From positions 1 through 64,000 of the forward strand of contig JAPEUG010000024.1 of assembly GCA_026025795.1 (NCBI GenBank): a stretch of 64,000 nucleotides of DNA. Reading direction: 5' to 3'. This document shows positions 1 to 64,000 of the stretch, in pieces. The stretch is from Thelocarpon superellum (Eukaryota). The position numbers and the translations under genes are program-made. The first letter of the stretch is position 1. Every line of letters begins with the position of its first letter. Below the pieces are notes generated by a model, which did not search any database, was not told the origin of the DNA, and saw nothing but the letters and a program-made list of their open reading frames with translations.

Positions 1-1293
1 CTCATGTGGTTGATGAGTCGTGCCTCATTTGTCAATTCCGTGTGTTCGACCAACTCCTCGTCGATGGACATCAAGGTGTGTACCATGTCCTCGAAGTTTG
101 CGCAACATCCAAGAGTCCGAACTGGCCACCCTCAAGGCCAGCACATGAGCTCGGTTAACGGGGCTCCCCGTCGAGTTTGGAGGTGGAGGAAGTTTGGAGT
201 GCTCCCTGTTTATCGAGCCGGTAGTCTGGAGCACTCGTAGACATGTCCCGACACGATGCACTCCTTGGTCACAACGGGTACCTGTATCTGATCGTAGAGC
301 TGGTTGGTGCACACTCATGCCCTGCGGTTACAGCCCTGCGGTTGTGAGGCGCCTTTCATTGATCTGCTTGCAGATAGATCCTCGCGCGTCTCATCCTTGT
401 TCTTCGTACTGTGAGAGCTAATAGCTCCGAGGACCCATAGATCGCTCGCGTCGTCTTGCTCTGTCCGTCAACTGCTCAAGATCTACCACGAGAACTAGCA
501 AGCCACTAGCACCAAACTACTCACCGCTGTCGGCCAACGTCCGGTACGTATCATCTCGCTTGACCGCCGCGGACCCCCACCGCCTTGAGTCTCCAATCAG
601 CGGGCGGGGGGCGGGGGGCGGCCGGTGCAAGGTGCAAGGTGCACACAACCCTGACCAGCAGCTACGGAGTACTGCCGCTTCGTAGACGTCGAGCTGCTAG
701 ACGATGCAACGCGAATGGCACCCAATGGCACCGTATCAAGCGGATGAAACGTGCACGCGGATGGCACCGTACAGAATACTCGTGCCTCGCACCGCGTGGA
801 GAATCTTGCAACGCGACGGTCGCGGTGGTTCGGGTACGCAATGAAGGCGTAGACATTGAGCGACGGTTGGCGTACCGGTAGAAGCATCAAGGTACGAGTA
901 CATCGAGTTACCGCAGCGCCCGTTCACGTTCACGTTCACGTTCGTCGGGTGAGTGGACCGACGTCGGAGGGCCGGGTGCTGGGCTCGTCATCGTGCATCA
1001 ATTCCTTCTCACTTGACCTCCAACGGATGTGGGGAAGCTTCCGAAGCTAAGCCAAACGCCATCCACCCACGATCATCGCCCCCCCAACCTCCCTCGTCAT
1101 TCCTTCTTGCATCGTCGCTCATCCCCCGCATCGCCTTCATCGAGCTCGTCGCTCATGGCATCCTTTTCCCGCTGACGGAGGGGCGCCACAGTGCTTCGTT
1201 GATGGGCGAGGGGCACTCCATCTAGCCGTCACCCTTCATTGCCTCGATCTCGGCACTGCGCTCGCGACCCGCGTCGCGTCCGCTCTCGCCACG

Positions 1294-3495
1294 ATGGCGA
1301 GCGACGACCCCCCCGCGCGGAACATCAAGGATCATATGCTCTTCGAGTGTTCCACCGAGGTCTGCAATCGCGTCGGCGGCATCTACTCCGTCTTGAAGTC
1401 CAAGGCGCCCGTCACCACGGCCGAGTATGGCGATCGATATACCCTGGTGGGCCCGCTCAATCGTGCCTCGGCCGCGGTCGAGATGGAGCCGCTCACGCCC
1501 AAGAACGTGGCCCTGCTCGAGACGATCCAGGCCATGCAGTCCCGTGGCATTGGGCTGGTCTACGGTCGCTGGCTCATCGACGGCGCCCCCCGCGTCTTGC
1601 TGATCGACACGAAGACGGGATACGCCTTCTTGGACGAGTGGAAGTCCGATCTCTGGAACACGGCGGGGATCCCGTCGCCGCCGGGCGACGACGAGACCAA
1701 CGAGGCCGTCGTTCTGGGCTATCTGATCGCCTGGTTCCTGGGCGAGTACCTCGCCCATGAGAAGTCGCGCGCCGTCGTCGCCCACTTCCACGAGTGGCTC
1801 GCGGGCGTCGCCTTGCCGCTGACGAAGAAGCGCCGCATCGACGTCACCACCATCTTCACCACCCACGCCACCCTGCTCGGCCGCTACCTCTGTGCGGGCT
1901 CGGTCGACTTCTACAACAACCTGCAGTACTTTGACGTCGACGCCGAGGCCGGTCGCCGCGGCATCTACCACCGCTACTGCATCGAGCGCGCCGCCGCGCA
2001 CGCCGCCGACGTCTTCACCACCGTCTCGCACATCACCGCCTACGAGAGCGAGCACCTGCTGAAGCGGAAGCCCGACGGCGTGCTGCCCAATGGGCTCAAC
2101 GTCGTCAAGTTCTCGGCCATGCACGAGTTCCAGAACCTGCACCAGCAGGCCAAGGAGAAGATTCACGATTTCGTGCGCGGCCATTTCTACGGGCACAACG
2201 ACTTTGAGCCGAGCAACACGCTCTACTTCTTCACGGCCGGTCGGTACGAGTATCGGAACAAAGGCGTGGACATGTTCATCGAGTCGCTCGCCCGGCTGAA
2301 CCACCGGATGAAGACGTCGGGCTCCAAGATGACGGTGGTGGCCTTCATCGTCATGCCGGCGCAGACGTCGTCGCTGACGGTCGAGGCGCTCAAGGGCCAG
2401 GCCGTCATCAAGAGCCTGCGCGACACGGTCAGCGTCATCGAGCACAGCGTGGGCAAGCGTCTGTTCGAGCGTTCCTTGACCTGGCACGAGGGCGAGAACC
2501 TGCCGGACGAGAAGGATCTCATCACCAGCCAGGACCGCGTCATGCTGCGCCGGCGCCTGTTCGCCATGAAGCGCCACACCTTGCCGCCGGTGGTGACGCA
2601 CAACATGGCCAACGACGCCGAGGACCCCATCCTCGCCCAGATCCGGCGCGTCCAGCTCTTCAACCACCCGTCGGACCGGGTCAAGATCGTCTTCCACCCG
2701 GAGTTCCTCAACTCGGCCAATCCCGTCTTGCCCATGGACTACGACGAGTTCGTGCGCGGCACCCACCTGGGCGTCTTCCCCTCGTACTACGAGCCCTGGG
2801 GCTACACGCCGGCCGAGTGCACCGTCATGGGCGTGCCCAGCATCACGACCAATCTCTCGGGCTTCGGCTGCTACATGGAGGAGCTGATCGAGAACGCGTC
2901 GGACTACGGCATCTACATCGTCGACCGACGCATGAAGGGCGTGGACGATTCCGTCAACCAGCTGACGGAGTACATGTTTGACTTCACCTGCAAGAGTCGG
3001 CGCCAGCGCATCAACCAGCGCAATCGGACCGAGCGCCTGAGCGATCTGTTGGACTGGAAGCGGATGGGGATGGAGTACATCAAGGCGCGGCAGCTGGCCT
3101 TACGACGAGGTGCGTCGGCCCGCGCTCACGGGGACCGTGTGGATGCTGACCTGCGCACAGCCTACCCTCAATCCTTCGAAGGCGACGACGAGATGGGCTT
3201 CTTTGACGGCACGGAGACCAAGGTGTCGCGACCGCTGTCGGTGCCGGGCTCGCCGCGAGAGCGATCGGGCATGATGACGCCCGGCGACTTTGCCTCGCTC
3301 CAAGAAGGGCGCGAGGGTCTGAGCACGGAGGATTACATCGCGTGGAAGCTCCCGGAAGAGGAGGATGGCGAGGAGAATCCCTTTCCCTTGACCCTCCGCG
3401 TGCCCAAGAAACAGCGCGGGCCCACCTCGCCCGCGGACAGCGACTCGCCGACTGAGGCGGGTGAGGTGACTCGTCGTCCCGTGAACGGGTACTAG
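1294..3495 (+). CDS. GSY1: Glycogen synthase (GT3 family); one 51-nt in-frame intron 3110-3160
   Basis: [33 protein letters not shown] and [14 protein letters not shown] motifs; C-terminal phosphoregulatory [10 protein letters not shown]. Removing GTGCGT..GCTGAC..CAG restores RRAYP. Confidence 0.97.
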
Positions 3496-3517
3496 GGCGG
3501 AGGTGCAGGTGGAGCAC

Positions 3518-3558
3518 GGTGGAGGTGGAGGTGGAGGTGGAGGTGGAGGTGGAGGTGG
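3518..3558. repeat. (GGTGGA)n microsatellite in the GSY 3' region
   Basis: About 7 tandem hexamers read directly. Confidence 0.9.
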
Positions 3559-3938
3559 ACGGACGTGACGGACGTGCCGCCGTGAGGGGTCAAATCTTGT
3601 ACATGTGATCTTGCTCTTTTGTTTCCCCTTCTCTGTCGCCTGTTTTCCCTCCTCACGCACTCGTCGTGTGTGCGTTTGCCTTTGTGTTTGCCCGTGGAAG
3701 CTGATCGTCACCGTGCACGTCACGCCATCGTCAACTCTCACGTCTTACGTCTCCTGCATCTGGATTGGCAGCGGCCGCAGCGGCAGCCTTCATCTACTGT
3801 ACTGTATATAGTCCAGCGCATCCGAACCCATGCACCTTCTTGGTCGCGTCATACTTCCTTCTCGTGATTCGACGTGGGTGTCAAGCATGGTACGAGTGGG
3901 AGTTTCCACCGGCAGCAGCATTCGTGCGCCCCACCACC

Positions 3939-5026
3939 CTACCGATCCCGCTTATAGATCTTGGCGAGAAAGGCGTCAAAGACGTCCTTCTTGAGGCCCT
4001 CGCTCTCGTCCACGGCGGCAATCAGCTTCCGGATCTCACCGACCTTCTCCTCCTCGTAGGCGCGATAGACCTCATCGAGCTTCATCTCCGCAAAGATCTG
4101 CTTGACCTCCTTCTCCTTCGCCGCGTCCTTCTGGCCGTAGTTCGCTTCCAGCACCGCGCGCTGCTCCGGCGTCGCCCGCGCCAGCGCCTGGTTGATCAGC
4201 CACGAGCACTTGTTGTCCTGGATGTCGGTGCCGATCTTGCCGATCACCTCGGGCGCGCCGAAGTTATCCAGGTAGTCGTCCTGCGCCTGGAAGTACTCGC
4301 CCAGCGGGATCAGGATCTGCTGGGCCTGCGCCAGGTTCTTGGGCGTCGCCAGCTGGAGCAGGTGCAGCGACAGCGCCACGGGCAGGTAGAAGGAATAGTA
4401 GGCCGTCTTGAAGATGACGATGAAGGTAAATTTGTCCATGCTGAAGCTTGCCAGGTCCACTTTGTCCTCTGGCGCCGTGAGCAGGTCGCACAGCTGCCCT
4501 AGTTCTGTCTGGAGGGTCACTTCGTGGAAGAGCTCGATCAGGTCGACGTAGCATGCGTCGGTGCGGAAATACTTCTTGAGCAGCGTGAAGATGGACGATT
4601 CCAGCATGAAGGCGTCGTTGATGGCGATCATGCCCACCTCCGGCATGCGGTACCAGCACGGGTTGCCGCGCCGCGTGTGCGAGCCGTCCATGATGTCGTC
4701 GCTGACGAGGAAGAAGGCCTGGAGCAGTTCCGTGCACCAGCCCAGCGTCGCCGACTGGAAGTATTCTTTGGCCGACAGCGCCCGGGGACTCACCAGCGTC
4801 GAGCTGGTGTCGACCACGGACATGCCCCGGTTGTACTTCCCGCCCATGGAATTGTGCTTGAGGCTCTGTGAGGTCTCAGCTGGAGCTCGTCGTGTTGTAG
4901 AGCTCATCCTACCTGCTCGTACCACGACACTGCATTCTCGGGGACGTTGTATTCCCGGGCGTGCGACGTGAGATCCTGGATCAATTGAGGAAAGACCTCC
5001 TCGAATTCTTTCCGTGTCGTGGGCAT
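3939..5026 (-). CDS. ERG20: Farnesyl diphosphate synthase; intron 4866-4912
   Basis: [22 protein letters not shown] (aromatic residues upstream, typical of FPPS), [34 protein letters not shown]. Exon 1 [13 protein letters not shown] reconstructed across a GTAGGA..CAG intron. Confidence 0.96.
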
Positions 5027-5368
5027 TGCGGGTGTGGTATGTGCAATTGATCCCGGCGTGTCGGAGATGTTGGGAGCCGGCGACAGAAGGGGTGGGTCAG
5101 CTGGTTGAATGTTGTGTGGAGGTGGGGGGGCCCTCTTGATAGTGTTCTCCGGCCCCCGGCTCCGCCAATGACGTTGGCGGAAAGTTCCGCTTCTTTGTTG
5201 TCGTGGGGGACTCCACGTTCCCCTTCACGTTCACCGTCACGTCACGCACCCACGATCATTACTCGGGTTGAGGTTGCCGGGCGAGCCCAACGTGTTTCTT
5301 CGGAAGCCCAAGAATCGAGATTCCACACGCGTACTCATCTCCATGAGTGATTCCACACTTACGGCACA

Positions 5369-7802
5369 ATGGTCGGCCTCACGGCGCACGACGCCAACCA
5401 GCTTCACCTCACGCTCCAGGATGCGGTAGTCAAATGCTCGGAGCGGTGTCTCTATCAGTCGGCGAAATGGTGTGTGAGATCTGCTTCGCTTGCTTCAATC
5501 AATGCTGAGGATGTGCCCAGGGCCGCCGAACTTCTCGATGCTCTCCCCCTCCAGGACGCGCTCACGCCGAACTCGGACAAGACGGAGGACCTGCACATGT
5601 TCGAGGCGGACGCGGCAGTCCCTCGAGGACCTAGCGGTGCCCCGGTCGTCCTCACGCCAAACGCCGACCCTGAAGAGAGTCATCTGGAGAGCGACGAAGT
5701 GGGCAAGTACCTCCTGGCCAAATCCTTCTTCGACTGTCGCGAATACGATCGATGTGCCGCTGTCTTCCTACCGAGCACCATCCCGTCGGGCATGGCGTCG
5801 TCGACCCCGGCGGTCTCCTTGAGCACCATCCAGACGCCCGTGTCGAGCAAGGCCAAGTCGAAAGCGTCGACGCCGAGCTCGAAGAAATCCACCTCCCACG
5901 GCCTGGCCAAGTCGAAGCTGCCCCGACTGAGTCAGAAGGCCATGTTCCTGTCGCTGTACGCCAAGTTCATGGCGGGCGAGAAACGAAAAGACGAAGAGAG
6001 CGAGATGATTCTGGGACCGGTCGATGGCGGCGTCACGGTGAATCGAGAACTGATCCGGATCGCGGCCATTCTGGAGGAATGGTTTACGGATCTTGATGGG
6101 GATACGCAAGGTGGAAGGAATCGGGGCGAGCGGAGTCAGGGCTGGTTGGAATATCTGTGAGTGATGAGAGAACTTGAGCATACCACGCGGACATGTCTAA
6201 CAGAGATAGGTACGGCATTGTTCTGGCCAAGGGAAAGAACGACGATGAGGCTCGAAGATGGCTGATCCGGAGTGTCAATCTGTACCCCTACAACTGGGGA
6301 GCATGGCAGGAGCTGAGTAGCTTGCTTGGGAACGTGGAGAATGTGAGTGGCGAGAGTTCCGGATGGACGCTTGCCCAAGTAGCCAGAGACTGACCAGAGC
6401 AGCTCGAGCAAGTCAAACCATCGTTACCCAACAACTTGCTGACTTTCATCTTCCTGGTGTACACGAATCAAGAATTCTACCAATCGACGGAACAAGTACA
6501 CAATCACTTGACTGGACTGCAAAGCATCTTTCCCGAGAGTCAATTTCTGAAGACGCAACGAGCGCTGCTGCTGTACCACAGCAAGGGTGAGTCACCTTCA
6601 GTGACAAGCCGAGCATACAGAGCTGACTCCTTCCAGACCTCGAAGAAGCAGAAAAGATCTTCTCGAGCCTGGTGCAACGAGATCCATATCGAATCGACTC
6701 ACTCGATCACTACAGCAACATCCTGTACGTGATGGGATCGCGACCCAAGCTGGCCTTCCTGGCACAACTGGCCACGGCCACGGACAAGTTTCGACCGGAG
6801 ACGTGCTGCGTGGTAGGGAACTACTACAGCCTGAAATCCGAGCACGAAAAAGCCGTGGTCTACTTCCGCCGAGCACTGACGCTCGACCGCAGCTTCACGT
6901 CGGCCTGGACGCTGATGGGGCATGAGTACGTGGAGATGAAGAACACGCACGCGGCCATCGAGAGCTACCGACGCGCGGTGGACGTGAACCGGAAGGACTA
7001 CCGTGCCTGGTACGGGCTGGGCCAGACGTACGAAATGCTGGAGATGCACTACTACGCGCTGTTCTACCATCAGCGGGCCGCGTCGCTGCGCCCCTACGAT
7101 CCCAAGATGTGGCAAGCGGTCGGCAGCTGCTTCAGCAAGATGGACCGGCCCGTGGACGCCATCAAGGCGCACAAGCGGGCGCTGATAGCAGGGACGTATT
7201 ACGACGCGGGGTCGTCGACTTCGCCGTCCTTTTCCACCTCCAACTCCTCCCACGCGGGAGGTGGAGGTGGAGCAGGTGGAGCAGGAGGCAACATCAGCGG
7301 CGTCATGGACCCCGACACGCTGTACCAGATCGCGTTGATGTACGACAAGTTGCGCAACGACGAGGAAGCACGGGCGTACATGGAGCTCTGCCTGGCGCAG
7401 GAAGACGGGGCGGGAGCAGGAGCAGACGAGGACGCCTCATCCGACGACGGCACCATTGGCGCTCCTCCAGGCCGCAGAGCCAGCGCGGGAGGCGGAGGAA
7501 GTGGCGGCGGCGGCGGCGGAGTAGGCGTGACGCCCACGACATCACGCGCACGCATGTGGCTAGCGCGATGGGAAGCATCCCACGGCGGGCTGCAGCGGGC
7601 CTTGAAACTAGCCACGGAGCTATGCCAGGACGGAGTGGAGGTGGAAGAGGCCAAGGCGCTCGTGCGGGACTTGAGGGCCAGATTGGACGCCGAGGCTGAA
7701 TTGGGCGGCGCTCCTGCTTCTCAGTCTCACTCCCATTCGAGGTCTGCCTCTCGTTCCGTCTCGGTCTCTGTTTCGCAATCTGCTCATGCGTCCCGTGCTT
7801 AA
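5369..7802 (+). CDS. CDC23: Anaphase-promoting complex subunit 8 (TPR protein); 4 introns at about 5470-5520, 6157-6209, 6343-6402, 6587-6636
   Basis: [59 protein letters not shown] and [15 protein letters not shown] are Cdc23 hallmarks. Confidence 0.95.
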
Positions 7803-7892
7803 GAGAGGAGACCCGGGGAGGGGTGTGGGGGTATCAAGTCTTCGCCATGGGCGATTATCCTACCAAATCTATTATCTTTATACATGTACACC

Positions 7893-7917
7893 CACACACA
7901 CACACACACACACACAC
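7893..7917. repeat. (CA)n microsatellite between convergent genes
   Basis: Direct read. Confidence 0.9.
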
Positions 7918-7943
7918 TTCATGAGGGAGAGGAGCAGAATCTC

Positions 7944-10900
7944 TCAAGAAGAGACGGCACAGTCAGACGGGCGAATCTCAAGATCGGCAACGAGCTGGCG
8001 GGAGCAGGAGGAAGCGCGGGCGAAGTCGAGCGGGGTACGGCCGTCATGGTTCCGATGGTGCAGGTCGGCGCCCTTGGCGAAGAGGAGGCGGACGAGGTCC
8101 TCGTGGCCCTGCTGCGCCGCGTGGTGCAGCGCCGTGTTGCCCTGCGCGTCCGCGGCGTCGACGACCGCGCCGTGCTTCAGCAGCATCTTCACAATCGTGC
8201 TGCTCCCGTGGCGCGCCGCCTCGTGCAGCGGCGTGAAGTTGAATCTTGCGTCCGTCCCGGCTACTAGCCCGCCAACGGGCGCCTGGTGCTGCAGCAGGAT
8301 TTCCACCGCCCGGTCGCGCCCCAGCCCCGCCGCGGCGTGGAGCGGCGTCTGGTGCTGTCGCGTCGCCGCCGTCATGCTTGCTCCTCTCTTGAGAAGCAGA
8401 TCGAGCGTCACGATAGAGCCCCTCTCGGCCGCGCGGAAGAGCGGCGTCGCGTCGTCCTCGTCCCGCACGTCCATATTGGCGCCCGCGTCGACCAAGGTCT
8501 GCGCGGCCTGCGCGCTGTCTTTCATCGCGGCGTGATGGAGCGGCGTGCGCTGCTGCATGTCGCATGCTTCACAATCGGCCCCCGCTAGCGTCAGCTCTTC
8601 CACGGTCAGCTCGTGGTTTGCCGAGGCCGCACGATGTAGCGGCGTCGCGCCCCACCGGTCGTGGACATTGAGCGGGTCGGAGTCGCTGTACATGCAGAGC
8701 TTGCCGATGAGATGGGCGTGCCCGTACGCGGCGGCCATGTGCATTGCCGTCTCCATGTTGTCGTTGGGCTTGCTCGCAGAGCCGAGCTTTTGCGTGAGCA
8801 GGTCCACCGTGGGCCCATCGCCTTTCTTGGCCGCTAGGTGCAACGGCGTGTTGCCCAGCGGCCCCTTGGTCGATGCGCTCACTCCGGCCTTCAGCAGAAC
8901 CTCCACGATGTCGCACGATCCACTCGCGGCTGCCTCGAGGATCGGCGGCTGCTCCGTCGAGTCGACCGCATTGACGTCCGCCCCGCGCCGTTGGAGCCAT
9001 TTCAGCGTAGATTCTCGTCCCAGGGCCACGGCCCAGAACAAAGGCGTGCGCCCCTTGTTGTCGCGCGGGTCAATCATTGCGCCCCGATCGAGGAGTAGAT
9101 ATATCACAGTGTTGTGTCCGCCTATTGCCGCTCGGTGCACAGCCGTCATTCGTCGACTGTCCGTTGCCTCCAGGTCGGCCTTCAAGTCGCAGAGAGTGGC
9201 AACCGCATTCAGATGACCGTTGCCCGCAGCAACGTGGAGAGGCGACTCGCTCCGAATTCTGGGCCCGTCCACCAGAGCCCCAGCTTTCACCAACTCAATG
9301 ATTCCCAACAAATATCCGATACTGGCCGCATGGTATAATGGAGCCTTGTCGTCCAGGTCAGTAGCATTCAAGTTGGCGCCGTAGTGAAACAGGATCCTTG
9401 CCACGGCTATGTGACTCGCCTGAATCGCCAGATGTAATGCCGTTCGTTGATCCAACGTCCGGCCGTCCACTTCTGCCCCATGCTCAAGCAACAGTTGCGC
9501 CATCTGCGAGTGACCTCCCGCTGCCGCTCGGTGCAGCGGATTGAGCCCATCTGCATCGAAATAGCCCAGCTTCGCACCTTTGGCGAGCAGTGCTCGCGCC
9601 TGGGCAACATCTCCCTTGGCCGCCGCAAGGAGCATCCGCGCCCCCTTTTCCCCGTCTCCGAGCCGACGGGGCTCCCTAGCAGCCTCGCCCTTTTCAGGTG
9701 TCTTGCCGGCGACACCTTTCTCTACGGATGTCTTCGTTTGCATAGCCGGTCGCACCGATGCTTTAGCTGGCCGGTCCAAGCTTTTTGCCCACGCGTTTTT
9801 GATTGGGACCGACGGCGGCGATGCTTCTGTCGCATTACCCGCTATCCATTTCCACACGTGTGCCGTCGACGATGGCGGGGCCTCGGTCGTGTTGTCGGCT
9901 ATGTCCTTCCATATTTTGGAGGTTGGCGGCGGCGGCGGCGGTGCTGCTGTCGTCGTATCTGCTATCCCTTTCCATATTTTCGATGTTGACGATGGCGGAA
10001 TTTCGGTCGCCTTGTCCGCTGTCACTTTCCACATGTTGGTGGTCGGCGGCGGCGGCAGAGACCCCCTTAACGTAGAGTGACGCACCGTCGTACTGAGAGG
10101 AGGTGATGGTGCGGCGGGTGACCGGCCGAGACTTTCGCCGGCAAGATTCCTCGACTTGGTCGTAGGGGGAGGTGGCCGGCTGGGCTTGTCGAAGGGGAAA
10201 CCAGGCGGAAAATCGTCCTTGTCGAAGGGGAAACCAGGTGGGAAATCGTCGCTGGGGAGAAAGGGTGATTTGAGAATGGAGGGAGAGGGGCCCAGCGGAG
10301 GAAGATAAGCCGGCGTCTCAGCGGCTGCCGAAGCCGGGGCTGTCGAAGCCGCGGCTACTGAAGTAGGGACCGCCAAGATGGGGCCCGTCGCAGAGGTGGG
10401 GCCTGTCGCAGATATGGGGCCCGTCGTCGAGGTAGGGCCTGTCGCAGGATATGGCGGTGCTCGAACGGGTGCCGAAGCTGGACCCGCCGAGGGAGAGGGC
10501 GAGGAGACTGCCAGAACCGGTGGCGTTGAATTCTCGGAACGACCGGTCGACTGGAGACGAAGACGTGTCCACGCGGGCGACGCGTCAAACGACCCCGGCG
10601 ATGGCGTCGCGCTCGCGCCACCGGCGGGTCCGAGGGGACCGGTGATCCACGCAGGCAACGATGTGTTGGTAGCAACGGGGGGAGAATAGCACAGGTCGAG
10701 GGCCTGCGATCGTGCACCGGGACGGCCCGGGTCGCCTGGGGTCCATGGCATCGTGACGTCCTCAAAGAGGCCTGCATTTGACATTCGGTAGAACCAGTGT
10801 CGGATGTCATTTTGATAGAAGCCGAGCAGAAACTCTCGCTGTTTGTTGACATCCTGCATGCTCTCGACATGCCGGAAATGAGTCCGACAGAGGTGGCGCA

Positions 10901-13507
10901 TGGCCGTGACGAGCGACCAGTATCGCTGTCTCCCCCGGCAGAACCGGCATTCAGCCAGCGGCGGGATTGCAACGAGGTCGCCCTGGCCCGACGCGTCGAT
11001 ACATATCCACCAATCCTCTTTCGCAGACGGCAGGACGTAGGAATGAACGGACCCGATATGCTCTTCGAGCGCTGGTCGATCGGCGAATCCATGGGCGTAC
11101 AACTCCTCCGTACACCATGGACACAAAAGGGTCGTGATCTCATTGTGGGCGGGAGACAAGTCCCTGGATGGAGACGCTGCAGCAGGTTCGGGCGATGTAG
11201 GACGCACGGCAAGCGTCGCGGTTGGATTCGCGCTCGTCGAGTTTGACGGCGATCCTCCTATGCGTGGCGAACGTCCCCGATGTGTTTCCATCACAGCAAG
11301 GTTTTCGGCCGTGAGGAGGTGGGGAGAGGTTCGGCGTTCTTCCGACGCCAGCGGTGAAGTCAACTTCTCCGGTGTTGGGGAGGGCGAAAGCCGGGATGGA
11401 GAGCGTGGAGCAGGAGAGAGTTGGGGAGAGTGTCTCGGAGAATGTCGGGACGGCGAAGCTTCCGGTGGAGAGCGTTGTCGCTCAGGCAGATCGGGTGATG
11501 GTCCTGCGTCTGGAACCTCTTCGATTGCCGGTAAGGCGGCGAGGCTCCCGCTCTCCTCGAGCAGCTCACGCTGTTGGTCGAGGTACTCCTGCACCGCGGC
11601 ACTCTTGGTGCCGAGGGACAGGATGCTCGACGTGTCCCGAAAGGTGTCGTCGTTCTCCGCATCGTAGACATCGACCGCATCGCGGGGCTATCCCTGGCTC
11701 AGCTCATCGTCTCCGCCGACGTTCCCACCAGGCATGATGTACGTACGAAGAGGCCGGTGCGCCGGCTGATTCGCCCACGCCAGAAATGGCCAGGGAGCAA
11801 GACGAGATCCTCGATGACCTCTCCCTTGGCGAAGCTCAAGAGCTTGGTGCTCTCAGCCGCATGTGCCTCCATGGTTACGGCGAATTGTGTCTGGGCTCGG
11901 CGAACACTTCGACGTTTCACTAAGCGCGAGGATGTCCGTGTCAAGGGGATGATCTCTAAGACTATCGTGACAGTGAACCTCACGCACTTGGAAGCGACCT
12001 CCGACGATCCGTCGTGGCTGAAGATGCCGCCACCTCGTCCGGGGTGGAGGCACATGATTCAATTATCTCCGACAGGGCCCCGACCGTCCTTTTGAATCCG
12101 AGACTGCTGACGTCGTCGAACTTCACCATCCCAATATGATCAGCGGGAATCGTGCGTTGACGCTCATTCGCCGATCCCAGCGTGGCAGAATCATCGTCCA
12201 CGATCTGACTCGTTAGCCTGCATGGCGTGGCAGATGGGGCTTGCACGTACCTTGCCTGTCTTTGAGAAGTTGTGGTCCTCGAGCAGGGTGAAAATCTTCA
12301 GCCGAGGGATGATGGGCGAGAAGTTGAACTGGAGGCGCTCGAGCGTCTCGGACCCCCGATTCAACGCATCCACGACCTTATCATTCTGGTCTTTCAGCAC
12401 CACCTTGGCCACGTTGGAAGCGATGGAGGCCCAGAGTGCCTTGTTGCTCCCGCGATGTGGCGTCCCGGCGAAGATGACGCCTACGGTGGCCACGCCAAGG
12501 GCGGCACCTCGAGGGTTGTGCTCCCGGAATCGCTCGTCGCTTGCCATGCAGAGCGCCTGCACGCCATAGAAGCATCGTTAGAAAGGGGTCTCCTCACTAT
12601 TTTGGTACGATGAGAGGAGATGGGGCCCTGGTAATGATATGGAGACGATGTGATGGTACTAGGGGCCTCCCAAGTATCCCGGGGACAACGTGGTGATATG
12701 AGGCCCCCCAGGTTAGATGTGGAGGAAATAAGGAAGCGAAGGGGCCTCCATCTGTAGGAGCGCAACATCGAGAACAGGGGCGCCTCCAACAAACAAAGTT
12801 GCGGCCATGTCAAAGATGGGAGAGCTCTGAGCGCATCAGCGCGACGTCAAGGGAGCTCACATCTTTGACCACCAGACCACCTAGGCTGTGCGCCACAAAG
12901 ATGATCGGCCTCGTTTTCTGTGGAGAAGGTGCAGTCAGCCAGATGCTCCATAGTCGGCTGATGGGCCTCTCACCTCTTCCCGACCCAGTCGTTCATCCTG
13001 GAGGTCCTCCAGCAAGTTCTTCGCGTGCTGGAAGATGCTGCTCTGACTGGTATTGCCCCCGCCCGGGAAGAAGGTCATGACATCGGCATCGTATCCCCAC
13101 TGTATGGAAGATGAGCTGGCGATCCGCGCGGGAGGACTCCGCCAGGTCAACGTACCGCCATGATGCGCGTGTTGGGAAGCCTGCTGGGCAGCAAGTCACG
13201 CGGCCACACCACGCCGTCCTTGCTCCATGTCTTGAGCCGGTCGCCGCGCAATCCATGGATGAAGACGAGACTGCACTGGTGGATCAGGATAGAGTACTCC
13301 CATGCGCGAGCGTCACAGAGCACGGAGACGCGGCATGATAGAGGGTGTGGGCGATGCAATCGATACTCACTCGGCGTCAATGGGATCTTGTCCGTCCCAC
13401 AGAACCAGCTGTGCCGCGCGTGTTAGCCGTGCGCTCGCTCACATGCTGAGTGAGGCCGGCAATGTGCCGCATCTCCGTGACTGACTTACCATCCCGAGAT
13501 TTGCCAT
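7944..13507 (-). CDS. Multidomain protein: SesB-like alpha/beta-hydrolase, SH3, paired C2H2-like zinc fingers, Pro-rich repeats and a long ankyrin array; about 8 introns in the 5' part
   Basis: Manual splicing gives MANLGM|LVLWDGQDPIDAD|LVFIHGLRG..WPRDLLP..|WGYDAD..|RPIIFVAHSLGGLVVKD|ALC..IFAGTPHRGS..|IVDDDSA..ADHIGMVKF..|SH3 (LSFAKGEVI..FWRG..GLF|PRDAV). This joins in frame to the 7944-11594 ORF, which has many TPLH-type ankyrin repeats. Confidence 0.85.
12584..12787. repeat. Degenerate interspaced repeat array: six copies of an AGGGGCCTCC-like motif at ~39-nt period inside a 304-nt intron
   Basis: Copies at 12584 aggggtctcc, 12621 tggggccctg, 12661 aggggcctcc, 12699 tgaggccccc, 12740 aggggcctcc, 12776 aggggcgcctcc; gaps of 26-31 nt. 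Confidence 0.7.
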
Positions 13508-13958
13508 CAGCGCGGCGGCGTGTCGAGGAGCGACGGCGACCTGAGCGAGAGAGGCCGAGCTCCCTGTGGGCGTGTCCACCGGATGGGACCTGGGCGCTCT
13601 GGTCCAGTGGGGTCGGTCGGCCCATCCCGCCAGCTCCAGCACCCACACGGGCTCAGCCTCGCCGTGGTGGAGGACGGTTTAGCAGAGTTGAGCCAATGAT
13701 CATGCAGCTACTGCAGGTCGACAGGGAAGCGTCTAGGCTGCCGTGCCATTGGCCACGCGACGTCGCCCCAGCCCGGCATCCCAACCATATGCCGGAGGTA
13801 AACCACCCATCGCCATCAGCTCCATCACAATTTGTCATCATGTCCGGGTAGTGTGGTCATCGGTCGTCATCAGACTGATGGGAGTAAAAGCCAGAACATA
13901 CGGTGCGGATGTCTACTCTATGTTGGGTATCATTCGGCCCTCCAACGCCGACATGCTG

Positions 13959-16900
13959 TTATACGGACCCGCTCCAACATCTCTCCCAGGGGTCATAGCC
14001 CAACACCCGTCCTCTTTCGACCTTGGCCAGACATTCCAGCAGTCGCCAGTCGTAGAGGTTGACTTCCGTTCCTGCCAAGCCGATTTGACGCAGATGACTC
14101 CGCAACGCGATCGTCTGCGTCGGCCGATGGCTCTCTACCAGGACGATCCTGCGTGTTCGCGGGTTCAGCCACTGCGCTTGAAGCAAGTCTGCGTCGAGCG
14201 TGAAGGGCACGCCATGCGACGGGAGTAGATCCTCCGTGATGTACGGCGTCTGCGCAATGCACGGACTCAGATAGGCGATGGTGTTGGCCAGGCTACAGGC
14301 CTGTGCCGCATGGCACCGTTGACAGGCACTGAAGGTGACCGTCGTCACGGACCGGCCACAATCCGCCGGAGGGCTCTTCTCCGCCGCTGACTCCCCTGTG
14401 CCGTGGGCTTTCGGCCTCGGCCCCGGCCCAGACCGAGTGGCTTTGTCAACGATTGCGGGACCGTCCTCGGGAGGCGTCGGAAGGATGGAGACAAGACCTT
14501 GCTTCACGATCGCCCCAGACGCCGCAGGAGCCAGGGGAGCATGTGTTGCTGGCGCTATGGGGTGGACGCCGGGAGCTGGAGGTTGACGTCGCTGTGGTGG
14601 AAAGTCGGTCACGTCCCTCAGCGGATCCAGCGCCCGCTTCTTGGAGATAAGCTCGTCGACCACCAGCCGTCTTCGTTTCAAGGAGGCCACCGGGGCCGAC
14701 CCGATCACGGACGAGGGACCAGAGTGTGGATCTTCCCTGGCACCCGAACCTACGGGAGCCGATGGGTCGACATGCTCCTGGCCGGTGAGGGCGACGGAAC
14801 TTTGGCGGCTGGAGCGGCTGCTCGTGGCGCTCCTGTCCGAGCCCCGACGAGAGCGCCGGGTACGTTGGTAGCTCGAGTCACGCACGGCCGCCTCTGCGCC
14901 GGCCTTACCGAGATCTGCCAGCGCCAGTCGCTCGACCCACTCTTGGTGCTCCTGGGACTCGTTCGACTCCGGGGCCATCCTAGCCTGCTCTGCGAGGGCC
15001 TGAAGCTCGGCGAAATCGACGGTGTCGCGGAAGGATCGGTCCCAATGAATCTTCACGATCCGCGGAAAGCGTAAGGTATAGTAGGGTCGATTCGGCAGTT
15101 TATCGAATCCACTCCCCATGACGTCGAAGACAAAAGGTTCCCGGAACAAGACCGTCATCGGACATGGCAGGTCGGGCTCCACCACGAGGTCGCATGCGTC
15201 ATACACCTGGTTCGGGTCAAAGTCCACGGCCCGGAACGCACCCTGCTGGTTGAGGCGAGTGAGGTCCGACGTGCTGATGGCATGGTTGATGGTATCAATG
15301 ACCAGAAATCGCGGCTTAGCTCCGTGCCGGATAACGTCCGCCTTGTTCTGGAGACAGCCCAAGTGGAAGTGTGTCCACTTCAGGCCACGGATGTCCTGTG
15401 CGTGGGGGACATGGGCGTCGAAGCCTGCGCCGACCACGGCCATGTCGGCCGTATCTCCCAGGCCAGAGATATAGTCCTTCTTCAGCTTGATCCAGAAGCA
15501 TCGTCGGTCCTCCCGATCGGCGGTGAAGGTGAGGTAGGGCTGATCACAGGGTTTCAGGACATAACCTTCCCATCGCTGCGTGATGGCCTGGGCAAACGCG
15601 TTTGTGAGCGTGGACTTGGCGCTCCGCGAGGCACCATCGAGTCGCTCTCGTGAGGCTAACGATGCCCTTCCAGCAATGGGCTGGACGAGATCCTCGAGGC
15701 GTTGAACGCGCTCGCTGTACGGTTGTGCGAGCGTTGACACGTCGTCCAAGAGCAAGAGGTCGAAAAAGACGACCATGAGATGTTCATGGGCGTGAGGCCT
15801 GGCTTGAGTCAGCTGCGACGTGATGCCCAGTCCGGAGCCGGAGTCTTACAGCGAATCGTTCATTGTCCCCAGAAAACGCCCGGAACGGGACACGTGCTTT
15901 CTCAGCTTGCAGAAGGCCACCGTCTCATTGCATTGGTCGTCAAAAACCACCAATTCCCCTTCGAGGATGCACCGTTGCCGGAATCGGCGGTGGGGCCGAT
16001 CCAAGCGGAGGCACTCACGAATGCTCGCATGGACGTTTTTCCGATCGGTCGTGGAATCTTTACCACTCTTGGAGAAGATCTGGATCCACGACGGACGCGA
16101 CAGATCCACATGGACCTGGCAATATTCGCCGTCATACTTCCGCTCCATACTGAACTGCCTGCCGGCCACCATCTGCAAGCAATGCTTGACGGATCGCGCC
16201 TTGCAAAACATGGGCCGGCCCACTTTGACGCCAATCTGTGGGATCAGTGCTCGCGATGCATCCTGCCGACACTGATATCGTTCTTGCGCCGTGGCTGGTT
16301 GGGGCGGCATGCCGCCTAGGACGGGTCCGCGCAGCAGCGGGACGGCAACCTCGATGTGATCGTGTACTTTCAGCACGTCCGGCAGCAAGAAGTGATACAG
16401 GCGCAGCACGAGCGGCTCGGAAATGACGACGGGCTGATAGGCCTTGAGCAGCATCCGCGTAAGCCATTTGGCTTCGCGTGACTGGAGCCGGAGGAAGAGC
16501 GGCGACAAGATGCGTTCAACTGGGTCCGTTTGCACCCGGGCTCGCACCGCAACGCTGGAAAAGTGGCAGCGCGCGGCCAGGTCGGCCAGGGCTCGGTCGA
16601 TCTCTTCCACCGTGACCTCATGCCCGGACGCGGGGATGGCCATCTCCGCCTGCCGCTGGACCCGCTCGACGCACGCGCCCAGATCTCCATGGCCCGGAGT
16701 CTCCCAGGCGAGCAGACATCGTCGTCGGGCGACGGGCAAGCCCAAGACCCGGCCCACTACCTTGGCCAAGCTCTTCTCGCGGAGACCGTACACCCGGTCC
16801 GTGCGCCGTTCCGGCAGGAAGGCGGAGAGCACGGCGACGCCCGAGGTGTCGGCCGCGTCAATCCGTCGACGATGGCTGCGGAACCAGTGCTCGATGGCGC

Positions 16901-17006
16901 GCTCCGCGTGCGACTGGATCGTGGTCGGGAGCAAGGGTGGATCGCGGGTCCAGAGGTCCTCGAGGCGCTGGAGCAAATCGCACAAATGCACGAATTTGAA
17001 CGGCAT
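13959..17006 (-). CDS. ATP-dependent DNA ligase (Lig4-like fungal family without evident tandem BRCT); intron 15799-15849
   Basis: Motif I ERKYDGEY, III LEGELV, IIIa FFDLL, IV WEGYVLK, V WIKLKKDYI, VI LRFPRIVK; N-terminal DNA-binding domain (ERRTDRVYGL). Confidence 0.9.
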
Positions 17007-17300
17007 GAAAGCGGGGCCTTCATGGATCTCAGGCCTCAGCCAGGGAAAGCAGCGGAGGTCCGATCAATCATGACCGCGCGTAGAAAGCCAGTTGGGTCGA
17101 GCAAGGGACACTGAAAGACACAGGAGCACGTGGACCGAGGTGCGTGGTGAAAGACAGGGATGCATGACGGGCAAGAAAGGCATGCGTGGGTGTTGGGCTA
17201 GCATGACTGCCGAGGGGATTCCCATCCTCCTGCAGCCCCCCCACGCCTATGCCGACCCCGGCATCGCGTCAGATCGCGCCCCAACGCCAGCGAGCCGCGC

Positions 17301-17523
17301 GGTCACGTGCGTCTGTGCGTTCGGGTCCGAGTACTGACGCACCCCAAAATGTAGGCTGGAGTGGGTGGTCTATTCTGTGGAAGCTATCCTTCGTTCTGTA
17401 GGAGCGCGCACGTGATATGGTCACGTGCCCACTTCTATTACTATCCCGACTACGCGTAGATTAGCAATTCAGCTCTGATCCCTACAGTTCTATGTTAATG
17501 TGCGGCCAACGTGGGTCACGTGC
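17301..17523. promoter_or_regulatory. Cluster of (G)TCACGTG E-box / Cbf1-type bHLH sites upstream of the ligase
   Basis: GGTCACGTG at 17301, 17419 and 17514, plus CACGTGA at 17409. Confidence 0.45.
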
Positions 17524-17760
17524 AGCAGCTTAGTCAAGTGCCTAGACCTCCCGTATGGAGCCCCACAGTACTCATGATGCACTTGTCCTAATCAAACGCA
17601 GACGGCGCCCGCACAATGATTGGCATTTTAGGGTCTCGCTCGACACAATCCGCGTCAAAAGTCGCCGTGAACGGACCGCTCGTACTCGCCTCCTCGGACA
17701 GATTGGTTAGGGTTGGCTTCACCATGCAAGCGTTGCCATCAAGAAGCATCTCGACCCTAT
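17343..17760 (-). ncRNA. Tentative telomerase-RNA-like structured RNA (extent uncertain)
   Basis: Minus-strand AACCCUAACC (17705-17714) immediately preceded by a hairpin (17716-17747); long stem 17530-17591; Sm-like AUUUUGG next to a 5' splice site at 17342. Confidence 0.25.
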
Positions 17761-17859
17761 GCGCTGCAGACACAACTTACGATTCCATCAACGCCCGCCA
17801 AAGTTTATCTGACAAGCGCTCCGACTGGGGCCTTCGCCACAAACTATGAGACACCTCAG

Positions 17860-17979
17860 GGTTACATGGTCCACGGGTACATGGTCCATGGGTACATGGT
17901 CCACGGGTACATGGTCCACGGGTACATGGTCCACGGGTACATGGTCCACGGGTACATGGTCCACGGGTACATAGTCCAC
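17860..17979. repeat. 15-nt minisatellite (GGGTACATGGTCCAC) x8
   Basis: Eight near-identical units read directly. Confidence 0.95.
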
Positions 17980-18622
17980 GGTGGCATCCAGTCCACGATG
18001 GAGAATTTCATCCTCCTGCTCCTTATCTGCGGGATATGCGTCATGAGGGGAATCGAACCTGCAAAAGTGCCTCGAAGGCGGCCGTCTCATTCACATTCCT
18101 TTACGGATTTAGACGGAGAAGAGGCTGATGCGGCATCTCAGAGACTCCCTCCTACCATTGAAAGTCAGTATCGATATACAGACCAGATTGCGATTGCTGC
18201 ACGTCGGGGCCCCACTGTACCCCACCAGGACCATCACCATTGTACCATCATCCTAGTAATTTCATCCACATGACACGGACGGGGACGGACGGTCAGACAA
18301 TCTTCTGCTATCTGCGGTCTGCTGTCTGCTGTCTGCTGTACCGCTACCTACAGTCTACCATACGTCGTACCAGACAAGGTCGCATTAAATGGGTCGGAAG
18401 AGAGAAGGCGGAGTGCCAGACGATCTCGGTCGAAGGAGGAAAGGTAGAGGATATATGTCGAGAACAGAGGGAGAGATGGTGAGGGGCGAGGGACGAGGGA
18501 CAAGGACAAGGACATGGTGACGCGGCTCAGGAAGAAGGCCGACGGGGCAAACGGCGAAGGAGCATGCAAAGCAAGGAGACAAGGAGACCAAGAAGACGAC
18601 GCCACGCTCAGAGGTTGCCGGA

Positions 18623-21202
18623 ACTATTGCACCTGGCTGACGATCTCGCTGGCGCGCGATAAGGACTCGACCATCTGCTGGCATTCCTTTCGTCGTCGGA
18701 TCGTGTAGTCGCTCTCCTTTAGCAGCTCGTCAAATTCGTTGGTGCGATACATGTTCTCGAGCAGCTCGCGCTGCATCTCATCCTTGGTGTATCTGTCCAC
18801 GAATCAGACCATGACCTGATGCGCCAGCCGCGACCGGAGGCCCATCATCCACTTACTGCACGAGGTTGAGCATAATCGCCTTGGGGACCATGTCGATCAT
18901 CGTCCGTCGCACGATGCTGTAGTATGAGTTGATGAGTAGTTCTGCCACGCGTCAGCCCCTCGTTCCGTGGGGACCGGGTGCGCGCGGGGCGAGCCTACTG
19001 ATGACTTCCACCTCCACCCCCTCCCGCTCCGAGAGCGTGCCAGACGCCTTCAGCGAGGGCGGTGGCGCCTCCATCGCCGCCATCTTCTTCTTGTTTTTGG
19101 AGGCGAAGAAGCTCCCGAAGAAGCCGCCGTTACCATCCGACATCAGGTCCATCGTCGGACTGGCCCGACCCGTCGGGGCCGCCGAGGCGGGCAGGGGTTT
19201 GCCGGTCTTGGGGTCGACTTGCGTTGGCTTCGTTGCGCTGTGTCGATCGTTGACGATGGCCATGGCCTACACCGGTCGTTAGCCTCCCGTCCCTCGCCTA
19301 CCTCCATCGCACTCACCCGATGGCCGTTGAGAAAGTCGGGATGGCCCGTGTTCACGTAGCACGACTCCATGGCGACAAGGTCCCGGACCAGCTTGTTGGT
19401 CGGGTCCATGACCTTCTTGAAGAAGGCGATGACGACCTGGTGGAATTTCTCCTTGAGCAAGGGGTAGCGTCGGAAGAGCTGCTTGTTGAGTAGCTGGCTG
19501 AGGATGCGCACCAGCTCGTCATACACCAGCGACACGCACTTGAGACTCGGGTCCTCGAGCCGCTTGATCTGCTGCTTGACGATGAGCTCGAAGGCCGTGG
19601 TGCCGACGAAGAGCGCGGGCGAGGAGCCCGAGGAGTTGTACAGGATGGTGCGGATATCAATGTCCTTGACCTGGTCGAAGGGATCCACCGCCTTGACCCC
19701 GTTCGCGTACAATTCGTGGAAGACGAAGCTGATTCGCGCCCCGCCCGAGAGCTCTACGCTCGACAGCTCCTGGTTGTTGCCATCCAGCACCGTGCGCCAC
19801 TCGTTGCAGAACTCGGTGATGATGTTCAGGACGATGTTGGCGCTGTTGCCCAGCATGGAGTCGCTGCCTAGCTGGTTCAGCTCGGCCGTGTACTTTTGCA
19901 GCGAGGCAGAGATGCGGGCCTTGATGTCCGGAAGCGTCTGCTTGATGTGCATCATCAGGATCTGGAGGGGAAGAGCAGTCAGCGTCCGCATGATGGCATG
20001 GTCGGGGGCAGAGGAAGAGCCGGCGACCGTACCAGATTGAGTTTCCGGGCGAGGTAGGGGGTTCCGCAGTAGGAGCTCTTATTTCGATACGCCTTGTGGT
20101 TCTCGAAGAAATTCTTTTCGTTCTCCAGCGCCGACGAGATGGCGCGCTTATTGTCGATGTCGCGCTGGCCACGGTTGACCACGGGCACGTAGCCCAGGCG
20201 CAAGGGGATGATGCGCCCCGCCAAAATGTCGACCACGTCCGTGCCAGCATCCATCAGGTCAACCTTGGTGAGGACACCGATGGTGCGCTGACCCTCGGGG
20301 TCGACCTCACGCGCCAGCTTGAGCCCATCCGAGTTGGCCAGATCGGTGTTGGCCGGCGTGACGGCGAGGATGATGGCGTTGGGCTTGCTGATCTGCTTCA
20401 TCACCATCTCGCGGATCTGCTTCTCGATGTCGCGCGGCTGATCACCCACGGGAACCTTGGTCAAGCCGGGCAAGTCCACCAGGGTGAGGGTGAGCACATT
20501 GGGCGAGTAGATGCGCAGGTTGATGGGCGCCGGTGAGATACCGGCGTTGCGGCCCGTCTTGGACTCCGTCTCGCGCACAATCTCCTCGCGGATCTTGTTG
20601 AAGTCGAAGAACTTTTGCCCGGGGATGTGGAGGAATTCGCCCCACTCGTCCACATTCGACTCCTTGTCCGTCGTCTTGACCTCATCTGACACCCCGTTCG
20701 TCTGCGCTTTCTGCGGCGCGCGGTTGATCAACTGCAGGACCAGCGGCCGTCTCGTCACGATGCCCGTCCCGCGCGGTAAGCTACATCCCGGCTCCGTCAG
20801 CATGGCCCCGACGAGGCGCGCCCGTCTGCAGGAATGGAAGCACGTACAAGTCTCGACCGACGATATTCTCCAAGACCGAGCTCTTCCCGCTCGACTGCGA
20901 GCCAACGACGACGATCTGTGGTAGATCGATGGGATTTTGTACCTGGATGCCACCCAGCCCACGACTCACGATCAGTACCGACCTTGCACGCAAGCCTCCC
21001 GACCCGGCCGCGTGATCTGGGGAGGGAGGTGTTACTCACTCCGACGGTGGTAAAGACATCTTGCAGCTTGTTTACCAGCGTGATCAGACTGGGGTCGTTG
21101 ACGTTGATCCTGGGCGTGCGCAACATCGTTAGCTCCTTGACGTCTTGGGACAGACGGAGAGCGAAAGGGCTAAGCTCACGAGTAGCCTTGGGGGGTGGCC
21201 AT
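18623..21202 (-). CDS. VPS1: Dynamin-like GTPase Vps1 (multi-exon)
   Basis: [75 protein letters not shown] and GFFGSFF motifs; ends [10 protein letters not shown]. Confidence 0.96.
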
Positions 21203-22083
21203 CGCGGCGCCGGGCTGCTGCCAGATGGCCTCGGGGAGCGACGAGCACGCGTGAAGACTCCGACGACGTAGAGTGGAGAGAAGGGACAGTGGATCGGTAA
21301 GGCGCGCCGTGCGCGGATCTGGAGCAGGGGCGGGGAAGAAGGGTGGAAAACGGGGTGAAGCCCACGATTGACGATTGACCAGATTGTTGTTGCGTCGTCA
21401 GGTACATCCCGTTCCACGTAACTACCTCCCTATCGCTTGACCGATTACATAATCCTCGACGCTACATGTATCGCAGGAGGAACTCGGCGCGCTTCTCGCC
21501 CTCCAGCTAACCCTAGCAAAAGGCCGGAGAACTTTCCAGGCAGGAGAGCGAGAGCGCGGAGCTTCCCGCAAGACGACTCGTCTTGGGTGGCGCGTGCACA
21601 ACCGCCGATCAGGCGCCTGGCCAGGTCGTGCACGAGTCGACCTGGGCCTCCGTATCACGTCTGCCTACCTCCCGTCCACGAGTCCACCCTCGTCGAACCG
21701 AGGAGGATCATGCTGCCGCTGACGACTAGGAGTACCAGGATGGGCAGGATGGCGAGGATGACGCGTCCTGCGGACCAGTCCTCTCTACAGCCCCCAGGTA
21801 GTCATCACCGCGTGCCACAGCTCGGCCTGCCCTGGGGACCGCCGCGCATGGCTCATGCTCCTCGTCCACATGGGTGTGATACATGGTACATGCACCGGTA
21901 ACAAGTCTCTGTTCCCACCAACGACATGATCAAATGCCGTGCAGCTAGACTTAGAACTTCCCTAGTCCGAAAGTATGGCACGAGCTATCAACACATACGA
22001 CCTGACTGTATCGGTACTACCTGGCGATACCATCTACATATGTACAGGAGCCAGCCGTCCTGGCGCGCGTGCTGGTCCCGTCC

Positions 22084-24290
22084 TTACTCGTCCATCACCG
22101 AAGCAAACTTCTCCGTCATCTCCTGCATCAACTGCTCGTACTAGGAGCCAGTGAGCAAGACGACGCCGATGCGTGGGGGGGAGTACGAACCTTCTGGCTG
22201 ATCTTGTCCTCGCCCTCATCGGGGATCTCAAACTTCATGCTGCGCAGGCGGGACTGGATGTCGCTCGTGGCCTCGCGCACCTTGCTCCAGCTCTGACCCG
22301 CCGACACGGCCTTCTGACTCTCGTCGTGGAAGGCCATCATGGCCTTCATCATCCACTCCGTCTTCCACAACGGGCAGAACTGGTCGTACGCGCTGTAGCC
22401 ATTCTGCTGCAAGAAGTCGTCCTTGAGCAGGCTCGCCACATCCAGCGTGATCTTATCCGGATCCGAGAGGGCGGACTTGCCCACGAGCTGCACCACTTGG
22501 TCGAGCTCCTCCGAGTCCGACAGCAGCGCCTTGATGCGATTGCGGAGCCGCGGGAAGTCCGGGTAGACCTTCTCGTAGTACTTATCCAGAATGTTGGTAT
22601 ACTTGCTGTAGCTCTGCGACGTGTTGACGGAGGGAAAGTGCTTGCGCTGCGCCAGCTTCTTGTCCAGGCCCCAGAAGACCTGCACGATGCCGAGCGTGCT
22701 GCTGGTCACCGGATCGGAGAAGTCTCCGCCGGGCGGGCTGACCGCCCCGACGATGCTGACGCTGCCCTCGCGCTCGGGGCTCCCCAGCGCCGTCACCTTG
22801 CCCGAGCGCTCGTAGAAGCTGGCGAGCTTGGCCCCTAAATAGGCGGGAAAGCCCTGGTCCGCCGGCATCTCGCCCAGCCGGCCCGAGATCTCGCGCAGCG
22901 CCTCGGCCCAGCGCGAGGTGGAGTCGGCCATCATCGCCACGTTCTTGCCCTGGTCCCGGAAGTACTCGGCCACGGTGATGCCGGTGTAGATGGAGGCCTC
23001 TCGCGCCGCCACCGGCATGTTGGACGTGTTGGCGATCAGCGTCGTCCGCTTCATGATGGGCTCGCGACGGCCGTCGATTTCGATGGAGAGCTCGGGGAAG
23101 TCCATCAGCACCTCCGCCATCTCGTTGCCCCGCTCGCCGCACCCGACGTAGATGATGATGTCGCTGTTGGAGAACTTGGACACGCTCTGGCTGATGACCG
23201 TCTTGCCACAGCCAAACGCGCCGGGGATCGCCACCGTCCCCCCCTGCACGCTTGGGAACAACGCATCCAGCACACGTTGGCCGACGATGAAGGGCGCGTC
23301 CGAGGCGAGCTTCTCGTTGACCGGCCGCGGCACTCGCACGGGCCAGGTGTGCATCATGCTGTACTCGAGCGTTTTCCCGTCAAACTCCACCTCCAGCACC
23401 TTCTCGTCCACGGTATAGCTACCCTTCTCCGCAATCCGCGTGATGGTACCCCGCGCCCGCGGCGGCAGCAGGATGTTGTGCTGCGAGAGCAAAGAGTTCT
23501 CGAACACGCTCCCGAAGATGTCTCCGCCGGTGATATGATCTCCCACCTTGAGCTTGCCCGGGGTGAAGTCCCACTTGCTCTCGCGACTGAGTGCCGGTGC
23601 CGCGATGCCGCGCGGGATATAGATGCTGTCGGACATGGTGGCAATGGCCTTCAGTGGCCGCTGGATCCCATCATAGATGGTCTCCATCAATCCCGGGCCC
23701 AGCTCCACCGACAGCGGTTTGCCCGTCCGCACCACCGGATCGCCGACGGTGACACCAGCTACAAGACCAAGACCCTGGTTAGGACTGCGGCATGCCAAGA
23801 TGGACGCACAGTGGGCAGAAGACATACCCGTCTCTTCGTAGACTTGCACCGTCGCCTTGTCGGCGTCGATCCGAATCACTTCGCCGACGAGGTTATCGTG
23901 GCCCACACGGACCTGTCCGCCAAGTACATGGTGTCAGCCAAGGGCCAGCCACCGAGGAGAGACATGGTCATATCGACGTACCAGCTCGTACATGGCACAC
24001 CCGATCATGTTCTCGGCCACGACGACGGGTCTGCAAGAGTTTAGTGTCTCGTGTCCCCGGCAAACCCATGCCTGCTCCGTCGGCACACGCACCCGGACAC
24101 CGAGAAGATGGAGCCTGTCACCGGCCTGTCAACACACAATAGCCATGAGGTAGCTGGGTGCTGGGGAGCACGGTCGCTCACCATATTGATCCTCCCCGGC
24201 TTCTTCCTGCTTTCGCTTCGTATTCTGTGTCTTGATGTCAGCTCTCCCCCCTAATGTTCGAGGCGGTCGCGAGGATTGTACCGGCGCCAT
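22084..24290 (-). CDS. VMA1: V-type H+-ATPase catalytic subunit A, no intein; several short 5' exons
   Basis: P-loop [45 protein letters not shown]; 5' exons MAP|..|[24 protein letters not shown]; last exon [18 protein letters not shown]. Confidence 0.97.
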
Positions 24291-24781
24291 CGAATTTCTG
24301 CGGCACGACCAGCGAATGCGGTGGTCTCGGGAGTGGAGGACGAGGGAGACTGTGGTGGGGGCGGAGGGGCAGTTGGCAGTGGGATGCTCAGCGGGAGAGC
24401 AAGGTCGACGAGCTCCGGCTCTTTGTCCCTACCGCCCTCCGACAAGGAGTAAGCGAGTTCTCGACAGCTGATCGACCCGTGGACGCGAATTCAAATCCAA
24501 CAGCAACGGCCGAGTAATCAGACGGGGCCGTCGTCCGAGCACACGCTCGAGCTGATGCTCGCCGAGTGACGTTGACGGTCGACCGGCGGAAGGTTGAGTG
24601 GGGGCAGGAATCGGTCGATTTTGGAACTACGGGCCAGCATGAGCCCGTATTACCAGCCGCTCGTTCGTCGCCCTGCCCGGCCACAAATGGATCCCCGATC
24701 TGGCACCTCACATTGTGAAATGCCCCCCAGGCTCCGGCATCAAGGCATCCCTCCGTGTTCAAGGCCCATTGAGTAGTTAGA

Positions 24782-26482
24782 ATGTCTACGGGCTCCGCCA
24801 TGATGGACTGGATTTCTGCGGGGCACTGGGCGTCTCCAAGGCTTCTCCCACTGAGCGTCGCCGTTCTCGCCGTCGGAGTGGGCTACCTGCTACTACGACT
24901 GAGACGATACCGCTCGCGCTTCACGGACCTCGTAAGTCTGGATCTGGATGGCTTCTTACCTGATCATGGCCACGGACGTGACCGCTGACCAAGGATGCAG
25001 CCGGGCCCACCGCACAGCTTCTGGCTGGGCCATATCCCCACCATGGCCAAGGTCGCCCCACGCTTCCCAGCGAGTATTCACCCCCATGTGATGATGGCGG
25101 ACCTCGAACGCAAACACAACTTCGGCCCACTCTGGTTCCTCGACACTTGGCCCATCTCCAAGGATCCCCAGATGATCATCTCCGATCCGACCATCGCCCG
25201 CCAGGTGGCGCAATCACGACCGCTGGGCAAGCATCCCATCGTCGACCAATATGTCGGCCATATCACCGGGCCGACCAGCATCTTGACGAGCAACGGGGAA
25301 GAATGGCGCAAAGTCCGGGCCCTGTTCAATCCCGCCTTCGCGCTGTCGCATCTCATGACCCTGTCCGGTACCATCGTCGACCACACCCTCACCTTCTGTG
25401 CCAGTCTGGAAGAACACGCTGCGCGCGGCGATATCTTCCTGCTGGAGGATCTGACGACGCGCTTGACCATCGACGTCATTGGCTGTGTCGTGCTCGATGC
25501 TGATCTACAAGCGCAGCGCGCGGAGAACCCGCTGGTCACCGCCTTTAGACGCTCGATCTACTGGACCCCAAAGGCGTCTGAAGTCAACCCGCTCGTGAAC
25601 CTCAACCCGATGCGGCCGCTGGTGACGTGGTGGTATGGGCGGCAGATGGATCGTCTCTTGGGCCAGATGCTCGACGAGCGTGCTGCGAAACGAGCCAGCG
25701 GGGCTACGGTAGGCCGCAAGACGGCCATCGACCTGGCGCTGGACGCGCAGCAGGGCTCGGCCGTGGACCCGGCTATCCGACAGCAGGCCATCGACCAGTT
25801 CAAGACCTTTGTCTTTGCAGGCCACGACACGACCAGTAGCACCATCTCCTACGTGTTCTATCTGCTCTCGCTGCACCCAGATTGCCTGGCCAGGACGCGC
25901 GCCGAGCATGACCAGGTCTTCGGCTCCGATCTCGTTCAGAGTGCGGAGCGGATCCGGGCCACGCCGCACCTTCTCAACCAGCTCCCCTACACGCTCGCCG
26001 TCATCAAAGAGACGCTGCGCATGTTTCCGGTCGCGGATGGCATTCGTGGGGGCGAGAAAGGATACGACGTCACACTCGATGGGAAGCGCTACTCGACTGC
26101 AGGGTTCATGATCATGATCAACCATTATGCGCTGATGCATCGTGAGGATCTCTTTCCCCAGCCCTTCGAATTCCACCCCGATCGCTTTCTCGCGCCCCGG
26201 CCCGCAACCTCGCCACAGATCTTTGACATCCCCAAGGATGCGTGGCGCCCTTTCGAGAAGGGGCCCCGTGCCTGCATCGGGCAGGAGCTAGCCTTGTTGG
26301 AGATGAAGATCATCATGGTTCTGACTCTCCGGCGCTTTGACGTCACGGCGGCCTATGATGATTGGGATCGACAACACGGCGGCCCAGGGCCCGTCGTCGA
26401 TGGATTTCGAAGCTACCAGATCCTCGTGTCGTCCGCGAAGCCGTGTGAGGAAATGCCTGCACGAGTGCGCAAGCGACACTAA
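24782..26482 (+). CDS. Cytochrome P450 monooxygenase; intron about 24932-25000
   Basis: N-terminal membrane anchor, PGPPH hinge, AGHDTT I-helix, ETLR, PDRF, heme motif FEKGPRACIG. Confidence 0.95.
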
Positions 26483-29143
26483 ACCGCGCCCGTCTCCAGA
26501 CTCGCTTGTGGGTAGAGCAGGCCCAGCCGTCGGAAGATCCAGAACATCAGCTATGATCACAGGTCTTGCCCTTTGTATAGGAACTCAAATTCCAACGATA
26601 TGGAGCCCTCTAACCAGTAATCATCTAGCAGGCAGAACCTTTATCGTGTAGCGCCTCAACCCCCAGAATACATGGCAACCCAAGAACCGCTTCTACACGA
26701 AAGTTCCATATCTGGCTGGTCTCCCGATGATGGCTTATGCTTGCATTGAAGCCGACAATGGATACCTTCCAAGGTACCCATCGCGGTTGACGACGTCGGT
26801 CGTCGACCTTGATTATTGAATCACTAGAGGGAAAGCTGTGTACATCTTCGTTCTTCAAACCTGATCCGCTCACTCGAAAGTGCGCGTCGGCTGCAGCAAA
26901 AAGCGCCCCTTGCACCCACCAACGAGAGACCGAACGGCGACTGCCGCCCCGTCGTGTCGACCCTTCACCACCTCAGGCATGGGCCGGCATCCGCCGTCTC
27001 GCTTCCTGGGAGACAAGTCGACAGTCGGGGGCACGTGGGTGGGACAGCCTCTCGATGGAGAGGACTGCTCAAAATCAGCCGTGATCTAGAAATTTTCCGT
27101 TTTCAGCGCCTTTCAGGGCTTTCGGGGGCTTGTACTGCTCCAGAACAGATCGTAAATACGAGGATGAGCAAACGTGGTCCTGGAGCGAAGCACGCAGCTC
27201 CCGAGTCAACGCGAGAGTGGCGCTGCGCCCAAGGACCCGGGCGAGCATGGCCGACTCGAGGAGCGGGAGCAAGTCTCGGTTGGTCATCAGCCCCAGCGTG
27301 ATCACTGCACGCGGCTTTTCCCGAGCCAGTCCTTAGCCAGCTCCTAGCTGGTACGCTGGAGTCTCCTTGCCGCCAGCGTTGCTCAAATGACCCGCCAGGA
27401 TCCGAGAAGGGTAATGAACCCCTCCGAGCGAACGTCTCTTGACTCGGTCCCGTCGTCCGGCACACATTGGCTCCGTCACCCATCCCCGCCTCGGGGCGGC
27501 GTCTGACGGTGCGTCTTTATTCACGAGCATCACGACGAAGGATCGCGGGGAGCTGGGGAAATGGAGAATTGGGCCGTTAGGGGGATTTCGGGGGCAGAGG
27601 GCTCCACTGGGACCTCGTACGACCTACGGAGCCGGACCATACTCGTGCTGCTTCCAGGAGCCCGATAGGCTTATCTGCGGGCGCCTCGCCACCGGCAGTC
27701 CAGTTATTGGCCTGGCCACCGTGCGTCTGGCCACTAACATCTTCCGTACGAAGGGCTGCTTAGCACCAACTCTGCCAGTATGACCCGGACGCGCAATGCC
27801 GTCTCGCAGCAGGGTAGCTCGTCGGCTCTGCGAGCCAAGGCAGCCTGGGCTACTGTCGCCATCATCCGTCCGACTTGCTACGGCATATGATTGTATGGAA
27901 CGTGGGGCTATTCGGGGTACCGTCCTTCACTTCCCCTGTCGTGGAGCGTCACTGCGACTCGAGCAAGGTCCGACAGGCAAGCAAGTGCAAGGTCCGCGGG
28001 AGCGAGTTGTAGGAGCATAAGAGTAACATAGAGTGCGCCGAGAGCCAGGCGGTGCAGGGCGAGCTACTTCGTACGCAGGAGGTGCGGAGCCAGACGACAG
28101 ACAGACTTCGTACTATCGTACGCCAAGTCAGACGCTGATCGTCGCCTCCCCACGTTCATGACCTCGACTCATCAAACGCATATCTTGTGACGTCCGTTTT
28201 CCACGCTCCGCCCCAGCATGCCCTCGCTCCCCTTTCCGTAACGATTACCTGCCCACTCCACAAAATCTCTCTCCGCCTCTCACCCACCGCCTCACCACCG
28301 AGCTCAATTCTTGTAGCATTCGCGTCCCCGCCTCGGTGGTAGCTGCCAGAGCTTCTCCCAGTGACCAGGCACGGTCGTGATCGACCCGTGGCCAACCAAG
28401 CGACGACCCAACGTCCGACGACCCCTCCGCCGACCCTCAGCGTGCGGGCAGTAACCCCAACAACACACGCTCACGACCACGACCACGCCCGGGGCGTGAG
28501 CAGCTTCAGTCGCCTTGCATCGCAGCGGTCATCGCCTGTGACAGCGTCCATGTCGATGTGCACGTCGTCGTAGCTGTCGACAAACGCTGAGGTCACCCTC
28601 GTCCGCCACCCGCCCGCCACCACCATCCGACACGTCCACCCGAGTCGCTCTGAGCCAGCTTGGCACCGCGGACGTCCTTCGACTGGACGTGTCGATCTCG
28701 AACGCGGTTCGCGAGGTCCCTAGAGCGTCTCTGGGGGGCCTCCGAGCACTTTCGCCCTGGCCAGCGAACCCCCCCGCGACCACCTTGCCGCAGTCCCTTC
28801 CGAAGACTTGCTCCATAGCACCCCGCCCATCGACCCCGCCCTTTCCGCCCGGGCGGCCTCGACGTCTGCTCCCGACCCGCACCCAACCGCCCCCGCCCTC
28901 CCGTCGCCGCGGCTGGTCACCCGATCCAGCCGTCGCCGGCGTCGGAGCCCGTCCCCGTCCACGCCTCCGCCTCCCGAGCTTCCCTCGACCGCCAGTCTCG
29001 CCGCGGCGAGCTCGTACCGTCTCGACGGACGCGCCGGTCTCCGCGTACGCGGACCGAGTCAGCCGCTGGGTGGATCTGACGTGGGTCTGGCCGAGGGAGA
29101 TAGTCGTCCCCCCGATCGTAAGCGCAGGCGCCTGGTCGGCAGG

Positions 29144-31320
29144 ATGCGACTCAGTTCCGACCCCTCTGCGGCTCATTCGCCCTCGTCGCCTCCCCTTGCG
29201 CCCGATTCCTCGCTCTCGCCCTTGCACAAAGCCGCGCGGTCCAGCTCCACAAACGGTACGGGGCCCGCCAACTCGGCCACAAATGGCTCGGCCCACCCGA
29301 CGACCAATGGCGCCAAGGGCGTGGAGAGACGCGTGGCGGACTATTATGGGCATGACCGAGAGGAAGTGACGCGGATCCTGATCCAGAGCCTCCATGATCT
29401 GGGCTACTCAAACGCCGCGGCGACCTTGGGCCGGGAAAGCGGATTCGAACTCGAGAGTGCCACGGTCGCTGCCTTTCGGAACGCCGTGCTCCACGGGGAG
29501 TGGGGCGAGGCGGAAGGACTCTTGTTCGGTCCCGAGAGCACAGACGAAGAGCGGGACGGAGAGCGGAACGGCGGCGTGGCCCTGCAGAATGGGCACGGTC
29601 CCATGGGCGCCGGCTTTGTGCTCGCGCCCGGTGCGGACCGGAAGGAGATGCTCTTCTTGATGCGAGAGCAAAAATTTCTTGAGCTCCTCGAGAAGCGCGA
29701 TCTCGGGAGTGCCTTGATGGTCCTCCGCCAAGAGCTCACGCCACTGCACCAAGACACCGCGAAGCTACATGGTCTCTCATGGTGAGCGCACGGCTGCGGC
29801 CCCACGCGCCTCTCCCTCTCTCGGGCGTGTGAAGACACTGACGTCGTCCAACAGTCTGATTATGTGCCAATCTGCCGAAGACCTCAAGTACCAAGCCGAG
29901 TGGGATGGTGCCGCGGGCCAGTCTCGACGCAAGTTGCTCACCGAACTATCCAGTACGTGCGCTCTTCCGATGCGTGCGCATCGATGCGGTGGCGTGAGCT
30001 GGTTGACGAACGTGACGGTAGCATCCATCTCGCCGTCGGTGATGATCTCCGACCATCGCTTGGCCACGCTCCTGGACCAGGTCAAACAGAATCAGATCTC
30101 CAATTGCATGTACCATAACACCGCGACCTCTCCCTCCTTATACTCTGATCACCTGTGTGACCGCGGACAATTCCCTCAGCGCACCGTGCTCGAGCTCGAT
30201 CGGCATGCGGACGAGGTGTGGTTCCTCGAGTTCTCGCACGATGGATCGCTCCTGGCGACGACCGGACGCGATCGCAAGGTCATCATCTACGACGTGGCCT
30301 CGTTCGAGGTCCTGCATACGTTGTACGAACATGAAGACGGGGTTACCTACGTCGCCTGGAGTCCAGACGACACCAAGCTCGTGAGCTGCTCGCAAGATCG
30401 CCGCGCGCGCCTGTGGGACGTCCAGGTAGCAGCCCTCTACGCTCCGCTGTCCGCTCCCGCCTGGGCTAATCTTCCTCTTCCCACAGTCGGGCCGGTTACT
30501 GCTGACGATCGATCATCACAGTCTCCCCGTCACGACGTGCTCGTGGGCCCCCGACGGCCAGACCTTCGTGACCGGGTCGCATGACCTCGCGTCGGCGCTT
30601 TGCCTGTGGAACGTCACCGGCGATCGACTGCACGGATGGTCGGGGGAATTCAGGGTGCAGGACTGCAGCATTACGCCGGACGGGTCACGACTCGTGGCGA
30701 TCTCGACGCCGACGGAGAAGAAGATCTTCGTGTACGACCTGAAGAGCCGAGAGGAAGAGTACAGCATGGTGTTGAAAGTCGACCTGACGTGCGTCAGCAT
30801 CACGCGCGACTCGCGCTTCATGTTGATCAACCGCGCGGATAACGAGGTCCAACTACTCGACATTGGTACGGGCGAAGTGGCGCGACGCTTCCTGGGTCAA
30901 AAACAGGGCAACTTTGTCATCCGGAGTCGACTCGGGGGCGCGGCCGAGAACTTCGTCATCAGCGGCAGCGAAGGTGCGTGATGCGGGACTGGACCTCCTC
31001 GTCTGACGATGGCGAGGCTGACGCGGGAATAGATTCCCGGATCTACATCTGGCACAAGGAGAATGGTACGTTGGTCGAGACGCTGGAGGGGCACAAGTCC
31101 GGTTGTGTCAACGCGGTCTCGTGGAGCCCCACGGACCCGTGCATGTTCGCGTCGGCGGGCGATGACCACAAAGTGCGAATGTAAGTGCGGTCGAGCCATT
31201 CGCGCCCTGTTTGTCGCCCGGGACGCATGGACGAAGACTGACGGGGAGGCTCGCAGTTGGAGCAACGGGACGGCGCCCTCGGGGCGATGGAACCGAGGCA
31301 CCAATGGGTTCGCCCGATGA
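29144..31320 (+). CDS. LisH/CTLH-WD40 protein, WDR26/Gid7-like (GID/CTLH E3 ligase); 5 introns; start may lie further upstream
   Basis: YGHDREEVTRILIQSLHDLGY, EQKFLELLE, RLATLLDQ, HADEVWFLEFSHDG and SGSE|DSRIYIWH motifs. Confidence 0.9.
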
Positions 31321-32592
31321 CCGGCTTCCATCCCGTCACGCGTCCCGTGTAGACGAGCATGACCTGTGCACTCCGGGACATCCTCCCGGCGGGGTAGGAC
31401 AGGAGGGGGGAGGGTGGAGAGACCCAGGCCAATGCATCGATCCGGCGCTCGGCGACGTTCGCGGGTCTTGCGCCTTCCCTCTCCAGTGACGCGATCCTAC
31501 CTCGCCTACCCGTAGTGCGCCAAGCATCATCACTCTCATCACTTACGACCAGGTCTACATCAACATCTACATCAACTTCCACTTCCCTTCTACCTTCCAC
31601 CCCATCGTGCCGTGGCCTGTGACTGGGAAGCAGGCCAGCTATTCATTGGAGGAGTCTGACCGGACGGGCTGGGCTTGGGTGCAGGGCGATGGCGCATACG
31701 AGATTGCATGTATGTGAGAGAGATAGTCAATCGGTCTTCTGGTCTGTGTCTGGGGAGATGCGTGTGGAAAGCGTGGCCATTGTCGCACCCGTCTTCTTGC
31801 CTTGCCACGAGGAACAGTACAAGTATTTGCCGTGATGGTGGTGGACGAGTACCAGCACAAGTCAGATACTCGGAGCGGAGACCAGAGGGACAAGGCGCTA
31901 ACCACATTATGCACCCAAACGCACGGAATGTGGGAGGCCCCCCACCTGTGGTGCGAGACGCAACGAGGTGTGGAGCACCCCTAATCTGTGGAGCCACCCC
32001 AGGCGGCCGATGACGCGAGCCCCGGGCCAAGCGAGAAACGCGGCCATGGGAAGTGGGTGGTCGTCAGTCACGGTGGAGCTGCGGGGCGGTTGCACCGCAC
32101 CATGTGAATCGGACTGGACGATTGGACGACGCTACGCACCAAGTACCGACCGGTTTGGCCCTTTCCCATCCAACTCGCGTGCGTCAGCACCGCTATCGGG
32201 AATGTATGTTGGTCGGCCCAGGCGCGACCGCAAAAACCGCCACGCCGCGTCGTCCATTGAGACCTGCCCGACGGATCAAGGTCGCTCTCGATGCGCGCCT
32301 GCACCGCCCTAGAAACCTCCACCGTGGCGCCAGATACAGGACTCTTGGAGAGCGGAAGGACCGCGCCCGTCGTGAGTGAATCAGGGCGATTGCGAAGGAT
32401 GCCATCGTGCTGAAGCACTCGGACCATCTTCCCCGCCGCCGTCCGACCTGCCGCGTCTAATCCACTCGAGCCGGACGGGTCGTCCGGTCTCGCTGCGGCC
32501 GGGTGTGTAGCGGCAGATGACGAGGGGCCAATGCATCCCTCTGCAGCGCTTCTTGCACATCTCTTCGCCGAGTGAGCTGCCGCGCGCTGGTC

Positions 32593-35362
32593 ATGTTCGG
32601 CCCGTGGCTGGATACCTTCGAATGGGTGCGGGACAAGCTGCCCAGCGGCGTCGCCCGCCCGCGCCTGAACTTCCTGGTCATCCACTGTGAGTCGGCTCGT
32701 GCCAAGCTATCGTCGGGACATCCCCTAAGTGACATGCTACGCCTCGCAGACATTTACATCCTCATCCTGATGTTCGTGTCCTCGGTCATGATCTACCCCA
32801 ACCAAGGCATCCGCTACATCGACGCGCTGTTTTTTAGCGCCGGCTCAGTCACTCAGAGTGGTCTCAATAGGTAGGACACGCGTCTGTGGGGTGAGTCCCA
32901 AGGGTGCCTGACTGACCATGTCTGTAGTGTGGACGTCAACAAGTTGACGACGTACCAGCAGGTCAGTCTCTCCTCCTCTCCGACCATGTCCGACAACGAC
33001 GCCACCATTGACCCCACCGATTGTATCTAGTTCATCATCTACCTCGTGCCTATGATCTCGAGCCCCATCTTCATCAACGGCTTCGTCGTCTTCGTACGAC
33101 TATACTGGTTCGAGAAGAGCTTTCGTGATATCGTCCGCGGCGCAAGAAGCTACCGCCGCACGCGATCACGCGCCCGCACCGAGACGAAAGATCGGCAGGA
33201 GACGGGCCGGGAAGAGCGAGGGGTCAATGGCCGCATCATCGCCGTCCTGCATCAGCGCCGGAACTCCAATCAAGTGGACCTGGCAAACCCGGATGACAAG
33301 GCGCCCGTGGACGGGGCAAACGGCCCGCCCGCGGGCGGCGAGACACCACAGCGCGAGGAGACCGGTCCCCTCCACCACCGCGACATCACTTTCGCCGACC
33401 AGAGCATTCCAAACATAGCGGCGCGTGCCGTCGCAGACTTTCCGGCCCACCAAACAGCAGAACCGCACATTGCCTTTGTGGAGAAACAACGCCATCCCAA
33501 GGACAAAGGCGTGCTGAGGATTCCAGGGCCGCGCGACTTTGACCGCGGCGACATACCCGAGCCGGTCGAGGACGAAGGCGAGGGCGAGGGCGAGGGCGAG
33601 GGTAAAGGGGACGAGAACCACGCGCGCGATCTGGGCGCGAGCACAGACGAAGCGCGTCACGCCCACTCGCGTGCCAATGATTCGCTCGAGCTCAATGACG
33701 ATGACCACGTGCTCAAGGCGGGCGGTCGGTTGGGTGGCGCCGAGGGTGGCCCGTCCGTGGGCCAGCATTTCCCTCGTCTGCGACTCCGACGACCGGGACG
33801 CATCCGGCGAGCCTCCTCGCTGGCCAGTGGTCTCTCCGATCTTCAGTCGAGCCTGCGAACCCGCGCGAGTAGCTTCCTCCGCACCTCGCCCGCAGACGAT
33901 CCCATCCCTTACCTGAGCTGGACCCCAACGGTGGGACGCAACTCCACCTTCCTGGGCTTGACCGAAGACCAGCGCGAGGAGCTGGGTGGGGTCGAGTATC
34001 GGGCGCTCAAGACCCTGACGCTCATCCTCATGCTCTACTACGTGGGCGTCCATGTGCTTGGAGTCGTCATCCTTCTCCCCTGGATCGTCCGGAGCGCACA
34101 GTACGGGGCCGTGTTGGACGCGGTGTCGCAGTCACGTATCTGGTGGGGCTTCTTCACGCCGGCGTCGTTGTTCAATGACGTAGGCTTCACGCTCACGCCC
34201 GACTCGATGATTTCCTTCCAGCTGGCCGTCTTACCGCTGTTTCTGGGCAGCATCTTGATCGTCATCGGCAACACGGGCTTCCCGTGCATGCTGCGCTTCG
34301 TCATCTGGCTTGCGTCGCTGGTGACGCCGCGCGACGGGGCGGTGTGGGAGGAGCTGCGCTTTCTGCTCGACCACCCGCGACGGTGCTTCACGCTGCTTTT
34401 CCCGAGCCAGGCGACGTGGTGGCTGTTCTGGATCCTCGTGCTCCTCAACGGCCTGGACCTGATCTTCTTCGTCGTGCTCGACCTGAACGATCCCACCGTC
34501 ACGTCGCTCCCGCCCGGCTTTCGCGTGCTGGATGGCATCTTCCAGGCGACGTCGACGCGGACGGCGGGCACCGCGTGCGTGAATCTGTCGTTGCTGCACC
34601 CGGCCATCCAGGTGTCGTACCTGATCATGATGTACATCTCCGTCTTTCCCATCGCCATCTCCATCCGGCGCACCAACGTGTACGAGGAGCAGAGCCTGGG
34701 TGTCTACGCGCCCACGGACGACGAGCACGGGGAGGAGGGGCAGGAGCCCAGCTACGTGGCCGCGCACCTGCGGCGACAGCTCAGCTTCGATCTGTGGTAC
34801 ATCTTCCTGGGCATGTTCGTCATCGCCATCGCCGAGGGGCCGCGGATCCAGGATCCCAATGATCCGGTAAGTGCTCGCGCCTTGGCAAGCGACGTCGCCT
34901 GGCCGTCCGCTCACCAGGCCGGCAGTCCTTCACCCTCTTCAACGTTCTCTTCGAGATCGTGTCGGCCTATGGCACCGTCGGCCTCTCGTTGGGCTATCCC
35001 GGCATCAACGCCTCCTTCTCGGCCGAGTTCACAACGGTGAGCAAGCTCGTCATCGTGGCGATGATGATCCGGGGCCGGCACCGTGGCCTGCCCTACGCCC
35101 TCGACCGCGCGGTTTGTGACCCCATGGACCCAGTGGCGACGCCCTGGCTGGTCATGCTAACGAGGCTCGCGCGCAGATCCTCCTCCCCAGCCAATCGCTG
35201 CAGCAGAAGGAGGAAGACGACTTGCGACGGCGGATGCAACGACGCGCCTCCAACCTCTCCGTCGCCGACCCAGCTGCCGGCCACGACGCTCGGCCTGCCT
35301 CGGGACACCGGCCACACCGCCATGGTGCCGCGGCCCGCCCGTCCAGCGAAAAGGAGCACTAG
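32593..35362 (+). CDS. Trk-family potassium transporter (multi-exon)
   Basis: DALFFSAGSVTQSGLN, ELGGVEYRAL, FNDVGFTLTPDSM, LDHPRRCFTLLFP, STRTAG, SAYGTVGLSLG, RGRHRGLP. Confidence 0.95.
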
Positions 35363-36352
35363 CTTTGGTGGCCACGGCCACGGTCACGGTCGAGGAGGAT
35401 GGTGGGTCGTCTGGGTCTGGTCTGCGTTCTCGTGTGCCAGGGGTGTGGCATGTGCGATGCCGTCTCTGCACGAGATCTGATATCCTCACGGAGGAATGTG
35501 ACGAAAAATGATAGGTCGGCTCCTAGTGGGCGGGGGTGGTGCATTCATATCTCACATTTGGCGCGACCCCACCCTTGTGGGTAGGGGTAGGTCTGCTGTT
35601 GGCCTCGCATCCTGTACATATCGTCATAGCATGGGACGTGGACGTGCAATGTCCAGAGCGGAGGTGGCGTCTGGGGCCGTCAGCGACGAATCAGACGCTT
35701 GGCCGTGGCCCCGTCGTTCTGCGTCGCTTGCGTTGTGTTTTCCCGTCGGTCATTTTCCTCGGATGCTCCGCCGCATCACGTGTGCCCGGTGGCGCTCTGG
35801 CCGCGTCTGGGCCTGTACCATGGCTCCGAAGCACCACAGGAGCGTCGTGACACCCTTACCACTATGTTACTAGCATGGCGCGTCGCCTGCTCGGTCGACG
35901 GCTCTCACGCCCGACTTCCGCTCGGCAGGACCCGATCGTAGTTGTGGGGACAGGCGGTGGTGAGTGGGGCCTGGTTGGGCCGGGTGAAGGCGCAGGTGCT
36001 CGCTGTGATCGGGAACCGTAGCACGAAACATTTCCGACGCCCAGAAACGAGGCAACGACGCACTAACATAGTTCACGCTCGCCCTCCGGCTGTCCCCCGG
36101 TAGCGAAGGACGGGCCGGCCTTGGTGTGAACCTTGAAGGGGGCGCGCGCCATCCGGCAGCTCGGGGAGCGAGGGATGAAAGACGGAGTCGCTAGCGAGAG
36201 GAAGAGAACGAGAAGGAGAGCGAGGCGAGGCCGGGGATCCGTCCTATCGCTGACTATCCGACCAGTCTCATGCAGTAGGGGGAGCGACCCCCTGTCACCA
36301 TCAGAATTTACGGTCGGCAGTGACGGTCGGTGTCCCTCCATGCGCCTGGAAT

Positions 36353-36396
36353 CTGGACTCTGGACTCTGGACTCTGGACTCTGGACTCTGGACTCA
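36353..36396. repeat. (CTGGACT)n heptamer repeat, about 6 copies
   Basis: Direct read. Confidence 0.9.
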
Positions 36397-36969
36397 GCAC
36401 CTGGACTTCCATCCGAGTGACGCCCGACACGCACTGGGCCTACCTTCGTCCGCGGCACGTACAGGTTCAAGTGAGGAATGCTCAAGATTCTTTCCGTCAG
36501 CTCATCCCATCCCACCCCCCACCCCTCCCTCCTCCCCCTCTCATCTCCACCTTTCCACTCCCCCACTCCCGTCAGTCCGCGCTCACGGTCCCTCATCACC
36601 AGGCCCGACCAATTCCACCGTCCGCCTGGCTCCGACCACCGGTGGTGTCCGCCTCGTTCGCGCGTACCCGCCGGATTAGCATTCATCCGCTGTGTAACGT
36701 CACGCGCCTGGTAGGCTGCCACCGCCCTTCACAGCTCACCGGCGCTCGGAAATCGTGCGAGCCGTGATCGAGCCGCGCGCGCACACTCCAGCGTCTTCCT
36801 TCTCGCCCCCTTCCCCACCGACCCCGTGGCAGTGCGCTGAAGCTGGACGTCCGTCGTCGCTTCATGCATCCTCGCCCGTGAACATCTCGAGACAGAAACA
36901 TCTAGAGGATTGGGGTCAACCGTTGGCCGTCCGTGATCGTCGTGTCGACGGACGCACCCGACTCCCACC

Positions 36970-39655
36970 ATGGGTGTGCCGAGTACGTAGCTGGCTGGCA
37001 CCGACTCCGTCTTCAGTTCCATCACTTCCACCCACTGACAGCTGCATAGTCTTCAGAAGCAGCCCCGATGGCTCCGACTCTCGCCCGCTTCTCAACTCCC
37101 TTCCCCCCCCCACTCGCGCCCCCGGCGCCACCACATCGTCCGGTCCCAGCGCCTCCTCAGCGAACGCGCCCGCTGAGGCCGACTCCCAGCCGGTCGTGCA
37201 GGGCCGTCCATCATCCCAGGCCACCGCCAGCACCCGCTTACCCGAGACCCCCGCCGCATTCCCGACCCTGGGGTTGGCGCGTCCGAGCATCGGTCGGATC
37301 GAACAGACCCCGCGCTTTCCTTATCCCCCGCCCGCACCACGAGAGGTGCGCCATACTGCGGACGACGTCACCCACTTCACACCGGATCCCCGGACCGGCC
37401 TCATCCACGAGGAGCGCCGACGCGCCGACACCGGCGAGTGGGTCCTGTCGGATGGGCGGCCGACACATCAGGCTCGTCTCGAGGCTCGCCCGCCGGCCTT
37501 TGTCGGACGGATCGTTCCCCAAGCAGGACAGGTGCGTCGGGAGGAACGACCCCTGCACCAGCGTGAAGGCCAAGTCTTGTCGTTGCAAGAGTTCTTGGCG
37601 GAGACGGCCAATGCCCCCAGCCCGCGCGACGAGTCCCCCGCCGCTCCCATGGACCCGGCCAGCACAGCCAACCGAGAGCCAGCCTCACACTATGAGCTGC
37701 GCCACCACCAGGTGATGGCCGAGCACACCGGCACCATTCTGTACGGACGAAACCCTCTGATGGATGACACCATGCCTCCATCGGAAGATGAAAGTGAGAG
37801 TGGCGGTGACGAGGATGACGATGACGAAGAAGGCGAAGAGGGCGAGGATGGCGAGGAGGGCGAGGAGGGCGAGGAAGGCGAAGAGGGTGAAGAGGGCGGA
37901 GAGGGCGGAGAGGGCGAAGAGGGCGAAGAGGGCGAGGATGGCGAGGAGGGCGAGGAAGGCGATGAAGAGGACGACAACTCCTCTGCCTCCGTTGATGATG
38001 GGGAAGAGCCGTCGAGTCGCGCCAGCACCGTGGAGACCTACCCGTCTTCGGCCCACGCGAGCGCCGGCGATGCTGCTCCATCGTCCCACAATGAAGGTGC
38101 TGGCGATGCCGTCCTCCCCTCGAGCCGCACCGGCACGGCGGTCACACCCACCGTTTCCGCTCGACGGAGCGAGAGCGCGATATGGGCTCCCTCTCACCAT
38201 TTGCGCGACTCAGTCCAGGACGGCAACACGGCCGAGGAATATTCGCCGTGGAGATATGCTGCGCTCGAGGAATATCTACACACTCCGTCGGGCATGATGG
38301 CTCGAGGGCTGAGCCGCTTCCAGCGGCGCCTCGACCTGCTGGCGCACGAGTTTCGCACCCTGGGCCTCGAGCGGATGGACTTGGTCCGCCAACAAGCGCA
38401 CCTGCTCGCCACGGTCGGGGACGACGCCAGTTCCTCATTCTCCATCGATGATTTTCCGCGCATCATGCAACGCGAGTCGTACCGCCGCCTGCGTCGGGTC
38501 GGCGACTCGCTCGTGGCGCTCGACTCGCGCATTCAGGTGCTCCGCAATACGATCCGCCCGCCCATGTCGTCGTCGTCGTCGTCTGGGGAAGGGGACCAGG
38601 GATCCCTGCACGCCGAGCTCGGACGCTTGATGCCCACGCAACTCGATGCCGAGACGCAGCGGATTCTTGCCTCGCTCACCCTCCTCGGTCGCATACCCAT
38701 CCACGACATCGATTGGCTCGAAGCGTTCCGGGTGATCCGCGAGGCGCAGCGCCGGCGATGGGATGCGCAACACCCCAACGGACCGCGCATCTCTGGCTCG
38801 GCCGACCTTCCCGACGCCACGCTGAGCCTCTCCTTAAGCGCGCGAGCCAATCGCCGGGCCACCAACCTGGATCAGGCCGTCCAATCCGGTGCCCCTCGCG
38901 GTCCTCGTCGTGATGCCGCGACCTCGGGTCGACCCCAGCTGGGCTTACGGCTGACGAATGACTCTGTGCCCTTGGCCGCGACCTCCACGGCGCTCCCGGC
39001 AGCCACCTCCCCACACCGTGCCCTTGCGGCGCCCGGTGCGGCGGGGGGTCTGGCACGCGGCGAGGCGGTGCCGTCGGCCGCCATGGGGAACGCAGGCCTG
39101 GGTCTCGCTCATCCGGAGGGGGCCCATCCCCTGAGCCAGATGGCGTGTTTGTCCCCTGAGGCCGATTCGCACGAGGCGATTCATGATCTATACGTCAATG
39201 CCTACCACTGGCTGGATCACGCCGGCGAAGTCGGCCCGCAGCGACTCCAGACGCAGCTGGTGGTGCAACGTCGGATGGACCGACTCATCGAGAATGAGGC
39301 GCAGCCGGCCGAGGTGGACTCTCCTCCTGGCTCCCCCATGTCCGTCGAGGCTCCTCACCTCGACCATCTACCGTCCTTCCTCTCGCAGCAGCTTCCCATG
39401 AGCGCGCAGACGGTGGGACGGATTCTCGACCACCATGGCCTGGCTCGGCCTCCGTGGTCGATGGAGATCGACTCCCACCCGGCTCCTGGCTCATTAACGC
39501 CACCCATGCCATCATCGACGACGCAACGGGTCTTCCGTGAGGCCGACGCCCGCATCTCTCGCGAGCTGGCCCTCATGCTGGATGGAGCCTCGTCGGCGCT
39601 CGCTCCAAGCGTTCTCGCGGACGCCCCAACGTCCCCGCCAACCTCCGCTCCATGA
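36970..39655 (+). CDS. Hypothetical, largely disordered protein with a (GEE)n acidic tract; intron 36983-37049
   Basis: ATGGGTGTGCCGA|GTACGT..CTGAC..TAG|TCTTC gives MGVPIFRSSP, in frame with a 2.6-kb ORF; no recognisable domain. Confidence 0.65.
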
Positions 39656-40103
39656 AGATGAAGACGAAATCTACAAGGGCATGGACGACAGGCGTCGCTT
39701 GCCTTGATCTTGCCCCTCTCCTACCACCTTCTGCACTCGAGCAAATCTCTCCGGCGACGCGGCGAACCTGACCGCTGGCTATGTCCTTGCACGTTCTCTG
39801 TTTCTTGTGTTGTTATTGGCTTGGCGCTAGGAATTCGGTCTGACGGAATGAGACGGTCAGGACGGTACGGACGGTACCAGATAGCGAGCGATTGACTACG
39901 ATGGCGACGATGGTCACGGGCATGCGCATGACTTTGAGGGCCTTTGAAGGACTACGAAACGAGACGAATGCTCATTCCCCATTCCCCCTCCCCCATTCCC
40001 CATCCCCCATGTTTTCGACTCGACTTCCTGTTCCCTTTTCACTTGTCCCACCCTTCACTCTTCACTTGTATCTTTGTCTGTTAGACCTTCCGCCCACATC
40101 TCC

Positions 40104-40176
40104 TTCTTTCTTACCTCTTCCCCATTCCCTTCTTTCTTTCTTTCTTTCTTTCTTTCTTACCTCTTCCCCATTCCCT

Positions 40177-40217
<41 letters not shown>

Positions 40218-40237
40218 TTTCTTTCTTCTTTCTTTCT

Positions 40238-40272
<35 letters not shown>
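40104..40272. repeat. (TTTC)n pyrimidine tract with a duplicated CTTACCTCTTCCCCATTCCC unit
   Basis: Direct read. Confidence 0.9.
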
Positions 40273-40274
<2 letters not shown>

Positions 40275-40457
40275 GTTCTTATCACATCTCCGCTTGTAAT
40301 TTCATCCAAGACACTTCACGTTACTAAAAGCAAGGGGAAACAATCACTTGAGCATCGCATGAGCACCACACGAGCATCACGAAGTATTCCTGCCCTAAAC
40401 CAGCGCGATGTAGTCCATGACGGGAGAAAACGAGGAAATGGATCCAGGCAGGACGGT

Positions 40458-41735
40458 TCAAGGCAGGACGATGTAGCGTTCTAGATGGGGCGGAATAGCA
40501 CTCAGGAGATTCTTCTCCATCAGCCACTTGCGCGAGAACAGCCGGTCCGCGTAGCGATAGGCGCCGTCGCAAAGGATCGTGACGACGGTGTAGTGGTGGT
40601 TCTTGCCGCCGGGTGCACGAGCCGTGCCCGCTCCCTCGCCCTCGCCCTCGCCCGCATTCGCCTTGCCGAATCTCTCGCCGCGCGCTAACCGCTCCGCGAC
40701 CTCCTTGGCCGCGACAACATTAAGGCACGAGCTGGCGCCCAGATAGAGCCCCTCTTCATCCAGGCATCGATAGACCATCTCGATGCTCTTCTCGTCTGCG
40801 ATATGCAGCGAGCCGTCCAGGAGGTCGACGTCCGGCTTCAGGTTGTCCGTCACGCGGCCCTGGCCTATGCCCTCCGTGATGGACGAGCCACTGCGCTCGG
40901 CGAGCCGTCCGCCCGAGCTGATGTACGCGTGCAGCACGCTGCCTGGTGGATCGGCCAGGACGCACTGCACGCGCCCATGGCTGGCGGTCTTCAGGTACCG
41001 CGTCACGCCCGCGAGGGTGCCGGCCGTGCCGGTGGCGCAGGTGAAGGCGTCGACCGTGCCGGCCGTCTGTGCCCAGATCTCCGGCCCCGTCGTCTCGAGG
41101 TGCGCGCGGCGGTTGGCCACGTTGTCGAACTGGTTCGTCCAGACCGCGTTCTCCGTGCGCTCCGCGTGTCGCTTGGCCTGGTGGTTGTAGTTCTCCGGGT
41201 TCTCAAAGGGCACCGCGGGCACGGGGTACACCGTTGCGCCGAGGAGGCGCAGCAGGTCGATCTTCCCCTGCGATTGCGTGTCCGGCATGTAGATCACCAG
41301 CTTGTAGCCTTTGGACCGGCACACGTGAGCGAGCCCGATGCCCGTGTTGCCTGCCGTGCCTTCCACCACCGTTCCGCCCGGTCGTAGGAGCCCTCGTTCC
41401 TCCGCGTCCCGCACTACGTACAGCGCTGCTCGGTCCTTGACGCTGCCGCCCGGGTTCATAAACTCCGCTTTTCCGAGGATGGTGCAGCCCGTTTCTTCGG
41501 AGAGTCGCTTGAGCTTGATCAGCGGCGTGTTGCCGATGGCTGTCGTTGACCGTGTCAGTGCAGTCCCGGAGACGATCGCATGGGCCTCCAGGTCCTTACC
41601 TCCTACTAAGCCATTCACCGACCCTTGCACTCTCGAGAGGTTGATCCCAGATTGGTTGTGCCCTTCCATCTGCGCCAGGTTCTCGGCGCTACGACGAGCC
41701 GAGGTGGCAAAACGCCTCACTCCGTGCCGAAACAT
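40458..41735 (-). CDS. Cysteine synthase (O-acetylserine sulfhydrylase) with a mitochondrial-type presequence; 60-nt intron 41540-41599
   Basis: IGNTPLI, PLP lysine in [27 protein letters not shown]-terminus [15 protein letters not shown]. Confidence 0.95.
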
Positions 41736-42029
41736 GGAATTAGCCTTACGTTCTCGCAGTCCAGTCAAGAGATTGGCATGACGGAGAGACTGGGAGGACG
41801 TGGACTGGATGGCGGGAGGCATGGGAGGGGATTGAAGGGGATAATAGTGGAAATTACGACAGGCAGCGTGACGAGATCAGATTAGATCAGATTTCCCAAT
41901 CTTATCTAATCTTGGCACACCTCGTGTTTGTTTACCTCCGCCACTTCCACATCCCACGGGATCCCCTCCGCCATCGATAGAGCAACTTTCATCGACGATT
42001 TCACGTCACCCTTGGATCGTCCAAGCAAC

Positions 42030-45000
42030 ATGCCCGGACGTCCGTCTACTCGATCGTCGCGTCCGTCCCGGGCGAGCTCGCCCCGGAAGTCATCCGCGCG
42101 CACCATCACCTCTCGTGCGTCAACGGCGTCACGCATCTCCTCCCCCCGCCTCGACATCCCCGACGAAGCGCCATGGTCGAGTGTGCGCGCGCCCGTCTGC
42201 GCCATCTTTGCCGGCGCGCAGAGCTCGAATGCTGGTCATCGCAAACTGGTCATCAACCTTCGAAAGATACAGGCTCGATGCTGTAATCCGAAGCCATCGA
42301 CCCCCGACGAGGAGGATGATCACACCGAGCACACCTTCAACGTCGAAGTCGGTCGTTGCGTGCTTCGATTCATGAACGTCAAGAAGAGCGAGAGCGTAGG
42401 CGACCGCGTCGTCCGCTTCTTGGGTCTATTTCTCAAACATGCGAGCGAGAAGGGTAAGCAGCGCGACGGTGTCGTGTACGTGCACCGCTGGAGGCTGACC
42501 GGGTAGACGCTCAACTTCTTCCCGAGACGGCGGCCGACGAGACGCTTCTGGAGACTCCAACGTCGCGACTCACATCCCATATTCTCTCTCTTCTGCTGCC
42601 GCTCCTGTCGGCCAAAGAGAAGACGGTCAGATTTCGCTCGACGCAACTCATCTCGCACATCATCAATTCCTTGGACTCCATCGATGATGATCTATTTCAG
42701 CTCCTACGCGTCGGTCTACTCAAGCGGATCCGAGACAAAGAGAGCATGGTACGGGTACAGGCGGTGCTCGGTCTGGGTCGCTTGGCCGGCAACGAAACCG
42801 AGGGGGACGCACAAGAGCTCGACAGCGACGACGACGACGACGCCGGAGGATTGATGGACACCTTGCTGGAAGCCCTCCAAAATGACCCGAGCGCCGACGT
42901 CCGTCGCTCCCTTCTCCTCAACCTGCCCCTCACTCCCAACACCCTCCCATATCTCCTGGAACGCGCGCGGGATCAGGATGCCGCGACCCGCCGGACGCTC
43001 TACTCGCGGCTGCTGCCGGCGCTGGGGGATTTCCGCCACCTCTCCTTGTCCATGCGCGAGAAGCTGCTCCGATGGGGTCTGCGGGATCGCGACGAAAACG
43101 TTCGCAAGGCCGCGGCGAAACTCTTCCGCGAGCGCTGGATCGAGGACTGTGCCGGACCTCGCGATCCGGGGGACGGTGCCCAAGACAAGGCAGCGCCGCC
43201 CAACTTCGATGGGTTGCTGGAGCTACTCGAGCGCATCGACGTCGTCAACGCCGGGGTCGAGAACGGCATCGCGTTGGAGGCCATGAAGGAGTTCTGGGAG
43301 GGTCGACCCGACTATCGCGAGGCCTTTGTGCTGGACGACGGCTTCTGGGACGGCTTGACGGCCGAGTCCGTCTTCATGGCACGTACCTTCAACGACTTCT
43401 GTCGCCGGGCGGCGGGCGGAAAGCTGGAGGGTCTTCTGGAGGAGAAGATGCCCGAGGTGACCAAGTTCGCCTTCTATCTTCAGCGATACACCAACACGCT
43501 GGTGGACCACCTCAAGCGACTGGCGGCACACGAGGAGGGCGTGGAGGAAGACCAGACGGTGGAACAGGAATTCATCGTCGAACAGCTGCTCCACATGGCC
43601 CACACGCTCGACTACACCGACGAAGTGGGCCGGCGGAAGATGTTTTCGCTGATGAGGGAGACGCTCGCCATCGCCGAGCTGCCCGAGGAAGTGACCAAGC
43701 TGGTCGTAGAGGTGCTGCGCGGTCTCTGCGGCGCCGAAGCCGCCGGAGAGCGAGAATTCTGCGGCGTGGTCCTCGAAGCGGTGGCGGAAGTGCACGATAC
43801 CATCCTCGGCGACGAGCACGACCAGAGTGGCACCACGGACGACGATAGCTTCCACTCGGCGCGGTCGGAGGTCAGCGGCGACGGACCGGCCAAGTCGAAG
43901 AAGAACAAGGCCGGGTCGGAGGGAGTGGACGACGAGGAAGAGGGGGCGAAGGCGATCCGCGAGATCATGGTCAACATGAAGTGTCTCCACATTGCCCAGT
44001 GCATGCTGGAGAACGTCGAGGGCTATCTGCAGGCCAATGTGCATCTGGTGACGATGCTCAATAACCTCGTTGTACCGGCCGTCCGCAGCCACGAAGCGCC
44101 CATTCGCGAGCGGGGACTCCTCTGCCTCGGTCTCTGTTGTCTCCTGGACAAGGTAGGTTGCCTCTTCTCCCTCCTGTCCCTCTTGTCGGGGACTATTAGA
44201 GCCATCTCTAACCCGACTTCAGACCCTGGCCGAAGAAAACCTGACTCTCTTCCTGCACTGTTTCAACAAAGGGCACGACGCGCTGCAGGTGTACGCGCTG
44301 CACATCCTATCCGACATCCTGACGACGCACGGGCCGGCACTGCTCGAGTCGGAGGTCTTCGAAAAGGGCAAGCCGCTGTACAAGATCTTCTCCAAGGCGC
44401 TACGGGCGGAAGACAAGCCCGCGGTGCAGGCGGCAGCGTGCACGGCGGTGTGCAAGCTGATGCTCGGATGCGTGATCAAGGACGAAGATCTGCTGAAGTT
44501 GCTGGTCGTGGCGTACTTTGACCCGGCCACGGCGTCCAATCTCGGCCTGCGCCAGTGCCTGAGCTACTTCCTTCCCGTCTACTGCCACTCGCGCAGGGAG
44601 AACCAGGGGCGCATGCAGCGCGTCACCGTCGCGGCCATCCACAGCTTGATCCTCGTCAGCGAGCACGTGGATGAAGAGGAGGAGATGGTGGCGCTGAGCG
44701 TCATCGCGTCCCATCTGGTCGACTGGACCGATCCGCGCAAGTTGGTCGTCGCCGCGTCGGCGTCCGGGTCTGGCGGTGCCGCCGCCGCCGCTGAATCCAT
44801 CTTTGATGAGATGGGACGGAAGGAGAACAAGGCCGTGAATGGCGATGTGCATCTCGACCTCGCGGGGGATATTCTGGAACGCATCTCCGCTTCCAATTGT
44901 CACAGTACGGTTCCCACCTCCCCACCTCCTCACCTCCCCGTCTTCCCACACTCTTCTCTCATTCCACAATCCACCTCGAACAAAGAAGGAAAAGAACTGA

Positions 45001-45598
45001 CACCCCCCCAGAAGAAGAAAAGAAAATCCTAGCAAGCATGCTAAGTAAGCTGTACATCACGTCGAACGCCGAGGGAGAGAAGAAGCGACGAGCGCTAGAT
45101 CTGGCGCGATATGCCGTCGACGACGGCGTGTTTGCGGACGCGCCGAGCCGCAACGCGTTGAATAAGCTCCTTGGTGCCCTTGAAAAGGTCGGTGCCGATG
45201 TCGTTAAGGAGGAGGAGGAGGCAGGTACGCCTGGGGTGGAGACACCGGGGGCGGAGGATACGATGCGCGATGATGATGACGACGCCGTCACGGTTCGCGG
45301 TGAGGGAGAGGGAGAGAAGACAGAAATGGCCTCTATGGTCGACAACGACGAAGAGGAGACGATGTTCACGAAGCTGGAAGAAGTGGAGGAGGAAGGGATG
45401 GAAGAGCTGGAAGAGTTGGAAGAGCTGAAAGGGGAAGAGGGAGACACCACGACGTCCATCCAACTACCGAAAGCGCGTGCAGGCCACGGTGGCCCCAACT
45501 CTGCCCGCGCGTTGGGGACAGGAGCAGCTCGTGGTGATTCACTCCTGGATGCGCTCTTGGATGATGAGGAAGAGGATGAGGTGGAGCTTTCGATTTAG
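42030..45598 (+). CDS. YCG1: Condensin non-SMC HEAT subunit (CAP-G/Cnd3/Ycg1); 3 introns
   Basis: GHRKLV, VRFRSTQL, RIRDKESMVRVQAV, LQNDPSADVRR, LERARD, LDYTDEVGRRKMF and LRQCLSYFLPVY motifs. Confidence 0.93.
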
Positions 45599-45645
45599 TT
45601 GGTTGGGGGGTCTGTCCTGATAACGCTATTTGATATCTCGTGAGA

Positions 45646-46855
45646 CTACTTCCTGTATGCCTTCACCTCTCGTCGCCTATCCCATCATCCACTTGATCAG
45701 TTTCGACTCCCAGTCAGAAAGGAGACCACACTCACCACCAAGCTGTAAAATCAACAGTGCGAACATCGATGCCCAAAGACTTCAGCTCCCTTGTAGAGAG
45801 ATGGCAATCGTACGGTCTCTGGACCGCAGCATGGGGGTCATTTCCCTGCGCATTCGGCACCAGACGCTTCTCATCGAGCGGCAGGCCCAGGATCTCCGCG
45901 AAGATCTGACAGATACGGTATTTGGTCACGCGGTGCTCGGACGAGAACTGCAGGATGCGCGGCAAGCCGTCACGGTCCCGACCAGGCGTGTCGAGGTATT
46001 TGGAGGCGACGTCACGGAGCACGCGCGCCACGTCCTCCGTGTTGGTCGGGTAGCGGATGGACCAGTCGTCGACGGTGAGTACCTTCGGCTGTCCCTCCTT
46101 CGGCTGCTCTGGCGCGGAGACGTCCACCTCCTGCGCTTTCCACACCGTGTCCATTAGCACATTGACGGCGCTTTCGGCCGGCGAGGTCGCGGCGCCATAG
46201 AGCACCGGAATGCGCAGCACGACGCTGGTGCGGCGGTGCTCTGTCACGCGCAGCACGGCCTCCTCGCCCGACAGCTTCGATTGGCCGTAGAAGGTAGTGG
46301 GCCGCGTGGAGGATTCCACTTCATATGGCGCCTCGCCGGGCACGCCCGGGAAGACATAGTCCGTGGAGATGTAGATGAGCAGGATGGACCGCTCGGTCGT
46401 CACTTCGGCCAGGGTGCGGGATGCTTGCACGTTCAGCGCGAGGGTGCCTTGTGGGTCTGTGTCGCATTTGTCGGGGAATCGGTTGGCGGCGCCTGCGTGG
46501 TAGGTCAGATGGGGGGGTCAAGGTCTGGACGGCTCGATAGAGGTCGATAGAGGAGGTGGAAGGACTTTCACGTCTGTGGAAGGACTTTCACGTACAGTGG
46601 ATGACCACGTCAGGCCTTGGACATGTCAGTCATGTCGAGATGATGATGGGATCCGTCGTGGACCTCGACGTACTTGACTTCCTCCAAGACCTTGACAAGC
46701 TCGCTCTTGCTCTCCAGGTCGACCTTCAAGATCGCTGGTGGTTTTGCCCTCGTGAACCCCGTCCCAGTGACGTGCCATCCGGCGATCTGTAGTGTTTTGA
46801 CGACTTCTCGTCCCAGAAAGCCCGTGGCCCCCGTCACGAGTGCGGTTCGTGTCAT
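45646..46855 (-). CDS. RmlD-like NAD(P)-dependent reductase (dTDP-4-dehydrorhamnose reductase / MAT2B family); includes a PDVVIH micro-exon
   Basis: VTGATGFLG, YISTDYVF, YGQSK, LRIPVLYG and RPYDCHL; last exon RREVKAYRK*. Confidence 0.9.
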
Positions 46856-47170
46856 GATGGAGAGGATCTACCAGTGGATATGTCAACGAGAGCAGCGTGC
46901 ACCGATCCTGTTGTGCATGGGTGACGTCCATCTCGACACTACAGCCCAACCTCCGTCACGTTCACGCTGTCAGCGATACCATCGAGTCATCTTCATCTTC
47001 ACCTCCATCTACGCCTACGACACAGCTGTGCACAGAGTCGTTGTATGAATGTACGATCATTGACCAAGTCATACGCGTCACGCCATCAGTCCATCTCACT
47101 TCATCTCCGCGAATCTTCTCTGAATCCGCCCATCAAGGGACGCGACACAGTGAAAATAAAAGAGAACTTT

Positions 47171-47295
47171 GGCTTCCAAAAATTCCCATTCCATCCGAAG
47201 ACAAAATGGAGCGGTCTTGTAGTAGTTTTCAACTAGCAACCTCTAAACCTCAGGCGTAACCTTCACTGGTATTAGAAATGCCCATGCACCAAGAT
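47171..47295 (-). ncRNA. U4: U4 spliceosomal snRNA
   Basis: Minus strand reads AUCUUGGUGCAUGGGCA (U6 stem II), K-turn hairpin CAGUGAAGG-UUACG-CCUGAG, UUGCUAGUUGAAAAC (U6 stem I), a 3' stem-loop and Sm site AAUUUUUGG. Layout matches fungal U4. Confidence 0.92.
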
Positions 47296-47331
47296 GGAGG
47301 AAAAAGAAGGGTGTAGAGCGAGGGGAGGCGA

Positions 47332-47391
47332 AAATATATATACTCTCGCCACGGTGACTTACCTGGCGTGCCAAGACTGTGGTCACGTGAC
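47332..47391 (-). promoter_or_regulatory. U4 promoter: TATA box about 40 nt upstream plus palindromic GTCACGTGAC
   Basis: TATATATA at about 47335-47342; GGTCACGTGAC at 47381. Confidence 0.6.
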
Positions 47392-48094
47392 AATACGCTC
47401 TACTGCGCCGTACCGCACAAGAAGCAAATTCATAGTTGCAACACTCGCGCGGTCGGGTAGGGAGGCCAGCAGCGATAGGCGTATTGATTGACTGCAGCGG
47501 CCCAGGCCCCGGCGCCTGAGCCGCTCCACTACTATGCTAGGTCACGTGGCGGGGCCGCGCAGCTACAATTTCTAACAATACCAGCGCACTTGGCCCTGCG
47601 GTGCGCTTTACGGAGGCGCCGCTATGGTACGAGTACGACTCGTCCAGTGATGCTCGCAGCAGAACGAACGGCGTAAGTCAACACGCAAATCGCCCGCTGG
47701 ACCTTTGTGCGCGCACGGCCTATCGAACGTGCGTCGTTCGTCTCTACATCGTGGAGGAGCCAGGGACCCAGTCAGGCGGCACCCTATGCTGCCAACTTCA
47801 TGTATCACGGGATGCTCTCCGTCCCCTTCCAAACACTGCCTCTCTGGTAGCGGCCGAATGAATGACGTCATAGCTTTTGGTTCTGTACTCGAGAGGTCCC
47901 GATAGCAGACAGAACCCAGCAGCGCACGGAAAAACGCTCCCGTGATCATATCCTCATCCGGTGCAGACTGGCCCCCTCCCGTTGTCCCCTCCTGACGCAC
48001 AATACAGCTGAAAGAAAAAGCGACGTGATCCTGAGACCTGGCTCGTCCTCCTCGCCTTCTACAGTCCAAAACCAAGACTGGAACATGACCTTCC

Positions 48095-49596
48095 CTAGTC
48101 CTTGGGCGTATACTTGACCGCCAACCTCGTGGTGACGTTGATCCCACTCCTGGTCGGCGACGAAGCACCCGTCCGATATTCCTCGCGCTTTCCCTCCCGG
48201 GTAGGCTCGAGATCGTCCAGCTGGACGGCATCCTCGCTGGCATTGATGTCCTGGTTCTTGTACACGCCGTCCTCGAGGATGATGTCTTGGCTGTCCGTCG
48301 ACCGTTGCATCGGCATCCGGCCCCCGGCGGTGATGGTCGTGCGGCTGACTCCAGAGGCCATCATCCCGCTTCTGGTCGGGTTCGAGTTGTGCTTGCTGTT
48401 GACCTTCTTGCCGATCTTGATGAAGAGGGGCGCGATGATGGGCAGGTTGGTAACCACGACCGCAGCAAAGGTCTCGTAGACGGCCCAGCTCCCTGATTGT
48501 TGGGCGCCATTGACCCCGGCCTGGAGAAGGCTCCGGTCAGACTGCGCCATGGTCGCACGAATGGCACCACGGGAGACAATGGCACCTACATTCACCACGT
48601 AGTAGCAGCGGAGGATGCTAGCAACGGTCACAAACAGCCCCATGCTGAAGAGGAACAGCAGACCAGTCTTGCGCGGCACCGAGATCTTCGTCCTGGCGAG
48701 CATCTGCGACGTCGAGGTCAGTTGGGCGCACGCCGGTCCTTGGCTAGTCGCTCATGACATGCCGACTGACCTCCAGCGGGATCGACATCAGGTACAAGTC
48801 GGTGGAGACGTTGAGGGTCAGGTTCACGAAGATGTCGACACGCGAGATGGCCGGTTGACAGAAGTCTGGACGGTCGGTATCATCAGTCTCGCGGCCCGGC
48901 CGTGCTCCGATACAAGCGCGGCAGGACAGGGGGAGCACGCACTTCCTGGATTGGGGTTGATCTGCCAGTTTTTGGAAAAGGTGCCGCCACAGCCACCCAA
49001 CACGGAGCTGATGGTGGCGACGTAGGTGACGGCAATCACCACGTAGCCGATCAGCACTCGAGTGCGCATATGGAAGACTCCGGTCCTGCACACCCCCGCC
49101 GGAGCAGCGTCAGTGACGCTTCGCCTCGGTCGGCAGCCGGACGGGCACAGGCACTGAGCCTTACGTGATGCGGCTGTAGAAGAGGCAGAGGCAGAGCTTG
49201 AGTAGCCACAGCAGGGTGATGTTGGACGACCATCCCATGAGCTGCAACTTGGATCCGCCCACGCGCAGCTGATACTCGTGCGAGTCGGGACTCAGCGCCG
49301 CCCGTTCCGCGTCGGTCATGTCATTGTTGGCCAGGCCATGATACAAGGCGCCGACGGAATAGGCGGCCCCAATCTCCAGACCGAACAAGACCTAAACATC
49401 AACGACACGGGTGAGATGCCGTAGCCAGCCCGGGGCCTGCTCCAAGGGGACCCACGTTCGCCAGGAGCATCAGATAGTCATCCGCCACCAACTTCCGCAT
49501 GCCGACCGCGTCGAGGCGTGCGCCGGTCCGCAGCAAAACGACAAAGGTGCCCGCCGCCAGGATGGCAAACAGTTGGACGTTGAAGGCGTCGGCCAT
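48095..49596 (-). CDS. PTH11-like (rhodopsin-domain) integral membrane receptor without CFEM; about 5 introns
   Basis: DDYLMLLA, GLANNDMTDAERAALSPDSHEYQLRVGGSK, LWLLKLCL, NWQINPNPG, NVSTDLYLMSIP and ETFAAVVVTNLP. Confidence 0.88.
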
Positions 49597-50944
49597 GGTC
49601 CAAGCGGAGGTACGCCAAGCACCAGGTGACGAGAGATGCACCGCAACCCAAAACACCAAGGGACAGAGATGTGCGGGGACCAAAGTGCCCTCACCAGACC
49701 CTTCGAGTGTCAGCAAGCGATCAACATCGCGGCAAGATCAGGGCGACATCTGCGCCCTGATATACGGCGAATGTGGCAGGGTTAAGATCAGCGGCCGTCC
49801 CTTCTCGAAAGGACGGAACCCTACGCGATGCATCGGGCAAATGCTCCACTTTCATCACGGCGTTGGAGGTGCAAAGGGCGAGGATGCAGGCGTAGAGCAA
49901 GTTTCGTTAGTGACCGTAACCAAGTTTTGGGCTAGCCGGTCGGCGATGGTTGACCATGGGTCGAGCACGGTAGGGCCCAGCCGTCATCCAGATTAGTGTC
50001 AGACTGTGCATAGTTACTGCATCCTCGTACAGATGTCCAAGTGACACGAGTGTTGCGGGACCAATCGTGGCCATGATAGCAATCTCCGCCACTAGCAGCT
50101 CACGAGACGAACAGGAAGATGAATGTCGGTCGGAGCGAGAAGGAAGGCGAGCGGGAGGTCTAGCCTGCACGATGCATGGGAAGAGCCTTAGTAGAGAATG
50201 ATAGTGTGGTTAGGCCTGTCCCAAGCGGCTGACTGCCGTCTGGAGCCTCCCGCCCCCACTAGACGGCATCTACCGAGACGAGGGATCCGGGCCGCTGAAG
50301 CCGGGCCGCTGAAGCCGCATTGGTCCGGGTAGCCTCATGCCACGGGAGGGCCCTGCGCTTAGACAAAGAAGGCGCCGCTGGCATCACTTGGTACTGTAGC
50401 AGGTGTCAGGGCCAAAGAGCCTCCGTGCTCATTCAGAGCAGTCCGACCTCCGTCGCGGGCCATGATCCTGCGAAGACGGCCGGTGACCTGAACCTAGATG
50501 ACTTAGATGGGCTAGAGGGACGCCAGTAGTCGCGCCCGATAATGCACCTCTCTGTCTGTTCCCACCCCTGGCCACGTTTGGATCCGCGCCTTTGCGCAAC
50601 AGGGTTCGGGGCTGGGGCAGCTCACTCTCGATCAGCCTGATCAGGGTCTTGCGGAGAGCGCTGCTGGTCGGTCTGACATGTGCGGAACACGGGCGAAGTC
50701 TGACGTTGGAGCTCTGCTAAATGACTCGGGATTTTCTAAACCGTGCTCGAGCTAGTGCTTATCTGCCGCATGCTGAGAGCCGCCGGTTCGGCGGTGATGA
50801 GATGTGCCTGCATACAAGTACACGGAGTTTCGCAATTGGAGTCGGACATGGAGCATCGCTCCGTTGGCGTCACTTGCAGCCATCTTCTGGCTGCGTGGGC
50901 CGGTCCATCTGTCCCAGTTGCTTCCACCTTCCATCCGCGCCGAA

Positions 50945-52838
50945 ATGCCGGAGCCTACGCGAAGCGGCAAAGATGTCGACCTCGTCGTCGTCGGCGCCGG
51001 TACTTGCTCCCCTTGAGGATGGAGATGGAGATGGAGAGCCGCCGCTAATCGACGCCACAGGTGTCCACGGCCTCGTCGCGGCCAAGACCTATCTCGACGT
51101 GAATCCGTCGGCCAGGATCACCATCCTCGAGTCCGCCAGCTCCGTGGGAGGCACCTGGGCCACTGACCGCCAGTATCCCGGCCTCAAGTCGAACAACGTG
51201 GTCGGGTCGTATGAATTCAGCGACTTCCCCCTGGACGCGGCCGCCTTTGGCGTCAAGCCGGGCGAGCATATTCCTGGCCCAGTGCTGCTGAAGTACTTTG
51301 AGGCGTATGCGGACAAGTTCGACCTCCGCCGCCGGATCAAGCTCCGGTGTCGCGTCGACAGCGTCGAGCGCGATCCGCAACAGGGCGGCTGGCTGGTCAA
51401 GCACACGCAACACGACCAGGCCGGCACCACGGCAACGGAGAAGCTCATCGTCGCCACCGGCCTGACCTCGGAGCCATTTGTGCCCAGCTTCCGTGGCAGT
51501 GAGGAATTCGACTCGCCCATCTTCCACGTCAAATATTTGCGGGAGCATGCCGCGGACGAGGTCAAGAACGTTGTCATCCTCGGCGGCTCCAAGTCAGCCT
51601 ACGACGCCGCATACGCCTACGCGGAACGCGGAGCCACGATTGACTGGGTCATTCGCGAGTCGGGTCGTGGGTCGTGCTGGATGGCGCCGGTCCATGTCAC
51701 GCCGCTGAAGCAGAAACTCGAGGACCTGGTGGGCACGCGGTTCGTCTCCTGGTTCAGCCCCTGCCTCTGGGGCGACGAGGATGGGTTTCCGGGGATCCGG
51801 CACCTGCTGCACAACACGCGCATCGGACGCTCCATCGTTGACATGTTCTTCTCCGTCCTCAACGACGACCTCGTCACCCGCACCGGCTACCACTCCCATC
51901 CCGAGATCTCCAAGCTGAAGCCTCGACTGGCGCCCTTCTGGCACTCCACGTCGCTTGGCATCCTCAACTACTCGAGCGATATCTTTGAATACGTCCGCAA
52001 CGGCACCATCAGGGTCCACATCGCCGACATCGACCATCTGTCGCCCTCGACTGTGCACCTATCTAACGCGACGACGCTTCACGCTGATGCGCTGGTCTGT
52101 TCGACAGGGTGGGACCACCGGCCATCCCTCCGCTTCCTCCCCGCCGGAGTGGAGGCCGACCTTGGCCTTCCCCATAGTCCGAGCGCCGCTCAACTCAGCT
52201 CGACGGAGCTCCAGGAGGATATCATGCTTCGCGCGCGCGCCGATGCCGAGATCCTCAAGCGATTCCCGCGCCTGGCCACTCAGCCTTCAACGCCGTCCAG
52301 CGATGCGACCGGCACAAGCGGGGAGGACGCGCTGAAGACTGAAGCCGAGCAGACTCGCTCTTTCTGTCTTTTCCGCTTCATGGTGCCACCGGCGAGCATC
52401 AACGAGCGCGACCTCGCCTTCGCCGGTTCGATGCTCAGCATCTACACCGCGCTCTGCGCGCAGACGCAAGCGCTGTGGATCACGGCTTATTTCTCCGGGC
52501 AGCTCAAGCCGCGACCCGCCCTCGCCGGCGAGGTAGCGCACGAGTCCTCCTCACCGACCGCGACCTTTGACCTGGACAAGGTAAAGTGGGAGGCTATGCT
52601 CGCGGCGCGCTATTGCCGCCTGCGCTACCCCGCCGGCTACGGTACACGCTTCCCGGACTTTGTCTTCGACACGGTGCCGTACATTGACGTGCTCCTGAGA
52701 GACCTGGGACTCCCGCATCGCCGGAAGCGTACCTGGCTCGAGGAGGTCTTTGCCTACTATCGCCCGAGTGACTACACAGGCCTCGTGGATCAATGGCGCG
52801 TTGCGAGCCGCTTGCCTGCTCCCGGGAAACCAACGTGA
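50945..52838 (+). CDS. Flavin-binding monooxygenase (FMO/BVMO-like); intron 51000-51060
   Basis: Spliced DLVVVGAGVHG FAD motif, VGGTW, YEFSDFP, VATGLTS, second Rossmann GGSKSAYD, STGW. Confidence 0.92.
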
Positions 52839-53214
52839 TCATCGTACAGCGTAGTGGATCGTGTGGTAGGCGGACAGTCGTACGCTCTGATGAAGAGCCG
52901 TGATGGACGGATGGTTGGATCGATGGACGATTGGGCTGTGGAGGGTTCGTCTCCATGGGAAATCGCACAATTGAGAGCACCAACGTCCTTGACGTAATTC
53001 ACCGGACCCTGACACGTCACATGACGAAGCGTGCGAGCGTGTCCTCAGCCAGCCCTAGCCCTACTTTCTCAGTAGCACCTAGTGGTGGTATCCACCCGGG
53101 TGTCCAAGCATCTACCAGCAGGAAGTTCCCGGCTCACGCACATGATGTGGAGGTCCCAGGTGATACGAAGTGGGTCCATCCTACTCTCTCAGTACCACTC
53201 ACAGATCATACTAA

Positions 53215-53262
53215 TCCCTCCTACACCTACTACTACTAGTAAGTAAGTAGGTGTAGGAGGGA
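53215..53262. repeat. Perfect 17-bp inverted repeat (hairpin) between convergent genes
   Basis: TCCCTCCTACACCTACT (53215-53231) and AGTAGGTGTAGGAGGGA (53246-53262). Confidence 0.9.
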
Positions 53263-53413
53263 CTACGAGTCCATTGTTGGTCAAGCTGCTCTCCCAGCAG
53301 GCAGAAATAGGAGATCCAGAGATCATGTCATTGCCTAGGGTATCTCAATGCAAAACAGAAGCCGGCCGATATGTGATGTGTGTTATGGCGCAGGGGATGG
53401 TTCTTCGTCATGG

Positions 53414-55945
53414 TCACGCTCCCTCGCCCGTCTGCACCAGGATTTCGTCCCGTGACTCTCGATCGATGACGGGACCGTGGCCGGCCGCGTCGCTCTGCGC
53501 CCGAGACAAGAGGCTGCCCGGGGCAAACTGCGAGACCTCGGTCAGATCGAGGAGAGGTTCCGTCGCATCGCGGTGTCCCGTCTTGACGCCGCGGCCTCGC
53601 CCGGAGCCCCCTTGACTCGTGCCGGCACGTGCGAGCAGGCCGGTGAACATCTGGCTCTCTCGATCGGCTTGCTGCGGATCGAGGAAGGGGTCCTGTGCCG
53701 CGGATCGTGTGCGCGTGAGCGAGTTGATGCGACTGCTGTTGGGCGAATCAGATGCTGCGGTCGCCGCGTCGACGAGACCTCCGGGCGGCACGTGGTCCAC
53801 GACATATCCCCGTCCTTTCTTCTGATGATGCGGGAGCTCGCGATGTTCCGCACCGGAGAGGTCCACGAGCGGTCGCGGCTGAGACGGCGTCCGTGAGGGC
53901 GTCGGCTGGTACCGGCTGGGCGTGCTGCCAATGGTGTGGACCGCGGGGGAGTCGACCGCGGAGCGATGCGACGAGTGAGTGCTGGATCGGTCCCGCTGCG
54001 CCAGGGAGGAGTTGCGGAGCAGGCTGGGTCCATCGATAAACGGTCCTTCCTCCTTTGCCGTCATCTCACGCTGGTACAGCGTCTCTTGACGTTGGGAGTA
54101 TGTCCGGCCGAGAAGACTGTTGGGCGCAAAGGTTGCCTCGCCGGCTGGGGGGGCGATGGCATGGATCAAATGCTCGCCGTCGCTCGTCTCCGGTCGTGAG
54201 CCTTCCGAGTGGGCCTTGGTGAGCTTCTTGGGGAAGGAGATGGGCGGGGCTCGCCTTTCGCGCGGAGGGCGGTGGTGTGCAACTTCGTGTTGGGCACCGT
54301 GTGGGTTCGCATCGCTAGCGGCCCGGGACCGGGGGACTCCAGCATCGCCGGTCGCTGGAGCATGGCCTTGGCCTGACGTACGACGTGACGCTGATGGCCG
54401 ACCGTTCTGGGCGATCTCGCCCTGGATGGATCGTCTGGCCACGTGAAGGCTTTCCTGACCGTGGCTACTGTTGGTTCGGGCGGGCTCGGTCGTGGCCGTG
54501 CTCGGTCGGTCGACGACGCCCACTCGATTGACGAGATACCAGCTGCGCCAGCCCTGCACGGCCGTGTACCATTGCGCCGCCAGGCTCTGGTCGTCGGCGG
54601 CGAAGAAGTGGACATAGTTGGCCGCGCTAAGGAACATGCTGGACCGCTGCTGACTCTTGACCGCCAGGCAGTATTTCTTGGGCGCCTTCAGGGCCTTGGC
54701 CTGGCGCCGGGTGGGGGTATAAATGTCAAAGTCCGAGAGATGGCAGATGTTGGTGACGTCTTTGTCCTTGGCATCCGCTTTCTTCGCCACAAACATCTGA
54801 CCGTCGGGTCGCAAGGTGGCCCATCTCTTTTCCCACTTCCCAGGTTGGCGGGAGTAATGAAGGTACGCCGAGATCTCGCCCGGGCGATCCTGGGGTACCT
54901 GTGCGGCTTCCAACGCCCGGTCTTGCGCCTCGGCTTCCGTGGGTAGAAGGATCAGCCCGTTCTGAGAGTCGCGGTCCCACGAATTCATGACGTCTCGAAC
55001 CTTTTCATACTGCCGGAGCGGTCGTTCCAGTCCGAGTGGGGTGAAGGATTCCACAAGTTTGGAGGCGTCGGGCACCGTCGGCTTCTGCAGACGCACGGTG
55101 GCGGCGTGGAGCAGATCGATCGGGGTGGTGTCTGGATTGACCGGGAGGTTGATGTAGGTCTCGCCGCACTTGATCTTGACCCGCTACACATCGTTAGATA
55201 CCACGAATGGGATTGGTCACGGAGAATCAGGACGTACCCGTTCACCAGCGTTCACGGCGGAGATGGGCGCATCAGTCCCGGGCACGATCCCACCACCACC
55301 GGGCTCAATGCCGGGCTGTTCATCCTTCGGTCGAGCGTGCGCGTGAGCTTGAGAGCTCGGCGAAGTAAAGCTGGTCGGAGTCGGGTCGTCCTTTGCCTTG
55401 CGTCGGCTGAACAGCTTGAACCGGTCTTTTTGGAGGGCTTCTCCGCCGTCTTGCTCATCCCTCGGTCTTGCGTCGACTTCCTGTAGCCTCACCTTTCTCG
55501 CGGAGCCCTCGATGCCTGCTTCTTGCCGCGGGGGAACATCTGAAGATACAGGATCACGTTTGGTTGTCGGTCCACTGAATACCCGTCCATCTGAGTGAGG
55601 CAGCGATGAGGCGTCTGCGGCCAGACGTAGGGTGTGCGGCGGTCCATGCGCATCTTCACGTGAGCCTGGCGGTGTGTGCACGACGCTTTCTACAGTCCGT
55701 GATCCAGTATGAGAGGCGACCGGGGGGAGAGGCTCGGGTGCAGGATCTGATTGCTTCGGTCGCGTGCGCCGATATCTTGACATGCTGCGCGACACGGGCT
55801 CGACGGTGGTGGCATAGGGCGGGCTGGACGGCGGACTGGGCGGACTCGACGGTGCCGACGGCGCCACATGAATCGGCGCGACATTTCTCACTGATCGATA
55901 GCGGGAGAACTTGGGGGGTAGAGAGGGGGGAGGGTCGGTGGACAT
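53414..55945 (-). CDS. Fungal PH-domain protein with an RA-like region and disordered termini; intron about 55185-55237
   Basis: KFSRYRSVR N-terminus, PGTDAPISAVNAGER|RV, GLERPLRQYEKVRDVMNSWD, PH-like GKWEKRW..CHLSDFDIY..WYTAVQGWRSWYL. Confidence 0.8.
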
Positions 55946-57521
55946 ATTGGCTGGTGCTTGAGCCCGACATCTGCTGGCGAGGGTGACCGACGAGGGCGGT
56001 TGATGACTGTGGGGAATTCCTCCAAGCTGCAGGGCCAGTCACGTTGGGATAGGAAACCCTCCTGCAACTTGGAATGGGAGCATCAGATGATGGTCTGGTG
56101 GAAGGCGCAATGCCCCAACATCAAGGTAGAATAGCCGGTAGAATGGCAGACGCGCCGATGGCTCCACGACTGCAAGTGCATATGCTTGCCGTCCAACTGA
56201 AGTTGGACCCTATCCAGCGTGGGGTCGCGACTTTGTCCTGTTCCTTGGACGGGATGTCGTGCACGCGATCTTTGGGTGGCGTCACGCCGTCGCGCGTGTC
56301 GAGTGGAACCTTACCAAACGTGCGAATGGGTTACCGGGGCCCAATCTCCACCTGCTCTCTGTCCCTGTAAGAAGCTACAGTCATACGACATGGTCGCAGC
56401 CATGGATGCATGTCTAGCATATGGAGCACCCTGCGAACATTGTTGAGTGGGTACGGCATCGACCCGATGGGTATTGTCCGCTCCTGCCGTATACATTTAC
56501 TTGGAGAGAGTGGCTGACAGGGTTCAGTGAATTTCGGAGACTCAGGCCAATTCGCGTCTAAAGCTCCCCTAGTAACTCGGGAGGACCCCACAGCACCGAA
56601 AATCCTTGTCGCGAAAGACAGACACCCCGCAATCCCGGCCCGGTCCACATGGTGGAGAAGTTCAGAGAAATTCTCCTACGTTAGGCTCCCATCAGACTCC
56701 ACCACTGTCGTCCAGCGCAGGTGCGTTTTGGCGGCGATCAAATCAGTTTCCCTTTCGATTCCCGAGGTGGCTACGGGTCGCGAGGGAGGATATCGGAGCT
56801 CCTACGATGTCCAGGAGACGATGGCAAGTCAAGGGGCGCCTCATGCAATCGGGATAGCGCCAAATCATCAAGTTGACGAGAAATGTCCCAAGGAGCACTC
56901 CCAGCACGAAACATCAATTCTTTGTAATCTTTCGGTAAGACTGGAGACCCTCCAGATCGAACCCGATCAGAGAAGCGTAGTGCCCTGAAGCGCCCCAAGA
57001 GTCTGATGTGTCCTTTGCGTAGACGCATGATATGGCACGAGCTGTATCTACTAGATAAACGCATGTGCGTCAACTCAAGATGCCTCTCCTCTACGCTGCA
57101 TACTTATGCAGCGTAGGATGGCCTTTGAACGGGCCTGTTTGCCGTGGAGGAGATGAAGGAGCTCCGCGACTCGCGACGCTGTTTCGGGTAGCGCGACCTT
57201 CCCCGCCCCCACCAGGCTCTTGCGTCGGCGGGTTGGCAAGGCGGCGGGCGTGTGGCAACGTCGAAAGGGATAGATCCTACCATCCGACTCCGGCTATACT
57301 CCGGGTGTTTCAGGCCTTGACGGATTGATGCGCCCAACCGCTCATGTCATCGGCCTGTCAGCTTGCATCGCAGCCACTGGCCCGTTCCTGCACCCAAGAC
57401 GCTGTGTCCGCTCAAGTACCAGGACGGCATCCTCCAACTGCACGGCGTCGCCTGGGTGAGGCCACGACCACGCCTGTAACCAACGACACGTGGAATTGCC
57501 CCGGCCGAGAAAATAATCATA

Positions 57522-59415
57522 ATGAAGCTCTTGACCAAGATCCGGTCCAGATCGAGGTTGAGACCTGCCGAGGCCCAGCTTTACAACCACGGTCCGGCTC
57601 ATGCTGTACCACGGGGCCCCGGGAGCAAGATCGCTGCGAGACTGCCCACATCCGTGCTAGAGAACATCTTCGTCTTCGTCTGCCCACATGTGCGGGACGA
57701 ATCATTTGAGTCGCTGGACGACTCCATGATCGATGATGGCTGCATGCTGTGTGACATGCGTGATCTCGCCCAATGTGCCGCCGTCTGCAGAGGCTGGAAT
57801 GCCGCCGCTCAAGAGTGGCTGTGAGTTCCTGGACCTCGACGCGGACAAGGTCTGGTCTCGCGGGCTGACCCAGAACCTTGCGTGCAACAGGTACCATAGC
57901 GTGCGAATCGATGCCGTCCATTACTGCCACCGCGAGACGGAGCTGTCGGAAAAGCGCAAGCGGCGATCCTTCTTCGACCGCAATGGCGACCCCAAAGATG
58001 TGCCCCAGGAACGCCTGCAACTCTTGTCGCGCACGGTTCGGGGAAGGGAAACGTTAGCGGTCCTGGTCCAGTACCTGAAGATGCCATACATGACGCGTGA
58101 GACCAACAAGGCCGATCTGGCGCGGACTGTCTCGGTGCTCCCCAACCTCAAATACGTCGACCTTCCCGAGGGCTTCTTCAGCGACGACCCGTCATGCCTT
58201 ACGCTGAAGCACGAGCTCCACGCCCGATGTCCCGAATTGCGAAAGATGAAGTATGCGGGTGGGTCGGAAGCAAGCTTCACCACGTTGGCGTCAGGCCAAT
58301 ACTGGCAGATGCTGGAGACGGTGGAGCTGGCGAACCTCAACGTGGAGATGACGGCGCTTCTTGGCGCACTTGGCGCTCTGCCCCTTCTTCACGATCTCAA
58401 GATCACCGACATGCCCTGGCTCGACGATGAAGTCTTTCGGGGCACTCGCTCCTTGCCTCCTTTTCCCCCTCTCCAGCGGCTCTCGCTCGAGAACACGCCA
58501 AGCGTGACTGCGGTCGGCCTGGGCGCCTACCTCTCTCGACCCGAAAGCCGGGAGACCCTGTCCTTTCTGTCTCTCATCACCACGGGGGTTCAGCCGTCAA
58601 CGCTTCATGAGATCACGTCCCGCGCGCCGCACCTCAGCCACCTCGCCATCACCGAGACGGTGTCCCGATCCTTCCCTCTCGAACCTATCCCACCGTTGGC
58701 CTCGTCGTCGCTCGAAACGCTCTACTACGAGATCACGTCCGCTAGCGACGGATCTGTGCGGGGTTCTCAGCCGACCACATCATACTACGACTACCTTACG
58801 CGATCGCTGCACGCCGCAGCGCTGCCGCATCTCCGGTCGCTCTACGTGCGCGACGCCACCTTTCCAGAATCGCTTATATGCCCACCCCCGCCAAGCCTCA
58901 ACAACAGTCCATCGAGCTTCTCCAAACGCGGAGCGCAAGGTTTCAATCAATCACTCGACGTCTACAGCAAGGGCCTCGACGAGCTCGAGTGGAACTTCAC
59001 GTGTGTCTCGCCGCCCGCCGTGCCGGGGAAACGCGGCAACTTCGCCCCTCTCCGACCCATCAGCGCCTACCGACTCAGCAGCGCTGTGGGCGACTCGTCT
59101 CTCTTTCCTGGCGCCGGAGGCGGAGGGAGCCTTCTTTCTCCGCGCATGAGCGGCATGCCCACGTCTCCTCGTAGCGCGGGCCTCCCACCACGTTCAAGCT
59201 CGCCCCGCGTCACCGGCAACGGCCCCGCTCTCCCCGGCCTCTCCGACGACCGAAAGAGCATGATTGTCGGGAACGGATTCGGGGGGTACCTGGCCGTGCC
59301 AAACCCCGACGCGTCCGGTTCACCGACGGGCAGTGGCAGTGGCCACGGGGCCAATGCATCCGGCGGTCTCGCGGCGGCGGTGAAGCGGGGGTCGCGCGCT
59401 GACATTTGGCGATGA
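57522..59415 (+). CDS. F-box / LRR-like protein; intron about 57821-57891
   Basis: LPTSVLENIFVFVCPH..CMLCDMRDLAQCAAVCRGW F-box; LARTVSVLPNLKYVDLP and downstream LxxLxL repeats. Confidence 0.88.
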
Positions 59416-59438
59416 TGATGATGATGATGATGATGATG
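59411..59438. repeat. (GAT)n microsatellite overlapping the F-box stop codon
   Basis: Direct read. Confidence 0.9.
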
Positions 59439-60559
59439 CGTCCTCTACTACTACATTACTGGTCAAGCTCTTTCTCGATCTCTTGCTCGCTCGATTATGG
59501 GTATGCTTATGCTTATTCTTCATGCGATGATGGGACAGGGCTAGTTAGTCAGGGAAGGAGGACGAGTGAGGGAAAGCGGGAGGAAACTGGAAGGCATGAT
59601 CGTGAATACGATGGTGGTTACGACGGCGGATACTGGTGGCGGTTGGAAATGGAGTTACCTACTTATTCAATCAAGGAGCTTCCACGATCAATCCCAATCA
59701 CTTCTCGCTACCACTACAAATGGTAGGACAGTGTGGTGTCTTGCCGTGTAGTGCAGCGTACCCCGGCCTGAGTTCCGATAATCAAGACAGGAGGGAACAT
59801 AGTGAGGTAGGGAAGGGGAGGAAGAAGGGTGAGATACTGGCATCAGGCACAATACACAACGCACAATGCACAACGAACGGCACTCGACTCGATCAAACTA
59901 TTGCACTAGGGTAGAGAACAACTAGAGCTTCGAGGTGGGAATTGGGAAGCGGGAATTGTAAGAGGCCGACTTTCCTGCTGCTCAAAATCGTCCTGGATCC
60001 AGGCCTAGGAGTGAGCGCAGAATGAAGAACAAAGACCGGAGAACAGGGAGACAGGAAATTGAAAGAGGAGAAAGGAAAAGGAGACAAAGAGGACGAATCA
60101 CAATCATGCTGTTGTCCGTCCATCCATCCTTGCCCATGCTTCTTCCCCCAGTGCCTCCGCCTTTTCTCTTGACGGGTTCATCTTCCCGCTTCGTCCATCC
60201 CATTCGCGGCCCAAGGAAATCAAATCAGGTCAAGTCAAGTCACCCAAAGGACACACAGATCCTCCACCAAGTACACAATCCAATGGATTTGTTTCCTTTG
60301 CGTTTTCCGTCCCATTCCTTGCCCGGGCCCGCCGCCGCCCAATTGGGCTGGTTGCTGTTTGCCGCTTGCTGCTGCTGTTCACAATCTGTCGTTTCGAGAA
60401 CGAATCCCATCCAACACCATCACATACCGTCCATGTCCAGGCCCGGCCCGGCCCGGCCCAGCCCGCCAACCAGCTCCACCGCCCTCTCCGCACTCGTGCT
60501 GATGCTGAAGAACAAGACGATGACGCGACGATGCCACGACGGATGAAAGGGGTCCAAGC

Positions 60560-60563
<4 letters not shown>

Positions 60564-60598
<35 letters not shown>
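60564..60598. repeat. (GA)n microsatellite
   Basis: Direct read. Confidence 0.9.
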
Positions 60599-60605
<7 letters not shown>

Positions 60606-60806
60606 TGCTCCACCCCGCCTTGCCCCTCCAGTTGTTGCCACCCCGCCCGTGTCCCGTGTGTGTACTGTACTGTACGATGCTCCCCTCCCGGCCGTGTCTA
60701 CGCATGACGCTTTTTGTGCCCTACCTCTGCAACCGGATTCCGCCAAGTGGAAATGAATTTTGTGATCCCACCCCTTCACGCCATCGCCGCCCAATGGTCA
60801 TCTTTT

Positions 60807-60888
60807 CCTCGTTCTCGTTCTCGTCCTCGTTCTCGTCCTCGTTCTCGTCCTCGTCCTCGTCCTCGTTCTCGTCCTCGTTCTCGTTCTC
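60807..60888. repeat. (TCGTYC)n hexamer repeat in the 3' region of the RNA-binding protein gene
   Basis: Mixed TCGTTC/TCGTCC units. Confidence 0.88.
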
Positions 60889-60962
60889 GATCCCAGGCGT
60901 ACTTCGTGCGTCGATGCTCGTCAAGAAATACCCAAAGGAAGCGGCGCACTCCCTCGCTCGCC

Positions 60963-63042
60963 CTACGCCGGCGACTTGTTCTTGTGCTCGCCGTTCAGCC
61001 GATCTCGTCGCGACTCGTCGTTCATCGTCAGCCCGCCCAGGCCCGACGTGAGGAAGGCAAAGGGATCGTCCGCCTGGCTCGAGTAGAAGCCATTGGCCGG
61101 CCCGGCCGACGCCGCCCCGTGGCCCGCGTTGCTAAAGGCCGCCTCGGTCGAGCGACTGTCAAACGGGCCGGCCGACATCGATCCCGTGCTCGGGCCAAAG
61201 TGCGTATTGAGTGGGGGATAGGGACCCGTCGCCGCACCGAGGCCGGACGGGAGCGCGTACGTGCTGGGAGGGCCGCCGTAGTGCTGACCCGGGAAGCCCG
61301 AGCCCGAGCCAAAGCCTCCGGACGCGGTGGCGAACGGGGCCGGGCCCGGCGTCCCCCCGACCGACGCCGGACCCATGGGATAGCCACTCGATCCGTCGAT
61401 GGGCGAGAAGGACCCCGACTCGGCCACGATCGCCGCGCCCGCCCGGCTGGCCCCGCAGCGGAGACAGCTGACGTTCTTGGCAAAGTTGTGGTAGCCACAA
61501 CCCTCGGAGCCGCACTTCCAGTCGCCGGCGCGGAACGGCACCATGCCGCCATTGTTACCCATGCCGCGAGAGTGGCTCATGTTGTGTCCGCTGTGCCCCA
61601 GATGCGGAGGTCCGGGGGGCATGAGAGACGGCGGACCATAGCCGTATCCCGAGTAGCCCATCGGGTCCCCACCTGGTCCCGCCGACACGGCCGGGAAGGA
61701 GCAGCGGAAGCATGCCGTGCGACGCTGGAAGTTGGAGAAGCCGCAGGACGGACAGGTCCAATCGCCAGGCCGCGGCCGATTCTTGCTGGGGGGAAAGGGC
61801 GTGAGGATCTCCGCCGCACGGTCGAGCACGCGTGCAGAGGATGGCGACACCTCGATCGCTTTCTCGTTTAGTGCTCGACCGTTCATGCACAGGCTCTCCG
61901 CCGCCTAGATGATTGGTCAGCCGTTGCGCGACGGCAGTGAAGGAGCTCTGTCCCCGCGTGTGCCGGGCAGAGAAGCGGTGAAGGAACGAACCTCTTCGTG
62001 CGACGAGAACACGGCGAAGCCGGTGCCCGTGGGTTTATGCTGATCCGGCGTGCGCAGCGTCCAAAAGGCGATCGGACGGCCGCCAAACTGGGTATACCAG
62101 CTCTCGAGCTCTGATTGGGTGGTGTCGTGGGGGAGGCCACTCATGTGCAGGATCTTGCTTCGCTCGGACAGGAAGGCACGCACGTCGGCGCGCGCATCCA
62201 TGGGTCGAGTCAGCACGTCGGGATGATCTTGCGGCGGCTGGCTCTTCCGGATCAGGCCCCGGAGCACCCGGGCCAAGGTGATGGCCTCTTCCATGGCACG
62301 ACGCGGAGACGCGGGGGCGAGAGCTTGCAAGTGGAAGGGCAGGTTATGCTTGATCGGGGCCGACGACTGCACCGGCTCCACCTCGAGCGCGGCGCAGATG
62401 TTGGCTAGCGAGGAGGGACCGAACGGCAGAGACTCCGGGTGATGTTGTTGCCAGCGTTGATACTCCGTGCGCAGATCAAACGTGCGTGAGTGCTGCAGAT
62501 AGGGTGGGAGCACGACGGCCTTGTCGCGCGCCTCACGGGGCAGCTGCACGCGCAGGTCCCATGAGTCCAGCGTCACAAAGGAGAACTCAAGGTTCTTGGA
62601 GAGCAGGTTGTCCTGTGCAAAATTGTCAAAGGCGTTGACGGCGTCCCGGAAGGTGCCTGCGGCGCGGACGTGCTCCCAGGTCAGGGTTGTGAGGCTGGCT
62701 GTGATGAGCTCAGATCAGCACGAGGACTTGTCGAGCGAGGGGCACGAAAGGTGTCACGCCCACTTACTGCACAAGGGGGTGATGGGGGTGTTCACGGGCT
62801 TCACCAAGACGCTGTCGCGCGTGATCTATCATCGCCTGGTCAGTGGCGAGGGACGAGCGGGGTGAGGTCAGGACCGGGGGCAAGACCTCTTCGCAACTCT
62901 TTGCATCTAGCAAGATCCATCCGAGCTCGATGACCTCGGCCGAGTCTTTGGTGACATAGACCCCATGCTCATCACAGGTCGTTGCGACATGTATGACGAC
63001 ATAACGGTCCAGGTTGGGCTGCTGGGCCTGGTTGGACGACAT
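60963..63042 (-). CDS. NRP1: Nrp1-like RNA-binding protein (exonuclease-like N-terminus, RRM, two RanBP2 zinc fingers); 3 introns
   Basis: HVATTCDEHGVYVTKDSAEVIE, LPHDTTQSELESW, GFAVF, RPGDWTCPSCGFSNFQRRTACFRC and RAGDWKC..CGYHNFAKNVSCLRC. Confidence 0.9.
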
Positions 63043-64000
63043 GATGTCTCACTCGGCACGTAAAGACAGACCAAAGCGCGATGAGGAAAACGGGGGTGAT
63101 GTAGAAATACACCAGCCGAACCCTTCAGCGGCAGAGGGAGCAGCGGCGGCGAAAAGGACAGAGATGGTGCGGCAGTGGGAGAAGAAAACGAGTGTGTGGG
63201 TCTTCGGCCGAGGGGCGAAGTCTATGGTGGAAGGAATCGTCCGTGCGGCCGTGTCCGACTAGGTTGGGCGGGATTCCGCCGTCGCTGAAACGCGAGTGTT
63301 GAGAGCGGGAGCGGATCTCGTCGGACGACGAGAGTGGGAGCAGAGGAGAAGAAGTGGGAGTCAAGAATTGGGGGTGAATGCGATGGATGGGTGCGCATGG
63401 GAAGAGAGGAGGGAAGGGGAGGGAGAAGAGAGGAAGGATGCGTGGCCAGGTGAAATGCGGTGAGGTAAAGTTAGGTGGAAGTTGGTGAAGTTGCATTGTC
63501 CGCGCAGGTGGTGCGCGCTGGTGCTGGTGGAGGAAATTGTTGCGTGTGCGGAACCGAGCGAGCCAGTGACTGAGCCAGTGAGCCAGTGGGGCCAGTGGGC
63601 CAGTGGGCCCGCGAAAGGCAGCGAGCCAGGAGCGAACAAGATGGCAAAGGCCAGGCCCGGTCCAGCCAAGCTCCGCGCGAAGAGAATCTACCGGGGCGCC
63701 GGAGGCCGCATGTCTCTCGTCTCTCGTCCCTCGTCCCTCGTCCCTCGTCCCTCGTCCTTAGGCCCTCGTCCTCTCGTCCATGTTCGATGAGATCCACGGC
63801 CGTCAGCACGGCTCTCCGCGCTTGGCTAAAATCCGGCTACGATACCTCCGTCCTACATCGAGGTAGCTCCTCGTCCACACCCATCCGCCGTCCTGCCGCT
63901 ACATGACCAGGTCCCTGGTCCCCGGTCACGTCGTAGTCCCCTGTACTTGTACCAGACTCGCGTGGGAGAGCGCGGGCGCACCTGGTCAGTTCGGTAAGGT

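Follow-up and report, generated by a model that had tools for sequence, protein, structure and literature searches.

A decayed periodic array, probably an old minisatellite, in an oversized intron of a DUF676-like ankyrin gene of Thelocarpon superellum

Relation to described repeat arrays

Jeffreys-type minisatellites share a GC-rich core, and variation in copy number between individuals is the hallmark of a live minisatellite. A gene intron of Botrytis cinerea carries the minisatellite MSB1; a literature search for the MSB1 minisatellite in Botrytis returned no match. CRISPR loci combine nearly identical repeats of ∼23–50 nt with mutually unrelated spacers. Where a fungal intron is oversized, hosted snoRNA genes or clusters are often the cause. 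In Colletotrichum lentis, 39-nt and 23-nt minisatellite arrays in the rDNA intergenic spacer consist of perfect repeats whose copy number differs between isolates, and the authors who described them raised a small-RNA idea for these repeats and left it untested (PMC4560493).

Intron 5 of a minus-strand gene in the window analyzed here (the whole 64-kb stretch of DNA) carries an array that resembles GC-rich minisatellites (Jeffreys-type VNTRs) in that its units, tens of bases long and arranged head to tail, share a better-kept GC-rich core, and in that it lies in noncoding DNA of a gene and has no known product, but it is too decayed for detection by Tandem Repeats Finder and comprises only six to eight units. 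The 39-nt unit length and the fungal source also liken it to the C. lentis array; the C. lentis arrays are perfect and lie in an rDNA spacer, whereas the present array is decayed and intronic (PMC4560493). Its likeness to CRISPR and other repeat-spacer guide-RNA loci goes no further than the way in which a conserved word alternates regularly with less conserved sequence of near-constant length, and the array differs in its 10-nt degenerate repeat, its weakly homologous spacers, its fungal host, and its position in an intron. The locus resembles intron-hosted snoRNA genes in being an unusually long intron of an otherwise short-intron gene. However, intron 5 has no Rfam match below E = 2.6, no visible box C/D or H/ACA pattern, and no excess folding, and no snoRNA family was matched in Rfam.

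Intron 5 and its host gene

Intron 5 (12557..12860, minus strand) is a 304-nt phase 0 intron of the form GTGAGC...CTAAC(20 nt)CAG, placed from the sequence and from tblastn of P0005. Residues 99 to 118 of P0005 align to 12920–12861 and residues 119 to 246 to 12556–12173; because residues 118 and 119 fall on the two borders (12861 and 12556), no residues are lost at the junction. The junction between GGLVVKD and ALCMA aligns to the relative's protein free of gaps, and AHSLGGLVVKDALCMA is continuous across it in P0003, P0005, P0009, and P0012. These alignments uphold the borders exactly as an earlier reading made from the sequence alone (the sequence-only reading) had placed them. Two further points of that reading, the oversize of the intron and its position directly after the nucleophile-elbow exon, are likewise borne out: the five remaining resolved introns of the gene measure 81, 100, 56, 56, and 46 nt (compared with P0001), and exon 5 (12861..12917, minus strand; 57 nt), read from 12917 to 12861, encodes KTRPIIFVAHSLGGLVVKD with its G-x-S-x-G nucleophile elbow. 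Exon 6 (12251..12556, minus strand) follows with 102 codons (ALCMASDERF...KTGK) and matches P0001 at 100%.

In two metagenomic relatives, the codon boundary between VVK(D/S) and AL is likewise interrupted by an intron, measuring 59 nt in L001 and ∼52 nt in L002; intron 5 is ∼5 times its usual length. The excess of intron 5 over the L001 intron is 304 − 59 = 245 nt, close to the ∼232 nt (12584 to ∼12815) in the six units described below. Of the sequencing runs listed as containing the stretch, none is an RNA run, and a single one, possibly its source, covers it in full. Among the runs X2, X3, X6, and X7, no contig joined across intron 5. X2 contributed one 151-nt contig (12671–12821) with one difference and no listed insertions or deletions, and X3 contributed two contigs, 12305–12455 with two differences and 12542–12692 with four, again with no listed insertions or deletions. 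In an X3 contig at low depth (depth 2), a G>A change falls at 12586, inside core copy 1. X6 and X7 represent two further organisms of the same study, and their contigs follow exon 5 but turn into unlike sequence from 12854–12864; two X6 records do so, the median number of loose letters being 213. The X6 and X7 contigs cover exon parts only, with zero intron cover, and prove nothing about the intron.

The host gene encodes a DUF676-like region followed by SH3, DUF7896, and ankyrin repeats. Relatives that contain exon 5 score near the cut-off (20.3 bits) of Pfam DUF676 (PF05057, putative serine esterase), with P0005 at 22.1 and P0009 at 23.4, and P0012 (20.2) and P0003 (19.4) just under it. Features of a DUF676-type alpha/beta hydrolase are thus seen as PF05057 in relatives and as the G-x-S-x-G elbow, AHSLGG, in exon 5. 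Single exons of the window gave no Pfam match because they are too short, and P0001, which lacks exon 5, gave no Pfam match to PF05057. Neither NACHT nor NB-ARC was found by Pfam in P0001 or in the 1247-aa ORF; NACHT (PF05729) occurs, together with WD40 families, in P0013, a distant relative at 38% identity. Of the "immune-type hydrolase" of the sequence-only reading, the hydrolase half is thereby supported by near-cut-off DUF676 scores in relatives, but NACHT is confined to the distant P0013 and absent from the host gene. By tblastn, the window holds no paralogue apart from the host gene itself. Exon 5 is missing from the public protein model P0001, and its skipping would keep the reading frame (57 nt). 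The absence from P0001 of the 19 residues that include the catalytic serine is probably an annotation error, one that would mislead into classing the protein as an inactive hydrolase.

Core copies, periodicity, and spacer similarity

Six cores of ∼10 nt lie on the plus strand of intron 5, with start-to-start spacings of 37, 40, 38, 41, and 36 nt. Copies 3 (12661..12670) and 5 (12740..12749) are both exactly AGGGGCCTCC, and copy 1 (12584..12593; AGGGGTCTCC) matches at 9/10 and, on the transcribed strand, is followed closely on its 3′ side by the CTAAC branch site. Copies 2 (12621..12630; TGGGGCCCTG) and 4 (12699..12708; TGAGGCCCCC) are weak, at 6/10 and 7/10, respectively, and copy 6 (12776..12787; AGGGGCGCCTCC) is exact apart from a 2-nt GC insertion. 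Core starts at 12584, 12621, 12661, 12699, 12740, and 12776, and the distances between them, agree with those given previously, and the description of a quasi-palindromic core recurring every ∼38–39 nt is upheld by the spacings. Six cores are an overstatement in part: copies 1, 3, and 5 are clear, but copies 2 and 4 match at only 6–7 of 10 positions and copy 6 requires its 2-nt insertion. The exact word AGGGGCCTCC occurs twice in the 64-kb window (128 kb counting both strands), both times in intron 5 and 79 nt apart; beside this pair lie a one-mismatch copy 77 nt upstream and the copy with the 2-nt insertion 36 nt downstream. At one mismatch or fewer, AGGGGCCTCC has five plus-strand matches in the window, of which three are in intron 5. 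Survival of the core may be owed to its lack of CpA/TpG, the target of repeat-induced point-mutation type changes.

Autocorrelation of intron 5 reaches its maximum at lag 38 (z = 3.94), a value attained by 0.9% of 1000 dinucleotide shuffles when the maximum was taken over lags 5 to 129 (p ∼0.009), and the periodicity proposed from the sequence alone is therefore significant against shuffled introns. Echoes were observed at lags 19, 59–62, 77–79, 97, and 116. Tandem Repeats Finder at a minimum score of 30 reported no array in 11000–14500, and the periodic head-to-tail self-similarity that marks a minisatellite is therefore present in decayed form only. When lags divisible by 3 are left aside, 57 of 2548 sliding 304-nt windows, falling in about five loci including intron 5 itself, reach the z of intron 5. 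Masking of the six cores lowered the ungapped autocorrelation to z = 2.06 at lag 38 (band p ∼0.10) and to z = 0.5 in the 76–80 band. Judged by the shuffle test and the sliding-window frequency, the periodicity is genuine though modest, and it is carried mostly by the cores.

Similarity between the spacers is weak and patchy. When the six whole units were aligned in pairs, all 15 alignments scored above their own shuffles (z = 1.0–3.6), and among spacers in 78-nt register, alignment against shuffles gave z = 2.8 and p = 0.009 for A–B, p = 0.07 for A–C, and p = 0.13 for B–C. The likeness of alternate spacers and the ∼78-nt higher-order unit suggested earlier thus find support in the A–B pair, but not in the 78-nt band once the cores are masked (z = 0.5). 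A second, weaker conserved block (12604..12698, plus strand) was detected with 12-mers at three mismatches or fewer at lags 38 and 40, and it occupies three successive spacers 38 and 40 nt apart (ACGATGAGAGG at 12607, ACGATGTGATGG at 12645, and ACAACGTGGTG at 12685). The 5′ part of the intron (12788..12860, plus strand coordinates) contains GAGCTCTCCCAT and the 5′ splice site GTGAGCTCCCTT (transcribed strand), and may tentatively hold two more very decayed units, as suggested by alignment A2 and by the 12804/12841 pair at lag 37. Inclusion of these two units lowers the spacer-similarity statistic: the spacer-only similarity sum gave p = 0.03 for units u2 to u7 and p = 0.15 for all eight proposed units. 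Mismatches between units were examined for an excess of transitions, which would point to true homology or to a process of the repeat-induced point-mutation type; none was found, and the signals for spacer homology are weak for this reason.

In simulations of a 10-nt block under uniform decay, the observed core conservation had P = 0.002–0.03 at 45 to 55% identity and 0.10 at 60% for three 78-nt units, and P = 0.001–0.09 at 40 to 50% identity for six 39-nt units; the core was chosen post hoc, and significance varies with the assumed background identity. The sequence-only reading had set its array apart from a repeat diverging uniformly across core and spacers, and this distinction holds to a degree, with the cores somewhat better kept than under uniform decay (P = 0.002–0.10, depending on the background identity assumed), so that some constraint on the core may exist. 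Factors of the Msn2/4 type bind AGGGG, the stress-response element. Intron 5 contains four AGGGG words where 0.3 are expected from the window, and at least four on either strand occur in 0.8% of 304-nt windows; several AGGGG/CCCCT words thus lie close together, as in a stress-response-element cluster. All AGGGG words are on the nontranscribed strand within intron 5, some 650–850 nt beyond the start codon and thus outside a promoter.

Origin of the array and rival explanations

The sequence-only reading had favored a guide-RNA-type array, in which short conserved repeats with unique spacers of constant length would be processed from the excised intron. Regular spacing of 36 to 41 nt from start to start and quasi-palindromic cores visible in the sequence are consistent with such an array, but the repeat measures just 10 nt, with two to three of the six copies degenerate, well short of a near-identical repeat of >20 nt, and the spacers are not independent of one another, with neighbors sharing the second block and spacers A and B aligning at p = 0.009. 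Predicted folding of intron 5 was no better than that of shuffles (z = −0.72 for the RNA strand and −1.21 for the plus strand), leaving the RNA strand without a structure signal, and an Rfam search of 12300–13100 on both strands returned three chance-level matches (E = 2.6–4.7), none of them a snoRNA and none at E ≤ 1. Comparison of each spacer with the surrounding DNA found no second copy in the 64-kb window, the best stray matches being 11 to 13 nt with E ≥ 0.23. Contigs of the two other organisms are unlike beyond the exon border, and no processing gene is evident next to the intron, whose neighbors are the ankyrin part of the host gene and a gene with a DNA-ligase domain. The short degenerate repeat, the related spacers, the lack of excess folding, and the lack of an Rfam match make a guide-RNA-type array released from a spliced intron extremely unlikely.

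Two other explanations concern chance and function. Without any tandem duplication, a GC-rich word may have recurred by chance in a purine-rich, skewed intron, with the eye supplying the weak copies; the silence of Tandem Repeats Finder at the locus, spacers that are close to random by ungapped tests, the scanning of 64 kb for oddities with 57 of 2548 windows reaching the same periodicity z, and the 6–7/10 matches of the two even copies all agree with this. Chance is nevertheless a doubtful explanation, since no more than two exact copies of the 10-mer exist in 128 kb, both here, 79 nt apart and flanked by the one-mismatch and indel copies, since the shuffle test was corrected over 125 lags (p = 0.009), since spacers A and B align (p = 0.009), and since the excess of the intron over its homologues approximates six units. 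Alternatively, the cores could be functional cis elements in phase, acting either as transcription-factor sites in DNA or as elements of the intron RNA (GGAGGCCCCU on the transcribed strand) that aid or regulate splicing and exon 5 inclusion. Consistent with this, conservation is higher in the cores than in the spacers (P = 0.002–0.10 under uniform decay), the periodicity is largely lost once they are masked, four plus-strand AGGGG words stand against 0.3 expected, and exon 5 preserves the frame when skipped, as it is in P0001. Against it, only three to four of the six copies are well kept, the AGGGG words are on the nontranscribed strand within an intron rather than in a promoter, the low-depth X3 contig (depth 2) carries G>A within core 1, and adjacent cores pair in the minimum-free-energy fold, yet this fold is no better than that of shuffles; the significance of core conservation also hangs on the assumed background identity and on a core picked post hoc. 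Function of the cores in phase is accordingly rather unlikely. A more specific form of the same idea would have the cores, as GGAGGCCCCU pre-mRNA words or AGGGG DNA sites, set the removal efficiency of the long intron and hence the inclusion of the catalytic-serine exon, switching between an active and a catalytically dead putative DUF676-ankyrin protein, and this we consider very improbable.

The inflation of intron 5 is probably that of an old, decayed minisatellite in a conserved short intron, as argued by the lag-38 periodicity, the weakly related spacers, the short intron shared with relatives, the readiness of the window to form tandem repeats, and the lack of any sign of an RNA product; the sequence-only reading had listed this explanation as an alternative, and it is now the favored one. 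Speaking against it are the silence of Tandem Repeats Finder, the loss of significance once the cores are masked, the eight-unit spacer statistic (p = 0.15), the missing transition excess, and cores kept better than under uniform decay. The starting point would be an ancient intron at a conserved codon boundary, normally ∼50–60 nt long, in which a unit of ∼38–39 nt was duplicated head to tail, probably in steps of ∼19, 39, and then 78 nt. Nested tandem duplication of this kind would be expected to give the echoes at 19, 77–79, 97, and 116. The copying is likely to have involved the GC-rich quasi-palindromic cores, through replication slippage or unequal exchange between them. The array would now comprise six recognizable units, perhaps eight, with decay near saturation and with the GC-rich core and the second short block remaining. 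We infer that the array is removed with the intron on splicing and does not itself function as RNA. What it chiefly brings about would be an unusually long intron after the 57-nt nucleophile exon, and this length may explain the omission of exon 5 from the public gene model.

Understood as a decayed minisatellite, intron 5 would add one more example of intron growth through an old tandem repeat, here in a fungal genome that readily forms such repeats, and would matter little for biology at large, with wider interest only if the cores proved to control exon 5 inclusion. It would also illustrate that five-fold growth of a short conserved intron is possible without a transposon. Derivation of the array from an 18/36-nt repeat in the coding part of the host gene (10378–10454, also with GGGGCC) was considered and rejected, the local alignment giving a nonsignificant p = 0.068 and ranking ∼28th of the 200-nt windows across 64 kb. 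The window as a whole forms tandem repeats readily, with Tandem Repeats Finder returning 47 rows over the whole 64 kb (units including 15, 33, 36, 46, and 120 nt) and three tandem arrays in the coding part of the host gene.

Borders and size of intron 5

The exon/intron structure of the hydrolase-ankyrin gene was read off the minus-strand sequence of the window. Exon 1 (MANLGM) is followed by intron 1 (81 nt, 13489-13409), exon 2 (LVLWDGQDPIDA), intron 2 (100 nt, 13370-13271), exon 3 (13269-13156; LVFIHGLRGD...RIMA), a 56-nt intron 3, exon 4 (13099-12974; WGYDAD...LGREE), and intron 4 (56 nt, 12973-12918). The 57-nt exon 5 (12917-12861; KTRPIIFVAHSLGGLVVKD) encodes the catalytic-serine elbow and is separated by intron 5 (304 nt, 12860-12557; GTGAGC...CTAAC-20 nt-CAG) from exon 6 (12556-12251; ALCMASDERF...KTGK), after which come intron 6 (46 nt, 12250-12205) and the remainder of the gene. 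In tblastn, residues 99 to 118 of the protein relative P0005 align to 12920-12861 with 90% identity and residues 119 to 246 to 12556-12173, and four relatives (P0003, P0005, P0009, and P0012) exhibit one unbroken stretch, ...RP(I/V)IF(L/V)AHSLGGLVVKDAL..., across the junction. The intron borders proposed by the sequence-only reading are therefore exact, with zero coding residues hidden within the 304 nt.

The description of intron 5 as oversized also held, the five other resolved introns of the gene measuring 46 to 100 nt. When metagenome contigs were scanned using an exon-6-region alignment, 109 pattern matches gave four loci. L001 (57% identity) carries an intron at the identical codon boundary (AHSLGGLVVKD|ALHMSHEH; 59 nt, GTAAGT...CTAG), and L002 (52% identity) one of ∼52 nt in the identical place by a frame-preserving parse, indicating that the intron position is old and its usual size ∼50 to 60 nt. 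L003 has no intron at this site; its elbow (L003:2700-3000) reads AHSPGG rather than AHSLGG, stop codons interrupt the downstream match, and the locus is possibly a pseudogene. No elbow was found upstream of the exon-6-region match in L004. The excess length of intron 5, ∼245 nt, roughly equals the content of the six repeat units (12584 to ∼12815).

Among the sequencing runs listed with matching contigs, none of them an RNA run, only X1 covers the whole stretch, and it may be the source of the window. X3 contributes one low-depth contig (12542-12692) with four differences, including G>A at 12586 within the first core, and X2 one contig (12671-12821) with one difference; no insertions or deletions relative to the window are listed for either. 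Contigs from two runs on other organisms in the same study, X6 and X7, match exons 4, 5, and 6 and carry unlike sequence past the exon-5 border (for X6, two records, whose loose letters ahead of 12859 number 213 at the median). These contigs may be paralogues, and show only that, as far as contigs extended, the intron 5 sequence is not shared at 80% likeness.

Periodicity, cores, and spacers

Counting both strands of the whole window, the exact core AGGGGCCTCC is found at just two places, 12661 and 12740, with further copies at 12584 (AGGGGTCTCC) and 12776 (AGGGGCGCCTCC, exact apart from a GC insertion). Core starts are spaced 37, 40, 38, 41, and 36 nt apart. The proposed six-copy core stands in its spacing and in these four exact or near-exact copies, and is weaker at 12621 and 12699, where 6/10 and 7/10 positions are matched. 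Tandem Repeats Finder at score 30 reported nothing at intron 5. Autocorrelation of the 304 nt reached its maximum at lag 38 (z 3.94), a value attained by just 0.9% of 1000 dinucleotide shuffles (lags 5-129), with additional peaks at 19, 59 to 62, 77 to 79, 97, and 116, which approximate multiples of 19.5. The same z was reached by 57 of 2548 sliding windows (lags not multiples of 3), which group at about five loci, intron 5 among them; a sliding window starting at 12576 gave z 4.98. The periodic pattern of intron 5 is real and modest.

A comparison of cores with spacers, proposed to detect the uniform divergence of a plain decayed repeat, gave a mixed outcome. Arrays were simulated under uniform decay, and the frequency with which a 10-nt block is kept as well as the core was recorded. 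For three 78-nt units this probability was 0.002, 0.008, and 0.03 at 45, 50, and 55% identity and 0.10 at 60%; for six 39-nt units it was 0.001, 0.018, and 0.09 at 40, 45, and 50%. The core is nominally better kept than the rest, by a margin that hinges on the assumed background and for a core picked after looking. Several comparisons favor related spacers. In the 78-nt register with cores removed, spacers A and B align with z 2.8 (p 0.009), A and C with p 0.07, and B and C with p 0.13. Each of the 15 pairwise comparisons of complete 39-nt units outscores shuffled sequence (z 1.0-3.6), and the spacer-only sum gives p 0.03 for units u2 to u7. A second block is common to three consecutive spacers (ACGATGAGAGG, ACGATGTGATGG, and ACAACGTGGTG at 12607, 12645, and 12685). 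Other results go against relatedness. The spacer-only sum for all eight proposed units gives p 0.15. With cores masked, the ungapped lag-38 signal falls to z 2.06 (band p ∼0.10) and that at 76 to 80 to z 0.5. Mismatches between units display no transition excess. The spacers appear not to be independent sequences, which argues against a repeat-spacer design.

Origin of the array

The guide-RNA-type array with which the sequence-only reading led is not supported, regular spacing being the one point in its favor. Both strands of 12300-13100 were searched against Rfam by E-value, which returned three matches (E 2.6-4.7), far under gathering scores, and no snoRNA. The transcribed strand folds at -89.6 kcal/mol as compared to -86.1 ± 4.8 for shuffles (z -0.72; plus strand z -1.21); neighboring cores pair in the minimum-energy fold, as quasi-palindromes should, without excess stability. 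No second copy of any part of intron 5 was found within the window, the top stray matches being 11 to 13 nt (E at least 0.23). An alternative raised in the same reading, an old decayed minisatellite, is the most economical explanation and the probable identity of the array. A ∼38 to 39-nt unit, perhaps itself a doubled ∼19-nt unit and later doubled to ∼78 nt, would have multiplied in head-to-tail tandem within a short, conserved intron, the likely mechanism being unequal exchange, or slippage, from one GC-rich quasi-palindromic core to another, and the array would since have decayed nearly to saturation. When the transcribed strand is read, the core GGAGGCCCCTT is similar to the real 5' splice site GTGAGCTCCCTT, and the last unit holds a perfect GTGAGG 47 nt ahead of the acceptor. 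These hints are no more than suggestive of a duplicated piece whose start lay at, or close to, that splice site; adding the two 5' units weakened the statistics.

Tandem repeats are abundant in the window (47 Tandem Repeats Finder rows). Young, well-kept arrays at 17863-17981 (15 nt × 7.9, 97% matches), 37825-37962 (9 nt × 15.3), and 40104-40273 (46 nt × 3.2, overlapping a TTCT microsatellite) indicate that the region makes minisatellites readily. Three coding repeats on the minus strand of the host gene, at 9813-10056 (120 nt × 2), 10185-10250 (33 nt × 2, DDFPPGFPFDK twice), and 10378-10454 (18/36 nt, GPTSATGPISAT...), sit in the disordered linker ahead of the ankyrin repeats. Derivation of the array from the 18/36-nt repeat, which also holds GGGGCC, was rejected, as the relation was not significant. 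The array most probably represents a GC-rich intronic minisatellite in a decayed state, and behaves as one. An intronic minisatellite is known in Botrytis cinerea. Minisatellites with a 39-nt unit in the Colletotrichum lentis rDNA spacer are perfect repeats of varying copy number (PMC4560493); the likeness is one of unit length, and the array described here is intronic.

Two further explanations retain some probability. The cores may be functional and phased, either as AGGGG sites or as an intronic splicing signal affecting inclusion of the frame-preserving nucleophile exon, consistent with four AGGGG where 0.3 are expected (at least four in 0.8% of windows), the nominally better kept core, and the skipping of that exon in P0001, the public protein model of the host gene. 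Pure chance recurrence would fit the failure of Tandem Repeats Finder to report an array and the low similarity among spacers.

Exon 5 in the public model and host protein domains

The most useful by-product is that P0001 appears to lack the catalytic-serine exon. This 1578-aa model ("MAG: Ankyrin-1 [Thelocarpon superellum]") is 100% identical across exon 6 and agrees with exons 1 to 4, 6, and 7, but reads ...LGREE|ALCMA... without exon 5, which is intact in the window DNA and present in P0003, P0005, P0009, and P0012. The relative P0002 likewise lacks exon 5, and P0004 has a garbled junction at its site (AHSLGALNAGVYPQSLCMA). The omission reflects either faulty annotation, caused by the length of intron 5, or real skipping of the exon, which would leave the reading frame intact.

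Single exons of the host gene are too short for Pfam matching. Among the relatives containing the elbow exon, DUF676 (PF05057, putative serine esterase; cut-off 20.3) scored 22.1 bits in P0005 and 23.4 in P0009, and just under the cut-off in P0012 (20.2) and P0003 (19.4), supporting the hydrolase part of the label "immune-type hydrolase". Neither NACHT nor NB-ARC was found by Pfam in the host protein, and NACHT and WD40 families occurred only in P0013, a distant relative (38% identity); "immune-type" is an analogy. A weak variant-SH3 match (SH3_9 and SH3_2, E ∼3e-4, below Pfam cut-offs) lies at P0001 residues 288 to 337 (11700-12000, minus strand), with the DUF676-like domain on one side and the long linker on the other, and DUF7896 at residues 557 to 610 is followed by a long ankyrin array. 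This architecture of DUF676, SH3, DUF7896, and ankyrin repeats without NACHT is unusual. The upstream neighbor, ∼450 nt from the hydrolase-ankyrin start codon, is a long open frame (13959-15845, minus strand) with an ATP-dependent DNA ligase domain (PF01068, E 1.9e-10).
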